A DNA stretch of 64,000 nucleotides, taken from positions 637,037 to 701,036 of the forward strand of contig JAUVXV010000001.1 in assembly GCA_030603365.1 (NCBI GenBank), written 5' to 3'. The notes beneath the pieces are model-generated. The model did not search any database. It saw only the letters and a list, made by a program, of their open reading frames with translations, and was not told the origin of the DNA. Below, one piece after another: positions 1-64,000 of this stretch (positions are counted from its first letter, which is position 1; each line of letters opens with the position of its first letter). A program made the position numbers and the translations under genes. The DNA is from Candidatus Heimdallarchaeota archaeon (lineage in GTDB: Archaea; Asgardarchaeota; Heimdallarchaeia; Heimdallarchaeales; Heimdallarchaeaceae).

Positions 1-15
1 ATTTTCTTTTTATCT

Positions 16-576
16 ATGCCACTTATTGAAGATACAAAGGAACTTATCATTCTAGAAACAGATGAATGGGAAAAATTACCTGAACTTGATCTAGGTAAAC
101 TCAAAGATTTTTCATCAGGAGGAAATTATCAAGAAAGAAAGATTATCATTAAGAGTCTTAGAAGTCTTTTTGATCAGGAAAATGATGTCCTCTATCCGTA
201 TATTACCTATTATGATGAACGTGGAAAAGAAAAGACTGAAAGATTAGTTAAGTGTGATAAGATAATTAGAGCAATTTTTGCAAAGGAGGATGGTTCTGAA
301 GTCAAAGGAAGGTACAACAATTTTCTAGAAGTTGTTACTGCCGCACAAAGCCTTGGAGCTTTGAAACAAATAAGAATGTCCTATACTTCTGGAATATATA
401 ATTGGTATGAGAAAGCAATCAAACAGTATACTAGCTTCCCACAAGGAATTTTTCCAATGCCAGTTCTGATTCGTAAAAATATTGGTGTTACTTATGAACA
501 ACTACCTAATACTATAAGAAATTACCATGAGATATTGTCACTGGACAAAGAACCTGAATACATGGAGAGTAAGTAA
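16..576 (+). CDS. hypothetical protein
   Basis: 186-aa ORF with typical composition; no motif recognised. Confidence 0.6.
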   Translation: MPLIEDTKELIILETDEWEKLPELDLGKLKDFSSGGNYQERKIIIKSLRSLFDQENDVLYPYITYYDERGKEKTERLVKCDKIIRAIFAKEDGSEVKGRYNNFLEVVTAAQSLGALKQIRMSYTSGIYNWYEKAIKQYTSFPQGIFPMPVLIRKNIGVTYEQLPNTIRNYHEILSLDKEPEYMESK

Positions 577-624
577 TTCCCCAAAATAAGAAATCAATGA
601 GTTAACCTCATATAACTGTAAGAT

Positions 625-1401
625 ATGATGATCTGGTATATCTATCATACTATGGGATTGTTATCTATGGAAGAAGCAGTACTTACAAGAACAAAGCGGT
701 TTTTCAGAAAAAATGATATAATCTTCAAAATAGTTCTTCTAATATTTCTAGCCGCGGGTACAGCATATGCATTTATTTTTGGTAATGCTCTACTGAAAAT
801 CATCGCCTCTCTGTCTCTCGGTGTCCTGATAATTTCATTTACCTCAAATTATGTTTTCAATTATCTTTATGGAGAAGCATTCAAGCTTGCGCATGCAATA
901 AATGAGATACTTTACTTGTTCCTAGGGATTCCAATAATGATCATAGCAATAGGTTACTTCCCTCTTAGTGTTTATATTCTCTTTTTTTCAAGTACAGATA
1001 ATGAGTGGATACTTCCAATCTTAATTGGCATAATGATAACGATGCAAATATCCTCTTTCACTTACATAATAACTAGAAAAAGTAAAGAGAAAGGAAAGAA
1101 TATCTTCCAGTTTATCAAACATTTGTTCGACTTTAAAGCAAGAGCAGCAGAACAAAGGAAACTTCAAGAACAAACAGACCAAATAGATAGTTTTTACTCT
1201 GACATGGAGAAGGTAAAGGATAGAGTAGATACCACAATGGAACGCAGTACCATAGGTTTTGATGAGTATGATTGGAAAACAGGTAGGGGGATTAATAAAG
1301 AAGTGCGAACCGAGATTGTTTGTTGGAATTGTAAAACAATTAACGAAACAGGAACTCTTGCATGTACAAAGTGCAGTGCCCCTCTAAAGAAAGAGCAGTA
1401 G
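625..1401 (+). CDS. membrane protein with C-terminal zinc ribbon
   Basis: About four TM segments, then CWNC...CTKC at the C-terminus; real start may be a downstream Met. Confidence 0.65.
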   Translation: MMIWYIYHTMGLLSMEEAVLTRTKRFFRKNDIIFKIVLLIFLAAGTAYAFIFGNALLKIIASLSLGVLIISFTSNYVFNYLYGEAFKLAHAINEILYLFLGIPIMIIAIGYFPLSVYILFFSSTDNEWILPILIGIMITMQISSFTYIITRKSKEKGKNIFQFIKHLFDFKARAAEQRKLQEQTDQIDSFYSDMEKVKDRVDTTMERSTIGFDEYDWKTGRGINKEVRTEIVCWNCKTINETGTLACTKCSAPLKKEQ

Positions 1402-1501
1402 TTGTGTTTTTCTTCCTTTGCACTTTTCACGATATCCAATGGCCCTTTTGTATAAATATTTAAGGAATAAAATGATAGTTTATGATTAAGGAGTTGTTTA
1501 A

Positions 1502-2335
1502 ATGGAAGAAGAATTCAAAGATGAGCTACCTGAAGAAACTGAAGAGGAGATTAATGAAGAAGTAAAAGAAGAACTTGAAGATGAGCTTGAGGAGGAAGTA
1601 GAAGAGTTCATTGATGATGAGAAAAAAGAGCTCGAAGAGGAGCTTGAAGACGAAATAGAGGAAGCTTCAGAAGAAGTGGAAGAAGAACTTGAAGAACAAT
1701 CTGAGGAAGAAATAGATGAGCTTGTAGAGGAACTTGAAGAAATTGCAGAAGATGAAGAAGAAATAGAAGAGATTGAGGAAGAAGCAGTTGAAGAAGTTGT
1801 TGAAGAAGCTGTAGAGGACGTTGTAGAAGAAATTCTTGATGAAATGGATGAAGAAGTTCCTGAAGATGTTGTAGAAGATGTTGTAGAAGATGTTGTAGAC
1901 GAAGTAGAAGACGAAGTAGAAGAAGTGCAAGTAGTTTCTGAACCTATACCAGAACAGATTCCAGAGGATGTTAAGAAAATAGGTGGTAATATCCAGATTA
2001 TCTTGAAAGATGTCGATGGTGATTTCATCCCATTTGGATATGAACTTCAGAAGAATAAACTCATTATTAAATCAGATGAAGCAATGAAGGTTAAAGTGGT
2101 GTTCTCTTGGTTCTATAAATTGAAGAAGAACAAAGAAGAGATTTTTGGAGCTACCAGACTAAATGCAGAAAAGGTTGAGAAAATACTAAGTAATCCTATT
2201 TACTTTGGAAAGGTATACTTCCAAGGAACATTTGTAGAAGGTAATCATGAACCAATATTAACAGAAAGATATTGCAAATTAAATGATATAAATGTTGATG
2301 AGGTAAAGGAAAAATATCTTTCTTCAATGGCATAA
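1502..2335 (+). CDS. acidic low-complexity protein with C-terminal recombinase-domain-like motif
   Basis: ~140-aa E/D/V-rich tract; C-terminal ILSNPIYFGKV...GNHEPIL; AGGAG RBS upstream. Confidence 0.65.
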   Translation: MEEEFKDELPEETEEEINEEVKEELEDELEEEVEEFIDDEKKELEEELEDEIEEASEEVEEELEEQSEEEIDELVEELEEIAEDEEEIEEIEEEAVEEVVEEAVEDVVEEILDEMDEEVPEDVVEDVVEDVVDEVEDEVEEVQVVSEPIPEQIPEDVKKIGGNIQIILKDVDGDFIPFGYELQKNKLIIKSDEAMKVKVVFSWFYKLKKNKEEIFGATRLNAEKVEKILSNPIYFGKVYFQGTFVEGNHEPILTERYCKLNDINVDEVKEKYLSSMA

Positions 2336-2464
2336 GATAACCAATCGAACAAATTTAAGGAAGAAAATACTTCCTTTTTTTCTAATTTTACAAAAGAACT
2401 ACTCTGAACTAGATTATTTTAAGGAAATGTATATATTATGAATTCTCATAACAATTAAATTATA

Positions 2465-2833
2465 ATGTCAACTGATGATTATGGAATTTTTGTTTGTTTT
2501 GATATCTATTCTGGTAAAACTGATCCTTACTGGAAATTAACAGATGAACAAATCGAAGAGCTTAAGGTAAGACTTGAAAATCTGTCTGAAACTAAGATGG
2601 TTATTCCAGAACAGTATGTTCATCACGGATTTATCATATATAATAAAGATAAAATCCAAAAAATGCCACAAAGAATAGAGATATTCAGAAATGTTGTATC
2701 TTATAATAAAGGACACAAAGTACTTTACTTTGAGGATCTTAATAATATAGAAGAATGGTTGTTTAGTTTAGCCGTTGAACAAGGATTTGGGGAAGTCGTA
2801 GATTGGGTTAGGGAACGTGAAGCTGGAAATTGA
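2465..2833 (+). CDS. hypothetical protein
   Basis: 122-aa ORF preceded by a TATA-like sequence. Confidence 0.6.
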   Translation: MSTDDYGIFVCFDIYSGKTDPYWKLTDEQIEELKVRLENLSETKMVIPEQYVHHGFIIYNKDKIQKMPQRIEIFRNVVSYNKGHKVLYFEDLNNIEEWLFSLAVEQGFGEVVDWVREREAGN

Positions 2834-2880
2834 AAAGTAAGATTTTTCTTCTTCTTCATCCATTCTTATCTTGAGGGAAA

Positions 2881-3183
2881 ATGGTAAAATATAACTATTG
2901 TAGTCATTGTAGCGCTAAGAATGATTCTTTTAATGATTTTTGCACAGAATGCGGTCAGAAGATTGACACAGCATCAGCTGCTTCACATACTATTGTTCAA
3001 GATAACTCTTCACGTGTAGTTGTGTCTGGGTCATATGATGCTATGTATGGAACTAAGGAGAAAAAACAAAGTAAGACGAAAACCAGCGTAATCCTTGGAT
3101 TGATTGCCTTTGCAGTATTCTGTGGAGCGGTGTATTTATTTTGGTATCTCTACAATTCAAATGTGGTTGATTCAGTTCCATAG
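2881..3183 (+). CDS. zinc-ribbon protein with C-terminal TM helix
   Basis: CSHC...CTECG followed by a hydrophobic helix. Confidence 0.65.
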   Translation: MVKYNYCSHCSAKNDSFNDFCTECGQKIDTASAASHTIVQDNSSRVVVSGSYDAMYGTKEKKQSKTKTSVILGLIAFAVFCGAVYLFWYLYNSNVVDSVP

Positions 3184-3307
3184 ATCCAAAGAACTCAATC
3201 TGATAATACTTGAAATATTATTCTTCTTACTGTACGAGATAGGCAAATGAAATGTGTACATAGAGAACTACTAAATTAATTGTTGAATCTGTTAAATTTG
3301 AAAAAAT

Positions 3308-3646
3308 CTAGCTTATTCCTTCTGCTAATAATTCACCTATCGCATCTGTTGTCATACTGAAAAAAGATACGAGTTCGTCTTTTGAATGAAGTAAATCATA
3401 TAGATTCTTCATGGGAAGATCCTCTCCCAGCTCATCTACCAGTACAATCTCATATCCCAACCCCTTCCCTAATCTCTTTTCTTCTTTTAGCCATTCTTTT
3501 TGTTCTTCAAAGAACTGCATGAGAAAGGATTTGACATTATTGATGTTCTTAAGTTTGTATCTTGTCAGTTCCAATTTCTTTTCTTTTTCTTCTGCATAGA
3601 TTTTAAAAACCAATTTCCACGTCAAATCATACACCTTTGTTTTCAC
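3308..3646 (-). CDS. hypothetical protein
   Basis: 112-aa ORF, GTG start. Confidence 0.55.
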   Translation of the reverse strand: MKTKVYDLTWKLVFKIYAEEKEKKLELTRYKLKNINNVKSFLMQFFEEQKEWLKEEKRLGKGLGYEIVLVDELGEDLPMKNLYDLLHSKDELVSFFSMTTDAIGELLAEGIS

Positions 3647-3804
3647 CCCACTAATCCTGTAATTGATTTATAAACTAATGAAATACTTTCTTGTGCTTAA
3701 AAATGAATCTGCTTTTTGTAGCATTTTTGAGCTATTCAAGAACCAAAAACTATAAGTTTTTAAAGACAAGATGCTCCTCTAACATATACTAGAAAGGTGA
3801 TTAA

Positions 3805-3987
3805 ATGGGTCACGGATCGCTTCAAAAAGCAGGAAAAGTACGAAAACAAACTCCCCAAGTTGCAGCAAAAGAAAGACACAGTCCTATCCCAAGAAAGGGA
3901 TTGAGAAACAAATATGTTAAGAGAGTAATTCTCGGTAAATTTGCAGGGCAACCGTCAAGTATGGGTTCAAAACGTCGTGGCAGATAA
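3805..3987 (+). CDS. rps30e: 30S ribosomal protein S30e
   Basis: HGSLQKAGKVRKQTP signature; AGGTGA RBS. Confidence 0.95.
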   Translation: MGHGSLQKAGKVRKQTPQVAAKERHSPIPRKGLRNKYVKRVILGKFAGQPSSMGSKRRGR

Positions 3988-4019
3988 TTACTTTTTATCA
4001 TTTTTACCACTGTTTTAAA

Positions 4020-5612
4020 ATGAATGACAGAGATAATGCTTTACTAGAGATTAAGGAAAAATTGCTTGATTTAGAAGAACCTACAAGAAAAATCCTTAAC
4101 CAAACTAAGCGAGATGTTGCCAAGAAGTATTGCTTGAAAAATTTTCCCAAGAACAGCGAAATTTTAGCAATATGTGACTCTGAAGAAAGACAATTACTAT
4201 TACCTATTTTAATAAAAAGAATCGTCCGAACTCTATCAGGAGTAGCTATTGTTGCTGTAATGACCCGACCTTGGGAATGCCCTCATGGTAAATGCATCAT
4301 GTGTCCTGGAGGACCAGATATAGAGAGACCGCAGAGCTATACTGGATTTGAACCAACAACCCTCAGAGGAATTCGAAATGATTATGATCCTTATCTCCAA
4401 GCTGAGGAGAGAGTTAAACAATTAAATGCCATAGGTCATTCAACTGAAAAAATAGACGCTATTGTGATGGGAGGAACTTTCACTAATCAACCTATTGAGT
4501 ATCAGAAGTGGTTTATTCAGAGAATGTTTGATGCGTTCAACGGAGTTGATTCTAAAACCATTGAAGAAGCTCACAAGATAAATGAAACAGCTACTCAAAG
4601 GTGTGTAGGATTAACAGCTGAAACCAGACCAGATCAAATTAGTCATGAGAAAATTGATCATTTGATAGACTATGGGGTTACGCGAATTGAAATAGGTGTT
4701 CAAACCGTTTTTGATGATGTATATGAAAAAATGCAACGAGGACATACTACAGAAGATACAATTAACGCTTTCCAATTTATCAGAGATTCGGGTTTGAAAT
4801 TAACCGTACACATGATGCCAGGTCTTCCAGGTTCTTCTATAGAACGAGATATAGAATCTTTTGATATTCTCTTCAATTCAAGCGATTATCGTCCTGATGA
4901 ACTCAAAATCTATCCCACAATGGTTATACCAGGAACAAAATTACATGAAGATTATTTAGCAGGTAACTATGAAGCTCTGACTAATGAATCGACTGCTAAA
5001 TTGATAGCAAAAATCAAGGAGAATGTTCCTCCTTACGTGAGAATAAAAAGGGTACTAAGAGATATTCCAGCTCATCAAATAGTTGCAGGACCAAATAAAA
5101 GCGATTTACGGTTAGATATTCTTTCTATTTTAGAAAAAGAAGGTAAAAAATGTAGGTGTATAAGATGCAGAGAAGTGGGTCACTTTGTATACAAAAAAGG
5201 ACAAGATATAAGCTTTGAAGATATTGAACTAGTTCATAGGCAGTATGAAGCAAGTAAAGGTAAAGAACACTTCCTTTCTTTTGAAGAAACAAAAAACGAT
5301 GTAATTATCGGTTTTCTAAGATTAAGAGAATTAAGCGATAATCTAATAAGACCAGAATTTAGAGATGTTCCAACAATTGTTGTAAGAGAACTTCATGTTT
5401 ATGGTGAACTTCGTGGTTTAAGATCAACCCATAAGGGTGGCTTACAATGGCAGCACAGAGGCTATGGTAAGGAACTTCTATCAAAGGCAGAAGAGATTGG
5501 AAAAGAAAATGATTATTCAAAAATCTCTGTTATTTCAGGAATAGGTGTTCGTGATTACTATCGAAAACAAGGTTATACTTTAGATGGTCCATACATGTCT
5601 AAAAACTTGTGA
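4020..5612 (+). CDS. elp3: Elp3 tRNA uridine(34) acetyltransferase (radical SAM + GNAT)
   Basis: RTLSGVAIVAVM, CPHGKCIMCPGG, QSYTGFEP, ELKIYPT, VRELHVYG, QHRGYG. Confidence 0.96.
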   Translation: MNDRDNALLEIKEKLLDLEEPTRKILNQTKRDVAKKYCLKNFPKNSEILAICDSEERQLLLPILIKRIVRTLSGVAIVAVMTRPWECPHGKCIMCPGGPDIERPQSYTGFEPTTLRGIRNDYDPYLQAEERVKQLNAIGHSTEKIDAIVMGGTFTNQPIEYQKWFIQRMFDAFNGVDSKTIEEAHKINETATQRCVGLTAETRPDQISHEKIDHLIDYGVTRIEIGVQTVFDDVYEKMQRGHTTEDTINAFQFIRDSGLKLTVHMMPGLPGSSIERDIESFDILFNSSDYRPDELKIYPTMVIPGTKLHEDYLAGNYEALTNESTAKLIAKIKENVPPYVRIKRVLRDIPAHQIVAGPNKSDLRLDILSILEKEGKKCRCIRCREVGHFVYKKGQDISFEDIELVHRQYEASKGKEHFLSFEETKNDVIIGFLRLRELSDNLIRPEFRDVPTIVVRELHVYGELRGLRSTHKGGLQWQHRGYGKELLSKAEEIGKENDYSKISVISGIGVRDYYRKQGYTLDGPYMSKNL

Positions 5613-5685
5613 TGTTTGAGGTAGTGTTTGCGTAAAAAGCTAAACTTATATTGGTTCGTCCTTGCATTAAATAAAACAAGCTAAA

Positions 5686-6687
5686 GTGTTCAAAATGTCT
5701 CAGAAGAACAAAATAACCATTCTGACAGAAGTCGAGAGGATCTTGCATGTTACAGGTTACAGTATAGCTCAACTCTCTTCAGGAAGCAAAGCTTGTTTTG
5801 ATATAATAGCAAGAAAAAGAGAACATCTGATTATTATCAAGGTTGAACCATATATTGACAACTTCAGTAGGGATAATTCGTTTGAACTAAAGAATATAGC
5901 CACTTTTCTGAATGCTTCTCCAATGATAATCGGTGAAAGAGGTAGGCGATTTTCAGAAATAGATGATGGTTTAGTCTTACTAAGATATGGCATTCCAGTT
6001 GTGAGCACTGAAACTTTCACTAAGCTAATCTCTCATGGTATTCCTCCTATTGTTTATTGTAGCAAAGGAGGATATTTTGTACAGATTAATAGGAAAATGC
6101 TAAGACAAGCTCGAATTGAGAAAAATCTGAGTTATGCCGATTTAGCACATCTTATTGGTGTTTCTAGAAGAACAATTTATGAATACGAGCATTCCATCAA
6201 TCCTCCTCCTTTAACAGCTGCTCTACTTGAAGAAGTACTTGATACTCCAATAGCTCAAGGAATAAAAATCTTCAACATTGATATTGAAAAAGAAGAACGA
6301 CCTTCTTACTCTATTGAAAATCTATCAACACTTAAAGAAGAAATCTCTGATATTCTAGAAGAATTAGGATTTATCAGTCAATTTTGGACTCGTCAATCTC
6401 CTTTTGATGCTTTTAGTGAACAGAAGAATCTAGATATACACAGCGGTTTGAATATTCTTGTTTGTGTTGATGAATCTCAACAAAAAAAAGTCATGGAGAG
6501 AGCATCAATTACTCAGAATATAGCCTCTTTAACAAAAAGAAGAGCAATAATGATTGTAGAAGACCTCAATCAAGATATTAGCCAAACTGTCCCAACTTTT
6601 ACAGTTGATGAGCTAAATCAAATGAAAAAAGCATTCGATTTAGTTAAAAATTGGGTTAAGAAATATTCAGATATTAAAGAAAGTTAA
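5686..6687 (+). CDS. archaeal Cro/C1-type HTH transcriptional regulator (COG1395-like)
   Basis: CFDIIARK, RYGIPVV, GGYFVQIN, LAHLIGVSRRTIYEYE. Confidence 0.85.
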   Translation: MFKMSQKNKITILTEVERILHVTGYSIAQLSSGSKACFDIIARKREHLIIIKVEPYIDNFSRDNSFELKNIATFLNASPMIIGERGRRFSEIDDGLVLLRYGIPVVSTETFTKLISHGIPPIVYCSKGGYFVQINRKMLRQARIEKNLSYADLAHLIGVSRRTIYEYEHSINPPPLTAALLEEVLDTPIAQGIKIFNIDIEKEERPSYSIENLSTLKEEISDILEELGFISQFWTRQSPFDAFSEQKNLDIHSGLNILVCVDESQQKKVMERASITQNIASLTKRRAIMIVEDLNQDISQTVPTFTVDELNQMKKAFDLVKNWVKKYSDIKES

Positions 6688-6701
6688 GATGGGAAAAAAA
6701 C

Positions 6702-7385
6702 TTATTTTTTCCCTACTATCATAATATGATCTTTTTCGTGTGATTCAAGATTTACAGTTTCTAATACAGTTAATCCATAAGACTCTATCTTGTCCAATAC
6801 TTCTTTATAGATTATTTGAGGGTCTTTTACACTGTCAATACTTCTTGATTTTACTGCTAAGAAGAAATATCCTCCATCTTTGAGATATGTTTTGACATTA
6901 GTAATTAGAATCTCTGCTTGAGATGGTTGTGCAACATCTTCGTAAACTATGTCTACTTGTGGTACAATCATACTGTACTCTTCTGGAAATCTAGCATCTG
7001 CATGAATAGGAAGTATATTTTTTCTCCTTTCAGCAAGCGTGATTAAATCTCTCAAAGATCTTGCAGAAAATTCAATAGAATAAATGACTCCCTTGTCACC
7101 AACAATGTCTGAAACATGAGAAACTGTTGTTCCTGAAGCTGCACCCAAATACAGAATCTTGGAATTTTCCTTGAAAGGAAAGTTTTGCATTTTATTAAAA
7201 ATAGCAGCACCTAGTTTACTCTTGTAAGGATCAAAGGTTCTATACTCAACTCCTTTTTCTGTAACAAGTCTCTCTGTATAAACCTTCTTACCGGGATCAG
7301 CATTCTTTGTTGCTAACCTAACATTGCCATCCTTTAATGTTACCCAATAAAGATTGTCAAAATCGTGATTTCTTATTTCCGCCAT
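6702..7385 (-). CDS. flpA: fibrillarin 2'-O-methyltransferase
   Basis: SKLGAAI, ILYLGAASGTTVSHVSD, DVAQPSQ, KSRSID. Confidence 0.96.
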   Translation of the reverse strand: MAEIRNHDFDNLYWVTLKDGNVRLATKNADPGKKVYTERLVTEKGVEYRTFDPYKSKLGAAIFNKMQNFPFKENSKILYLGAASGTTVSHVSDIVGDKGVIYSIEFSARSLRDLITLAERRKNILPIHADARFPEEYSMIVPQVDIVYEDVAQPSQAEILITNVKTYLKDGGYFFLAVKSRSIDSVKDPQIIYKEVLDKIESYGLTVLETVNLESHEKDHIMIVGKK

Positions 7386-8698
7386 TAGTATCGCCTCTTC
7401 TTTTGGGAGTAATTGCCTTTTTTCGGTGGATATTTTTTCTGTCCTTGTCTTGGTGGTCTTGATCCTTGCCTTGGAGGTCTTGTCCCATATCTTGGTGGTC
7501 TTGAACCTTGCCTTGGAGGTTGTTGGCTCCTGTCAATAGGTGGTTTCTTTCCTTCTGGAGGTTCTTTGTATTTTTCTCTAATTTCCTCTATTTTATTATC
7601 CACATCTTTTCTAAGTTGATCACCCATAAATTCGCCTTGAAACGCATCTATTCTAGCAGCGATTGTTAATCTCCCGGCAATTGCCCTGGAAATGTTACCT
7701 CGTTGCCACCATGGGGAGCTGTGTAATTCAGGCATTTGATAGATTATGCCGTGTTTGGGTGGTTTTGCACCAGTTTTAAGAGCACGGAAAAGAGCTTTTT
7801 CTGCTCCTAGAAGTTGAACTGTACTAGCAGGTTTCATAGCTATCTCTCTTAATCCTCCTGCTAGAGCAATCAATCGGGCTGCAATAGCTGACCCTACAAT
7901 TGCTTTCATATTAGGAGCAATTCTACCCATCTCTCTTTCAATCCAAGAATCTAGACTTTCTCTTTCATCATATAGGTCAAGTGTTCTTTGTGCCATAGCT
8001 TGAAGGGGACGCAAATCTTTTTCCTCAAATTGAGCACCCATTGAGCTAGCGGCTAGTTCAGCAAATTTCTTGCTTTTCTCGTTAGAAAAACCATAGTTTT
8101 TGATTAGATCTTCAGTGAAGCTGTCTCTCGCTCCAATTTCTGTAATAAGCTTACATAAAGTAACATGGTTTGGAACTTCTTTTATTATCTCTGGAAAATG
8201 AACTCCATACCATTCACGGATTCTTGATGAAAAAAGATTTGTAGTTTTATCAATATCATCCATTGACAAAATTGCGTGAACCACGTTCTTATCAATTCTT
8301 TGCGAGCTATAAGCAACGCTCTTTTTAGATAAAGCAATACTTACTTCTCGGGTGAGTTCGTTTAACTCTACTTCATCTTTCAAGAAGCCTTTCTCTACAA
8401 GAATTTTAGGGAGTTGTGCAACTAATTCATTATAATAATCTGCTTTTGTTAATAATTCAACTTTTTTTCCAAATACTCTGATAAAATTAAGAGCATCAGC
8501 AGAATTTGTTTCGATATTTATATCTTCTATATCTGTCAGAATCTCTTTTAACTCATCTGAAATTGTGTATTTAGATAAATTGTGAATCTTATCAGCTATT
8601 TCTTCTGGGTTTTTGGAATATGCTTTGAATTCTATTAATTTGTTTTCTGAATCAAAAACAAAGAATCCAGATATATTCGCAATAATTTTAGTTGTCAT
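7385..8698 (-). CDS. nop5: Nop5 (Nop56/58) box C/D RNP protein
   Basis: REWYGVHFPE, APNM, PASTVQLLGAEKALF, PKHGIIY; coupled to fibrillarin. Confidence 0.96.
   Translation of the reverse strand: MTTKIIANISGFFVFDSENKLIEFKAYSKNPEEIADKIHNLSKYTISDELKEILTDIEDINIETNSADALNFIRVFGKKVELLTKADYYNELVAQLPKILVEKGFLKDEVELNELTREVSIALSKKSVAYSSQRIDKNVVHAILSMDDIDKTTNLFSSRIREWYGVHFPEIIKEVPNHVTLCKLITEIGARDSFTEDLIKNYGFSNEKSKKFAELAASSMGAQFEEKDLRPLQAMAQRTLDLYDERESLDSWIEREMGRIAPNMKAIVGSAIAARLIALAGGLREIAMKPASTVQLLGAEKALFRALKTGAKPPKHGIIYQMPELHSSPWWQRGNISRAIAGRLTIAARIDAFQGEFMGDQLRKDVDNKIEEIREKYKEPPEGKKPPIDRSQQPPRQGSRPPRYGTRPPRQGSRPPRQGQKKYPPKKGNYSQKKRRY
7440..7519 (-). repeat. 21-bp imperfect tandem repeat (x4) encoding PPR(Q/Y)G(S/T)R in the Nop5 tail
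   Basis: PPRQGSR PPRYGTR PPRQGSR PPRQGQ. Confidence 0.9.
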
Positions 8699-8767
8699 AG
8701 CACTTACAATAAAATTAAGAAAAATTAGAGATAAAAAAGATTTTGATGATTAATCAATAGCATAAAA

Positions 8768-9052
8768 TTATGCTTGAGCAAGTGTAACTTGTCTTTCTTT
8801 TGATTGGTCGATTAAATCTTTAAGCCCTAAGTCCATTTCTGGATTTATTCCTATTAATGATGAACGCATATCTTCGAAATTAGCTCTATTAACTAAAATA
8901 GTTCTATCTAATAATTGTCTAACAGTATATCTTATAGCTCGTGGTTTAGTTTCCATTAAACTATCAATTATCTCTTTTTGAGTTAGTGCTCCCTTCTCCC
9001 CAAGTAAGTCAATTACTTCTATTGATCCTTTTGGTAGTCTTTCCCTTTTCAT
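8768..9052 (-). CDS. small winged-helix DNA-binding protein
   Basis: GALTQKEI...RAIRYTVRQLLDRTIL...NFEDMR. Confidence 0.8.
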   Translation of the reverse strand: MKRERLPKGSIEVIDLLGEKGALTQKEIIDSLMETKPRAIRYTVRQLLDRTILVNRANFEDMRSSLIGINPEMDLGLKDLIDQSKERQVTLAQA

Positions 9053-9089
9053 TTTCAGTCACTTCTGAGGGTGTGCAGTTTTTTTCCTC

Positions 9090-9127
9090 ATATGTGTATT
9101 CTCAATGCACATATATAAACCTTTTGT
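9090..9127 (-). promoter_or_regulatory. BRE/TATA promoter with overlapping palindromic operator
   Basis: Minus strand CAAAAGG-TTTATATA; inverted repeat ATATGTGTATT-ctc-AATGCACATAT at 9090-9114. Confidence 0.6.
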
Positions 9128-9171
9128 AAAAGGGTGTGTAGAACGTCGCACAGGCGGTTCTAGAAAAAAGA

Positions 9172-12102
9172 TTAGTTTGGAGGTGTTTTCCTAATTTGTG
9201 GTCTTACTCTAGGTATTATGATAACTGTAAGAATAATTAGAGCAGATATCCAAATTGCAGCCGTTTCAATAGTGGGTAAAGCATCCCAAAAGGGAACATT
9301 ATTGAAAATTCTTATTCGTCCATCAGTCGGTGTATGGTCTACTAATTTGAGTGGTACATAAAGGAAATATTCTCCATATTGTGTAAATGTATAGGTAAAT
9401 TCATACTTGTTTGATACTGCATTGAATTCCAGTTCGATATATTCGATGAGATTGTCTGGCATTAGCAGATCTGCATTAAGAACTGCTCCCCCTTGTGTGT
9501 AGACTGTACCGTTTTTGAGAGTTATTTCAATAGCAAAATCTATGGACTGTCTTATCATTATATCGACGGGATTGTTTTCAAGATATAGCTGTGGTCTATG
9601 TGTATCAATTAGCCAATCAAAAGTTTCATTCACTAGAAGAAGGTTATTTGCATCTAGTTTGAATATTCCTTTGTATTGAGAGCCTAATCCCACTCTTTGA
9701 GGATTTGTTTCAAGTGTATCTGGTAAGAGCCCATGATCTGTAAATGGATAACCTGAACCAAACACCATTATTCGTCCATTATTTACCTCCTTAGCCAAAG
9801 CTGTATCAAAAATGTAAATTTTATCATTAATTATGATTTCTGGTGTTCTAGCTAATACTGTGTCATTTGGATCATTATCTTCTGTAAAGTGAAGCATTTT
9901 ACCCCAGAACATGAAAGAATCTACAGTAAGCATAGATGCCTCTTCAGTAGTGTAAACTTCGTAAGGTACATTTACAGGAACGGTCTCCCAAACCGTAATA
10001 TTGAAACGATCGAGAAACTCATCACACGTGTAATAATTGCTCGATATTAATGGAGAACCCTCAATAGATTCAACATCTATAAACCTGATACTGTCAATTA
10101 AAAATAGAAGCGAACCTCCCGTACTTACAAAATTGTAAATATCATCTATCTCTTGACTCGTAAAATTCAGCTCTGGATCTGAAATAACTAAGATATTAAC
10201 ATCTGTGAAATTATAATCGCCGCTAGTATGAGTTCTAATTCTGAAACTTCTATCTTTTAGAATTCTTGTCAAATGCATATGAGTACCATAAGGTGTAGAT
10301 GCATCGAACCATCTATTCAGAGTGTCGTTTTCGTGGGAAATATCAAATAATACTGTTCCTCCTAAAGGTCGTGTTATTATATCAAATAAAATGAAACTAT
10401 TAATTCCTGTAAATCCAGAACCTGAAATACCCAAATGACCCTGTACATTTCTCATTCTAGTATTCATAGGAATAGTAAAAGTTACATTAATGTGATTCCA
10501 ACCTTCATAGATAAAGATATTTTGTGCATATTCTAAAAATTCATCTGGGACTTGCTGATGTTCTAGTATAATCATTCCATCTGAGGATGAGATTAGTTTA
10601 ACTTGAAACTCGAAACTTTCTCCCTCAACACATGCATAATAATATTCATTTTCAGAGGAAATTCTTCTTGGAAGAGTTGCGAAAATTCCAGTAGGTCCGT
10701 AAAGACTTAGAGCGTCATAAGCTGCTACTGGATTGATTATTCCATTCCCTTGATAGACTATGGGATGTCCCAAGTCATCTGCTGAACCAATTACTGCTGC
10801 CTCATAAGCATGTGGACTCAAACCAGGGAATGCACCTATAAGAAGGGCCATTACTCCTGAAACGATTGGAGCTGATACTGAAGTACCAGAAACCCATCTA
10901 GAACCACCATCCTCTGCATCACTTCCTTGTATTGCTATACCTGGAGCAAGTACATCAACTCCTGCTGAGAAATTCTGGTTCAAACCTTTGGAAGTAAAGA
11001 TTGTTAGATCGTTCAGTCCATCTGAAGCACCAACAGAAATTACATGATCCCATATTGCAGGAGCTCCTACAGAACCTCCAGAAGGACCATAATTTCCTGC
11101 AGAAGCAATTATTGGAATGTCATTTCTAGCGGCTTCATACACTAGTTCCTCTATAGGATCTCCTGTTTCAGCGAAAGTAACTGAAGTAAGACTTGCAGAG
11201 ATTAAATCAGGTGCTTGATTTATTGCTTCATCAAAACCAATTATAAGCCATTCATCTTTTCCAGATCCTGTTTGATTTAATACTTTGATATTAATTAATC
11301 GAGCATCAGGTGCAATACCATAATCTTCAGTTTCAATAATATCTCCATTTTCATCACGGTATTTTCCATTTCCTGCAAGAATAGTGGCAACATGGGTCCC
11401 ATGACCACTGAAATCTGCTTGATCTTCTAATCCTGGAACAGGTGTTATATCAAGAATTACTTTAGGTTCATCATAATTCAACAGGCCATCTAATGCAGGT
11501 ACTTTAGAAGTATTCAATCCACTATCTAGAATTGCTACTATAACACCATAACCGGTATGATTCGCATCATGGATGGTATCTATTTGCAATGCTTCTCTGA
11601 GCTCTGCTAGATTGACCAATCCTGGAAATTCCATATCAATATTCATTGGAACTACATACTCGTAAGTTCCTATTGGGTAAGTATATTTAATCTCAAAATT
11701 ATTGAAATCAATTTGATTGAGAAAACTATCTATATAACTAATAATAATTGCAGGGATTGATTTGAATACACGTTCTACATTTATACCGTGATTAATTGCA
11801 TCCCTTGCAAAGAAATCTCTATCTTCAGTAGTAAAAAATGAGATCATTGCTCTGTTGTCATATTCGACAAGATTTGATAGGACTACATGAGTTCTTAATG
11901 ATTCTGACCATCTTTGATCATGTAAAATATTTTGTGCTTTTATTATGGTGTAGGGGTTTGCTTGTTTATCTTCTACAGTTGTTTGGAATGGAGCTATTTG
12001 AAATCCAGTCGATGCATCGTTTGCACCAAATATTAGGTTATAAGTTGGGACTGGGAGAGCTAAAAATAAAAGAAACAACAAAACGAATGGCTTACTCTTC
12101 AT
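9172..12102 (-). CDS. membrane-anchored S8 subtilase with site-1-protease-like architecture
   Basis: Signal peptide; ILDSG, HGTHVA, SAGN, SGTSVSAP; GATase-like/DUF4350-type domain; C-terminal TM. Confidence 0.9.
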   Translation of the reverse strand: MKSKPFVLLFLLFLALPVPTYNLIFGANDASTGFQIAPFQTTVEDKQANPYTIIKAQNILHDQRWSESLRTHVVLSNLVEYDNRAMISFFTTEDRDFFARDAINHGINVERVFKSIPAIIISYIDSFLNQIDFNNFEIKYTYPIGTYEYVVPMNIDMEFPGLVNLAELREALQIDTIHDANHTGYGVIVAILDSGLNTSKVPALDGLLNYDEPKVILDITPVPGLEDQADFSGHGTHVATILAGNGKYRDENGDIIETEDYGIAPDARLINIKVLNQTGSGKDEWLIIGFDEAINQAPDLISASLTSVTFAETGDPIEELVYEAARNDIPIIASAGNYGPSGGSVGAPAIWDHVISVGASDGLNDLTIFTSKGLNQNFSAGVDVLAPGIAIQGSDAEDGGSRWVSGTSVSAPIVSGVMALLIGAFPGLSPHAYEAAVIGSADDLGHPIVYQGNGIINPVAAYDALSLYGPTGIFATLPRRISSENEYYYACVEGESFEFQVKLISSSDGMIILEHQQVPDEFLEYAQNIFIYEGWNHINVTFTIPMNTRMRNVQGHLGISGSGFTGINSFILFDIITRPLGGTVLFDISHENDTLNRWFDASTPYGTHMHLTRILKDRSFRIRTHTSGDYNFTDVNILVISDPELNFTSQEIDDIYNFVSTGGSLLFLIDSIRFIDVESIEGSPLISSNYYTCDEFLDRFNITVWETVPVNVPYEVYTTEEASMLTVDSFMFWGKMLHFTEDNDPNDTVLARTPEIIINDKIYIFDTALAKEVNNGRIMVFGSGYPFTDHGLLPDTLETNPQRVGLGSQYKGIFKLDANNLLLVNETFDWLIDTHRPQLYLENNPVDIMIRQSIDFAIEITLKNGTVYTQGGAVLNADLLMPDNLIEYIELEFNAVSNKYEFTYTFTQYGEYFLYVPLKLVDHTPTDGRIRIFNNVPFWDALPTIETAAIWISALIILTVIIIPRVRPQIRKTPPN

Positions 12103-12267
12103 AAATATAGAATGAGTTTGTGACTTTTAGATTTTTCCCTAGTATTAATCGAAGATGTGATTATTTTTGTCAGTAATAATGATATCTCCCTCTTTTTCTC
12201 TCCTAAATACTTTGAAATGGAAATGCTTATATTCAAACAAATGGGATGGCTTCCAAGGTGAAAAGCT

Positions 12268-12672
12268 ATGCCTTATCAATGGTTAAAACGTTCTCGTAGA
12301 AAATTATCTGGTGGCCTCATTCGTCGCTCATCTTCAAAGAAGAAAAGAGATATGGGAAGATATCCAGCTGAAACTCAAATTGGTCCAAGAAAATTAAAAC
12401 ATATTAGAACAAGAGGAGGAAACTTCAAACATCGTGTTCTTACAGCTGAGGAAGCTATTGTCCTAGATCAATCAACAGGTGTCAGTGAGAAAGTCAAAAT
12501 ACTAAATGTACTAGAAAACAGAGCCAACAGAGAATATGCCCGACGTCGAATTATCACAAAGGGTTGTGTTATTGATACAGCGCTTGGCAAAGCACGTGTG
12601 ACCAGCAGACCTGGACAACATGGTGTTATTAACTGTATTTTGATTGATAAGAAGGAAGATAAGGACAAGTAA
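12268..12672 (+). CDS. rps8e: 30S ribosomal protein S8e
   Basis: RTRGGNFK, IITKG, ARVTSRPGQHGVIN. Confidence 0.97.
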   Translation: MPYQWLKRSRRKLSGGLIRRSSSKKKRDMGRYPAETQIGPRKLKHIRTRGGNFKHRVLTAEEAIVLDQSTGVSEKVKILNVLENRANREYARRRIITKGCVIDTALGKARVTSRPGQHGVINCILIDKKEDKDK

Positions 12673-12713
12673 ATCTTCCAAATCTTTAATAATTAATTTA
12701 AAAAGGCTATATT

Positions 12714-13061
12714 ATGTTACGCAAAAAGCGTCACTTTGTTCTTTATCCTGAATATTTTGATAAACAACTTTCAAGAAAGCAGGGAAGAAAAGTTCCAAAA
12801 AGTAAAGCCGTAAGTGAATGTAATTTGTCAAAAATAGCTTATGCTTGTAAATATCTTGAGTTAGAATATGAAGTTGAAAAAGACAAAAAATATTCTAAAA
12901 ATTGGTGGGGAAGTGAAGGCAGGATAATAGTCAATCCTGAAGGTGTTGCTAGTAAAACCGATTTAATTAGAAGAGTATCCAATATCTCAAGAAAACTGAA
13001 GAAAACTGAGAAAACAACAAATACCAAAAAAGGGAAATCTTCAGTCAAACCTAAAAAGTAG
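12714..13061 (+). CDS. srp19: signal recognition particle protein SRP19
   Basis: VLYPEYFDKQLSRKQGRKVPK, WW..GRI. Confidence 0.93.
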   Translation: MLRKKRHFVLYPEYFDKQLSRKQGRKVPKSKAVSECNLSKIAYACKYLELEYEVEKDKKYSKNWWGSEGRIIVNPEGVASKTDLIRRVSNISRKLKKTEKTTNTKKGKSSVKPKK

Positions 13062-13084
13062 TTTTTACCATTAGAGGGATATCG

Positions 13085-13399
13085 ATGGAACGTGATAGAA
13101 TAACAAAACTTGGCAATATCAATTTCTTTTCAGACTTAAGACTAGCTATAATAAAAGATCCTCCTAAATTACCTAAAATTAGATCTCATGTTGTAAATGA
13201 AAAAATGGAGCACATAGGTAATGTCAATGATATCTTTGGTCCTGTAAAGTCCCCATATGTTAGTATCAGAATTAAAGAACAGTTTAGAGATATGTTATCT
13301 ACTGAAACAATCCTTTATGTTCTTGAAAAACCACAACGACAAGTAAGGCAACAGAAACGTAAATATTCTCAGAAGAAATCTCGTTATACTAAAAAGTAG
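13085..13399 (+). CDS. gar1: H/ACA RNP protein Gar1
   Basis: IGNVNDIFGPVKSPYVSI; follows rps8e-srp19. Confidence 0.9.
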   Translation: MERDRITKLGNINFFSDLRLAIIKDPPKLPKIRSHVVNEKMEHIGNVNDIFGPVKSPYVSIRIKEQFRDMLSTETILYVLEKPQRQVRQQKRKYSQKKSRYTKK

Positions 13400-13601
13400 A
13401 ACACTTAAATTTGGAGACATTACTTTTTTTGTCGCCATTAAAGTCTAATTTTTAGAATCATTTTCATTTTGAAAAATCAGAAAAATCTTTGAGCGGTATT
13501 AACACTTAAATATGCTGTTACGGTATGTATATACAGACGATAGGGTTGTTGTATAGAGCTTATTCTGTTAGTGAATAGAATCGATGACAATCTGCTGGTG
13601 A

Positions 13602-14063
13602 ATGATTAGAATGATTCCATTGCAAAGGATAAAAACTGAAAAAAACTATAGCATAGCTTTAGGTGATGAAATAATAGAACTTATTGACAGAACTTCAAAA
13701 AAACAGTTGCTGTATAGAGAAGTCTTAGATCTTTTAGGAAATCATGATACTATCATTCACAAGATTGACGAACTACTTTACACAAACAAAATTCTCAAAA
13801 TTCCTATAGAGATAGGAAATGTAAAGGATTATGTTCTTCTTATTCCAACGAAAAAAGAAACAGGATGGATGACAATGATATGTCCCTGTTTTACCTGCGA
13901 TAGAATTGATGAATGTGCAGTTAATAACCCTGTTAATCCAGTTTCATGTAGACTGTATAATGAATGGTTAATTGAAGAAGATGAATCCAATGCAATAAAA
14001 CCTTTCAAATTCGTAGAATTTGATATACTGGATGATGATGAGATTAAGATACCAGCCAAATAA
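13602..14063 (+). CDS. RPC34-like protein (wHTH + Fe-S cluster motif)
   Basis: CPCFTCDRIDEC...VNPVSCRLYNEWL matches the RPC34/C39 C-terminal Cys motif; gar1-trm1 context. Confidence 0.75.
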   Translation: MIRMIPLQRIKTEKNYSIALGDEIIELIDRTSKKQLLYREVLDLLGNHDTIIHKIDELLYTNKILKIPIEIGNVKDYVLLIPTKKETGWMTMICPCFTCDRIDECAVNNPVNPVSCRLYNEWLIEEDESNAIKPFKFVEFDILDDDEIKIPAK

Positions 14064-14133
14064 TCATCAATTTTAAAACAACGGACGTAATTTTTATCAA
14101 TAGTTATTTTCAATGAATCCTAAATAACCTTAT

Positions 14134-14730
14134 GTGAACACTTTGAGTGACGATTTTTATTATAAAAAAGCCAAATACAGCGGTTTTCGATCAAGAGCAT
14201 CTTATAAGTTATTAGAATTGAATGATAAATTTAAATTTCTCAAAAGAAATCAATTTGTAGTTGACTTAGGAGCTGCTCCAGGAGGATGGACTCAAGTTGC
14301 AGCAAAAAAGATAGGGAAAGAGGGTACAGTCTTAGCAATAGATAAAGCTTACATTGAACCTTTCAAAGAGAATAATGTCATAATTCTTCATGCGGATATT
14401 TTCAATGCGAAATTGGCAACTGAAATAACCAAAACTTATGGTCTTGTTGATGTTCTCATTTCTGACTGTGCACCCAATATCTCAGGACAATATAGTAAGG
14501 ATCACTCTATTCAATCTATGTTAGTACAAAGAGCTCTTGAATTAGCAAAAGATATTCTAAGGAATGATGGTAGTTTTGCTTGTAAGCTTTTTCAGGGAAG
14601 TGAAACACAAGACATTATTAAAGAGGCCAAAGAAACATTTGTAGTGGTTAAGTTGTATAAACCGAAAGCATCTAGAAAACGCAGTTCTGAAATCTATCTT
14701 TTTGGTTCACAGTTGAAAGGTGGAGAATAA
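14134..14730 (+). CDS. rlmE: 23S rRNA Um2552 methyltransferase RlmE
   Basis: RSRASYKL, DLGAAPGGWTQ, SDCAPN, KPKASRKRSSEIY. Confidence 0.94.
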   Translation: MNTLSDDFYYKKAKYSGFRSRASYKLLELNDKFKFLKRNQFVVDLGAAPGGWTQVAAKKIGKEGTVLAIDKAYIEPFKENNVIILHADIFNAKLATEITKTYGLVDVLISDCAPNISGQYSKDHSIQSMLVQRALELAKDILRNDGSFACKLFQGSETQDIIKEAKETFVVVKLYKPKASRKRSSEIYLFGSQLKGGE

Positions 14731-15928
14731 AACAATTAGAGGCAAAAATATGTCAACTAATAACAATATGTGGAAGAATGTTGAGGAAGGAAAAACAACA
14801 ATCATCACATTGAACGATGCTGCAAGAATATACGATTCATTAGTGTTTTATAATCCTAGAATGGTAATTAATAGAGATTTAACCCTACTTATGCTAGAAG
14901 CAATTTATTCATTGGAAAATGAACCTTTGACAATTATTGACCCTCTCGCTGGAACTGGTATTAGGAGTTTTAGAATATTAGAAGAAATACAACCAGAAGT
15001 AATTAAACAGATTATAGTAAGTGATAAGAATCCTAAAGCAGTAGAAATTATTGAAAAAAATGCATTAAATCTCAAAAATAAAGATAAACTTAGAATTCAG
15101 AAAGCTGATGCATATGAGTTTATTGCACAATTGATGAACGAAAGAGTATATCCTGATATTATCGATATTGATCCTTTTGGGTCTCCTATAAGATTCATTG
15201 AAATTTCCCTCAAAGCTTTACAAAAAAAACAAGGTTACCTTTTTGCGACCGCAACAGATTTACAAGTCTTATGTGCAAAGTATTCAGATGCATGTTTTCG
15301 AATATACAATGCTCACCCAACCAGATATCATCTGTGTCATGAGGTAGCTCTAAGAATTCTGATTTACAATGCTTTGATAAGTGCTGGTAGATTGGGCGTT
15401 GCAATTAAACCTATTTTAAGCATTAATCATGAACATTTCTTACGAATTAAATTAAAGATTCTGGAAAGTAAAGAAGAAGCTAATTCTCAGCATAAGGAAC
15501 AAGGGCAAGTTCATTTTTGCCCAAGGTGCTCATACTATCAAATTATTAGACTTAAAGAAAGCTTCAACTTAGATGCATGTCCAATTTGTGAATCGAATTT
15601 GGAAATAGCAGGACCTTTATGGTTAGGCACACTTCACGATAAGAAATATATCCAAGAAATGCTCAAAATAATGGATCAAAAAGATTTACCTTCACAAGAT
15701 CAGATTAAGAAGATTCTATCAATAATCTTAGAGGAAGAAGACAATCCTTTTTTTTATTATCTACCTTATATGTTAAGGCAAATTAAGAAAAAAGGTGTGT
15801 CGAGACAACAAATAATTGAAGGACTCTTAGATGAAGGATTTAAAGCATCCAGAACAATTTTCGACCCAGAAGGTTTAAAGACAAATGCAACTTACACTGA
15901 GATATTAGAATTGATTCAAAAGTACTAA
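14720..15928 (+). CDS. trm1: tRNA (G26-N2)-dimethyltransferase Trm1
   Basis: VFYNPRM..NRD, DIDPFGSP, TATD, AGPLWLG. Confidence 0.94.
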   Translation: MENKTIRGKNMSTNNNMWKNVEEGKTTIITLNDAARIYDSLVFYNPRMVINRDLTLLMLEAIYSLENEPLTIIDPLAGTGIRSFRILEEIQPEVIKQIIVSDKNPKAVEIIEKNALNLKNKDKLRIQKADAYEFIAQLMNERVYPDIIDIDPFGSPIRFIEISLKALQKKQGYLFATATDLQVLCAKYSDACFRIYNAHPTRYHLCHEVALRILIYNALISAGRLGVAIKPILSINHEHFLRIKLKILESKEEANSQHKEQGQVHFCPRCSYYQIIRLKESFNLDACPICESNLEIAGPLWLGTLHDKKYIQEMLKIMDQKDLPSQDQIKKILSIILEEEDNPFFYYLPYMLRQIKKKGVSRQQIIEGLLDEGFKASRTIFDPEGLKTNATYTEILELIQKY

Positions 15929-15937
15929 TAGTTAGAG

Positions 15938-16630
15938 GTGGAACTAATCTCAGAGAAAAATACTATCATAGTTGGAATCGATGAAGCTGGAAGGGGCCCT
16001 GTAATAGGTCCAATGGTATTATGTGCATATGCAATTGATAAGAACAAGGAAAAAGAATTAACAAAAATTGGTGTGAAAGATTCTAAAGTTCTATCATCTA
16101 AAAAGAGAGTATCGCTTTATCCAATGATAGAGAAATTAAGTTCCAAAATAGCAGTTAAACATCTTTCTGCAGCTGAAATAGATGAATTAAGAAAGAGACA
16201 TACTCTTAATGAAATTGAACAGAAAATAATGATAAAACTTGTAAAAGATTTGAAATTTATTCCAGGTGAAATATACATAGATGCTGCCGATGTTAATGCG
16301 GAAAGATTTGGAGAGGCATTCAAGAGGGAGTTCCCAAGTTCGAAGGTCATATCTAGACATCAAGCTGATAAATATTATCCAGTAGTTTCCGCAGCTTCAG
16401 TAATGGCAAAAGTGCAAAGAGATCAGGTCATAGAAAAACTATCTAAGGAAATTGGTGAGGATTTAGGATCTGGCTATCCAGCTGATCCAAAGACCAAAAA
16501 ATTCTTGAGAACATATTATTCCAAAAATAAGAAATTTCCACCTTTTGTGAGAGAATCTTGGGATACTGCTAAAAAATTAAAGAAGGAATTCTCTCAAACC
16601 AAAAAACTCTCAGATTTTCTAGAAAAATAA
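15938..16630 (+). CDS. rnhB: ribonuclease HII
   Basis: GIDEAGRGPVIGP, DSK, SAASVMAK, GSGYPAD, C-terminal PIP-box-like LSDFL. Confidence 0.96.
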   Translation: MELISEKNTIIVGIDEAGRGPVIGPMVLCAYAIDKNKEKELTKIGVKDSKVLSSKKRVSLYPMIEKLSSKIAVKHLSAAEIDELRKRHTLNEIEQKIMIKLVKDLKFIPGEIYIDAADVNAERFGEAFKREFPSSKVISRHQADKYYPVVSAASVMAKVQRDQVIEKLSKEIGEDLGSGYPADPKTKKFLRTYYSKNKKFPPFVRESWDTAKKLKKEFSQTKKLSDFLEK

Positions 16631-16634
16631 CTTC

Positions 16635-17267
16635 TCAATCTGTTTCTTGGTTTCTTCTTTTTTTGAAAATTACAGGAAACAAAAATCCTGTTAAGAGTCC
16701 AATGGCATGAGCCACAACGTTTGTATTAATACCAACAGTCATTACAAGGAATATTACACCAATCCCAAGATACACCCAGAGTTTTTTATCTTTCTCTTCT
16801 TGGTAGATGATAATTACATCTGCTCCCAATAAACCAAAGACCCCTCCACTTGCTCCAGCTGAAAGAGTTCCAGCACCAAATGTGAGTGTTAGTAAACCTC
16901 CCATTAACCCAGAAATTAGGAATACAAAATAGTACTGCCATGAAAACAGATGGTCTTCTAACTTCAATCCAAAAATAAGTAAGAATAAACTATTAGAAAC
17001 TAAATGGAGCCAGTCAAAGTGGACAAAGATTGAACTAATTAATTGATATACATGTCCTTGATACACCAGCGCATTGGCTTGACCCACTTTAATTAGTAGA
17101 TCTTCAGAAATATAATAAAAGGCATCAAAATTAATATCTGAAGCCTGTACTAGAGTAATTATCCATAATGTAATATGTACAACAAAGATGATTATCAATA
17201 TATTTCTAGTAGGTAGATTAATCTTCCAGAAAGAATTAAATGAATATTTTTCAGTTTCTTCAGTCAC
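16635..17267 (-). CDS. rhomboid intramembrane serine protease
   Basis: FVHFDWLHLVSN, GASGG, AHAIG. Confidence 0.92.
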   Translation of the reverse strand: MTEETEKYSFNSFWKINLPTRNILIIIFVVHITLWIITLVQASDINFDAFYYISEDLLIKVGQANALVYQGHVYQLISSIFVHFDWLHLVSNSLFLLIFGLKLEDHLFSWQYYFVFLISGLMGGLLTLTFGAGTLSAGASGGVFGLLGADVIIIYQEEKDKKLWVYLGIGVIFLVMTVGINTNVVAHAIGLLTGFLFPVIFKKRRNQETD

Positions 17268-17316
17268 AGTTTATAAGAAAAGAATGGTATTAAAATTGTT
17301 TTTATTGAAAAGAAAA

Positions 17317-18852
17317 TTAAGAAGAGATTTTACTCTTCTCAATTGAATAATAGACACAGGATTCTACTCCCTCACTAATTATTGCTTTTCTTGCTTTAAC
17401 GAAGCCTACAATAGTACTAAAGAATAAACCTATCATAAGAAATATAATAGCAACTCCTAGTGAAACAATTGGTCCAATTAGATGCTCTATTATAAGTTGG
17501 TTTTGTGTAAGCCCTTGAAATTGATAACTAATTCGTAGAATAGCTAGTGGTAATGTACCTAGAAGCACTATGAATGCTCCAATTATCAAACCTATGAATA
17601 GCTTAATTGGTGATAGTTTTAATGGCTTATCAGAAGCTTGAGGGAGCTCAATTCTAGCATTGTCTTTCTTAATTGCATTTACAATATTCGAAAAGGAGCT
17701 TGGTAACATAAAGGCAGTAAGATTCAGATTAACTACTATGGTTAACAAAGCTAGTCCAATACCTACGAAAAGCAAAGCTAAACTAATTGCCCTACCTGGT
17801 TTTATAAGCATTTTAAGAGGGACTGCTCCAAGTAGTGTTTCTTGAAAAGCTTGATAGGTAGCAATTACAAAGAAGAAAACAAACATCCACATTAATCCTG
17901 CAGAGGCAAAAGAATGTACTACTGTTGTTATTTTCAAAGGATTTTCAATTGTAGGAACATCCATTTCGGCAATTTCCTCAACAGTTTTTCCTAATTGGGT
18001 TCTTTGCCTCCTCAACAACTTTATGATTTTTAATAACCAATAACTTATCGCAAATAGTAATATTGCTATTCCTAGAAAAATCCAAGTGTCCCATAATAAC
18101 GCATTCAAACCAACAGGTGTCACATATGTTGGTGAGTAGTTAACAGCGTAGTGCATTGCTCTAATTATAGCAACTGGTAATAGTGCAGATCCTGTAACAA
18201 TCATACCTGTTATTGTAACAATCTTTGTCCATTTTGGAATTAGGTTCTTAGGTTGTAGTTTTTCTAAATCCTTTTCTCCTTTAACCAATGCTTTCAATCT
18301 TTTGGGTAATTCATTGACTTGAATACCCAAATTTAGTACTATTGTAGCTAGACCAAAAGCAATACCTCCTATTAGAAAAGCAACCCCTAATCCTTCAATT
18401 GGGACAGTAATTATTTCATATATATGATCAGCGAATTCATTACCATTAATTCCAGCTATTATCCAAAATATCATTAAAACTGCTGCTACTAATTCAAAGA
18501 GTATTCCTGTAATAAGGAAGATTGGAAAACTTTTAGCAAAGAATGGTATCGCAGGTTTGTCTAATTTTAGACCGGCTTTCTTAAAACTCACAGTTGCATT
18601 TTCACCTGTTTGTTTTATATTTCTCACTATTATCACAATAGCAAAACCTATCCCTAGTTTCAGAAATCCTAATCCTAATAGTGGAATAATTTCTAAGAAT
18701 CTCTTCAGTACTATCTCAACTACTGTACCTTGTATTGTAGCTTCATTAATCGTTCTCCAAATCCCTAATCCCAATGATATAAGTACAAGAGAAAAACCAA
18801 AGAAAAGAATCTCTTTATATCTTTTGAACATTTTTTCCATCATTTTAATCAT
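17317..18852 (-). CDS. multi-pass membrane protein with internal repeats
   Basis: About ten TMs; recurring GIxF/LxxxxIVxNL unit. Confidence 0.7.
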   Translation of the reverse strand: MIKMMEKMFKRYKEILFFGFSLVLISLGLGIWRTINEATIQGTVVEIVLKRFLEIIPLLGLGFLKLGIGFAIVIIVRNIKQTGENATVSFKKAGLKLDKPAIPFFAKSFPIFLITGILFELVAAVLMIFWIIAGINGNEFADHIYEIITVPIEGLGVAFLIGGIAFGLATIVLNLGIQVNELPKRLKALVKGEKDLEKLQPKNLIPKWTKIVTITGMIVTGSALLPVAIIRAMHYAVNYSPTYVTPVGLNALLWDTWIFLGIAILLFAISYWLLKIIKLLRRQRTQLGKTVEEIAEMDVPTIENPLKITTVVHSFASAGLMWMFVFFFVIATYQAFQETLLGAVPLKMLIKPGRAISLALLFVGIGLALLTIVVNLNLTAFMLPSSFSNIVNAIKKDNARIELPQASDKPLKLSPIKLFIGLIIGAFIVLLGTLPLAILRISYQFQGLTQNQLIIEHLIGPIVSLGVAIIFLMIGLFFSTIVGFVKARKAIISEGVESCVYYSIEKSKISS

Positions 18853-18943
18853 CCTTGTTTTAAAAAAACCATGTTTCCTCTCCTCTCCTCAAAAAAATAA
18901 GATAGAGAGAAAGTATAGAATTTCAATTCTTTAGTTCTTAAGA

Positions 18944-19366
18944 TTAGCGTCCGAAATTTGGTGCAGGTAATCCATTCTTCTCTGCGATTTTCTTCATTAG
19001 ATTAGTTAGCATAGTGAGTTTATCTTCACCCATTTGTTGAGCAGTTTCAAGAGTAGTTTTCATATCTACCATATGAATTTTTTCTCCAACCATTTTACCA
19101 GCTTTCATACGTCCAAGAATGATAGCATCCTTCTCTTCAGGGCTTAATCCCATTAGTATTTTTGTTCGTGTTGCAATAAATTGCTTCATTTTCTTCTCCT
19201 TTAGACTTGTAACAGCTGTTATCAGTCCAGCTAGAGATTTTACTCTTTGTTCTTCTGGTTGCCCAGCAATCATTTTCAACCTTTGAGTTAACATCTGTTG
19301 TCTTTGCTCTTCAGGAGCATCAGCCAACATTTTAATCATATCATCCATATCATTCATTTTAATCAC
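18944..19366 (-). CDS. Met-rich helical hypothetical protein
   Basis: Repeated PEEQR-type helical units. Confidence 0.65.
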   Translation of the reverse strand: MIKMNDMDDMIKMLADAPEEQRQQMLTQRLKMIAGQPEEQRVKSLAGLITAVTSLKEKKMKQFIATRTKILMGLSPEEKDAIILGRMKAGKMVGEKIHMVDMKTTLETAQQMGEDKLTMLTNLMKKIAEKNGLPAPNFGR

Positions 19367-19562
19367 ATTATAAGTAATTTTTCAAATAATACATTACCTG
19401 AATTTTTATTTAAACTATCTGGAACCACAAAATTTCTGAAAAATAAGGCCTTATCCAATTGTGAGTAACTATACTACATTTGTGGTCTCTCTTGAAGTGC
19501 TTTACGAGAAATATTGAAGAAAATAACAATAGAAAAAGATTAACATCTATTTTAATCAATAA

Positions 19563-20138
19563 GTGTCATACTTCATATTTCTCTTTGAAAGCATATTCAA
19601 ATTAACAATCTTTTTAATGAAAACAACAAGGTTCTCAATGGAGATACTTTTGGATATGAATAATGTGCCTATAGCCAGTATTGATGAAAATGGGAAGGTT
19701 ACTATTCTTAGGCATATCTACTTTAAATGCACACTTTGTTCTGACTGTTGTAGATTAAACAATATTCCAGCTACTGACAGGGACATGGTGAGGATACTGG
19801 ATGCTGGAATTGCAGTAGGCCAAGCTGTTGAAGAAATGAGTCCTGTTTTGATAGCAAGTAAAGATTTGGAAAAAGGGTTAGTAAAAGCATATATTCTGCG
19901 AAAAAAACCTTTTGTTAACGAATGTGCATTTTTAGAAGAAAGTGGACTATGTAAAATTCATCTCTTTAAACCAATAGCTTGTGATCTGTATCCCTTTTCT
20001 GTTAGGAAGAATGATAATTGTCTCTTAGCTACAGTTCATCCTAAAAATGTTTGTAGATTCATTGAATTGGATGTTGAGAAAAATAGATCGAACACTCTAG
20101 AAATTGTTGAAGACTTATTAGCCAAACTTTTCGATTAG
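19563..20138 (+). CDS. YkgJ/CxxCxxCC cysteine-cluster protein
   Basis: FKCTLCSDCC, CAFL...CKIH..KPIACDLYPF; start probably a downstream Met. Confidence 0.88.
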   Translation: MSYFIFLFESIFKLTIFLMKTTRFSMEILLDMNNVPIASIDENGKVTILRHIYFKCTLCSDCCRLNNIPATDRDMVRILDAGIAVGQAVEEMSPVLIASKDLEKGLVKAYILRKKPFVNECAFLEESGLCKIHLFKPIACDLYPFSVRKNDNCLLATVHPKNVCRFIELDVEKNRSNTLEIVEDLLAKLFD

Positions 20139-20191
20139 AATCATACAACCGAATGAGAAACCTTATCATATCTAGTTAACATTTCACCTTC

Positions 20192-21562
20192 ATGAGCTTG
20201 TTTAAAACAAACTTCATGAAGCTGGTTGAAGCATATCTACAAGATAAAGGTTTCAAAATTGAAATGTGCAATATTTACACTCGAAATGTAGATTTTTACG
20301 AGAGTTACAAAAGAGTAATTATGTGTGCTTACAAAGATGATTTATTACTTTGTATTCGAGCAAGAAGTGGAGAGGCTTCAGACCCATTTAAGGGTACAGA
20401 CGAGCAGGTAGAGTTGAAATTACAAGAACCTGCTTTGAAATTATTAAGTTGTGTTCTAGCTCTGAATTCTGGTATTGATTCAATTTACTGTGATAAATTC
20501 AAAAACATGAAGGCTGTGCCAGTTATTATCATGGAAAAATCCTCAAGAAATCACCCTCTCTATTACTACTTTGATGGTGATGCTAGGGAATCAAAAGTTT
20601 GGTATAAAAAGAAGAATGTAGTATATTTACCTTGGGAATGGATAAAAGAATTCTGGAATGAGGATTTTGAGATGTCTCTCATGGATCAAGGATATGAAGT
20701 AAAAGAACCACTAATTTACGAACCAGAACCACATATTAAACAAGCAGTAAATGAAATTGAGGATACACTTGCTTCTAGAAGAATAGGGATTTTGAAATCC
20801 GTTCATCTAGACAAACCTACTCTTCCACCTATGGCATTAACATTAACACAAACTAATCAAATGTTAATCTTCGTTGTAGATGAAGAAGATGATGATGTTC
20901 ATCCTAAACTAATGGACTTTGCAGTATATCACTTTGGAACAAAAACCAAGAAGTTTCCAACAACTGTAAGAGCTCTTTTCTTCAATATAATAAGTAAAGA
21001 TACTGATCAGAGTTATCTTCAACCTTATGTTCCAAAGGATAATGAATTTGTAAAGAAACACTTTGAGCACTCTATTGTGATAAAAACTACAACTAAAGCT
21101 ATAGAACTTCTTCTGGATGTTGCAACTATTGAAGAGATCTCTGCTTTATCTCAAATGAGCCCAATTTCAAGTATGGATTTTGATTCACTCCTAAAAACAT
21201 CAAATGGCTATTGGTTCTCCAAAGTATTTAATGAAGCAAAAAAACGATTGAAATCCTTCTTTGTTCCTAAATGCCCATTTTGTGAAAACACAAATATAAA
21301 CCATGAAGTGCCAGAACATGTCCTTCCTAAACTTAACTTGAACATAGAATTGAATAAAGAAAATTCATATGTTGCATTTTGTGATGACAAAAGAAGTGGT
21401 TGTGGTTTGGGATTCATAATTATAAAGGATAAGTTCCAGGGAGGAGTACATGGATTCTTTGTTGGAGTAGAACAGCAGTACTCACATGAAGTAGGAAATG
21501 CTAAATCAAAAATACAAGATCTAGGTCTGGATACCCATTCATTCTCTCACATAAAGAGCTAA
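20192..21562 (+). CDS. hypothetical protein with C-terminal zinc-finger-like Cys motif
   Basis: 456-aa ORF; CPFC...C...GCG. Confidence 0.6.
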   Translation: MSLFKTNFMKLVEAYLQDKGFKIEMCNIYTRNVDFYESYKRVIMCAYKDDLLLCIRARSGEASDPFKGTDEQVELKLQEPALKLLSCVLALNSGIDSIYCDKFKNMKAVPVIIMEKSSRNHPLYYYFDGDARESKVWYKKKNVVYLPWEWIKEFWNEDFEMSLMDQGYEVKEPLIYEPEPHIKQAVNEIEDTLASRRIGILKSVHLDKPTLPPMALTLTQTNQMLIFVVDEEDDDVHPKLMDFAVYHFGTKTKKFPTTVRALFFNIISKDTDQSYLQPYVPKDNEFVKKHFEHSIVIKTTTKAIELLLDVATIEEISALSQMSPISSMDFDSLLKTSNGYWFSKVFNEAKKRLKSFFVPKCPFCENTNINHEVPEHVLPKLNLNIELNKENSYVAFCDDKRSGCGLGFIIIKDKFQGGVHGFFVGVEQQYSHEVGNAKSKIQDLGLDTHSFSHIKS

Positions 21563-21951
21563 TCAACTGGAATAAATTTGAAACCGTATTTTATTAATCC
21601 TTCAGTGCCATCTTTGGATAGAACTCTGAGTACCATTCTAACAGGCATACCAATTTCAATAAGACTATAATCTATATCCACTATTTGTCCAGTAACTTTA
21701 ATCCCATCTTCAAGTTCTATTATTCCAATAGCATAAGGCACATTTGCCATCATATCATTTGATGTCTGATTCACTTGGGTGAATTGAATTATTCTACCTT
21801 TTTCTGCTAATTTGTACTCTTGAACATTTCCACTTCCACAGCTGGGACAAAAGCTTGTTAATGGAAACGCTTTGTAATCGCAATCTAAACATTTAACGCC
21901 AATACCAAGGTATCTTTGTCTTTTCTCTCTCCATATTTTTGGTGGCTCCAT
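21559..21951 (-). CDS. DUF35 Zn-ribbon/OB-fold scaffold protein
   Basis: KCLDC...CPSCG, PYAIGIIELEDG, GLIKYGFKF; operon with thiolase and HMGS. Confidence 0.92.
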   Translation of the reverse strand: MEPPKIWREKRQRYLGIGVKCLDCDYKAFPLTSFCPSCGSGNVQEYKLAEKGRIIQFTQVNQTSNDMMANVPYAIGIIELEDGIKVTGQIVDIDYSLIEIGMPVRMVLRVLSKDGTEGLIKYGFKFIPVD

Positions 21952-23132
21952 TATTTCTTAACCTCCTTTTTACCAAAAACATTCACGTAAGCCATAGCTC
22001 CTGTTCCAAGAACATTCTGTGTTAATCCAAAATTATGATCATCAACTTGACGTTTATCTGCTTGACCTGTTAACTGTTCCACTATCTCAATGATTTGAGC
22101 AATCCCTGTTGCTCCAAAAGGATCTCCTCTAGATTTGAGACCACCACTGGTATTTATGCTTACTTCAGAATTGATTTTGGTTTTTCCTTCTTCAACAGCT
22201 AATCCTCCTTCTCCCTTTGGAAAGAAACCCAAATCCTCTATAGCTAAAATCTCACCTATTGGATAGGAATCATGAACCTCTGCAACATTGATATCAGCTG
22301 AAGAAATACCAGCCATATCATATGCATTCTTTGCAGCTATTTGTGTAGCGCTTAAAGCTGTTAGACTCTCTCGGTGGTGTAAAGCTAGATGATCAGACGC
22401 ATGACCTAAACCTAGAACTTCTGTTAAATCGTTAGATTTCAGATTGTTTGAAACAAATTCTGATGAAGCAAGTATTAGAGCACTAGCCCCATCACAATGA
22501 GTAGCAGGATCAAATCGACCGATAGGTTCTGATATTCGTTTTGCACTTAGAAATCGTTCTAATGGAATTTCTTTTTGAAATTGGGCATTTTTATTATTTA
22601 CACCATTTCTATGATTCTTCTCAGGAACTAAGGCAAGTTGTTCCAGTGTGGTTTGGTATTCTTTCATATGAGCTTTTGTTAGAAGGGCATACAGACTTGT
22701 TAAAGTTGCACCCATTTCGAATTCCCATGAGTAATCTATTGTTGTTCCAAGTATTTTTTCAATAGTGCTACTATTTACAAAATCACTTAGTTTTTCCACT
22801 CCTACAACTGCTATGCAATCGAACAAACCACTTCTGATACCTTGAAAGGCTTGCTGGAAAGCTGCAGCTCCACTAGCTGTTCCAGCTTCTATTCTGGTTA
22901 GTGGGATTGATAAATTACATTCTCTAATACAAGAAGCTCCTACAGAAGCTTGAGAATTTGTGTTTGTAACTAAAGATCCAAAGAAAATTGATTGAATGAG
23001 CTCTTTCTCAAGTTGTGCATTTGTGACAGTTTCCATAAGAGCTTGAGATGCTAAAGAGCTAGGACTCTTGTCAAAATGTTCTCCGAATTTTGTCATCCCG
23101 TGACCTATGATAAATACATCTTCATTGTTCAT
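21951..23132 (-). CDS. thiolase-family protein (acetoacetyl-CoA thiolase-like, catalytic residues altered)
   Basis: GMTKFGE, CDGASA, AEVHDSY, INTSGGLKSRG; EAGTASG and GDP replace the usual EAACASG and GHP. Confidence 0.88.
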   Translation of the reverse strand: MNNEDVFIIGHGMTKFGEHFDKSPSSLASQALMETVTNAQLEKELIQSIFFGSLVTNTNSQASVGASCIRECNLSIPLTRIEAGTASGAAAFQQAFQGIRSGLFDCIAVVGVEKLSDFVNSSTIEKILGTTIDYSWEFEMGATLTSLYALLTKAHMKEYQTTLEQLALVPEKNHRNGVNNKNAQFQKEIPLERFLSAKRISEPIGRFDPATHCDGASALILASSEFVSNNLKSNDLTEVLGLGHASDHLALHHRESLTALSATQIAAKNAYDMAGISSADINVAEVHDSYPIGEILAIEDLGFFPKGEGGLAVEEGKTKINSEVSINTSGGLKSRGDPFGATGIAQIIEIVEQLTGQADKRQVDDHNFGLTQNVLGTGAMAYVNVFGKKEVKK

Positions 23133-23136
23133 CTTA

Positions 23137-24183
23137 TCACCTTAACACTCCTTTGAATCTAACATAAACACCATAATCGATGTACTTCTTTCTATTCACA
23201 TAATAATCAACATTGAGAGGATAAGATTTCACTTCTTCAATCATATCAGTTACCAAAAATGAGAATGCATCACTTCCTGCTCCACTTCCATAAGAAGTAA
23301 CAAATATCCTATCTCCTGGACTAGAATAATTTAATATATTTGCTAAACCTATCATTGAAGATGCAGAATAAGCATTTCCAATTTCTTTGCATACTAAACT
23401 TAAATCAATTTGCTCTTTAGAAAAACCTAGCATTCGAGCTGCAGATAATGGGAATTTAGTGTTGGGTTGATGAAACGTGACATACTTGTAATCACTAGGT
23501 CTTGATCCAAGTTGTTCCATTAATTTTTTAGAAGCTTCGATAACATGCTTGAAATAAGCAGGAGATCCTGTGAATCTATTACCGTGAGATGGATAAATTG
23601 CTCCTTCTCTTCGCCAAAAATCTGGCATATCAGTAGTTAGTGAATAAGTTCCTTCCAACTCAGCTATTACTCTTTTTTTTCCAATTAGAAAAGCTGCACT
23701 TCCTGCACCCGCAGTGTACTCCAAAGGATCCCTAGGACGAGCTTGACTGCTGTCAGCACCTATAGCTAGTCCATATTCAATCATATCAGATTTGGCTAAA
23801 CCAAAACACATTTGCATTCCCGCAGTCCCTGCTTTGCAAGCAAATTCCAAATCGGCTGCAGTTAGAGATTCTTCAGCATCTAAGGCAGCTGCAACAAAAG
23901 TAGCTGTAGGTTTAACAGCATAGGGGTGTGATTCACTCCCCACATAGATTGCCCCAATATCTTTAACATTACCCCCCCATCTATTGATTGCATTTCGAGC
24001 AGATTCAACAGACATGGTTATTACATCTTCATCAGGACCAGGAACAGATTTACTATTAACTTGAAGCTGATTTACTATCTCTTTTGAATCCTCTTCCCAA
24101 ACCTTTGCGATTTCTTCAGTTTTTATCCTATATTTTGGAATGTAAGAACCATAGGATACTATTCCCACTTTGCTCATTTTCAT
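23137..24183 (-). CDS. hmgB: archaeal HMG-CoA synthase
   Basis: GSESHPYAVKP, EFACKAGT, HQPN, SYGSGAGSD. Confidence 0.95.
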   Translation of the reverse strand: MKMSKVGIVSYGSYIPKYRIKTEEIAKVWEEDSKEIVNQLQVNSKSVPGPDEDVITMSVESARNAINRWGGNVKDIGAIYVGSESHPYAVKPTATFVAAALDAEESLTAADLEFACKAGTAGMQMCFGLAKSDMIEYGLAIGADSSQARPRDPLEYTAGAGSAAFLIGKKRVIAELEGTYSLTTDMPDFWRREGAIYPSHGNRFTGSPAYFKHVIEASKKLMEQLGSRPSDYKYVTFHQPNTKFPLSAARMLGFSKEQIDLSLVCKEIGNAYSASSMIGLANILNYSSPGDRIFVTSYGSGAGSDAFSFLVTDMIEEVKSYPLNVDYYVNRKKYIDYGVYVRFKGVLR

Positions 24184-24306
24184 ACCTTGATGGAATCAAT
24201 TTATCGATGTAATAGAAGTAATATTGAAGCTAAATTATCTCCTTTTAGAACAAGTATTAATCACACCTAATTAAAATTTTCTACCCAAATATGGATGAAA
24301 AAATAA

Positions 24307-24990
24307 TCAGTCGTTGTTTCCATTTTCAATGTTCTTTGGTACTTTAGAAATAATAACTCTAGCAGGTTTAAGCACAATGCTATCTAAGAGAAATCCTTTT
24401 TCTACCACTTCTATAATTCTGTTGTCAGGTAATTCTTTATTGTCAAGTGTATAAAGAACCTCATGATGTTTAGGGTCAAAAATCTCGTCTTGTGGATTAA
24501 TAATCTTAATCCCTAAATCGGTGAAAATATCTTTTATATTTCTAAATATCAGTTTAAACGCTTCACTAGCAGTTTTAATGTCAGTTTCTTTAGTATTCTG
24601 TAAGTGAGTTCTCTCTATGTCTTCATAGATTGTGAAAAATTTTTGTAAGATATTTGCTTTGTTCCTGTAATTTGCGACTTCTTGATCTTTATGAACTCTT
24701 TTCTTATAGTTCTCAAATTCTGCTTGAACCAATTGAGCAGTATGAAGGTATTCTTCCTTCAATTTAATTTCAGAAGCTAGTGATTTTGAAATTTTTTGAT
24801 ATTTCTTAACAAGAGGATTTATCTTACCTTTGTCAATTAACTTGATTATTTCATCTTCGATTCTTTTCCTTTCTACTTCTTCTGGATCAATCTCTATTTC
24901 CTCTGTAAGAAAAGCATCTTCTGAATCTTCTTCAACGTCAACTTCAATTATCTCTTCTTCTTCGACTGGGTCACTACTCTCCTTGTACAT
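24307..24990 (-). CDS. grpE: nucleotide exchange factor GrpE
   Basis: QAEFENYKKR, FDPKHHE, KGF...LKPARV. Confidence 0.93.
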   Translation of the reverse strand: MYKESSDPVEEEEIIEVDVEEDSEDAFLTEEIEIDPEEVERKRIEDEIIKLIDKGKINPLVKKYQKISKSLASEIKLKEEYLHTAQLVQAEFENYKKRVHKDQEVANYRNKANILQKFFTIYEDIERTHLQNTKETDIKTASEAFKLIFRNIKDIFTDLGIKIINPQDEIFDPKHHEVLYTLDNKELPDNRIIEVVEKGFLLDSIVLKPARVIISKVPKNIENGNND

Positions 24991-25204
24991 GAGAAAACCT
25001 CTTGTTCTAGCTTGTCCCGCAGTCCATTTACTGACATTTAAAATCTTCTATCTATCCAATTAAATTTAGACTAACACAAAGAGAATAAAATTAAAACTTG
25101 ATGGATGTAAATGTTTAAGTACAAATTTATTTGGCGTTTCACATCTGTATAGGAGTCAATTGTAAGACTCTTTCAAATTAAAAAAATTCAAAAGAGGAAA
25201 CAAA

Positions 25205-26425
25205 ATGCATGAAAAAGTAGGAAAGAATCCATCGAAAAATAAAGAGGAAATTAAGAGGTTAATTAAAAAACTACATGCTGGTGAAGACCCCGAAGCTGTT
25301 AAGGAAGAATTTAAGGAATTAATTAAAGGATTAACCCAAGCAGAAATCACTCAAGCAGAAGAACAGCTTATTAAAGAAGGCATGCCTGTAGAGGAGATAC
25401 ATCACATGTGTGATGTTCATTTATCCGTGTTACAAGAAACATTGATTGAAGACCAGAATCTAGCTCCAGAGGGTCATCCAATTAACATCCTAATGCAGGA
25501 ACATGTTATATTATTAGAAAATGTTAATAGGCTTAGAGATATCTATGCAGATATAAAAGAAAAAAGTAGTTTTGAAGAAGTTTCTGATGAAATACAAGAG
25601 ATAGAAAACATCATTCAGTTGATTAAGAAATCCGAAAATCATTATTTAAGAGAAGAAAATGTTCTATTTTCCTACTTAGAAAAATACGGCGTTACTCAAC
25701 CTCCAAAAATTATGTGGATCGATCATGATCGAATTAGAGATGTTGAGAAAGAGTTATTCAAACTAATCGATAAAAAGGGTAAAATGAACTATAATGAATT
25801 CGTTTCGCAATTTCATCTTAATGCTCATGGTTTAGCTGAACTGTTAGCAGGTCATTTCCCAAAGGAAAACAAAGTTCTATTTCCAACTGCCATGCAACTA
25901 TTAAAAGAATCTGAATGGAAAGAAGTAAGAAAGCAATTTGATGATATTGGATATTTCCTCCTAACTCCAGATATTGTTGAAACTGATGAAGAGAAGTTAG
26001 TGGAAGAACCCAAAATTCTAGATGCAAAAAATGTAGATTTAGGCACTGGTGTTCTTCAATTAGAAGTGCTTCAACAAATCTTCAAAACTCTCCCATTTGA
26101 CACTACATTTGTAGATAAGGATGATATTGTAAGATTCTATAGTGAAGGAAAGGATAGAATTTTTGTGAGGACTCCCAGTGTTATTGGTAGACTTGTTGAA
26201 AATTGCCACCCTAGCAAAAGCGTAGATAGAGTTTTGGCAATAATAGATAGTTTCAAGAAGAACACACTAGATAAAGCTGAATTCTGGTTAGAACTTGGAG
26301 ATAAGATGGTTATGATTAGATACTTCCCCGTGAGAAACTCTAAGGAAGAATATTTGGGAGTTCTTGAAGTTACACAAGATATAACAGAAATTAGAAAGAT
26401 TGAAGGTGAGAAACGCTTACTCTAA
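25205..26425 (+). CDS. DUF438/hemerythrin/PAS domain protein
   Basis: LHAGED, MCDVH, GHPI..LMQEH, HYLREEN.LF, CHPSKS, YLGVLEVTQD. Confidence 0.9.
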   Translation: MHEKVGKNPSKNKEEIKRLIKKLHAGEDPEAVKEEFKELIKGLTQAEITQAEEQLIKEGMPVEEIHHMCDVHLSVLQETLIEDQNLAPEGHPINILMQEHVILLENVNRLRDIYADIKEKSSFEEVSDEIQEIENIIQLIKKSENHYLREENVLFSYLEKYGVTQPPKIMWIDHDRIRDVEKELFKLIDKKGKMNYNEFVSQFHLNAHGLAELLAGHFPKENKVLFPTAMQLLKESEWKEVRKQFDDIGYFLLTPDIVETDEEKLVEEPKILDAKNVDLGTGVLQLEVLQQIFKTLPFDTTFVDKDDIVRFYSEGKDRIFVRTPSVIGRLVENCHPSKSVDRVLAIIDSFKKNTLDKAEFWLELGDKMVMIRYFPVRNSKEEYLGVLEVTQDITEIRKIEGEKRLL

Positions 26426-26484
26426 TTCCTCTTTCCTTTCATATTTCAACCACTGGTTTTTTAAAGCTTCAATTTCTATAATGT

Positions 26485-26558
26485 TTGGCCAGAGCTTATC
26501 ATAGACCTCTCTGAGTAATGTTATGGCTAACAGTGATGAGAGTGTGCTCTCTGGCCAA
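26485..26558 (+). ncRNA. putative K-turn-containing hairpin RNA (sRNA or 5' leader)
   Basis: 10-bp terminal IR TTGGCCAGAG/CTCTGGCCAA; CTGA (26511) and GTGATGA (26533) boxes facing each other; TTTAAA ~20 nt upstream. Confidence 0.55.
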
Positions 26559-26576
26559 TTATTACAGGTGAGTGAT

Positions 26577-27188
26577 ATGAAAATAATTGTACTCTCTGGA
26601 TTACCTTTGAGTGGAAAAACAACCTATGCAAAGATAATAGGTCCAAAATATAACATGCCATTGTACGAAACTGGAACTGAAGTTTTAGAAGAAGTAACTG
26701 GAAGAGGTTTGGATTTTACTCCTGCCAATATTAAATTAGTAACTGATGAATGCAAGAAAATATCTGATAGTTTCTTTACTGAAAGATTGATGAAAAAAAT
26801 AGATATACTTCCAGATGATGTTCCTGGAGTTTTTATTTCAGGAATTCGTGCTGTATCTGAAGTTGAAATTCTCAGGAAACAGTATGGAAATGATAATGTT
26901 TCTGTGATTGCTTTTCATACATCAATGAAAACCCGGTTTAAACGGTTAAATAATCCTGATAGAATTGAAGAAACAAAAGGAGCTAAAGCTAAAGAAGATG
27001 AATTGTTAAGAAATTTTGATAATTTCCTTGCTAGAAACAAAAAAGAATTAGGTTATGGCGTTGGAGATGTTATTGCTCTTGCTGAATATGTGATGAGCAC
27101 TGAAAATGAACTCTGGCCACATGTTTCTATGAAAATTAATACTGAAAGTTTTGAGACAATTCTCAGAGAGATATTGAATCTTGATTAG
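26577..27188 (+). CDS. P-loop kinase, archaeal dephospho-CoA kinase-like (UPF0200)
   Basis: IVLSGLPLSGKT, ISGIR...E, RFKRL, ELGYGVGDVIALAEY; AGGTGA RBS favours ATG 26577 over 26523. Confidence 0.8.
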   Translation: MKIIVLSGLPLSGKTTYAKIIGPKYNMPLYETGTEVLEEVTGRGLDFTPANIKLVTDECKKISDSFFTERLMKKIDILPDDVPGVFISGIRAVSEVEILRKQYGNDNVSVIAFHTSMKTRFKRLNNPDRIEETKGAKAKEDELLRNFDNFLARNKKELGYGVGDVIALAEYVMSTENELWPHVSMKINTESFETILREILNLD

Positions 27189-27250
27189 TAAATCAATATC
27201 ACTTCTCGTTTTTTGATTTTCTTCTTTATCAAGGAAATAAATAACTTTAT

Positions 27251-28246
27251 TTGTTTCAGAATCCAATAGATTCTGTAAGGTGTAAGATAATGGTTTTCAA
27301 CCCATATGATAATGATGATTCAAAAGATGATCCTAAGAAAGCAAAATTAAGAAATCAAGCACAACAAGATTTTATTTCACAGCTTCAACAAAGAATAGCA
27401 AATCAGTCTAACAAAATTGAAGAATTACAGATGGAAATATCCAAGTTAAACGAAATGTTACTCGTTAAGAATCAAGAAATTGAGAACTACTCATTTAAGA
27501 TGCAAGAAGAGAGAGAGTTTTTTGAACAAGATAAAAAAGCACGAAGTGATAGGGAGTATGAACTTACAAAACAGCTTCAAAAAAAGGATATTGAGTTGAA
27601 GAAAAGCCAAGAGGAATCGAGTGCTTCTTATCCCCCTACTCCAGCTTCAACTGAACCAGAAGAAAAACCCCAGATCTCAGAAGATAAAACCTCACAGGTT
27701 GATAACTATTTGGAAACCTTAATGGCATATTATAAGAAACCCACTAACGATGTTTTCCTAAATTCATTAAGGGATATGATAGTTCATTGCAGTATTAATG
27801 GAACTGTTGATCAGCAAATTTTGGGTTCTCTTCTTAAAGCTGAAAAACCGCTGACTGAAGAAGAACTGAAACAGAAATTAAGTAAAGAACCTCAGCAAAT
27901 TAGTAGAGCAATATTCAGATTAGAGCAAAAGAATCATATTAAGAAAGTTGGTAGAGGTTATTCTGCTATTTCTTCAGAATTTGCAGAAATGACAGATATT
28001 TCAACTAATTGGAAAAGTCTTACAGATGAAAGAATATATGAAAATCTTCTTTCGGTTGTCTATGTTGAATCCAATAATATTGAACTAATTAAAGCCTTTA
28101 CAAAAGCAAGAGATGCTTTGATGGAAATGGAAGCTCTTTCAACTATCAAAAGACATGAAATGAGTCAGATGATTGAAAAACTAAAAAGACATCCATTTAC
28201 AAGTGAAGAACTTACCAATAAAATTCTTGAATGGAAAGAATCTTAG
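27251..28246 (+). CDS. coiled-coil protein with winged-helix domain
   Basis: N-terminal heptads; PLTEEEL...ISRAIFRLEQKNHIKK; probable start at Met 27289. Confidence 0.65.
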   Translation: MFQNPIDSVRCKIMVFNPYDNDDSKDDPKKAKLRNQAQQDFISQLQQRIANQSNKIEELQMEISKLNEMLLVKNQEIENYSFKMQEEREFFEQDKKARSDREYELTKQLQKKDIELKKSQEESSASYPPTPASTEPEEKPQISEDKTSQVDNYLETLMAYYKKPTNDVFLNSLRDMIVHCSINGTVDQQILGSLLKAEKPLTEEELKQKLSKEPQQISRAIFRLEQKNHIKKVGRGYSAISSEFAEMTDISTNWKSLTDERIYENLLSVVYVESNNIELIKAFTKARDALMEMEALSTIKRHEMSQMIEKLKRHPFTSEELTNKILEWKES

Positions 28247-30076
28247 TTAGAATATTATCTTCATTCCAAATGGTCCACGGAAGATAAATTTACCCTTTTT
28301 TTCTTCTACTTCAATAATTAAGTCAACAGGATATCCATTAATTGAAGATTCTTTCGAAATAGAAACTTTTACTAGGCCTTCATAGATTTTTATTTGTCTC
28401 CCAGGACTCACATCATAAGAAGAAAAAGGTGTATTTAGAATGAGAGCAATTCTGGGTGAAAAGTAAGGATTCTTTAATAGAATGAAAGAATACATGTTCC
28501 CTTCTTTCACATATCTTCCATTGTGATAAACATAGAACCATTCTTGCAGGAAAACATTGAGTTCATTCACGGGTATATATTCTTGTGTTACTAATCTCTG
28601 TAATTCTGTGATGTCAGCATAACTGATGACTGGTAATTCATAAACACCCAATTCTTGTAAATCCTCAATTCCTTGATAAATTTCTTCTGTACATCTTTCT
28701 TTTATAGAATAATGAAGTATTACTAACAATTCAAGAGTATCCTTTGCTAGAATCTGATCTTTCAGATTAATGGCCAGATAATGTGATTGAAGTAAGATTA
28801 ATAGTGCGAGCTCAAATTGTCTTCTTTGAAGAAGAATATAACCTATCTGAATAAGAAGAGCGATTTCATCTTTTCCATCCAAGACTGCTTTCTTATCAAT
28901 TAATCCACTTTCCATAATAGTCGAAGCCAAGATTACAGCTCTTGTGAGACGAAGTAAATCTAGCCTTTCTTGTCGTTCACATAAAAACAAAAATTTCTCT
29001 GAATAGTACCCCTTTAGTCTCTCATGATTATCGGTTACAAGAAAATAAACCATCCTAAGAAAGTGCAAATCCATAAAAATGTCTGAAACAAGTGAAGGAA
29101 ATATTGATGAGATCTCTGTTATAGTATTTAGATGTCCTTCAAGTTTCTCAAAATCTAATAAAGTGAATTCAACAATGCTTAGAAGATAAAGAATTCGAGC
29201 TTTCAGTCTTACAGATAATTCTTCAATATAACTCTCTTTTTCCATTAATGCTATTCTTAATTCTAAAGATAAATCAGATAAAATAGTGTACGCCTCTACA
29301 AGTTCAAATCTTAAAGTTTCTAGATTTCCAGTTTCTACTTTTTCTATGTAATTGGGGAACTCAAACTCTATTTCATTCATCATTTCTATTAGCATATTTT
29401 CTTCTGGAAGAGTGTGATACTGAGCTGTTTCTTGTTGAGGTGAAATTTTGTCAACCTGTGTAAACTTTTGAAGAACACTAATTGCATGTTCTTGTATTTT
29501 TTTAATTCTTGTAACAGGATCAAACATTTGACTTTTTTCTACGGAATGACGAATCTCATCAGATAGGATGATATCATGTATTTTGTCTAAAACCTCATTA
29601 TGTTCTGCTTTTAAGCATGTATTCCTTAATAGAAAAATAAAAGAAGAACTGATAAGAACAGGAACCTCAACAGATTCGCAAGTTTTCACAAGTTTTAAAT
29701 CGCTTGAAACTACAATACCATTAATTTCTTTAGCTGCGACAATGTTTGACAAATCATTAATCTGGGGAGAGGAAAGATTTTCATCTAGATTATCCTTAAA
29801 TTTTCGAACATCTTTCATTGGAACTCTAAGGATCTGAACAGGGGGTTTAATTCTTCTGCGAAGATACCAACGTATTTCTTGTAGGATGTAGTTAGTTACA
29901 TACAGTTCAATACCCATATCAGAAATAATTTCAAGAAAGATTGTGAAATCAGAGGGATTTTTCTCAAATCCACTAATGAAGAAATTGGTATCTAACACGA
30001 ATTTATTTGATTGAACACTATTAGCATTCATTCTTTCCCCTCTGTTTTCTACTTCTCCTAAGATAAGAATAAGCAA
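28247..30076 (-). CDS. PIN-domain protein with helical-repeat region and beta-rich C-terminus
   Basis: FVLDTNFFI, ILQE, NDLS, VSSDLKL. Confidence 0.75.
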   Translation of the reverse strand: MLILILGEVENRGERMNANSVQSNKFVLDTNFFISGFEKNPSDFTIFLEIISDMGIELYVTNYILQEIRWYLRRRIKPPVQILRVPMKDVRKFKDNLDENLSSPQINDLSNIVAAKEINGIVVSSDLKLVKTCESVEVPVLISSSFIFLLRNTCLKAEHNEVLDKIHDIILSDEIRHSVEKSQMFDPVTRIKKIQEHAISVLQKFTQVDKISPQQETAQYHTLPEENMLIEMMNEIEFEFPNYIEKVETGNLETLRFELVEAYTILSDLSLELRIALMEKESYIEELSVRLKARILYLLSIVEFTLLDFEKLEGHLNTITEISSIFPSLVSDIFMDLHFLRMVYFLVTDNHERLKGYYSEKFLFLCERQERLDLLRLTRAVILASTIMESGLIDKKAVLDGKDEIALLIQIGYILLQRRQFELALLILLQSHYLAINLKDQILAKDTLELLVILHYSIKERCTEEIYQGIEDLQELGVYELPVISYADITELQRLVTQEYIPVNELNVFLQEWFYVYHNGRYVKEGNMYSFILLKNPYFSPRIALILNTPFSSYDVSPGRQIKIYEGLVKVSISKESSINGYPVDLIIEVEEKKGKFIFRGPFGMKIIF

Positions 30077-31667
30077 TTATTGAATAAAAAACTATCTGCA
30101 CTATGTGAATACCAATAGATGTTTCTTCCGTCTCGGTGAAAAATGGCATTGACATATTTTCAGGTTTAGATTCTAAAAAGTAATCATAATAATAATTATC
30201 AAATGTTTCAATAATTGAAAGGTCTGTATAATCCTGTAAAAAGGAATAATAGTCTTCTTTGAAATAGAAAGAAAATCCGTCAAGAAGACCCTCTTGTGAA
30301 TAAGCTAGCCAACCTTCAGTTTCAAAGCTTATGTCTGTTACAGCATAACTTGGAATAACTTTTCTCGTATTATTAGTTATGTAATGAAGCGCTCCATGCC
30401 ATAATAATTGATGAAATCCAGCATTAAATTGATATTCAAGATGGAGACTTACTTGCTTAATGGTGTACAAAGAACTTGTTACTCCAGAAAGAACAAATTC
30501 AAACCCATTAAGCTCATCTTCTATCTGTTCCCAGATACTTTTTACTAATTTTACACCACCAATATAACTATCCCAAATTGGGATTAAAGTTGGTGGTATA
30601 AAAGAGATCCAGGAATCATGAATTGGTGATGATGAATAATAAGTTTCAGTCACATTGTTATAAACTAGAAGGTGGGTATCAAAATCTAAACCTTCATGAT
30701 AAAATAAATATCTCAATCCGAGAGTTTGGTTCATTTGATCAAACCAAAGTTTCCATTCTTCCAATCGTTCCTCTGTAGAAATACTATTGTCATACACTTC
30801 ATAATTCGCAGAGCTATTAGTTATGAACATGTTTTTTTGAGTTTGTACTAACGGAGATAAGATTTCTTCATACCCCTGAAGTGATATAATGAAAACACTA
30901 CTTCTTTCCTCAAAGACAAAGTGCAATGATAGTGAAAGAAGTAATCCTGTTTCTTTATTCCATGTTGCTTTCATGTTTATTGGTGTATCTAGGTTAATAT
31001 CTAGAGATACAGTAAACTCTTCATAATCTTGATTATAAACATTAATAGTAAATGATTCGTTTAGTATAAGACTAGTAAATTCAGCTTCATATCTGTTAAA
31101 ATTGTTTCCAATAATGAAAGGTAAGAAATCAAAATAATTAGAATCCTTTATCAAACTTCCAAAATTAGGTCGAGTGATATTTGTAAAAATATTAGGAATG
31201 TAAATTGTTGAGGCTTCTGGTAATTCAGCTTCTAGAACACTTGCTTCCACAGGATGATAATTAAAACCTATAAGATTGCTAAGAAATTCTCCTCCTGTAT
31301 CGATACTAGCACCAATGGTGTCACCTAGAATGATATAATTTTCATAAGAATAAACTGAAACATCGGTATCTTCAAATTTATCTGATTCTATATAATATAT
31401 CTCCCTTAGTTCTGTTTTCCTATTTTTAACCAGAACATTGAATTGACTACCAGTAAATGAACCATCAATATCAAAACCTAAGATTTCAAACATCTTATTT
31501 AGATTTTCCCCTTGGATAATTTCATAGTTTAGCTGATACCCTTTGTCTTGAAAGCTGATTGTACGGAAATCAACCTCTGAATCTGAATAGATATTGTTGG
31601 GTTTGATAAGAAGAACGAATATTAATATAAATGTCAGACATTTTGTTTTATTTTTCACTCTTATCAC
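30021..31667 (-). CDS. secreted protein with C-terminal membrane anchor
   Basis: Signal peptide; C-terminal TM plus basic tail; overlaps end of the MMPL gene. Confidence 0.7.
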   Translation of the reverse strand: MIRVKNKTKCLTFILIFVLLIKPNNIYSDSEVDFRTISFQDKGYQLNYEIIQGENLNKMFEILGFDIDGSFTGSQFNVLVKNRKTELREIYYIESDKFEDTDVSVYSYENYIILGDTIGASIDTGGEFLSNLIGFNYHPVEASVLEAELPEASTIYIPNIFTNITRPNFGSLIKDSNYFDFLPFIIGNNFNRYEAEFTSLILNESFTINVYNQDYEEFTVSLDINLDTPINMKATWNKETGLLLSLSLHFVFEERSSVFIISLQGYEEILSPLVQTQKNMFITNSSANYEVYDNSISTEERLEEWKLWFDQMNQTLGLRYLFYHEGLDFDTHLLVYNNVTETYYSSSPIHDSWISFIPPTLIPIWDSYIGGVKLVKSIWEQIEDELNGFEFVLSGVTSSLYTIKQVSLHLEYQFNAGFHQLLWHGALHYITNNTRKVIPSYAVTDISFETEGWLAYSQEGLLDGFSFYFKEDYYSFLQDYTDLSIIETFDNYYYDYFLESKPENMSMPFFTETEETSIGIHIVQIVFYSIIAYSYLRRSRKQRGKNEC

Positions 31668-34584
31668 CCTTTTTTACTTTTGATTTGATCTTTTTTTCCT
31701 CTCTGAAGGAAACAACTACAGCAGGAGGGACAATGAATAAACGTGACACAAACACATCGATAAGTATTCCAATACCTAAACCTAAACCTAATTGTTGCAT
31801 ATGGATAGAAGATGTAAAGACCAAGCTTAGGTAGGTAACAGCCATGATTAAGCCAGCAACAGAGATGTTGTTCATTGTTTGATTCACTGCAGATACAATA
31901 GCTTCTTTTGAATCTTGTTTTTCTTCAAAGATGTTCTCAAATATTCCTAAAAATAATACATCAAAATCCAAACCCAATGCTGTTAAAACCGCATATAACA
32001 TTAGAGGAACAATCCAGTATATCTGACCCCCTAAGAATAAAAGTGTAATAATACTGAAGATACCTAAACTAATACCCAGCGACATTAAAATTGTTACTAA
32101 CACCCTTACAGACATTAAGAAATCTCTTAAAAATAGGAGTAGAAGTGAAACTATCGCTAAAGAAGCAAACACAAAAATCAAATTAAAATCAATAATTATA
32201 CCTGTTTTGGAATCATAGAGTACTGGAGCAAATCCTGTAACATAAGTATTCCATTCAGAGATATCTCTTTCTTCAAGTTGTGCTTGGATTGTATCCCTGA
32301 CAGCTTCTATTTGAACGTCAAGTTTTTCATCTCCTTCCATATACTGAGACCCTAAAACTACAATTCCAAAAGCACTATCTGATAGGATATAGTTTTTCAT
32401 TAAGATTTGAATCTCTTCTATAAGAAACAGAGAGCCATTTTCCATGCTCTCATAATATGGCGTTCCTAAAGGATGACTTAATCCTGAATCTATCTTGAGA
32501 TCTGCATCTTTCCGAACTTCTTCAGTAATTGCAAGAACATGATCAATTGATTCAAAATTCAAGCTTTGGTTATCAAATAAGAATGAATCAGTTTCTGTAG
32601 ATTGGAAAAGAATAATTACTTGACTTATTTGTTCAACTCCCATGTGCTCAGTTATAGCATCCATTCCTTGTCGTGAATGATATGTTTGAGGAGCTGTTGA
32701 TATTTGAGCATAATCAGTAGGAACTATAAAGAAAATTACTGCTCCAACAACTGATATAATCAATGCAATTACTAGGATTTTCTTAGGGTTGTGAACAGTC
32801 TTTTTTACATATTTAATAATTGAAAATTTTCTTCCTTTAAACAGTTTAATATTGATTCTCCACTTTGTGAGTATGTCTGCCTTAACTAGAATTAATATGG
32901 CAGGAATTAGGGTTAGTGATACTACCATACTTGTTAGGAAACCTATAGTACCTCCTATTCCTAATCCTGTTGCAGTGGCAAATCTACTTAGGATTAATGC
33001 TCCGAAACCAAACGCTAGTGATAGTGAAGAAATAACAATACTCTTTGAAGTACGTTTTAAGGTGATTTTTAATGCTTCAAGCTTTGATTCTGTTTTTTGA
33101 AGATTGAGGAGATAATCTCCCATTAGGAATACACAATAATCAGTTGTAGCTCCTAAAAGGCTTACACTCAGAATCATTAAACTCGTAGATCCTAACCCAC
33201 CTATACTGGAACCTATCCCTATGAAAATCAAACGTGAAACTCCAAAGGATATTGCTAAGACAAAAATCTGAATTAATGGTAGAATGGGGGAACGGTATAC
33301 CAATAAGAGGATAACAATAATTGAAATTACGACTATGAGATCTGTTTTTTGGAGTTGGGTCTCATAATCCAATGATATTTCAACAATAAAGAAATCAATT
33401 CCCGTTACATAAATCTCTAAAGGTAAGTTTTCTTGTTGCATTTGTGGTAGTATACTAAGCATCTCAAGATATGCAGCTTTACCTTTTTCGTTTAGATGAT
33501 TCAACGCTAAATTAAAAGTTATCAGAGTTGAATCAGTCTCCTCTATACTTAAATTGAAATTTGTATATTGTTTTAGAAAAGTTTTAATTATTTCCTCTGT
33601 TATTGGGGGGATAGTTTGTTCTAATCTTAAAATTGGTAGGAGATACTTATTTTTAGCATCAATAAAGCCTTCAATGTTTCCATCATCATAGACTTCTTGG
33701 ACAAAATCAACATTAGAGGATTCAGTAGAATTAAACAAGAACTCGGTAATCTTCTGATACCCATAAGTTGAATTTTGCCATAAACTTTCATTGAAATTAT
33801 CTGATATAGATAGTAGTAGTTGTTGTTGGCGATAATCTGAAGTGAACTCTTCGAAGAAACTTCTATTACTCCTTATAATGCTCTTTGACAATTCCAGTAC
33901 TTCTTCTTCATTACTAGGAACTGAGCTATTTGCAGCATCTTTGAACACTTCTGAAAAAGAACTAAAGAAATCATTAGCAGTGGATAAGTATCTAGATTCA
34001 TTATAACCATCTAGAACTGTTTTTAAATAATTTTTTGTTAAGGTTTCAGAAATGTCTGTAGAGAGTTCAATATCGTTAGTAACATTATACTGAACTATCC
34101 AAGTGCTGCTAAAACATTCTAAACCACCCCATACGAAATGTATAGAAGAAAAAGCCATTTGTGTTGCAAACCATTGCAAGCTTAAAATCGATCTTAATAG
34201 ATTATCCGCATCATCAAAGAGTGAGGCATAAGGTTTGCTAGGTGATAAAAAAGGACCTATCTTTGGATTGTGTGAGATATTGTAGACCAAACTAGAAATA
34301 ATAGAATGCATTTCATCAGTTAAGATACTTCCATTAGGATTGAATATTAGTATTTGAAACGAACTATTTACTTCACTGAAAGTAGAAAGAATTTCAGTAC
34401 CCACAGAAGATTCAGAAGGTCTAGACGTAGAAAGGTTTGATCCTTCATCCTCAACATAATCAGTGACATTCAATATTTTGTTAATATTTATTGAGACAAG
34501 TAAAGACCAGAATAATATTATGCAAATTGCAAAAACTTTTGGTTTCTTTAACAGTTTGTCCCATATTTCCAAATTAATCAACAA
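31648..34584 (-). CDS. MMPL/RND family transporter
   Basis: YVTG twice, LLVYRSP.LPL, GATTDYCVFL, LGLDFDVL; two TM blocks. Confidence 0.9.
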   Translation of the reverse strand: MLINLEIWDKLLKKPKVFAICIILFWSLLVSININKILNVTDYVEDEGSNLSTSRPSESSVGTEILSTFSEVNSSFQILIFNPNGSILTDEMHSIISSLVYNISHNPKIGPFLSPSKPYASLFDDADNLLRSILSLQWFATQMAFSSIHFVWGGLECFSSTWIVQYNVTNDIELSTDISETLTKNYLKTVLDGYNESRYLSTANDFFSSFSEVFKDAANSSVPSNEEEVLELSKSIIRSNRSFFEEFTSDYRQQQLLLSISDNFNESLWQNSTYGYQKITEFLFNSTESSNVDFVQEVYDDGNIEGFIDAKNKYLLPILRLEQTIPPITEEIIKTFLKQYTNFNLSIEETDSTLITFNLALNHLNEKGKAAYLEMLSILPQMQQENLPLEIYVTGIDFFIVEISLDYETQLQKTDLIVVISIIVILLLVYRSPILPLIQIFVLAISFGVSRLIFIGIGSSIGGLGSTSLMILSVSLLGATTDYCVFLMGDYLLNLQKTESKLEALKITLKRTSKSIVISSLSLAFGFGALILSRFATATGLGIGGTIGFLTSMVVSLTLIPAILILVKADILTKWRINIKLFKGRKFSIIKYVKKTVHNPKKILVIALIISVVGAVIFFIVPTDYAQISTAPQTYHSRQGMDAITEHMGVEQISQVIILFQSTETDSFLFDNQSLNFESIDHVLAITEEVRKDADLKIDSGLSHPLGTPYYESMENGSLFLIEEIQILMKNYILSDSAFGIVVLGSQYMEGDEKLDVQIEAVRDTIQAQLEERDISEWNTYVTGFAPVLYDSKTGIIIDFNLIFVFASLAIVSLLLLFLRDFLMSVRVLVTILMSLGISLGIFSIITLLFLGGQIYWIVPLMLYAVLTALGLDFDVLFLGIFENIFEEKQDSKEAIVSAVNQTMNNISVAGLIMAVTYLSLVFTSSIHMQQLGLGLGIGILIDVFVSRLFIVPPAVVVSFREEKKIKSKVKKGDKSEK

Positions 34585-34792
34585 ATGATTATTTTCATTT
34601 CATATTTATATTTGTATTTCTAATTCCCTTGCTAAAAATTTCATTTACTGAACAGAAGTGCATTTGTATAATTTTTTTTTCTTATTTTTCAATATCTGGT
34701 TTCTTTACCGAGTAATTTAAAAGCAACGGACAATAGATAGCTTAGATGACTTGAGATTTACAATTTAAAACACTATAATAATCTCAGTAAAA

Positions 34793-35494
34793 ATGCTCAT
34801 CGTGAAGAAATTGTGTGTTAAAATGACTGAAGAGGAAAATCTTGAAGAAGATACAGTTGTTGAAGATGAAAGCATCAAGAATCTAGCTATTTCTGCCGAT
34901 AAACCTGTTATTATCCTATCTATGGAATTAATGGCAATGAATCTTAGATTGAATATCGAACATATGACCGAACATTATGAATATGTTCAACAAGTTAGAG
35001 ACAGATTGATGGAAGACATTCAAAATGAAAAGCGAGTGTATATCTTAGCAAGTGGTAGAAGTGCAATGGTGGGACAGATGTTTCAAACCCGTTTGGAGCA
35101 TTTTGGTGTTGAATGTCGATTTATTACTAACACAAGATCTGTTCCAAGAGTAAGAGAAGATGATACAATAATAGTGATAAGTGGTTCTGGAACTACACCC
35201 ATTATAAAAGCGATGTTGGAAACATATTTGGTTTACAATCCTTATGTGATAGTAATAACCAGCTATCCGAGGAGTGTTATAGGCAAATTTGGGGATGTAA
35301 CCGTGAAACTCAAAGGAAGAACTAAATCCGATTTAGAAAGACGAAGCCAAGGTTTGGATAGCACACTAGCACCTGAAGGAACAGCTTTTGAACAAGCAGC
35401 TTTAGCATTTCTAGATGGGATCGTTGCAGAATTAGCTGTGTCGTTGCATAGAGATGAAAAAAGTTTGTTGGAAGAACACAATCAAGGGCTCTAA
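34793..35494 (+). CDS. hxlB: 6-phospho-3-hexuloisomerase (SIS domain)
   Basis: ASGRS.MVG, VISGSGTT, LAPEGTAFE, FLDGIV. Confidence 0.85.
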   Translation: MLIVKKLCVKMTEEENLEEDTVVEDESIKNLAISADKPVIILSMELMAMNLRLNIEHMTEHYEYVQQVRDRLMEDIQNEKRVYILASGRSAMVGQMFQTRLEHFGVECRFITNTRSVPRVREDDTIIVISGSGTTPIIKAMLETYLVYNPYVIVITSYPRSVIGKFGDVTVKLKGRTKSDLERRSQGLDSTLAPEGTAFEQAALAFLDGIVAELAVSLHRDEKSLLEEHNQGL

Positions 35495-35668
35495 TTTCAA
35501 AAAACCCTTTTTAGTCACTAAAATTACCTCAAATTTCCTCTAAGCTAATATGAAATTATAGCAAAGTTTAATAGATTTTCTTCTTAATGAGGACATATAC
35601 CAATCAACAAAAAGGTTTTAAGAAATTACTAAAATCTTATGTAACAAACTTCTGGCGGCAAGGAATAC

Positions 35669-36433
35669 ATGTCAAGCAAACTAACAATCAGAGATATCTT
35701 CAAAGTTGATGGTTCAGGGGTTCCTTACTTAAAACTAGTTATTTATGGTCCTTCACTATCTGGTAAAACATCTATGCTTACAGTATATAATGTTTTAAGG
35801 AAGGTAGAAGATCCAGAAACAATTTACTCTTCCCTAAAGAAAATTGATGATCCAAGTGGTAGAACAATCTTTTATGACCAAAGTACATTCGAACTACCTA
35901 AAGGGCAAGGAGTAAGTGTTCCAAAACTACGTTATCAAGTTTGGACTGTAGCAGGTCAAAAAAGACACTACATACAAAGAAAAGTTGTACTAGAAGGAGC
36001 TGATGGCTTAATTTTCATGTTTGATCCCAGTAAAAATATGTGGGATGATAACGTCGAAAGTTTGACTGAACTTATTTCTCTGAAAGGAGATGTTCTGGGT
36101 AGGTCTCTTCCCTTCCTAGTTGTTTTAAATAAGATTGACTTACCTGCTGAGGAAAGAGTACCAACAGATAAGTTTCTTGATTTACTAATCGAGAAAAAGC
36201 TTGCAAATAATAAAGGCGAAGCTTACATGAGAGTAATCGAAACATCATGTCTTCAGGCAAGAAATGAGTTGATGACTCTTCTAAGAAGTCCAGATATAAA
36301 ATCTAAATTGGATGAATATGGTAGGCTTCAGAAAGGAGCACGACCTTTGAGTGTTCAAAAAGTAGCTCAACCTATCGAACAACTAACAAGAGAAATCGTG
36401 ATTATTAGAATTAAATCTACTAAACCTGAATAG
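35669..36433 (+). CDS. MglA/Arf-like small GTPase
   Basis: GPSLSGKTS, GRTIFYD, WTVAGQ, NKID. Confidence 0.88.
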   Translation: MSSKLTIRDIFKVDGSGVPYLKLVIYGPSLSGKTSMLTVYNVLRKVEDPETIYSSLKKIDDPSGRTIFYDQSTFELPKGQGVSVPKLRYQVWTVAGQKRHYIQRKVVLEGADGLIFMFDPSKNMWDDNVESLTELISLKGDVLGRSLPFLVVLNKIDLPAEERVPTDKFLDLLIEKKLANNKGEAYMRVIETSCLQARNELMTLLRSPDIKSKLDEYGRLQKGARPLSVQKVAQPIEQLTREIVIIRIKSTKPE

Positions 36434-36475
36434 TTAAACCAGAACCTTAAAAACTTCTTTTTATTATTCTAACTC

Positions 36476-37159
36476 GTGAAATTAGATGAAGCTAGTCATT
36501 TGATTCTTTGCCATATATTCAATACAAAGAATGTTGAACTTGATGATTTTACAACTACTAACAAAGAAAGATGTGAAAAAATTCTTAATTCATTGAATTT
36601 TGACTTATCAAGTTTTTTTAAAGAAATTTCTTTCTCAGATAAAACGAAAGGTGAAATAATTCTAAGATTAATAGAGTCAGGAACAGATATTAGAGCTATT
36701 TTTGAGTTTTTAGACTGGAAAGGTTTTGAAATCATTATTTCTACCATTTTTGATAAAATTGGATATACAGTTCAATCAAATTTTCGATACAAAGATGAAT
36801 CTACTAAATATGAAATCGATGTATTGGCATTCAAATTCCCATACCTCTTTGTAATTGATTGCAAGCACTATAAACATCCATCACCAACAGTCATGAAAGA
36901 AGCAGTAATAAAACAGAAAGAAAGAACAGAAGTACTTTTAGAAATGTTTCCTATTTTATATGAAGAACTCATATCAAAGCTACTTCTTCCAATAAAAAGA
37001 CAAATCTATCTCTATCCTTTGATAATTTCTTGGAGAAATCAAGAAGTGCAATTCCATCAAAACATCCCCATTGTTGCTTTTTCAAAACTTTCTGGTTTTT
37101 TGCAAGAAATTGATGAATTTCGATTTAATCTATTCCACCTATCATTAGAATTAGATTGA
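36476..37159 (+). CDS. PD-(D/E)XK nuclease, Mrr/NERD-like
   Basis: WKGFE, EIDVLA...IDCKHY. Confidence 0.8.
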   Translation: MKLDEASHLILCHIFNTKNVELDDFTTTNKERCEKILNSLNFDLSSFFKEISFSDKTKGEIILRLIESGTDIRAIFEFLDWKGFEIIISTIFDKIGYTVQSNFRYKDESTKYEIDVLAFKFPYLFVIDCKHYKHPSPTVMKEAVIKQKERTEVLLEMFPILYEELISKLLLPIKRQIYLYPLIISWRNQEVQFHQNIPIVAFSKLSGFLQEIDEFRFNLFHLSLELD

Positions 37160-37259
37160 TTTTATTCTCACTATTCTTTTTCTTAACTGCATATCTAAAA
37201 AAACTCTTATATTTAAAGCTCTAAATATCTTCTATAGGAAAAGCTATGAGCTGAACTAA

Positions 37260-38882
37260 ATGGCAGTAGAAACTGAAAGTCCCTTTAATATAGTACGCTC
37301 TTTAGTCAAGAAGTTTCTGGGTGAAATGAAAGTCATCAAAATAACTTCAGAAGAACAGGCGAAGGCGAGAGCTGAGGAAATTAAAAGTAATTCTCTAGCT
37401 CCTGGAAAAGCCCAATATTCGGTTTCTGAAGTAGATAACATCATTCGAAATTTCAAGGACAGTTATGTGGGTCTTTTACGAGATATACACCTGATGATTG
37501 TTACAGAGAGTACTTCTAAAATTAGACAAGGTATCGAACAGGGATACATCAATGCAAAACTCATTACTCAAGAGATGCTTGATGAACTTGAAAAGCTCAG
37601 GATAGAAGTTGCTAAAATACCTGGTCTTGAAACTAAAATTCAAGATGATGCTCTAAAAATAGATGAACTAAATGATTTAATTGGTAATCTAAAAGCAGAG
37701 ACGATATCTATACAAAACGAATTAACCGATTTACAATCTGTTCTCAAGAGTAAAGATCAAGTGATTGGAGAATTATCAGAAAAAGCAACAACTGTTGGTG
37801 TTGACCATACCATTATTGAGGCAAGAGATCAAGTGATAATGGATAAAGATAGAGCAATTCACCAACTTAGTCTGGAGAAGAATAACCTTCAATCTGAATT
37901 CAATAGAGTAAAAATTGAAAGAGATGCTATGAGTAAGCATGTTGAAGAAATGGAAACAAGATTTAAGTCCATGTCATCAGAAGCTCTTTCTAAGGAAGAT
38001 TCCCTTTTTGAAGATATTCAGAAGCAATTAGATAATGCTCGACAAACTATCTTTAATTTAAGAAATCAAGTTGCTGAACATGAAGATACAGTTAGAAATC
38101 AGAAAATTGATATTCAACAGAAATCTTCACAAATTGATACTTTAAAGAAAGAAATTCAAGATTCTCAAGAAAGAGATGAAGATACCGAGCAAGTAGGAGA
38201 ACTAAGGCAACAGCTAAATCAAAAGGATAGTGATATGGAACGATTAGCTGAAACAATGGTTGATTTTCAACAAGACATTAGTGGAAAGGAGCAAGAGCTT
38301 CATAAGCTTCAAACACAAGCTGATGAAATGATCTTACATTTCGCTGAGAAAGAAGCTGTAATTAAGGAATTTAGAGATCTTGCTGAAAAAGCTGATGTTG
38401 AGAGAGAGAAAGTTGAAGAACAAATTCTAGAAAAACAAGATTCTATTGAAGATCTAAAAGCTAGATTAGAAGAATCTCAAAAGGAACTAACAACTACAAA
38501 GAGTACTCTAGAAACAATGGAAAAACAAGGTACAATCTCTTCAGAAGAAAAATATCAATATGAGTTGAATATTCAAAGGTTAAAGAAGAAAATTGATACA
38601 CTGAATAAATCTCTGAAATCTGTAGAAGCTTTCTTAAATACTGATCCTAAGTATCGTATACTTTATCTTCTAAATGATTTTCAACGACCATTGGCTAAGG
38701 AAGAATTGTCAAAAATACTTAATGTTCCTGAAGAAGTTGCTTCAAAATATGTGTTTGAATTGGACTACTTTGGTTACATCAAACAAAACATCGAATCTGG
38801 GAAAACTTTTATTGAATCAACTGCTCTTTTAACCCCTCCTCTTTCTTATGAAGAGGAAGAAGAAGAGACTATAAAAGGATAA
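37260..38882 (+). CDS. long coiled-coil protein with C-terminal winged helix
   Basis: ~350 aa of heptads; DPKYRILYLL...EELSKILNV...ELDYFGYI. Confidence 0.75.
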   Translation: MAVETESPFNIVRSLVKKFLGEMKVIKITSEEQAKARAEEIKSNSLAPGKAQYSVSEVDNIIRNFKDSYVGLLRDIHLMIVTESTSKIRQGIEQGYINAKLITQEMLDELEKLRIEVAKIPGLETKIQDDALKIDELNDLIGNLKAETISIQNELTDLQSVLKSKDQVIGELSEKATTVGVDHTIIEARDQVIMDKDRAIHQLSLEKNNLQSEFNRVKIERDAMSKHVEEMETRFKSMSSEALSKEDSLFEDIQKQLDNARQTIFNLRNQVAEHEDTVRNQKIDIQQKSSQIDTLKKEIQDSQERDEDTEQVGELRQQLNQKDSDMERLAETMVDFQQDISGKEQELHKLQTQADEMILHFAEKEAVIKEFRDLAEKADVEREKVEEQILEKQDSIEDLKARLEESQKELTTTKSTLETMEKQGTISSEEKYQYELNIQRLKKKIDTLNKSLKSVEAFLNTDPKYRILYLLNDFQRPLAKEELSKILNVPEEVASKYVFELDYFGYIKQNIESGKTFIESTALLTPPLSYEEEEEETIKG

Positions 38883-38911
38883 TTTCCCTTCTTTTATTCT
38901 TCTTATAGGTA

Positions 38912-39457
38912 GTGATGAAAATGTCTGATTTAGAGGAAGAAGAAGTTACACTTGAAGAACAAAAACTTGTTGAACGAATAACGAATAGAATTTTGAATAG
39001 TTCTTATATCAGAAATTTACGTTTACGTATCTCAAGTGAGAAAAAAATTGCTGTTTTTGTTGATGGACCAAATTTTCTTAGGAAGGTAAATAATAGACAA
39101 ATTAAACTGGATGTAATTGATGAAAAAATCAAACATCTGGGAACCACAGTTTTAAGAAAAGTATTTCTCAATGAATATGCATCAGATAGTCTAATCAAAG
39201 CTATAACAAATAGTGGTTACGAACCAGTAGTTAGTCCTCATGACCTTTATGTTATAATGTCTATAGAAATTATCAAAACCATAGAAAAAAGAATTAGACC
39301 AGACGTTATCTTAATTGCATCAAGACATGCCAAAATCTCTCCAATTTTATTAAAAATAAAAGAAAAAGGATTAGAAACCATTGTAATAGGTTTTGAACCA
39401 GGTTTTAGTGTTGCCATTAGAAAAACAGCAGATATTGTTTTAACAATTGGACAATAA
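38912..39457 (+). CDS. NYN-domain protein (archaeal TIGR00288-like)
   Basis: AVFVDGPNFLRK, IGFEPGFSVA; later acidic residues look degenerate. Confidence 0.85.
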   Translation: MMKMSDLEEEEVTLEEQKLVERITNRILNSSYIRNLRLRISSEKKIAVFVDGPNFLRKVNNRQIKLDVIDEKIKHLGTTVLRKVFLNEYASDSLIKAITNSGYEPVVSPHDLYVIMSIEIIKTIEKRIRPDVILIASRHAKISPILLKIKEKGLETIVIGFEPGFSVAIRKTADIVLTIGQ

Positions 39458-40687
39458 TTAAACTAGATCAGATATGCTCTCCAATCTTACATGAGTTTCT
39501 TTTTGTTCAAATCTCTTCAATAAGTAGGTGTCAGCTAGAGTTTTTAATTCATCCCTCAATCTGTAAAATGCTTTCCTTTTTACAGTTTTTTTAGTCACAT
39601 ATTTTCTCTCCTGTAGCAGTTTCAGATGATGAGATGCTGAGGTTTTCTGTATTCCTAGATTATTTACAATATCGTCATAAGAAATGCCAAAATCATAAGC
39701 TGTTGATTTCATAGCAATTAATGAAAGTACAAAAGTTTGGGTATTATCATTTAGGGTAACAAGATCAAAGAATTCTTTGTTTACATCTATAGCGAGAAAT
39801 GAAGTTATATCATCAACAAGTGAGGTGGAAGCTATATCTAGACCATTATAGAAGCATTCCTCACAAACCCTAGAACAAATCTTGATGGCATTGATTAGAC
39901 TACCACTTGCATTCTTTGAAATGTTTTTTAGAATTTCAAGTGAAAAGGGGTTCTGAATTTGCTTGTTTTTTGTTAGTTTTAAACTCAGTATCTCAAGTAT
40001 TTCATCTTCTTTTAAGGGATTGATTTTTTGACTTGGTACCATGTGATTAATCAAATCATATTCAGAAAAAGATAACTGGTTTTTCAGTCTAGTCCATCCT
40101 GCTTGAGAAAAAGTAAATACTATGGGTGTATTTGGAAAATCTCGATCAATAATGTATCTAAAATCTTCAAAAAACTCAGTCAAAAAATCTGCATGGTCTA
40201 TTATTATAAGTGAAATAGCATCTCCCTCAACACTCTGACTTCCTATGAAATTCCTGAAATTTTGGAATGTTTTTGCAATGGAATATTGATTGTCCTCAAA
40301 TTCAACCAAATCATATGCATCAGCATATACTGCATTTGCTAATTCTTTATGAAACTTAATTAGATACTGATGAACAAGTGATATCAGGGTACTCATTCCT
40401 GATTGGCTTGAACCATACAGAACTCCATCCATAATGACATTGTGGTCCTTTTTATTTTTATTATTCTTTTCTTTAAAACTGTTGTAAACCTTGTTGATAT
40501 ATTTTATAACAACCCTAAATCTCGATTCAATACATTCTTCTTTTTGTAGTTCATCAATAGTTGTTTCAAGAAATGGATTGGCATCAAAACCAAAAGAAAC
40601 AAAAGGATCTTGAGGAGTATAAGAACTGCTTTTACTCTCTTCTATCGCTTCTTTAGCCAATTTCTCGAATTTATCCATTAGTACCAC
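39458..40687 (-). CDS. degenerate AAA+ ATPase with C-terminal wHTH (Cdc6/Orc1-like architecture)
   Basis: Walker A YGSSQSGMST lacks Lys; Walker B IIIDHAD; lid ASGSLINAIKIC; wHTH SASHHLKLLQERKYV. Confidence 0.75.
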   Translation of the reverse strand: MVLMDKFEKLAKEAIEESKSSSYTPQDPFVSFGFDANPFLETTIDELQKEECIESRFRVVIKYINKVYNSFKEKNNKNKKDHNVIMDGVLYGSSQSGMSTLISLVHQYLIKFHKELANAVYADAYDLVEFEDNQYSIAKTFQNFRNFIGSQSVEGDAISLIIIDHADFLTEFFEDFRYIIDRDFPNTPIVFTFSQAGWTRLKNQLSFSEYDLINHMVPSQKINPLKEDEILEILSLKLTKNKQIQNPFSLEILKNISKNASGSLINAIKICSRVCEECFYNGLDIASTSLVDDITSFLAIDVNKEFFDLVTLNDNTQTFVLSLIAMKSTAYDFGISYDDIVNNLGIQKTSASHHLKLLQERKYVTKKTVKRKAFYRLRDELKTLADTYLLKRFEQKETHVRLESISDLV

Positions 40688-40707
40688 AAAATATTATCCA
40701 GACAACA

Positions 40708-40765
40708 TCTGAATTGTTCGAATATTTGAACTTTTCGTATCATTCGAATAATTCGAATTTTCGGC
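40708..40765. repeat. array of seven TTCGAA-like hexamers at 8-9 bp period
   Basis: TCTGAA 40708, TTCGAA 40717, TTTGAA 40725, TTCGTA 40734, TTCGAA 40743, TTCGAA 40752, TTCGGC 40760. Confidence 0.75.
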
Positions 40766-40845
40766 AAAAATAAATTTTAAAACATTTATAAGTTTTATCT
40801 GGACAAAGAAAAAGGCTTATAGGTGCATGAAAATGCTCCAATGTA

Positions 40846-43800
40846 ATGAAGAGAGACTATAGTGGATTGAAGAAATCTAGACGTTATTTGCTTCAAAATT
40901 TCTTCATGACTTCGCGATCAGTTTTTAATACCTTATTTAATACAAAAATTAGTGATTTAGAAAAATTTCAAAAAATAATGTACTTCCTATTATGGATCCT
41001 GTCACCAATATTGTTTGTTATACTTCCATTAGTAGATTTAATTTCTATGATTTTCTTACCTGGTTTACACCTTTTCAAACCTCTCTTTAAAGCAGGCTGG
41101 AAATATGGTTTAATCTCTTCTGTTGGAGTAACACTAGCAGTTTCTGTAATAACTCAGTATGTGTTCTTCATTTACTCCTATCAATTCCAAGCTTTTGATC
41201 TCTATTTAGCTGATATGGATAGAAGATATATACAAGTAGAAGTTGAAACAGTCACAATAGGAGCGACATATGATCATTATAATAGCTTCAAAAGAATTGC
41301 TGAGCTTGCTGTGGGTTTTGCAAATATGACTGAAAGAATACCACAGATAGACCTTTTCTTCAGAAGATCTACGTTCACGCAAACTTTTGATCCCTTGCTC
41401 AATTCTACGGTTTTACCAAGTATGCCACTATTTGGTACGCATGGGAAATTATGGACTTTTCTTGAACAGAATATAGCAAACGGAACAGCTCCTGATCCAT
41501 TTTCTGATGATCAAGTTCTAGTGTTAATGACTCGTGATTTCTATAATCATTCATCTATTGAGCTTTATACTCAACAAAAACTATACATTCCTGTTTCTTT
41601 GAATATAGAAGATTCCTTAACAGATCCTGGAGCTCAAACAAGTGTAAATGTTACTGGAATAATTTTTCTAGACGATTTACCCAAGTATAATGTTTTGGAA
41701 TATCAATATGGAATTCCAGTTGAAACTGTACTAGAGCTATCTGAAACAGCAGCAGTTATCTCTCTCTGGCCAATTTCTGCTAACAGATTACATGATATCG
41801 CAAAAACTGTCGGAACAGGTGATATAATTGAAGATTTATTTTACGATGTCTCTCAAATAGATGCATTTAGGTTAAATTTAGAAATAACTTATCTCAAAAT
41901 ACTTGGCAATAAGTTGAAGGAGTCATATCTTACTTTTGCTTCATATCTCTCTGTCAGAATCACATCTCCATTAATTAATTTGATAGAAAAATTCCGAGAA
42001 GAATATAATCTGTATCAAACATTTATGTTAGCATTTTTAGCTCCTATTGTTGCTCTGACCATTATACTTACAGTTTATGCAGCTAACCTTGTTAGAAAGA
42101 AAAGAGATAGACAATTAACAATACTCGCAGATAGGGGAACGAGTAGAATTGAAATTGGTTCTTATTTATCGTTAGAAGCATTTATTGTGGGGGCCATTTC
42201 ACTAGCAGTGGGAGTTTCAGCAGGAATACCTATAGCTTCTCTGCTGACAAGAAGTTCAGGATATTTGTCCTTCGGTAACACTTCCTTACCCTTGAAACTT
42301 GAACTTTCTTCTGTCTCTGTTGCCATATTTGGTAGTATTGGTGCAATTATCGTAATTCAGTTGTTCAATACGATGACACTCTTAAGAAAAAGAGATATTG
42401 ACGATTATGGGAAGGTAGAGAAAAATCTACCAGGATTCTATAAATATTATATTGATGTTGCACTTGCTATTATTGGTGTTGCTCTTTGGTATGTATATGA
42501 AATGCCAGCTCTTAATGCATTTAAGTATAAAACGGCTCGATATGTTGGGATACCAGCAATTGTAGTACTGCTTTTTGGGTTAATACTACTATCTCAAAGA
42601 CTCTTACCATTGTTCTCAAAAATGCTCATAAAACTTAGTATAAAATTGAAATGGGATATTCCCTCACTAAGTTTGAGAGAAATATATAGATACCAAAAAA
42701 GTTACTCTAGATCCTCCATTATCTTATGCTTATCATTTTCTCTTGTTGTAACGTCAATAGTTGTTCCGTACACGTATCAAGATTTTAATTACGAAGGTGC
42801 GCAATATGACCTAGGAACGGATATTTTGATTAGGAACTTCCCAATTGAGGATTCAATATTGAAGAATACCTTAGAAGATATGATCCAAGTAGAAGCAACA
42901 TCAATTGTACGTTTTATTAATATTCGGGATCCTCAAGGAGTATCAACGATTGTATCGATTCTAGCAATTAATCCTGAAACGTTCAAAAAAGCGGCTTTCT
43001 TCAGATCAGATTTCAGTAAAGCATCTCTTGATGAATTATTGGCGGATCTAACTTATGCTCGTGATGAAAATTCTACATCTGTAATTGGTCAGGTTGATGA
43101 ACTTTCACTTTTTAATTATGTCGAAGGTAGTGTAATGAAAATGACTTACTGGGCATATAACGAAAGCAATAGAAATGAATTTGGGTCACCATTTTTCTAT
43201 ACTGATGTAACGTTTACATTTCTAAATACCTACAATGTATGGCCATTGTTTCTAAAAGAATTAATACTAGATAATGTAAGAGCTTCATATTTCCATTTTG
43301 TTGCTCCATTGAATATTATGGACTTTATACAGTATAATTATTTGAGTTCAATAAATTACTTGTATGTGAAAGTTAAGGATGGATATGACATCTCTGATAC
43401 CGCTGATGAAATCAAACCTTTAGTAGGTAGTAGTCCTGTATTTGATGTTGAAAGACAATTATTTGTAAAACCTGATAGTCCTAGATCATCTATTTTGTAC
43501 TCTGCAATCAATTCCACATTACTGATGTCTTTTGCGATAAATGCAATAATACTAGGTTTATTTGCTTCTATACAACTAATCGATAAGAATAAAGAGTTAG
43601 CTACAATGAAAGCAATAGGAATTTCTTCAGGACAACTAAATAAATATTTCATTTCAATTTATATTACAATGCTTGCATTCTCAACAATTTTAGGATTAAT
43701 AATCGGTTTCATCGCTTCTTCTATGTTGATGTCTATCCTTTCAATTAGTAGAAGTATGCCATCTTACCATATGAACTTTCCAATAGGTCAGATAGCATTA

Positions 43801-43902
43801 GTATTATCAATTCTACTAGTAACTTCATTAGCAGGAGCCACGATACCAACAATGACAATGTCAAAGAATGAAGTAGGTACTGAATTAAGACAATCTGCAT
43901 AG
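40846..43902 (+). CDS. ABC transporter permease, FtsX/MacB-like (duplicated)
   Basis: RQLTILADRG and KELATMKAIG motifs; two extracellular domains. Confidence 0.9.
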   Translation: MKRDYSGLKKSRRYLLQNFFMTSRSVFNTLFNTKISDLEKFQKIMYFLLWILSPILFVILPLVDLISMIFLPGLHLFKPLFKAGWKYGLISSVGVTLAVSVITQYVFFIYSYQFQAFDLYLADMDRRYIQVEVETVTIGATYDHYNSFKRIAELAVGFANMTERIPQIDLFFRRSTFTQTFDPLLNSTVLPSMPLFGTHGKLWTFLEQNIANGTAPDPFSDDQVLVLMTRDFYNHSSIELYTQQKLYIPVSLNIEDSLTDPGAQTSVNVTGIIFLDDLPKYNVLEYQYGIPVETVLELSETAAVISLWPISANRLHDIAKTVGTGDIIEDLFYDVSQIDAFRLNLEITYLKILGNKLKESYLTFASYLSVRITSPLINLIEKFREEYNLYQTFMLAFLAPIVALTIILTVYAANLVRKKRDRQLTILADRGTSRIEIGSYLSLEAFIVGAISLAVGVSAGIPIASLLTRSSGYLSFGNTSLPLKLELSSVSVAIFGSIGAIIVIQLFNTMTLLRKRDIDDYGKVEKNLPGFYKYYIDVALAIIGVALWYVYEMPALNAFKYKTARYVGIPAIVVLLFGLILLSQRLLPLFSKMLIKLSIKLKWDIPSLSLREIYRYQKSYSRSSIILCLSFSLVVTSIVVPYTYQDFNYEGAQYDLGTDILIRNFPIEDSILKNTLEDMIQVEATSIVRFINIRDPQGVSTIVSILAINPETFKKAAFFRSDFSKASLDELLADLTYARDENSTSVIGQVDELSLFNYVEGSVMKMTYWAYNESNRNEFGSPFFYTDVTFTFLNTYNVWPLFLKELILDNVRASYFHFVAPLNIMDFIQYNYLSSINYLYVKVKDGYDISDTADEIKPLVGSSPVFDVERQLFVKPDSPRSSILYSAINSTLLMSFAINAIILGLFASIQLIDKNKELATMKAIGISSGQLNKYFISIYITMLAFSTILGLIIGFIASSMLMSILSISRSMPSYHMNFPIGQIALVLSILLVTSLAGATIPTMTMSKNEVGTELRQSA

Positions 43903-43910
43903 GTGATAAT

Positions 43911-44756
43911 ATGGCATATATAGAAATTAGAGATTTAATAAAAGTTTACCAGGCAAAGGAGACTTACTATAAAGTTCCAGCCTTACGAGGAATAGAATTA
44001 GAAATAGAACAAGGGGAATTTATCTCAATAATTGGCCCCTCTGGTAGTGGTAAAACTACTTTACTTCTTATTCTCTCTGGTATGGCTGAACCCACTGCAG
44101 GTTACGTTCGTATTGGAGATGTAAGGTTAGACCAGCTTAGTGAGGAAACTAGAAATCTCTACAGAAGAACAAAAGTAGGTACTTTGTGGCAGATTCCAAA
44201 TCGAAACCTAATTTGGGAAATCAATATTCTACAAAATGTAGAGATTCCTTTAAGATTGATGGGTCTTCAAAGAGAAGTAAGAATTAAACGAGCCCGAGAA
44301 TTATTGGCGGAAGTTGGTTTAGAAAATAGAGTGAAACATCGCCCAAGTCAGCTGTCAGGAGGAGAGGTTCAAAGAGCAGGATTAGCATGTGCATTAGCTC
44401 ATGAACCTGAACTACTTCTAGCTGATGAACCCACAGGTGAACTTGATTCAAAAACTTCTGGAGAGTTACTCAAGTATTTTCAAAGCTTAAATGAAACCCA
44501 TGGAATAACTGCTATCATGGTAACTCATGATTTTGATGTAGCCAAAGCTACAGATAGACTTATTCAGATTGTTAATGGAAGAATCTCAGGTTATTCTCTA
44601 ACAGGAGATCTAAAAACAATTAGAGATATGCACGAAGTGTATTTAGACAGGTTTGGTTCAATACAGTTACCAAGACATATAGTAGATAATATGAAAGTTC
44701 AAAGAAGAGTAAATATTGAACATCAAGATGGTAAAGTTATTCTAACTCAGGAATAA
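43911..44756 (+). CDS. ABC transporter ATP-binding protein (LolD-like, AbrB-like C-terminus)
   Basis: GPSGSGKT, LSGGE, LLADEPTG, VTHD. Confidence 0.95.
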   Translation: MAYIEIRDLIKVYQAKETYYKVPALRGIELEIEQGEFISIIGPSGSGKTTLLLILSGMAEPTAGYVRIGDVRLDQLSEETRNLYRRTKVGTLWQIPNRNLIWEINILQNVEIPLRLMGLQREVRIKRARELLAEVGLENRVKHRPSQLSGGEVQRAGLACALAHEPELLLADEPTGELDSKTSGELLKYFQSLNETHGITAIMVTHDFDVAKATDRLIQIVNGRISGYSLTGDLKTIRDMHEVYLDRFGSIQLPRHIVDNMKVQRRVNIEHQDGKVILTQE

Positions 44757-44807
44757 TTACCTGCACTTAGAAACAAAACTATTAAATAAAAATAAATTCC
44801 TGCTAAA

Positions 44808-45080
44808 TTGAAAGTGTCTCTGATGAGCGAAACCAAACCCCCAAAGACAAAACAGAAGCCAGATAGGCAGTTTGATCTTGTTGTAATCAAAATGATGGGT
44901 GCACTCGCATTAAGTGTAGCCTTATTGTTTGGGGGTGGAGCGATTCTTATATATGCCGTAGCTGGAAATATAGCAATCGCAGGATATGAAAATACTGTTG
45001 GTACAATTCTAGGGGTACATATTGCAACATTGATGATATTCTATGCATTTGCAATGTTCAAATATATTGTAAGTGATTAA
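44808..45080 (+). CDS. small two-TM membrane protein
   Basis: Two hydrophobic helices. Confidence 0.6.
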   Translation: MKVSLMSETKPPKTKQKPDRQFDLVVIKMMGALALSVALLFGGGAILIYAVAGNIAIAGYENTVGTILGVHIATLMIFYAFAMFKYIVSD

Positions 45081-45873
45081 TATGCGATTCTCTCTTAAAA
45101 GTAAAAAGGAAGATAAAACCGATTACCTAAGTCTTACTTTTAAAGATAAAGTGAAGAAAATAGCATGGTTTTGTTTAAAGTGGGGAGGAGGCATTCTATT
45201 AGTTGAGATTCTAATATGGGTTTTAGTTGACACTTTAACAAGATCTTGGTTTACTGAAGTTGCAGGAATTTATTTCTATACGGGAATACCTGCTGTTCTA
45301 CTAATTATTGGGGGATGTATGGGAGGTTTAAGTAGATATAATGCTCCACCAAAAATGAGAATAATTGAACCAGATGATCAAGCAGTAACTCCAGAAAATT
45401 TTCAGATAAGAGTTAGATATGATAAAAACAAAGTCTTGAGTCAAACAATTGAAATTCATGTAAATGATAAACCCATTCCACATAAGATAATAGATGACTC
45501 AGGAATAATTACAATCCCAAAGATTTTCAAGATACCTCCAAAAAAAGCTGCTTCTTTAATAATTTCTGTTGTTGGTAAGAATAATCAACAGAAGGAAATA
45601 AAGGATAAAATAAGAGTAATCTGTGACCCAGAATCAGATGAAGAAGACTACTTAGACTATTGGGAGTTTAAACGTGATGATGAGACTTATTGGGGAAAAG
45701 AAATGCTTTCAGCCTCAAAACATGCTAAAAGAAGTCTAAATTCTAGTAAAATGATTGTACTCGCTGTATTACTCTTTATTGCCAATTATCTTTTTGGTAT
45801 AATATACCAAGCTATATTATTTGCTCTTTATACAGGTGTTTATTCAATACTTAATTTCTTATTTTTCTTCTGA
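45073..45873 (+). CDS. membrane protein with Ig-like soluble domain
   Basis: Two TMs, beta-rich PPKMRIIEP... domain, C-terminal TM. Confidence 0.6.
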   Translation: MINMRFSLKSKKEDKTDYLSLTFKDKVKKIAWFCLKWGGGILLVEILIWVLVDTLTRSWFTEVAGIYFYTGIPAVLLIIGGCMGGLSRYNAPPKMRIIEPDDQAVTPENFQIRVRYDKNKVLSQTIEIHVNDKPIPHKIIDDSGIITIPKIFKIPPKKAASLIISVVGKNNQQKEIKDKIRVICDPESDEEDYLDYWEFKRDDETYWGKEMLSASKHAKRSLNSSKMIVLAVLLFIANYLFGIIYQAILFALYTGVYSILNFLFFF

Positions 45874-45941
45874 TTTAATTTTTGCTTGATTGTTAACATT
45901 TTTAATGTTTTGTACACTAAATATGCTAAGAGGTCAATATA

Positions 45942-48155
45942 ATGAATAAAAAAGCTAGATTTCCAGTTTATTTACTAACGACATTTATGTTATTACTTAT
46001 GGTGAGTGGAGTTTATATTAACAATAGCTCTGCAATAGAAAATTCAGAAAGAAATGCCTATTATGATGAAATTGCAGATACTCTGTTTAATGAAGATCCA
46101 ACAAATCCAACTCAAATTCTAAGATATAGGTTACTGGCGGAAAACCCAGATCTAATGAAAGATAAACCTACTATCAAAACAGCTGTTTTTCAGGCAGAAG
46201 AAGACGTAGGTGATGTTAATGATTTCTACATTATCGAATCTTTTCTTGTTTCTACTTATGTATATGTGTTAGAACCAGCTAAATTATTAGCAAAAGGAAC
46301 TAATAGTTATGTATATGTTCTCAATAGTGTAATAGATTCTCAAGGAGAATCAAGTGCAACAACTAAAGCCGAGCTCTGGAGAGATGAATTTGAGAGTAAA
46401 ATTTATCCGAATGATATTCTATATTTCGGATCTCCAGATGGAAATCTAGGAGATATAGATGGTGATTCACATGTCACAATTTTAATGGCTAGTTTCGATG
46501 GTGGAGTAGCAGGATATTTTGATATGAGAAATGAACTAGATGTACTAAACTCAAACAAAAGAGAAATGGTTTATGTTGATTATCTAGCTACTTATGGTGT
46601 ATTGGCACATGAATTTCAACATTTAATACATTATAATAATGACATCAATGAAAGATGGTGGGTAGATGAAGGTTGTGCTGAATACGCAAAGTACCTAAGT
46701 GGGTATGATGTAATTAACAATCTTACAGCATTTGCTAGTGATTATTTTGCTCATTATCCTGATGATGGTCTATTGTATTGGAATTATCAGAGTGAAGGTG
46801 GAAGGGATGTAAGAATTGATTATGGTAGTGCTTACATGTTCATTTTCTATCTCGCAGAAAAATATGGTATTAGTGCTATCACAAACCTAGTTGCAAGTAC
46901 AACAGTTGGCGCAGCTGGTGTGGAGGCAGCATTAAGTTCAGTGGGTGTAAGTATTGGGTTTAATGATCTTTACCTTAATTGGGCTACAGCATTATATGTA
47001 GATGATACTTCATTTGAAGATGGATTATTCGGATTTGATGATCTAGATATATCAATGGACTATGATCTTGTAAGTTCATATCCAGTTACCAAAGATAACA
47101 GACTAAACAGATATTATGGTATATATGCTGCAAAATTAGATTCACCTCTTGATAAGCTGATGTTAGATACAGCCTCTCCTGGTGGAAAATATCTTGGTAT
47201 ATCAATTGCTATACATGATATAAATGGATGGTCTGTAGAAAAGAGTATTCAGACAGGATCAATAACTGAATTCATAAATGGAACAATAATAGATGAAGCT
47301 TACCTTATCACTAGTATAATGGATGCCACAACTCCATCAGTAACAGTCAATGGTCAGTTTACAGTAGGAACCATATACGACATTGATTACAGTTTAGCTC
47401 CTGGTGATCCACTGTTAATAGATTCATATACCTTTACTTATGAAGGTAGTAGTTGGGATTTCTCTTTAACTAACGTTATAATTCTTGATGATAATGCTAC
47501 AGAAGTAACTGATAGTAGTGGAGTAGAAGTTTATGCTCAATTTAGATACGAAGGATCCTCTGTTGTGTATCAATCCTTAGCAATGAGTTATTCATTAGTC
47601 CTTGATTGGTATTTAGAACAATCAATACAGTCTTTTGACGAAGATATTTATGATGTCTATGTTATTGCTTCAAGTTCTACTCAATATGGAAGAGAACTAA
47701 TAGACGTTGTTACTATCGCTCATATTCTAACAGTAGAAAAACCTGATGTTTCACTTAATGTTGATAGTACTGGGCTTTATGTAACTGTAAATGCTAGTTA
47801 TACACAACTCGGGGGATGGATATCATTTACACAGAATGCACAAACCATGATACTTCTCTATGATAAAGACGGTATATCACAGGGTTCATTTTCTATAAGC
47901 TTTAACGCGGTAACAAATCAATGGGGAGATGGATATGTAGATCTAAGTGAAGTAAATGGAGAATACTTTGTAAAAGTGAGTTTCAGATATGCTGATAGAA
48001 CTGTTAGATCTCCAGAATCAGATCACTTCACAGCAGAAGGAGAACCTCCACCTACATCAAACACAGGGTTCCTTGATTTTTCATCATGGTTTATTGTAGT
48101 TCTAGCATTGTTTACAGTATCAATTCCAATCATAGTGAAGAAGTTCAAAAAATAA
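45942..48155 (+). CDS. secreted zinc metallopeptidase (M30/M6-like), C-terminally anchored
   Basis: LAHEFQHLIH, WVDEGCAE, DYGSAYMF; signal peptide and C-terminal TM. Confidence 0.85.
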   Translation: MNKKARFPVYLLTTFMLLLMVSGVYINNSSAIENSERNAYYDEIADTLFNEDPTNPTQILRYRLLAENPDLMKDKPTIKTAVFQAEEDVGDVNDFYIIESFLVSTYVYVLEPAKLLAKGTNSYVYVLNSVIDSQGESSATTKAELWRDEFESKIYPNDILYFGSPDGNLGDIDGDSHVTILMASFDGGVAGYFDMRNELDVLNSNKREMVYVDYLATYGVLAHEFQHLIHYNNDINERWWVDEGCAEYAKYLSGYDVINNLTAFASDYFAHYPDDGLLYWNYQSEGGRDVRIDYGSAYMFIFYLAEKYGISAITNLVASTTVGAAGVEAALSSVGVSIGFNDLYLNWATALYVDDTSFEDGLFGFDDLDISMDYDLVSSYPVTKDNRLNRYYGIYAAKLDSPLDKLMLDTASPGGKYLGISIAIHDINGWSVEKSIQTGSITEFINGTIIDEAYLITSIMDATTPSVTVNGQFTVGTIYDIDYSLAPGDPLLIDSYTFTYEGSSWDFSLTNVIILDDNATEVTDSSGVEVYAQFRYEGSSVVYQSLAMSYSLVLDWYLEQSIQSFDEDIYDVYVIASSSTQYGRELIDVVTIAHILTVEKPDVSLNVDSTGLYVTVNASYTQLGGWISFTQNAQTMILLYDKDGISQGSFSISFNAVTNQWGDGYVDLSEVNGEYFVKVSFRYADRTVRSPESDHFTAEGEPPPTSNTGFLDFSSWFIVVLALFTVSIPIIVKKFKK

Positions 48156-48228
48156 TCTCTTTTGGGGGAGGAAATATTTTTTTTATTTATAGCGACAAGT
48201 AAACAAAAGAAGTTTTATATACGAAGTT

Positions 48229-49002
48229 ATGGAATGGGTAGATATGAGTCAAATAGAGTTATCTGACATTTTTAACGTAGATAGAGAAGGAAAACCAACT
48301 ATCAAGATAGTACTATTTGGACCACCTATGAGTGGTAAAACAAGCATGCTGACAGTATTTAATGCTCTCAGAAGAATGGAGAACCCACAAACAATAGTTT
48401 CATCATTAACTAAAATCCAAGATGATTCTGGTCGTACAGTATTTTTCGATCAAGGTGTATTTCAAACTCCTCCATTTAGAGGCAAGAAGTTTGACAGATT
48501 AAGATATCAACTCTGGACAGTACCAGGAGAAGATAGACATAAAGTTCAACGAGATATTGTAATGAAGGGAGTTGACGCAGTCTTAATCTTCTTGAATTTC
48601 GAGAATGTAGCTAAAGGACAAAATGAATCTATAATTAAAGAAGCCAAAGAAACAATTGGTGAGAAGTTTGGTTCTAAAATTCCTGTTGTTGCATACATAA
48701 ATAAATCTGATTTACCAGCTGAAGACAGAATAGATAAAAGAGAAATTATTCTATTTTTGATTGATGAAGGAGCTATTCCAGATGACAAAGCTGCAAATCT
48801 AGTAATGACTGGTAGTTGCTTGAATGCAAGAAATGATCTTTTAGCAATGTTGACATCTCCTAAACGTGATGATTTCTTCGATGATGATAATCAATTGAGT
48901 CTTGATAAGAGACCCGATTCTGTTTGGTTAATAGTAAGACCAATACAAAAACTAACACAAATGGCTGTAGAACAAAGATTGGAGTATGTTCAAAATATCT
49001 AA
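48229..49002 (+). CDS. MglA/Arf-like small GTPase (paralog of 35669)
   Basis: GPPMSGKTS, GRTVFFD, WTVPGE, NKSD. Confidence 0.88.
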   Translation: MEWVDMSQIELSDIFNVDREGKPTIKIVLFGPPMSGKTSMLTVFNALRRMENPQTIVSSLTKIQDDSGRTVFFDQGVFQTPPFRGKKFDRLRYQLWTVPGEDRHKVQRDIVMKGVDAVLIFLNFENVAKGQNESIIKEAKETIGEKFGSKIPVVAYINKSDLPAEDRIDKREIILFLIDEGAIPDDKAANLVMTGSCLNARNDLLAMLTSPKRDDFFDDDNQLSLDKRPDSVWLIVRPIQKLTQMAVEQRLEYVQNI

Positions 49003-49122
49003 TAACCAGCCTTCAAATCCTATTTTTCTATTATATAGAGACTTCCTTCCAATAATTGGACTGATTTAAACAACGAATAGCAAAAAACAATATGAAAACT
49101 TTCCAATAAAAGAGATGAGTTT

Positions 49123-49686
49123 TTAGAATTGAATAACGTTATCCAAACTTATCTTAGCTAGTTCATATGGAGTATTCTTTGGTATCTCCACCAAACGAAG
49201 TTCAAAATTGCTTCTTCTGAAGTATCGATGTTCAAATCCAAAATATTCATCCATGGTTTTTCTCAACATTCGATTTAGAGATTCAGTTATATCTCTAGTA
49301 CCAATTGGTTTTGTGTTAAAGTACTTCTCTTGAACTAATCTGATTAACTCATATTTACTAAGTTTGGTTTTGTCTCGTATCTGCAGCATTTCTAAGGTAA
49401 GAGCTGCACTTACTTGACCACTGTAGCAGTTGAGTCTGTTGATTATTCTTTTGTATCTAACAGGATGAACTCCTTCTAAACTGAAGCGATCGAGACTCAT
49501 AAATGAGCCTGCACTATAAGCAATTATCAACCCCATTACAGCGGAAAACTCTCTAATACGTATAGCTTCATTTAAACGAACTCTTTTACCATTTCCTGTG
49601 GTAAATAGTTGAGCTGATTGCCGAAGTACTCGGTCAATCTGGGCCCTCACCTCTAATTCGTCCATATCTTGCTGAAATATACCCAA
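49123..49686 (-). CDS. hypothetical protein
   Basis: 187-aa ORF divergent from the actin-like gene. Confidence 0.6.
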   Translation of the reverse strand: MGIFQQDMDELEVRAQIDRVLRQSAQLFTTGNGKRVRLNEAIRIREFSAVMGLIIAYSAGSFMSLDRFSLEGVHPVRYKRIINRLNCYSGQVSAALTLEMLQIRDKTKLSKYELIRLVQEKYFNTKPIGTRDITESLNRMLRKTMDEYFGFEHRYFRRSNFELRLVEIPKNTPYELAKISLDNVIQF

Positions 49687-50003
49687 AGTAAGCCACCAGG
49701 GTTATGTGTGTGCTAGCACTAACATGGTATATGCATTTATATACTTTTGCCAGACTATTCTATATTCCTTATCATACTTACGCGGTTAAACCCTTTAAAT
49801 CTATTCTTCAGACAGTTTTCAAACCAAAATATTTTTTGAAATTTTACACTCCTTCTTTGGATTGTAAACTCTTAAATTTCTCATCGAGCTTTTATATTAT
49901 TTCATTTATTATATATTGTATAAGACTGTAAAAACAACCATCAATAAGAAGATTTCTTGTTACGGTCAAACAGTTTATATAATGAAATCTTGAGAAAAAA
50001 ACA

Positions 50004-51068
50004 GTGGTGAATTATATGCCTATTGCCCCCATGACAAACGCTGTAGGAATAGATTTAGGAACAAGTACAATTAAATTAACCTCTGGAGAATTCAGTTACC
50101 GAATTCCTTCTGTAATCGGAACACCTAACCCAGGTTGGCAAGGTATGTCCTCTGATAAGAGCTGGTTGAATAACCTCATTATTGAAGATTCTAAAGGACA
50201 AGAAGTATACATTGGCGAATTAGCTAGACTTCAAAGCGAAATCAGAAAACCTCTCGCTTCTGAAGGAAAAATGAAATCCATCAATAACAGTTTAATGGCA
50301 TTAAAAGCAATTCTTAGTCTTATAATGAAATCTAGTTATGAGCAATTTGTAGTTGCTACTGGAGTACCAATAGCTACTGGTGTTGAAGAGAGTAAGCAGC
50401 TAAGCAGAGGTCTCAAAGGAACACATGAAGTCAAAGTAAGAAATGACGCTACTGGTGAATCCAAACAAATGAAAATTTTGATTGAGCAAGTTTTCATCGC
50501 ACCTGAACCATATGGCACATATTGGTATTCATTAAAAAAAAGTGGTGTTCAAACAGCAGTTGATTCTATTATTGTTGATATAGGTCATGGAACAACAGAT
50601 ATTCTATGTATGTATAAAGGTAACATGATGAGAGCAGCATCTGGTACTCTAGAAGAAGCAGTTGATAGCTTAACAAATGCATTATCCCGAGCAATACAAG
50701 AAAAATCTGGTAAAATAATTCGACCTTTTGATTTGATGACTGCCATTGAACAAGGAAAGAAGAATATTCTTGTTGGTGGTAAAGCATTAGATATCAGTGG
50801 AGCTATGGATCAAGCTGTAACTTCAATTGCCGATGTAATAGTTGATGAAAGTAATAGACTTCTCAATAACCTCCCACCCGATGCATGGATAGAAAAAGTA
50901 ATTGTTTGTGGTGGAGGATCTTATGTGTTTGGTGATTATCTTAAACAAGCCTTCTTTGAAGCAAATATCGTCAAAAACACAGGTGAGGTTATCACACCTG
51001 AAAATGCAGTTATGTCTAATGCCCGTGGATTTGAACAGATTGCATTAACAAAATTGAAGAAGCAATAA
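50004..51068 (+). CDS. actin-fold ATPase, ParM/StbA (Ta0583-like) family
   Basis: GIDLGTSTIK, ATGVP, APEPYG, VDIGHGTTD, VCGGGS, NARGF. Confidence 0.9.
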   Translation: MVNYMPIAPMTNAVGIDLGTSTIKLTSGEFSYRIPSVIGTPNPGWQGMSSDKSWLNNLIIEDSKGQEVYIGELARLQSEIRKPLASEGKMKSINNSLMALKAILSLIMKSSYEQFVVATGVPIATGVEESKQLSRGLKGTHEVKVRNDATGESKQMKILIEQVFIAPEPYGTYWYSLKKSGVQTAVDSIIVDIGHGTTDILCMYKGNMMRAASGTLEEAVDSLTNALSRAIQEKSGKIIRPFDLMTAIEQGKKNILVGGKALDISGAMDQAVTSIADVIVDESNRLLNNLPPDAWIEKVIVCGGGSYVFGDYLKQAFFEANIVKNTGEVITPENAVMSNARGFEQIALTKLKKQ

Positions 51069-51079
51069 TTTTCTACTTT

Positions 51080-51868
51080 TTATTCATCTTTTTCATTCTT
51101 CCTAGATATATCTAGTTTTTTCTCCAATTTCATTGCATAACCTGGGCTGATTGTCAGATAAATGACCATTAATGTTGCAATAGCATAAGCAGGATAAACC
51201 ATTAGATTGTTTGGAGAGAATGGTAGAACTGCAAAAAGAAACACTGAGAGTGTTGTTGTACTTATCCAGAACCAATCAAATAGTGTTGGAACACCTTTGA
51301 AGGAGGGAAAGGGAATTTTTGAAATCATAAATCCTGCAATAATAAAAGTTGAAACTATTATTACCCATGCATGAGTATATGGAAATACAACTAAACATGC
51401 GATGACCATACCAGCAAATGGACTTGGTAATCCAGTGAAATAAGGAGTGTAAAGAGGATCTCTTCTTATAAATCTAAATAAACGAAACCAAACAGCTGCA
51501 AGATAAACAAGTCCTGTGATAACACCAGCAACAATATTCCAAATTTCTATCTGCCATTGCGAAACTATGTATCCTAAATAAATCGCAGGAAATATACCAA
51601 AAGAAACTGAATCTACCATAGCGTCAATATCTACAGCTAATTTCTTACTCCCACCAATTCTTGCTAATTTACCATCTGCAAAATCGAATATTGAGCAAAC
51701 AGCCATGATTTTTGCAAACCAGAAATTAAAATTAGTTAGATCGAAAAAAATGAGTACAATTCCTGTAATTGATAATGCTATACTACCAAATGTCATTAAA
51801 TTTGCTACAATCAAAGAAGATATTTTTATCCATCTTTTTTGAAGAAAGGAAATATCTTGCCAATCCAT
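51080..51868 (-). CDS. pssA: archaetidylserine/phosphatidylserine synthase
   Basis: ANLMT, DFADGKLAR...DAMVDSVSFG, RLFRF, FTGLPSP. Confidence 0.88.
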   Translation of the reverse strand: MDWQDISFLQKRWIKISSLIVANLMTFGSIALSITGIVLIFFDLTNFNFWFAKIMAVCSIFDFADGKLARIGGSKKLAVDIDAMVDSVSFGIFPAIYLGYIVSQWQIEIWNIVAGVITGLVYLAAVWFRLFRFIRRDPLYTPYFTGLPSPFAGMVIACLVVFPYTHAWVIIVSTFIIAGFMISKIPFPSFKGVPTLFDWFWISTTTLSVFLFAVLPFSPNNLMVYPAYAIATLMVIYLTISPGYAMKLEKKLDISRKNEKDE

Positions 51869-52531
51869 CTAATCACTTTCAAGGTCATGTTCAGCTAGAA
51901 CTGAATGTCCTGCTCTTACTATATCTGAAAGCTTATGGTTTAATTTATACTTTTTGTCTCCCAAAATTTCAACACTTGTGATAGATCCGAACCTAATTGT
52001 ACCGATAACATCTCCTTGCTTTACATAATTTCCTTCCTTAGCATACGCTACTGTTCTCCTAGCGAATATTCCTGAAACCTGTGTTACTATTGCAGTAACT
52101 TTATCCTTCTTGTTTACAATCTCAATCGTATTTCTTTGATTGTTCTTTGTATAATTCAGAAAATACGCTGGCCAGTGTGATCCCTTCTTGAAATTAATAC
52201 TCTTAATCTCACCTTCAATTGGACTTCGAGTCATATGAACATCAAAAGGTGACATTCTTATAACACAGTACATTCCAGTTTCTCTATCTTCATATTTAAC
52301 TATTCTCCCATCAGCTGGAGCAAGAATGTTGTTTTTATCAGTTTCAATTTTTCTTATTGGATCACGAAAAGTCCAAATTAGGAAAACATAGGCAATCACT
52401 ACTAATCCTAAGATAATGAATTGCCAGATGATATCATAAAGGTACCAAAATAGAATTGCTAAGGAGAAACTTACTGCAGTTATAGTTGAAATAATTCCTA
52501 TAATAAAACCTGTACCTTTGGCAATTCCCAT
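51869..52531 (-). CDS. psd: archaetidylserine/phosphatidylserine decarboxylase proenzyme
   Basis: FRDP, APADG, MSPFDVH, RFGS cleavage motif. Confidence 0.92.
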   Translation of the reverse strand: MGIAKGTGFIIGIISTITAVSFSLAILFWYLYDIIWQFIILGLVVIAYVFLIWTFRDPIRKIETDKNNILAPADGRIVKYEDRETGMYCVIRMSPFDVHMTRSPIEGEIKSINFKKGSHWPAYFLNYTKNNQRNTIEIVNKKDKVTAIVTQVSGIFARRTVAYAKEGNYVKQGDVIGTIRFGSITSVEILGDKKYKLNHKLSDIVRAGHSVLAEHDLESD

Positions 52532-52636
52532 GTAATCAACAACTGATTTTCACTGAGTTAAATGAATTTCATTGAAACAAAATTTAAGAATGTTAAAAAT
52601 CTTCTGTTGAAAGAAAAATGAAAAAAGAAAGAAAAC

Positions 52637-55600
52637 TTAACGTTTTCTTCTTATTATAACAACTATTACTGCGACTGAAATCAAACCTAAAAGAATTCCA
52701 ATAGTAGACATTGGACCATCATCGGTTGGTGTTCCAGAACTTGGTGTAGTTGTCTCAACAGGTGTAGATACTTCAGTTAATGGTATGATGAATATTGTTA
52801 AAGCAGAATTACCTGCAGCATCACGAGCATAGACTTCCAGTACATTAATGTCTAAAGTTAGAATACTTGTAAACAGACTGAAAGTTCTCGTTTTACCAGT
52901 TCCCGTCATGTCTATGTTTATACCATTAGCTTCTGCATAAACTGAAACCAGATCTGTGACAGTGTCTTGTATGACGAAATCTAATCTTGCACCTGCTGGT
53001 ACAGTATTATTTACCCAATTAGTTGAATAGGCTAAAGGAGCAGTTACATCATAGAGAATTTGCCCTATATATTTGTCATCTGCACTTGTAACTTTGAATG
53101 TATAAATTGCTTCTGCTGCATAGTTCATACGATAGCTATACATTCCTCCACCATCATCTACTAAAGTCACTGGAAGAGTTGAAACACCAATAGTTAATGT
53201 AGCAGATAATATTGCTGCTGGATCTAGTGATTCAATTGTGAAATCAGCTCCAGTAGCATCTGTAACATAGCTTCCTTGAATCTTCTCATCTGCAGTTAGC
53301 CATTTAAAGATATTTTCAGTGAATACCTCATTCGCAGTTCCTGTATTGTATGAGTTCCGATAACCAGATGTGTCCATGAAGAAGTTCGTTGTTATTGTAA
53401 CTACTCTGCCACCGTTACTATTTTCATGAACAGCAGTCATTCCTTGATCATTATATTCAACAAGAATTTCGGCATTTGCTCCAACAGTCAAATAGGTTCC
53501 ATAATGATCGATATATGAAACTCCATCAGTTACAGCATGTGTTGCTACAACAGTTGCTTTTCTAGCATTACTGAAATCATATAAGTCTGGAGATACGGTG
53601 ATATCAAATGGGGCAAGTAACTGATTGATTCTCGTAATATTATTCCCATCAATAATCGTTTTGCCTACAGATTCTACGAAATACTCACTTAGACCAAGGA
53701 AATCTATTAATAGACCTCCTCCTCCGGCTACAAAGTTTTGAATCGTTAATATCTCACTGTCAGTAATTTCTACATAACCTGAAAGGTCTAGGTTAAGATC
53801 AAATTGTCTGTTGAATGGATCAGGAATCCAAATTGCTTCATATTCGCTAAGTAATTCTTCAGTGATAACATTTGCTTCACCAGTAATATTCCACCATTTA
53901 TATTCGTTGATGGCAAACCCTTTATCTAACAAATCTTCCATTGCTAATCTGTATTGACCAAGGAAATTATCAATTCCCCATTCAGTGAACATCTTTGCAT
54001 AAAGGATCTTACCTTTGCCTTCTTTAACAGTGATTTTGATGTAAGTTTGTGCTGAAACACTGCTTGCAGTTTCAAAAGTGATATATCCTTCATATACCCC
54101 CAGTGTTGCATCATCGGGAATATCGATTAACAGATAGTAGTTTTTAGTCCAAGGACCAGTCAAAGCAGTTGTATTTAGACTAATTATTGAACTTATGTTT
54201 CCTGTTATTGAAGGTGGCAAATCATTCCATGGAGTCGAAGATACAGACTCAACAAACAATTCTGCATGAAATCCTTGAGGAAGTACTTCATAAGTTGTAT
54301 GTGGGTATTCAGGGATAGCCCAAATGATTGCTGGGAATCCAGTAGCATTTGTTGGTGCAGCAAGTACTTTTAGATATGCATCATAGAAGTCAGGGATACC
54401 TGCTCCATAACTCAAGAATGACTGAGTACCTGGGTTAGCAGATTTCATAATTGCTGCTTTAATCAAACCAGGATCATATGTAACTCCTTGATCTTTTAGA
54501 GCATTAATAAGAACAGCTACTCCACCAGCTATGTGAGGAGCTGACATAGATGTACCACTGTACATAACATAAGTGCTAGGACCATCCATTGAACAACTCC
54601 AAATATCTTGTCCAGGTGCGGCAATATCAGGTTTAATGAAACCTTCAGCTGCAGGACCGTTAGAGCTTGCAGCATATACTCCACCTGATTCGTCAGTTCC
54701 AGCGACACTTATTACGTTTGGAGCTGTACTTGGAGCGCCGACAGTGAAGAAACCACTCTGTCCTTCATTACCTGCAGAACATGCAACAACAACACCTTTC
54801 ATGGTTAGTTCTTCGACAGCGATTTCGGTAGCACTCATTCCCTCACTATCTCCACCACCCCAAGAAAGATTTGCTACATCTATACCTACAGTTGGACCGT
54901 AATCTAATGCAGCTAAAGCTCCTAGAGTGTAGATTTCTGGACCAGCTCCACCAACTCTAGCAACTAGTATGCCAGCTTCAGGAGCCATACCAATGTAATT
55001 AGCGTTACCTGAACCATCACCAGTTGCGATACCAGCTGTGTGGGTACCATGACCATTAGAGTCTTCAATGGAGTAATCATTTCCACCATAACCATAAATT
55101 TCTAGCAAGAAAGATTGACTGTTAGCTAAATCAATTCTGCCAGAGAAATCGTTATGATCTGTATAAATACCAGAATCAACATCATAAACAACTGTTGCCC
55201 CACCTTTGTAACCTAAATCCCAAAGAGGTTTAAGGTTAATAAGGTCTCGAGATGTAACTGTATCCATACCATCTGCATCTAAATCAGACATGGATCCAGC
55301 AAATTCCAATTTTGAATTTGTAAGATCAAAAACGTGATCCACGCCTTTTACTTTTTTATAAAGATTTTTTTTGCTTAACAAATCTTCTTCTACGACCATC
55401 TTGAGATTGCTGAAAACTAAGTAGGGAGTATGACTCGATACATAATTATCAAAAGCAGCCTGAGTTTTGAAATGTAAGACAAAAGTACGAACTGAATCAA
55501 CAAAAGGTAATTCTAGTTCTGCTGAGATTTCCTCGATAATATCAACAACAGGACCTTTGTCATTATTTGCTACAGATGTTAAAATCATCATTGAGCTCAT

Positions 55601-55687
55601 TTGTAACATTAAAATGGAAAATAAAAAGACTGTTGAAACAATAATTGCTTTTCGTTTCATAAAAGAAAATAGTAATGACACCTTCAT
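52637..55687 (-). CDS. membrane-anchored S8 subtilase with GATase-like domain
   Basis: VDSG, HGTHTAG, SAGNEG, SGTSMSAPH; Thr/Pro linker; C-terminal TM plus RRKR. Confidence 0.92.
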   Translation of the reverse strand: MKVSLLFSFMKRKAIIVSTVFLFSILMLQMSSMMILTSVANNDKGPVVDIIEEISAELELPFVDSVRTFVLHFKTQAAFDNYVSSHTPYLVFSNLKMVVEEDLLSKKNLYKKVKGVDHVFDLTNSKLEFAGSMSDLDADGMDTVTSRDLINLKPLWDLGYKGGATVVYDVDSGIYTDHNDFSGRIDLANSQSFLLEIYGYGGNDYSIEDSNGHGTHTAGIATGDGSGNANYIGMAPEAGILVARVGGAGPEIYTLGALAALDYGPTVGIDVANLSWGGGDSEGMSATEIAVEELTMKGVVVACSAGNEGQSGFFTVGAPSTAPNVISVAGTDESGGVYAASSNGPAAEGFIKPDIAAPGQDIWSCSMDGPSTYVMYSGTSMSAPHIAGGVAVLINALKDQGVTYDPGLIKAAIMKSANPGTQSFLSYGAGIPDFYDAYLKVLAAPTNATGFPAIIWAIPEYPHTTYEVLPQGFHAELFVESVSSTPWNDLPPSITGNISSIISLNTTALTGPWTKNYYLLIDIPDDATLGVYEGYITFETASSVSAQTYIKITVKEGKGKILYAKMFTEWGIDNFLGQYRLAMEDLLDKGFAINEYKWWNITGEANVITEELLSEYEAIWIPDPFNRQFDLNLDLSGYVEITDSEILTIQNFVAGGGGLLIDFLGLSEYFVESVGKTIIDGNNITRINQLLAPFDITVSPDLYDFSNARKATVVATHAVTDGVSYIDHYGTYLTVGANAEILVEYNDQGMTAVHENSNGGRVVTITTNFFMDTSGYRNSYNTGTANEVFTENIFKWLTADEKIQGSYVTDATGADFTIESLDPAAILSATLTIGVSTLPVTLVDDGGGMYSYRMNYAAEAIYTFKVTSADDKYIGQILYDVTAPLAYSTNWVNNTVPAGARLDFVIQDTVTDLVSVYAEANGINIDMTGTGKTRTFSLFTSILTLDINVLEVYARDAAGNSALTIFIIPLTEVSTPVETTTPSSGTPTDDGPMSTIGILLGLISVAVIVVIIRRKR

Positions 55688-55904
55688 AAATTTTTTTGAT
55701 TCACAGTAAAAAGAATAGAACAGGAAAAAAGAGAAAAAACAGAAGAAAGAATAGTTTCACTAGAGTACAGACGAATTGCCACGCAAAGCTTAAATGTACG
55801 GAAAACAACTAGAATATAGGTGAAAAAATGGGAGAAAAAGTCAAGATAAGATATAAAACCAAAGAGGGAGAAGAAGAGATAGAAATAGAAGAAGAAAGAG
55901 AAGA

Positions 55905-56690
55905 GTGAACTTAACAGAAAAAAGAATAATAGAAATAGATCTGAGTTTTGTGCAACAGTTACCAAAGTTAAAGAAGTTCCTCTTAAGTTATAACGAAATA
56001 GAAGAATTAGATTTATCTCCTTTGGAAAATCTATCTGGATTACACACTCTTTCTTTTGGTTATAATAATATTAAAGAGATAGATTTGTCACCATTAGCAA
56101 AATGCTCAAAACTGGAATGGTTAGCAATAGGTAATAATTTCTTTCCTAGCGTAGATTTATCTCCCCTATCAAAGTGTTTGGAATTTAAAGGACTGGGAAT
56201 AGAAAGTATCCCAAGGAGAAGTCTTAATGAAATAGATTTATCTCCCTTATCTTCTTGTAAGAAACTCCAAACTTTGAAACTCAATTTTAATTCTCTCGAA
56301 CAAATCGATCTTTCTCCTCTCGAAGGATTACAAGATTTCTATCATCTTAATCTATCTGAGAATAAATTGAAATTGGTTGAACTTTCCCCCTTATCACATT
56401 CTAATAATCTTAAAAATTTGATACTCAATAACAACCAATTTTCGATTATTGATTTTTCTCCTCTCAAGAATCTCAGAGAACTCTCTTACATTAACCTATC
56501 ATACAATTCTATAAAACAACTTGTTCTCTCTCCTCTTTCCCATTGTCCCAAGTTTGAAACTTTCCTATTCTCTAACAATCCCTGTTCTTCTCTTGATCTA
56601 TCTTCTTTTCAGGATCATTCCAATCTAAAAAAAGTAAGAGTTGATAAGGACGTTATTGTATCACCCTTATTACCTTCAGTCATTTTTTAA
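55905..56690 (+). CDS. leucine-rich repeat protein (IDLSPL type), probably frameshifted at its N-terminus
   Basis: ~10 repeats of ~22 aa, LxLxxNxIxxIDLSPL; RBS plus ATG at 55828 is in a different frame. Confidence 0.88.
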   Translation: MNLTEKRIIEIDLSFVQQLPKLKKFLLSYNEIEELDLSPLENLSGLHTLSFGYNNIKEIDLSPLAKCSKLEWLAIGNNFFPSVDLSPLSKCLEFKGLGIESIPRRSLNEIDLSPLSSCKKLQTLKLNFNSLEQIDLSPLEGLQDFYHLNLSENKLKLVELSPLSHSNNLKNLILNNNQFSIIDFSPLKNLRELSYINLSYNSIKQLVLSPLSHCPKFETFLFSNNPCSSLDLSSFQDHSNLKKVRVDKDVIVSPLLPSVIF

Positions 56691-56698
56691 TTATCATT

Positions 56699-57985
56699 TC
56701 ATTTTTCTATTCCTTTTCCTGCGAATGCATTTATCCATCTTGAGAATATTCCCATCTTTTCTACTTTTGTTACTTCTCTCATCATTGACAATTCATCTCC
56801 CATCCCATTTACTCTTTTCTCCACCCAATCCCATTCACTCATCGCTTTTACCAGTTCCACTACTATTGGTGTCTCTAGGAAATCTCTTACTCTCTGTCCT
56901 TCTCTCCCGAATAGTGTGTTTGGCATCATTATCTTTGTATCAAAGAAGCTTTCCAGTACTTTTTGGGAATACTCTCCTTCTCCTCCAAATGTTCCTGTTG
57001 TTCTTCTTATTTTCACTTTTACTGGATCTTCGTTGTTGTTTATTGTTGGTATATCTAGTCTGAATACAACTGCTGTTGATGCACTGAATCCGTTTTGCTG
57101 TATCGTTCCTGCTAGCTGTTTTAATGCTTCTATATCTAGTTCTCCCATCCCTCTACTTACATCTAGATTTTGGCTTGTTCTTACCATATCCACTATTATC
57201 TCTCCTATCGTTCTCTCCGCTTTGTACATGAAGTCCATATAGATGAACAATTTCATTGCTGTTGCTAGTTTTGCCGCATCTACTCTTGTTACTAATAATC
57301 CATTTCTATGTAATTCTCCTTCCCCTGTATATTGTTTCATTCCTTTTGTTGGTGAATATGCTTTTTGTATGAACTCTATCGCTTGTTGTATATCCTCTCT
57401 TAATCCTTTTACTTCTAGTATTTTTGCTGTCACTGGATGGTCAATAAATGATAACACTGTTTCGTAATGCTTCAACATTAGATGATTAACCATTGGATTT
57501 CTTCCTCTTTTACTTCCCTTGAATTGGAATGCTGCTGTTGTTTTGATTATATCTATATTCCTGAGTATATCTTTATTATCTAAATCTAGAAATGCTTGGT
57601 ATGGTAAAAAGAAAACCGTAACATCTCCATAAGTTCTTTCTATTTTTATCATTTTATTTTTAACTAGATGATATAATTCTGGATTCTTTGATAACTCGTC
57701 TTTTAGATAATCCCTCATTAGTTCATATTTTATTACGTTGAAATATTCTCTCTTTGATTCATAACCTTCATAAGGAGGTATCATATCATCAAAGTATTTT
57801 TGTAATCTTCTTGTCACTTCTTCCTTTACTTTTATCAACTCTCTATCTAGTATCTGTGTCATTGTTTTCGATTCTGTTACTTTTTGATTTGGTATTGTTA
57901 ATCCTGTTTTGAATATCTCTTTGTAGTAACTTCCTACCATATTTTCTATCTTCTTCATAATCTCTCCACGTTGAAAAATCTCCAT
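56699..57985 (-). CDS. hypothetical protein
   Basis: 428-aa ORF with strongly purine-biased coding strand; no motif recognised. Confidence 0.7.
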   Translation of the reverse strand: MEIFQRGEIMKKIENMVGSYYKEIFKTGLTIPNQKVTESKTMTQILDRELIKVKEEVTRRLQKYFDDMIPPYEGYESKREYFNVIKYELMRDYLKDELSKNPELYHLVKNKMIKIERTYGDVTVFFLPYQAFLDLDNKDILRNIDIIKTTAAFQFKGSKRGRNPMVNHLMLKHYETVLSFIDHPVTAKILEVKGLREDIQQAIEFIQKAYSPTKGMKQYTGEGELHRNGLLVTRVDAAKLATAMKLFIYMDFMYKAERTIGEIIVDMVRTSQNLDVSRGMGELDIEALKQLAGTIQQNGFSASTAVVFRLDIPTINNNEDPVKVKIRRTTGTFGGEGEYSQKVLESFFDTKIMMPNTLFGREGQRVRDFLETPIVVELVKAMSEWDWVEKRVNGMGDELSMMREVTKVEKMGIFSRWINAFAGKGIEK

Positions 57986-58321
57986 AAGAGTATGGATTTC
58001 CTTCTAGTTTATATGGATAAAACATGATAATAGCCAAAATAAGCCCAAGACTAATTTTCTTTATTACACTCATCTACAATATTATTATTAATTCCATATT
58101 TAAACTGCAAATTCCAATGAGAAAATCTAGGATTTCTCCTAGAGTATCTCGGAAGTGGACAGCACTAATGTCGAAAGAAATGTCACGAATGAAAGATGTG
58201 GAAAGATAAATGAATTTTAGGGATTATGCTGTTTTTCTACACTTCTTTTAACTTCTTAAGAGAATTGCAAACTTTTGCTCTATTTCTTTAAAAGCAATTT
58301 TCTGGGATATTCTAGAGATAA

Positions 58322-58388
58322 TGGAGCTAGCTCAATTCTAAAATCGCATTATTGCGACATGATCGAAATGAAGAACATCACTAGCTCC
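58322..58388 (-). ncRNA. putative small RNA, GGAGCUA-stem family copy A
   Basis: 8-bp terminal IR GGAGCTAG/CTAGCTCC; 62/70 identical to 63771-63840; minus-strand TTTTAATA at 58411-58418. Confidence 0.6.
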
Positions 58389-58528
58389 TATCATCTCTCA
58401 TTATTACTTCTATTAAAATCTATTTCCACCAATAAAATTAAGTTAGTATTCTCTCTCGATTCTTCTCTTGTCACAAAGTATTATAGTTCTTTTTTTACCA
58501 AATTCTAGCTATATTTAAGCCACAGTTA

Positions 58529-60064
58529 GTGGTAAAAAAACAAAAAATGATCGAAATGAAAAACAAACAAATAATTAGTATATTATTAACCGCTACAGTT
58601 CTTTTCTCCATTATTATGTTGTTTCCAACATTAGAAGTATGGGGAGAAACTGGTAATTCTGTCACAATACATAGTCCAAATGGAACTACAGAAGTGTTGT
58701 TTTACAACAAATTAACTGTGAATTTCACAGTTGAGAAAGGAGACCCTCCATGGATCTATACTGGTGCTGATATTTATCTCAATAACATAGCTGTTGACTC
58801 AACAACAGATGGTCTGAGCTCTCCTTTTGTCAAAACCTACTATCCTGAAGGTTATGCAGGCACTTACTATGTTCGAGTTACAGCACACTTTGTTAAAGGG
58901 TGGCAAGATACTGAAGATGTTACAACCTCCAAAGGAAACGTAGTTAAGAACTCTGAAGATACATCAGATGTTGATGATTTAAGAATCGACAAACTCCACG
59001 ACTATGAGTCTAACAAAGGCTATTTAGATGGATCTGGTGTTACTATTTGCATCATTGATGATTATCTAAGGTGCGATAACAAAACTAATACTGCTTTTCA
59101 TAAATCTATGTATAAGTCTGGTAAAAATGATTTATACGAAGATCCAGAAAGGAAATTTATAGATATAAAATACTATGAATATAATTTTACTGATCAAGAT
59201 TTTTATGAATACTGGGAACCAGAGACAGATACAAAGGAAGAAAAATGGATAGAATTGTTCGATGAAGGGCAAGGAAATTATTCAACAGACACAGATCTGC
59301 ATGGTACTTATTGTTTTGCTACTTTGCGGCAAATAGCTCCTGCAGCTAACTATATTTTCATTTCAACACGAGATGATGCGGTGAAATTAAACAGCTCAAT
59401 ATATTGGCTATATGAAAATTACCTTACCTTAGGTATAGATATTATTAGTATGTCTGTAGATGGAACTTTGCTCTGGGAACCTATTTTAGAAGAAATAGTA
59501 GCTAATGGAACAATTCCTGTCATTGCAGCTGGAAACGGAGGTTTACAATTTAATAATTCAGAACAAATTATTTATCCCTGTTCTTTGAATTCTGCAATTG
59601 GTGTTACAGGAGTACCCGATAGTGATTACTCTAATGAAACATTAAGATGGAAACAAGAAGACATATTAAATCATGGTTATGGAATAGATATAGCATCAAT
59701 TTCTGAAGCAACAAAATTGGATTGGGAACCAGTTCAAGGTATTGATGAGTTTAGGGGAACAAGTAATGCGTGTCCTCTAGTTGCAGGAACCATTGCTCTT
59801 CTCGAACAATATCAAAATAACTACAAATCAAGTACAGATTTGAATGTAACGATAGTTCAAAATCTTTTTCAGAAAACGGGGGATGCATCTGGAAGCGCTC
59901 CAAGCCAACAAGGCACTACTATAAGTGGCAGTTACGACTGGTTAGCAACAAATTATACCGGATATCCTTATCTAGATCATGTTACGGTTTATTCCGATTA
60001 CAAACTCGGATGGGGGATAATGGATGGTTATGAACTATTTCAGTATTTTAGGAATAATTATTAA
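58529..60064 (+). CDS. secreted divergent S8 subtilase
   Basis: Signal peptide; ICIIDD, LHGTYC, AAGN, GTSNACP; likely start at ATG 58547 or 58556. Confidence 0.85.
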   Translation: MVKKQKMIEMKNKQIISILLTATVLFSIIMLFPTLEVWGETGNSVTIHSPNGTTEVLFYNKLTVNFTVEKGDPPWIYTGADIYLNNIAVDSTTDGLSSPFVKTYYPEGYAGTYYVRVTAHFVKGWQDTEDVTTSKGNVVKNSEDTSDVDDLRIDKLHDYESNKGYLDGSGVTICIIDDYLRCDNKTNTAFHKSMYKSGKNDLYEDPERKFIDIKYYEYNFTDQDFYEYWEPETDTKEEKWIELFDEGQGNYSTDTDLHGTYCFATLRQIAPAANYIFISTRDDAVKLNSSIYWLYENYLTLGIDIISMSVDGTLLWEPILEEIVANGTIPVIAAGNGGLQFNNSEQIIYPCSLNSAIGVTGVPDSDYSNETLRWKQEDILNHGYGIDIASISEATKLDWEPVQGIDEFRGTSNACPLVAGTIALLEQYQNNYKSSTDLNVTIVQNLFQKTGDASGSAPSQQGTTISGSYDWLATNYTGYPYLDHVTVYSDYKLGWGIMDGYELFQYFRNNY

Positions 60065-60186
60065 CCTAATCCTTTTCTTTTTTTTTGTTGAATTATGTCT
60101 TTATTTTGATCATGAAAGTAAAGTATAATTGATATCCTCTGATGTCTCCAAATTGTAATATTTTCCTAGGTGAAACTAGTGGTACT

Positions 60187-60897
60187 TTAGAGCTTCATCT
60201 TTTGTTTATAGAGCTTGTAGGTGGCGGAAATTAGAACTAATGTAAAAAAAACAGCTGATGTTACTTGAGATGTTTTGTTTGTATCTTGTGTTTGTGTAGA
60301 AGTAGGTGTGGGGGTAGAAGTAGTTGTAGGTATGAAAAATATTTCAGTTTCATTGTTGTGTTCATAGATATAAACGATTCTGCTTTCTAGAACATAGATG
60401 CGCATTTTTTCTATAATTACAGGAACAGTAACATAACTGCAATTAGTGTAATCAAACCAGATGATATACTCTCCTAATGGAGGGTACTCATTAACATATT
60501 GATCAACTATAATTACAAACCTATAGAAATCATCATGAATTCCAGGAGTAATAGAGTAGCTACCTTCTACCCATTCAATGATAAATAGTAATTCTGCTTC
60601 TAAGCTATCATCAACCAGATTGGCTTCCAGATATGGAAAAGGATATGGACCACAGGCATAATATACAATGATGTCTGATGAAGTGGGATTCTCAATTTGA
60701 AGAGATATATCAAAACCGAAAGCACTATAATTTTCGTCTTCAAAGATAGATGTTTCAGGAGGGAAACTAGCATCCACCACTCTTATAACTAAATTTTCCT
60801 CATCAGACTGAACTTGTACAGAACCATGAAGAATAAATGAAATAGATAACAAGGTGATTATCAACCACTTCTTCTTACGATTCATTTTCATGCTCAA
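60187..60897 (-). CDS. secreted protein with Thr/Pro linker and C-terminal anchor
   Basis: Signal peptide, PTTTSTPTPT linker, TM plus basic tail. Confidence 0.75.
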   Translation of the reverse strand: MSMKMNRKKKWLIITLLSISFILHGSVQVQSDEENLVIRVVDASFPPETSIFEDENYSAFGFDISLQIENPTSSDIIVYYACGPYPFPYLEANLVDDSLEAELLFIIEWVEGSYSITPGIHDDFYRFVIIVDQYVNEYPPLGEYIIWFDYTNCSYVTVPVIIEKMRIYVLESRIVYIYEHNNETEIFFIPTTTSTPTPTSTQTQDTNKTSQVTSAVFFTLVLISATYKLYKQKMKL

Positions 60898-61065
60898 CTC
60901 TTTTTTATGATTTTGAAAGCATAATATTGGAATCTAATTACTGTTCAATTCTATATACTGCCTTTACTATATAAGAACTATGACAAAAATTATTGTAGAA
61001 CCTAATTTCTTCAACAATTCCCTTTTCCTCATTATGTTTATATACTTTCTTTTCCTTAAATATGT

Positions 61066-61194
61066 GGAGCTACCTTACTAATCAATTGCAGTCTTTCATT
61101 TGCAGTCTTTCGCCAAGACAAAGGGATGAGAACAGACTCAATTGTTAAACACCTGTTATGCTAGGTTTCATTATTTAGCTCCACGTTCTCATCC
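61066..61194 (+). ncRNA. putative structured RNA, GGAGCUA-stem family long variant
   Basis: GGAGCTA/TAGCTCC terminal stem, several nested stems, TTTATATA at 61037-61044. Confidence 0.55.
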
Positions 61195-61273
61195 AAAAGA
61201 ACTATTTTCTTAACTCAGACCTTATTATGTTTTCTCTGTTGTTTTAATACTGAAAAAATTCTAGCTAATCAAG

Positions 61274-61495
61274 ATGAGTGAGTATTCCAATTATAAGCTT
61301 GGCAAGGTTGATCTTGAGACTGAGAAAGCTTATCTTGCTTTTGTGGATAATTTCACTGATAGACCTATCTGGGTTCCTAAGTCTGTTGTTGGTCCTGATA
61401 AGTTTATCAAACAATGGTTCATCGACCTTAAAGATAAGGAACTCAAGGATTTTATGAAACCCAAGAAACAGTCAGACTTAGACCAATTTATCTGA
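61274..61495 (+). CDS. small virus-type hypothetical protein
   Basis: ETEKAYL...IWVPKS pattern typical of small phage/virus beta proteins; T-ending codons. Confidence 0.6.
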   Translation: MSEYSNYKLGKVDLETEKAYLAFVDNFTDRPIWVPKSVVGPDKFIKQWFIDLKDKELKDFMKPKKQSDLDQFI

Positions 61496-61528
61496 TTTTT
61501 ACGTAGTATTTTCTTCTAAGGAAATCAA

Positions 61529-64000: not shown

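Follow-up and report, generated by a model that had tools for sequence, protein, structure and literature searches.

In plasmid kissing-loop antisense RNAs, for example CopA/CopT and RNAI, a hairpin makes contact through a loop seed, and helix extension follows. These RNAs are transcribed from the strand opposite to their target and are complementary to it by construction. The Asgard hairpin RNAs described here are likewise predicted to present a loop seed, but they are separate genes in which complementarity must be maintained. In the divergent type I antitoxin RNAs of E. coli (IstR-1/tisB, OhsC/shoB, OrzO/zorO and AgrB/dinQ), RNase III cleaves the duplex, pairing takes place 5' of the initiation site and the toxins are small and hydrophobic (PMC4147584). 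The Asgard loci share with them a divergent, non-overlapping RNA gene, whose product can pair over about 20 nt with the 5' part of the target mRNA, and an encoded RNase III. However, the predicted pairing of the Asgard RNAs spans both the Shine-Dalgarno region and the AUG, it would be directed at large secreted proteases in an archaeal host, and the same scaffold is used for target families that are unrelated to each other. An earlier note on the same DNA had suggested a logic similar to that of a type I antitoxin. The adjacency of antisense RNA and target gene agrees with the type I toxin-antitoxin class, but the targets do not: they are S8, C14 and C13-like exported enzymes of 350-520 aa and not small hydrophobic toxic peptides.

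In Methanosarcina mazei, sRNA162 is a single RNA whose unstructured linker masks the ribosome-binding site and which has both cis and trans targets (PMC3510493). The present RNAs resemble it as archaeal small RNAs that base-pair, here by prediction, at the ribosome-binding site of cis and distant targets; they differ in forming a multi-copy hairpin family with locus-specific guides that co-vary with the targets. An Asgard Argonaute, HrAgo1, is also on record (10.1101/2023.12.14.571608), and the hairpins resemble eukaryotic pre-microRNAs in size and shape (60-70 nt, imperfect), in having a 20-26-nt guide on one arm and in the presence of RNase III. They do not pass as a microRNA-like pathway: an RNase III-family enzyme is present, but no Piwi-domain protein that could serve as Argonaute effector was found in the source genome or in five other carrier genomes, all six incomplete, and processing would cut away the loop, where the best-matched part of the RNA is located. 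Neither this RNA family nor a regulatory base-pairing RNA in Heimdallarchaeia turned up in the literature searched.

Copies A and B and the protease start

The window, i.e. the entire stretch of 64,000 nt of the source genome (G000) that was analyzed, holds two close copies of the RNA gene, A and B (Table 1). The earlier note had pointed to an exact 14-mer shared by copy A (58359-58372), the start of the adjacent S8 subtilase gene (58547-58560) and copy B (63809-63822), to its extension to 18 of 19 identical positions (58359-58377 versus 58547-58565), and to the location of most differences between the copies outside the 14-mer. All of this was reproduced; the copies differ at 8 of 70 positions, 7 of which lie within 58340-58358. 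Throughout the 3.65-Mb genome the 14-mer is confined to four RNA copies and the S8 gene start at 58547. The longest exact match between the RNA interior and its own 450-nt flank is 14 nt, while none of 1500 random 450-nt genome windows contains an exact match of at least 13 nt to the copy A interior. Among about 14,000 candidate starts the own target of copy A ranks first by alignment score, with shuffled guides scoring equally, and by duplex energy it is 9th of 3156 ORFs. Judged alone and genome-wide the copy A match is therefore borderline and not exceptional, and the evidence lies in proximity and in the co-variation across the family.

The RNA is encoded by a gene of its own, 158 nt away from the target site and not overlapping it, and in the predicted fold the guide is mostly unpaired (mean 0.79 across the 14-nt core). 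A promoter on the minus strand, as had been proposed, is supported by the family: a TATA-like box is found 27-31 nt 5' of the stem in 18 of 19 members. Since this distance is fixed while the spacer sequence varies, the strand is fixed as well and the RNA is antisense to the mRNA.

Table 1. Features of the window around RNA copies A and B
Feature	Position	Strand	Remarks
Small RNA gene, copy A	58323..58388	-	66 nt, 9-bp terminal stem, imperfect hairpin; fold z-score -4.1
Copy A guide	58359..58377	-	RNA nt 12-30; antisense to mRNA -9 to +10
Copy A TATA box (58411-58418) and BRE-like purine run	58411..58427	-	Putative, from fixed family spacing with variable spacer
Probable protease promoter and short leader	58490..58546	+	Suggested by homology to paralogue leaders
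Target site	58547..58565	+	Shine-Dalgarno-like ATGAT 58547-58551, spacer, start codon 58556, three codons
S8 subtilase, secreted, 502 aa	58556..60064	+	Pfam PF00082; signal-like N-terminal segment; Asp/His/Ser catalytic motifs intact
Convergent partner gene	60187..60897	-	About 236 aa, signal-like N-terminus, C-terminal membrane anchor, no Pfam family
Element C, longer relative	61066..61182	+	117 nt, stem GGAGCUA/UAGCUCC; divergent from partner gene
Small RNA gene, copy B	63773..63838	-	Guide 63801-63825
Copy B TATA box	63861..63868	-	
Leader of the S8 paralogue of copy B, with TATA box 63945-63952	63945..64000	+	Target site from 63996; gene continues on contig C7 or C13

The RNA had been described as complementary to two candidate AUGs of the protease, whose homologues carry names from Heimdallarchaeaceae or other Asgard records. 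In paralogues, the first ATG or GTG is out of frame or has an in-frame stop after it, and it resembles the complement of the 16S 3' end from the same genome. These sequence features indicate that the protease starts at the second AUG, at 58556, and that the first ATG is a Shine-Dalgarno element, so only one of the two is a start codon. With this start, the copy A RNA would cover the Shine-Dalgarno element, the spacer, the AUG and three codons. The probable promoter has a degenerate TATA box (58490-58497) and a second TATA-like box (58512-58519), and the leader contains a 5' hairpin (58520-58532) followed by an A-rich stretch in place of the seed target.

A convergent gene of 216-242 aa was present 3' of the S8 gene in 7 of 8 look-ups. 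This partner family has conserved CGPxPFP and EWVxG motifs and is nearly always convergent with this S8 clade. An Atlas search with the 236-aa partner returned only weak surface-protein look-alikes (<0.9), and the prediction of a complex with the S8 protease scored 0.28 (mark 0.32) and was given no weight in either direction. The source genome has at least seven paralogues of the partner, some without a protease. Two other ORFs of the window are a 428-aa protein without Pfam family (56699-57985, minus strand), which recurs as a remnant next to the G007:C78 member and as a paralogue close to the degenerate copy, at C1:345 kb, and a 68-aa ORF (61529-61735, minus strand) that resembles an isolated MCM zinc-finger fragment.

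Copy B had been thought to act in trans on the protease of copy A. Contigs C7 and C13 both begin with the 131 nt that close the window, and the end of C14 likewise runs identically into them. An S8 paralogue belonging to copy B starts just past 64000, so that action in trans is not needed. This gene, which the earlier note had proposed to inspect for the 14-mer at its start, has a perfect 13-nt match to that part of the RNA in which B differs from A. This indicates from the sequences that the 'variable' 19 nt are the main seed of the family and that copy A is the odd member. In copy A the loop keeps the ancestral seed, the leader of its gene has turned A-rich at this site with loss of the seed match, and a new internal hairpin in the predicted fold leaves the AUG-matching 14 nt unpaired. 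Among the G000 paralogues, RNA A is predicted to bind its own leader alone and the B-type RNAs to bind all leaders, including that of A.

In the source genome there are four full close copies (A, B, C2:44392 and C14:344748) and a truncated one on C9; an S8 paralogue adjoins each of these five (5/5), and as assembled only the paralogues of A and C2 are intact. More distant are a copy at C1:340026 and a degenerate one at C1:342.7 kb. At the former locus (C1:340026-341916) the RNA has a 14-nt match on a decayed start site, 5' of a small ORF with Cys codons and of a radical-SAM gene that is split; these could belong to a peptide-modification cluster. Element C has the same terminal stem and lies 5' of a multi-copy 73-aa ORF (61274-61495). 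Further copies of it are found at C9:127.35 kb and C7:2.7 kb and a partial one at C2:47.2 kb, and the part of it that looks like a guide is similar to the G020:C4 RNA. Further intergenic hairpins, with this stem or a GAAGCUAGC stem, occur in the source genome (C1:362730-362817, C14:57326-57382, C14:114741-114792 and C14:124881-124958), in G007 (C88:4463 and C91:59623) and in G003 (C5:9593); no target was identified for any of them. A target search across the source genome for element C and four GAAGCUAGC-type hairpins gave nothing above shuffled controls.

The RNA family and its co-variation with gene starts

The family, its promoter spacing and hairpin, the guide-target co-variation and the distant targets have been shown computationally. 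Members are hairpin RNA genes of 55-72 nt with the stem GGAGCUAG/CUAGCUCC. Within the genus, a covariance model built from 12 copies detected members in 9 of 24 further genomes; in the order, 22 other genomes gave no hit. In 83 class genomes the exact stem pattern, which diverged stems would escape, matched only in genus g1 (Heimdallarchaeaceae). A pattern scan of metagenome contigs yielded 119 matches, none a genuine member by the covariance model, and an Rfam scan of the window gave no match. RNA and gene are divergent in 18 of the 19 pairs analyzed. The neighbors are mostly secreted proteases of unrelated families, namely S8 (two clades), caspase-like C14 and C13-like; some members match non-protease genes, and for the G014 member no target was identified. 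Several S8 and other protease homologues, among them some intact S8 genes, have no RNA adjacent. A 55-nt RNA, L272 (G020:C4:46527-46581), matches the start of a 186-aa gene without Pfam family, located in an inserted-looking region beside an aspartyl-tRNA synthetase-like gene. A second hairpin scaffold with the stem GAUGAGUGG/CCACUCAUC was found in the source genome (C15:84442-84500 and C1:250604-250662) as well as in G020 and G023. It has the same promoter layout, the guide in its loop has a match at the start of the secreted C13-like protease gene next to it, and the two G000 copies show a one-base compensatory change.

The comparison of 19 RNA-gene pairs from 9 genomes shows that the variable middle of the RNA follows the Shine-Dalgarno/AUG region of its own gene. 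A symmetric alignment score puts the own target at the top, alone or in a tie, for 15 of the 19 pairs; in the other four, near-identical paralogues score higher. The diagonal score of 666 compares with a permutation mean of 393 and maximum of 534 (200,000 permutations; p<1e-5), where p-values overstate the case because the pairs and start codons were partly picked by the match and related loci are non-independent. In six close loci, nine AUG-anchored columns have changed in guide and target alike. Of eight model hits in other genomes that were outside the training set, five match the adjacent gene and one a protease gene 2 kb upstream; the other two lie beside a gene with a deleted 5' end and in a place without local target. 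Six new loci outside G016 that were found protein-first included two with an RNA matching the gene, both from metagenomes, three without RNA and one with insufficient flank. A test for G-U wobble was neutral overall (16 wobble-type versus 16 opposite-type mismatches). When split post hoc, the counts favor wobble upstream of the AUG (13:3, p=0.02) and are reversed downstream (3:13), where a single inherited scaffold position dominates. The antisense match at the translation-initiation region is conserved, with compensatory change, and the co-variation with the neighboring gene start, for which the earlier note had proposed to test the family, was found.

The match spans about -20 to +10 around the AUG, 3' of the TATA box. 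Its longest perfect part measures 8-15 nt; in most cases this part extends across the apical loop and would pair with mRNA positions -20 to -4, and it is more exposed than the remaining interior (0.56 vs 0.41; Wilcoxon p=0.0003). An RNA folds better with its own 3' arm than with a swapped one (p=1e-4), so the passenger arm tracks the guide. Predicted net binding, with the own folding of both molecules subtracted, comes out negative for 19 of the 20 own pairs and near zero in most other combinations; it is modest, ranging from 0 to -11 kcal/mol, with -7.3 kcal/mol for copy A.

One subgroup lies 3' of a metallophosphoesterase gene and has no local target. In five genomes a match to its guide is found on another contig, at the start of a gene for a 40-aa coiled-coil protein; it comprises up to 26 consecutive pairs if G-U is included. 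In G004, both contig ends are at least 20 kb away from the RNA. These RNAs, which have low model scores (23-39 bits), were assigned to the family by stem, size, promoter spacing and layout. Because the match to a gene on another contig recurs in five genomes, local duplication, which had been put forward as a possible source of the match, is insufficient as its sole source. The conserved coiled-coil micro-protein gene (40-49 aa) is found at L283:1512-1634 and in the source genome at C14:311474, C7:88689 and C11:66422; no matching RNA was found for these three G000 homologues.

In three loci (G000:C9, G007:C61 and G020:C30) a deletion between guide and target fuses the 3' half of the RNA to the gene start. 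Both promoters are gone and the gene is broken in all three. The fusions show that the repeats do recombine; they fit, but do not prove, a need for the gene to be silent once the RNA is lost. In G020 the RNA and leader before a C14 gene are almost identical to those before an S8 gene on a metagenome contig, which means that the protease cargo has been swapped behind the cassette.

Possible mechanisms

The explanation that we prefer, with a probability of roughly 70%, is a kissing-loop antisense block of translation initiation, perhaps followed by RNase III cleavage. Each locus would be a divergent control cassette, in which one promoter gives a hairpin RNA of about 65 nt and the opposite promoter a short-leader mRNA for a secreted protease, followed by the gene for a second exported protein. 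In or beside its apical loop the RNA would display 8-15 nt complementary to the Shine-Dalgarno region. After the initial loop contact, pairing could spread along the 5' arm of the RNA across the AUG, and the resulting imperfect duplex of 19-26 bp would block ribosome loading and may subsequently be cut by RNase III. The terminal stem would serve as constant scaffold while guide, passenger arm and target evolve jointly. The cassette would be re-used before S8, caspase-like C14 and C13-like proteases, with some members acting at a distance. That the RNA is transcribed, pairs in vivo and acts by repression, not by activation or processing, is inferred, as are the part played by RNase III and the reason for tight control.

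The NYN RNase and the ArsR regulator encoded between the two copies had been named as candidate protein partners. Their homologues adjoin none of the 19 related loci and they were dropped; one ArsR paralogue of the source genome lies beside the degenerate copy at C1:342.7 kb. At the 19 loci no conserved protein gene accompanies the RNA other than the target cassette. Three Sm-like proteins are present in the source genome, as is a bacterial-type RNase III with intact signature and a dsRNA-binding tail (G000:C11:129334-129705, minus strand). Of the 83 class genomes 50 encode RNase III, which was not detected in any of the archaeal controls. It is unlinked to the RNA and much more widespread, and as a partner it is a candidate only.

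A special case of the preferred explanation is that the RNA is a true antitoxin: the proteases would be secreted weapons or self-harmful, the downstream gene would encode an immunity protein or inhibitor, and the RNA would act as a second lock. The divergent layout with about 20 nt of complementarity, as in tisB-IstR-1 (PMC4147584), is in agreement with this, as are the multiple cassette copies, which sit in different places of the genome with exchanged protease genes and a partner gene that is conserved 3' of them, and the loss of the gene promoter and broken gene at loci where the RNA is deleted. However, exported enzymes of this size are not small membrane peptides, intact S8 homologues occur without adjacent RNA and other members target non-protease genes, and we consider it possible but doubtful. 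It is quite improbable that the matches are a DNA-level relic, i.e. short direct repeats kept alike by slippage or gene conversion beside an RNA with another function or none. The three recombined loci and the neutral overall wobble test would agree with such a relic. Yet matches to a gene 2 kb off and to genes on other contigs are hard to reconcile with it, the match always falls on the Shine-Dalgarno/AUG region and is loop-presented, with a passenger arm that tracks the guide, and the promoter is retained at fixed spacing. A MITE was rejected as well, given a promoter that sits at fixed spacing beyond the inverted repeat and the lack of an evident target-site duplication.

A constant scaffold with a variable guide of about 20 nt, and deletions at the guide-target repeat, could also be expected if the RNA guides a protein to DNA, either to repress transcription in a CreA-like manner or to direct recombination as with TnpB or IS110. 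This is very unlikely, since the targets are translation starts within the transcript and not promoters, and no conserved protein gene is found beyond the target cassette. In the source genome, which is 89% complete, no Cas6 (one Pfam family searched) and no IS110 recombinase were detected, and its one Nop-domain protein is encoded beside none of the RNA loci; on these grounds IS110 bridge RNAs and TIGR-Tas were rejected. A crude repeat scan revealed no CRISPR array near the RNA loci, and the CreA-type logic that had been suggested for copy A is not supported. Least credible is a degenerate box C/D or H/ACA modification guide that targets mRNA starts by chance or design. In copy A, UGAUG follows the 5' stem and UUGA precedes the 3' stem, and archaeal guides are similar in size and hairpin shape, but the C/D motifs vary freely across 16 members, CUGA is present at that place in no member and there is no Rfam match. 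The single continuous guide strand is not the two-sided pocket of an archaeal H/ACA guide, and ACA follows the stem in just 2 of 12 aligned members. Of the earlier scaffold-plus-guide proposal the core is supported, namely that a variable guide on a constant scaffold is antisense to the region where the protease starts; the two AUGs, trans action of copy B, NYN and ArsR partners and CreA analogy are wrong or find no support.

Meaning for Asgard archaea

The hairpin RNAs beside secreted proteases point to a gene-specific RNA silencing system in a group of Asgard archaea. A more far-reaching version, which we regard as unlikely, is that the hairpin is a re-targetable silencing scaffold that gains new guides by copying gene starts and forms with RNase III a protein-light, microRNA-like system; this would hold secreted protease weapons in check and could be turned on distant genes as well. 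The family offers about two dozen natural guide-target pairs on one scaffold, which makes the pairing rules directly testable. Antisense control linked to secreted proteases suggests an unrecognized need to keep these enzymes off, related to competition or self-damage. Heimdallarchaeia are close prokaryotic relatives of eukaryotes. The RNase III found across the class would gain a candidate substrate, which bears on hairpin-based silencing before eukaryotes.
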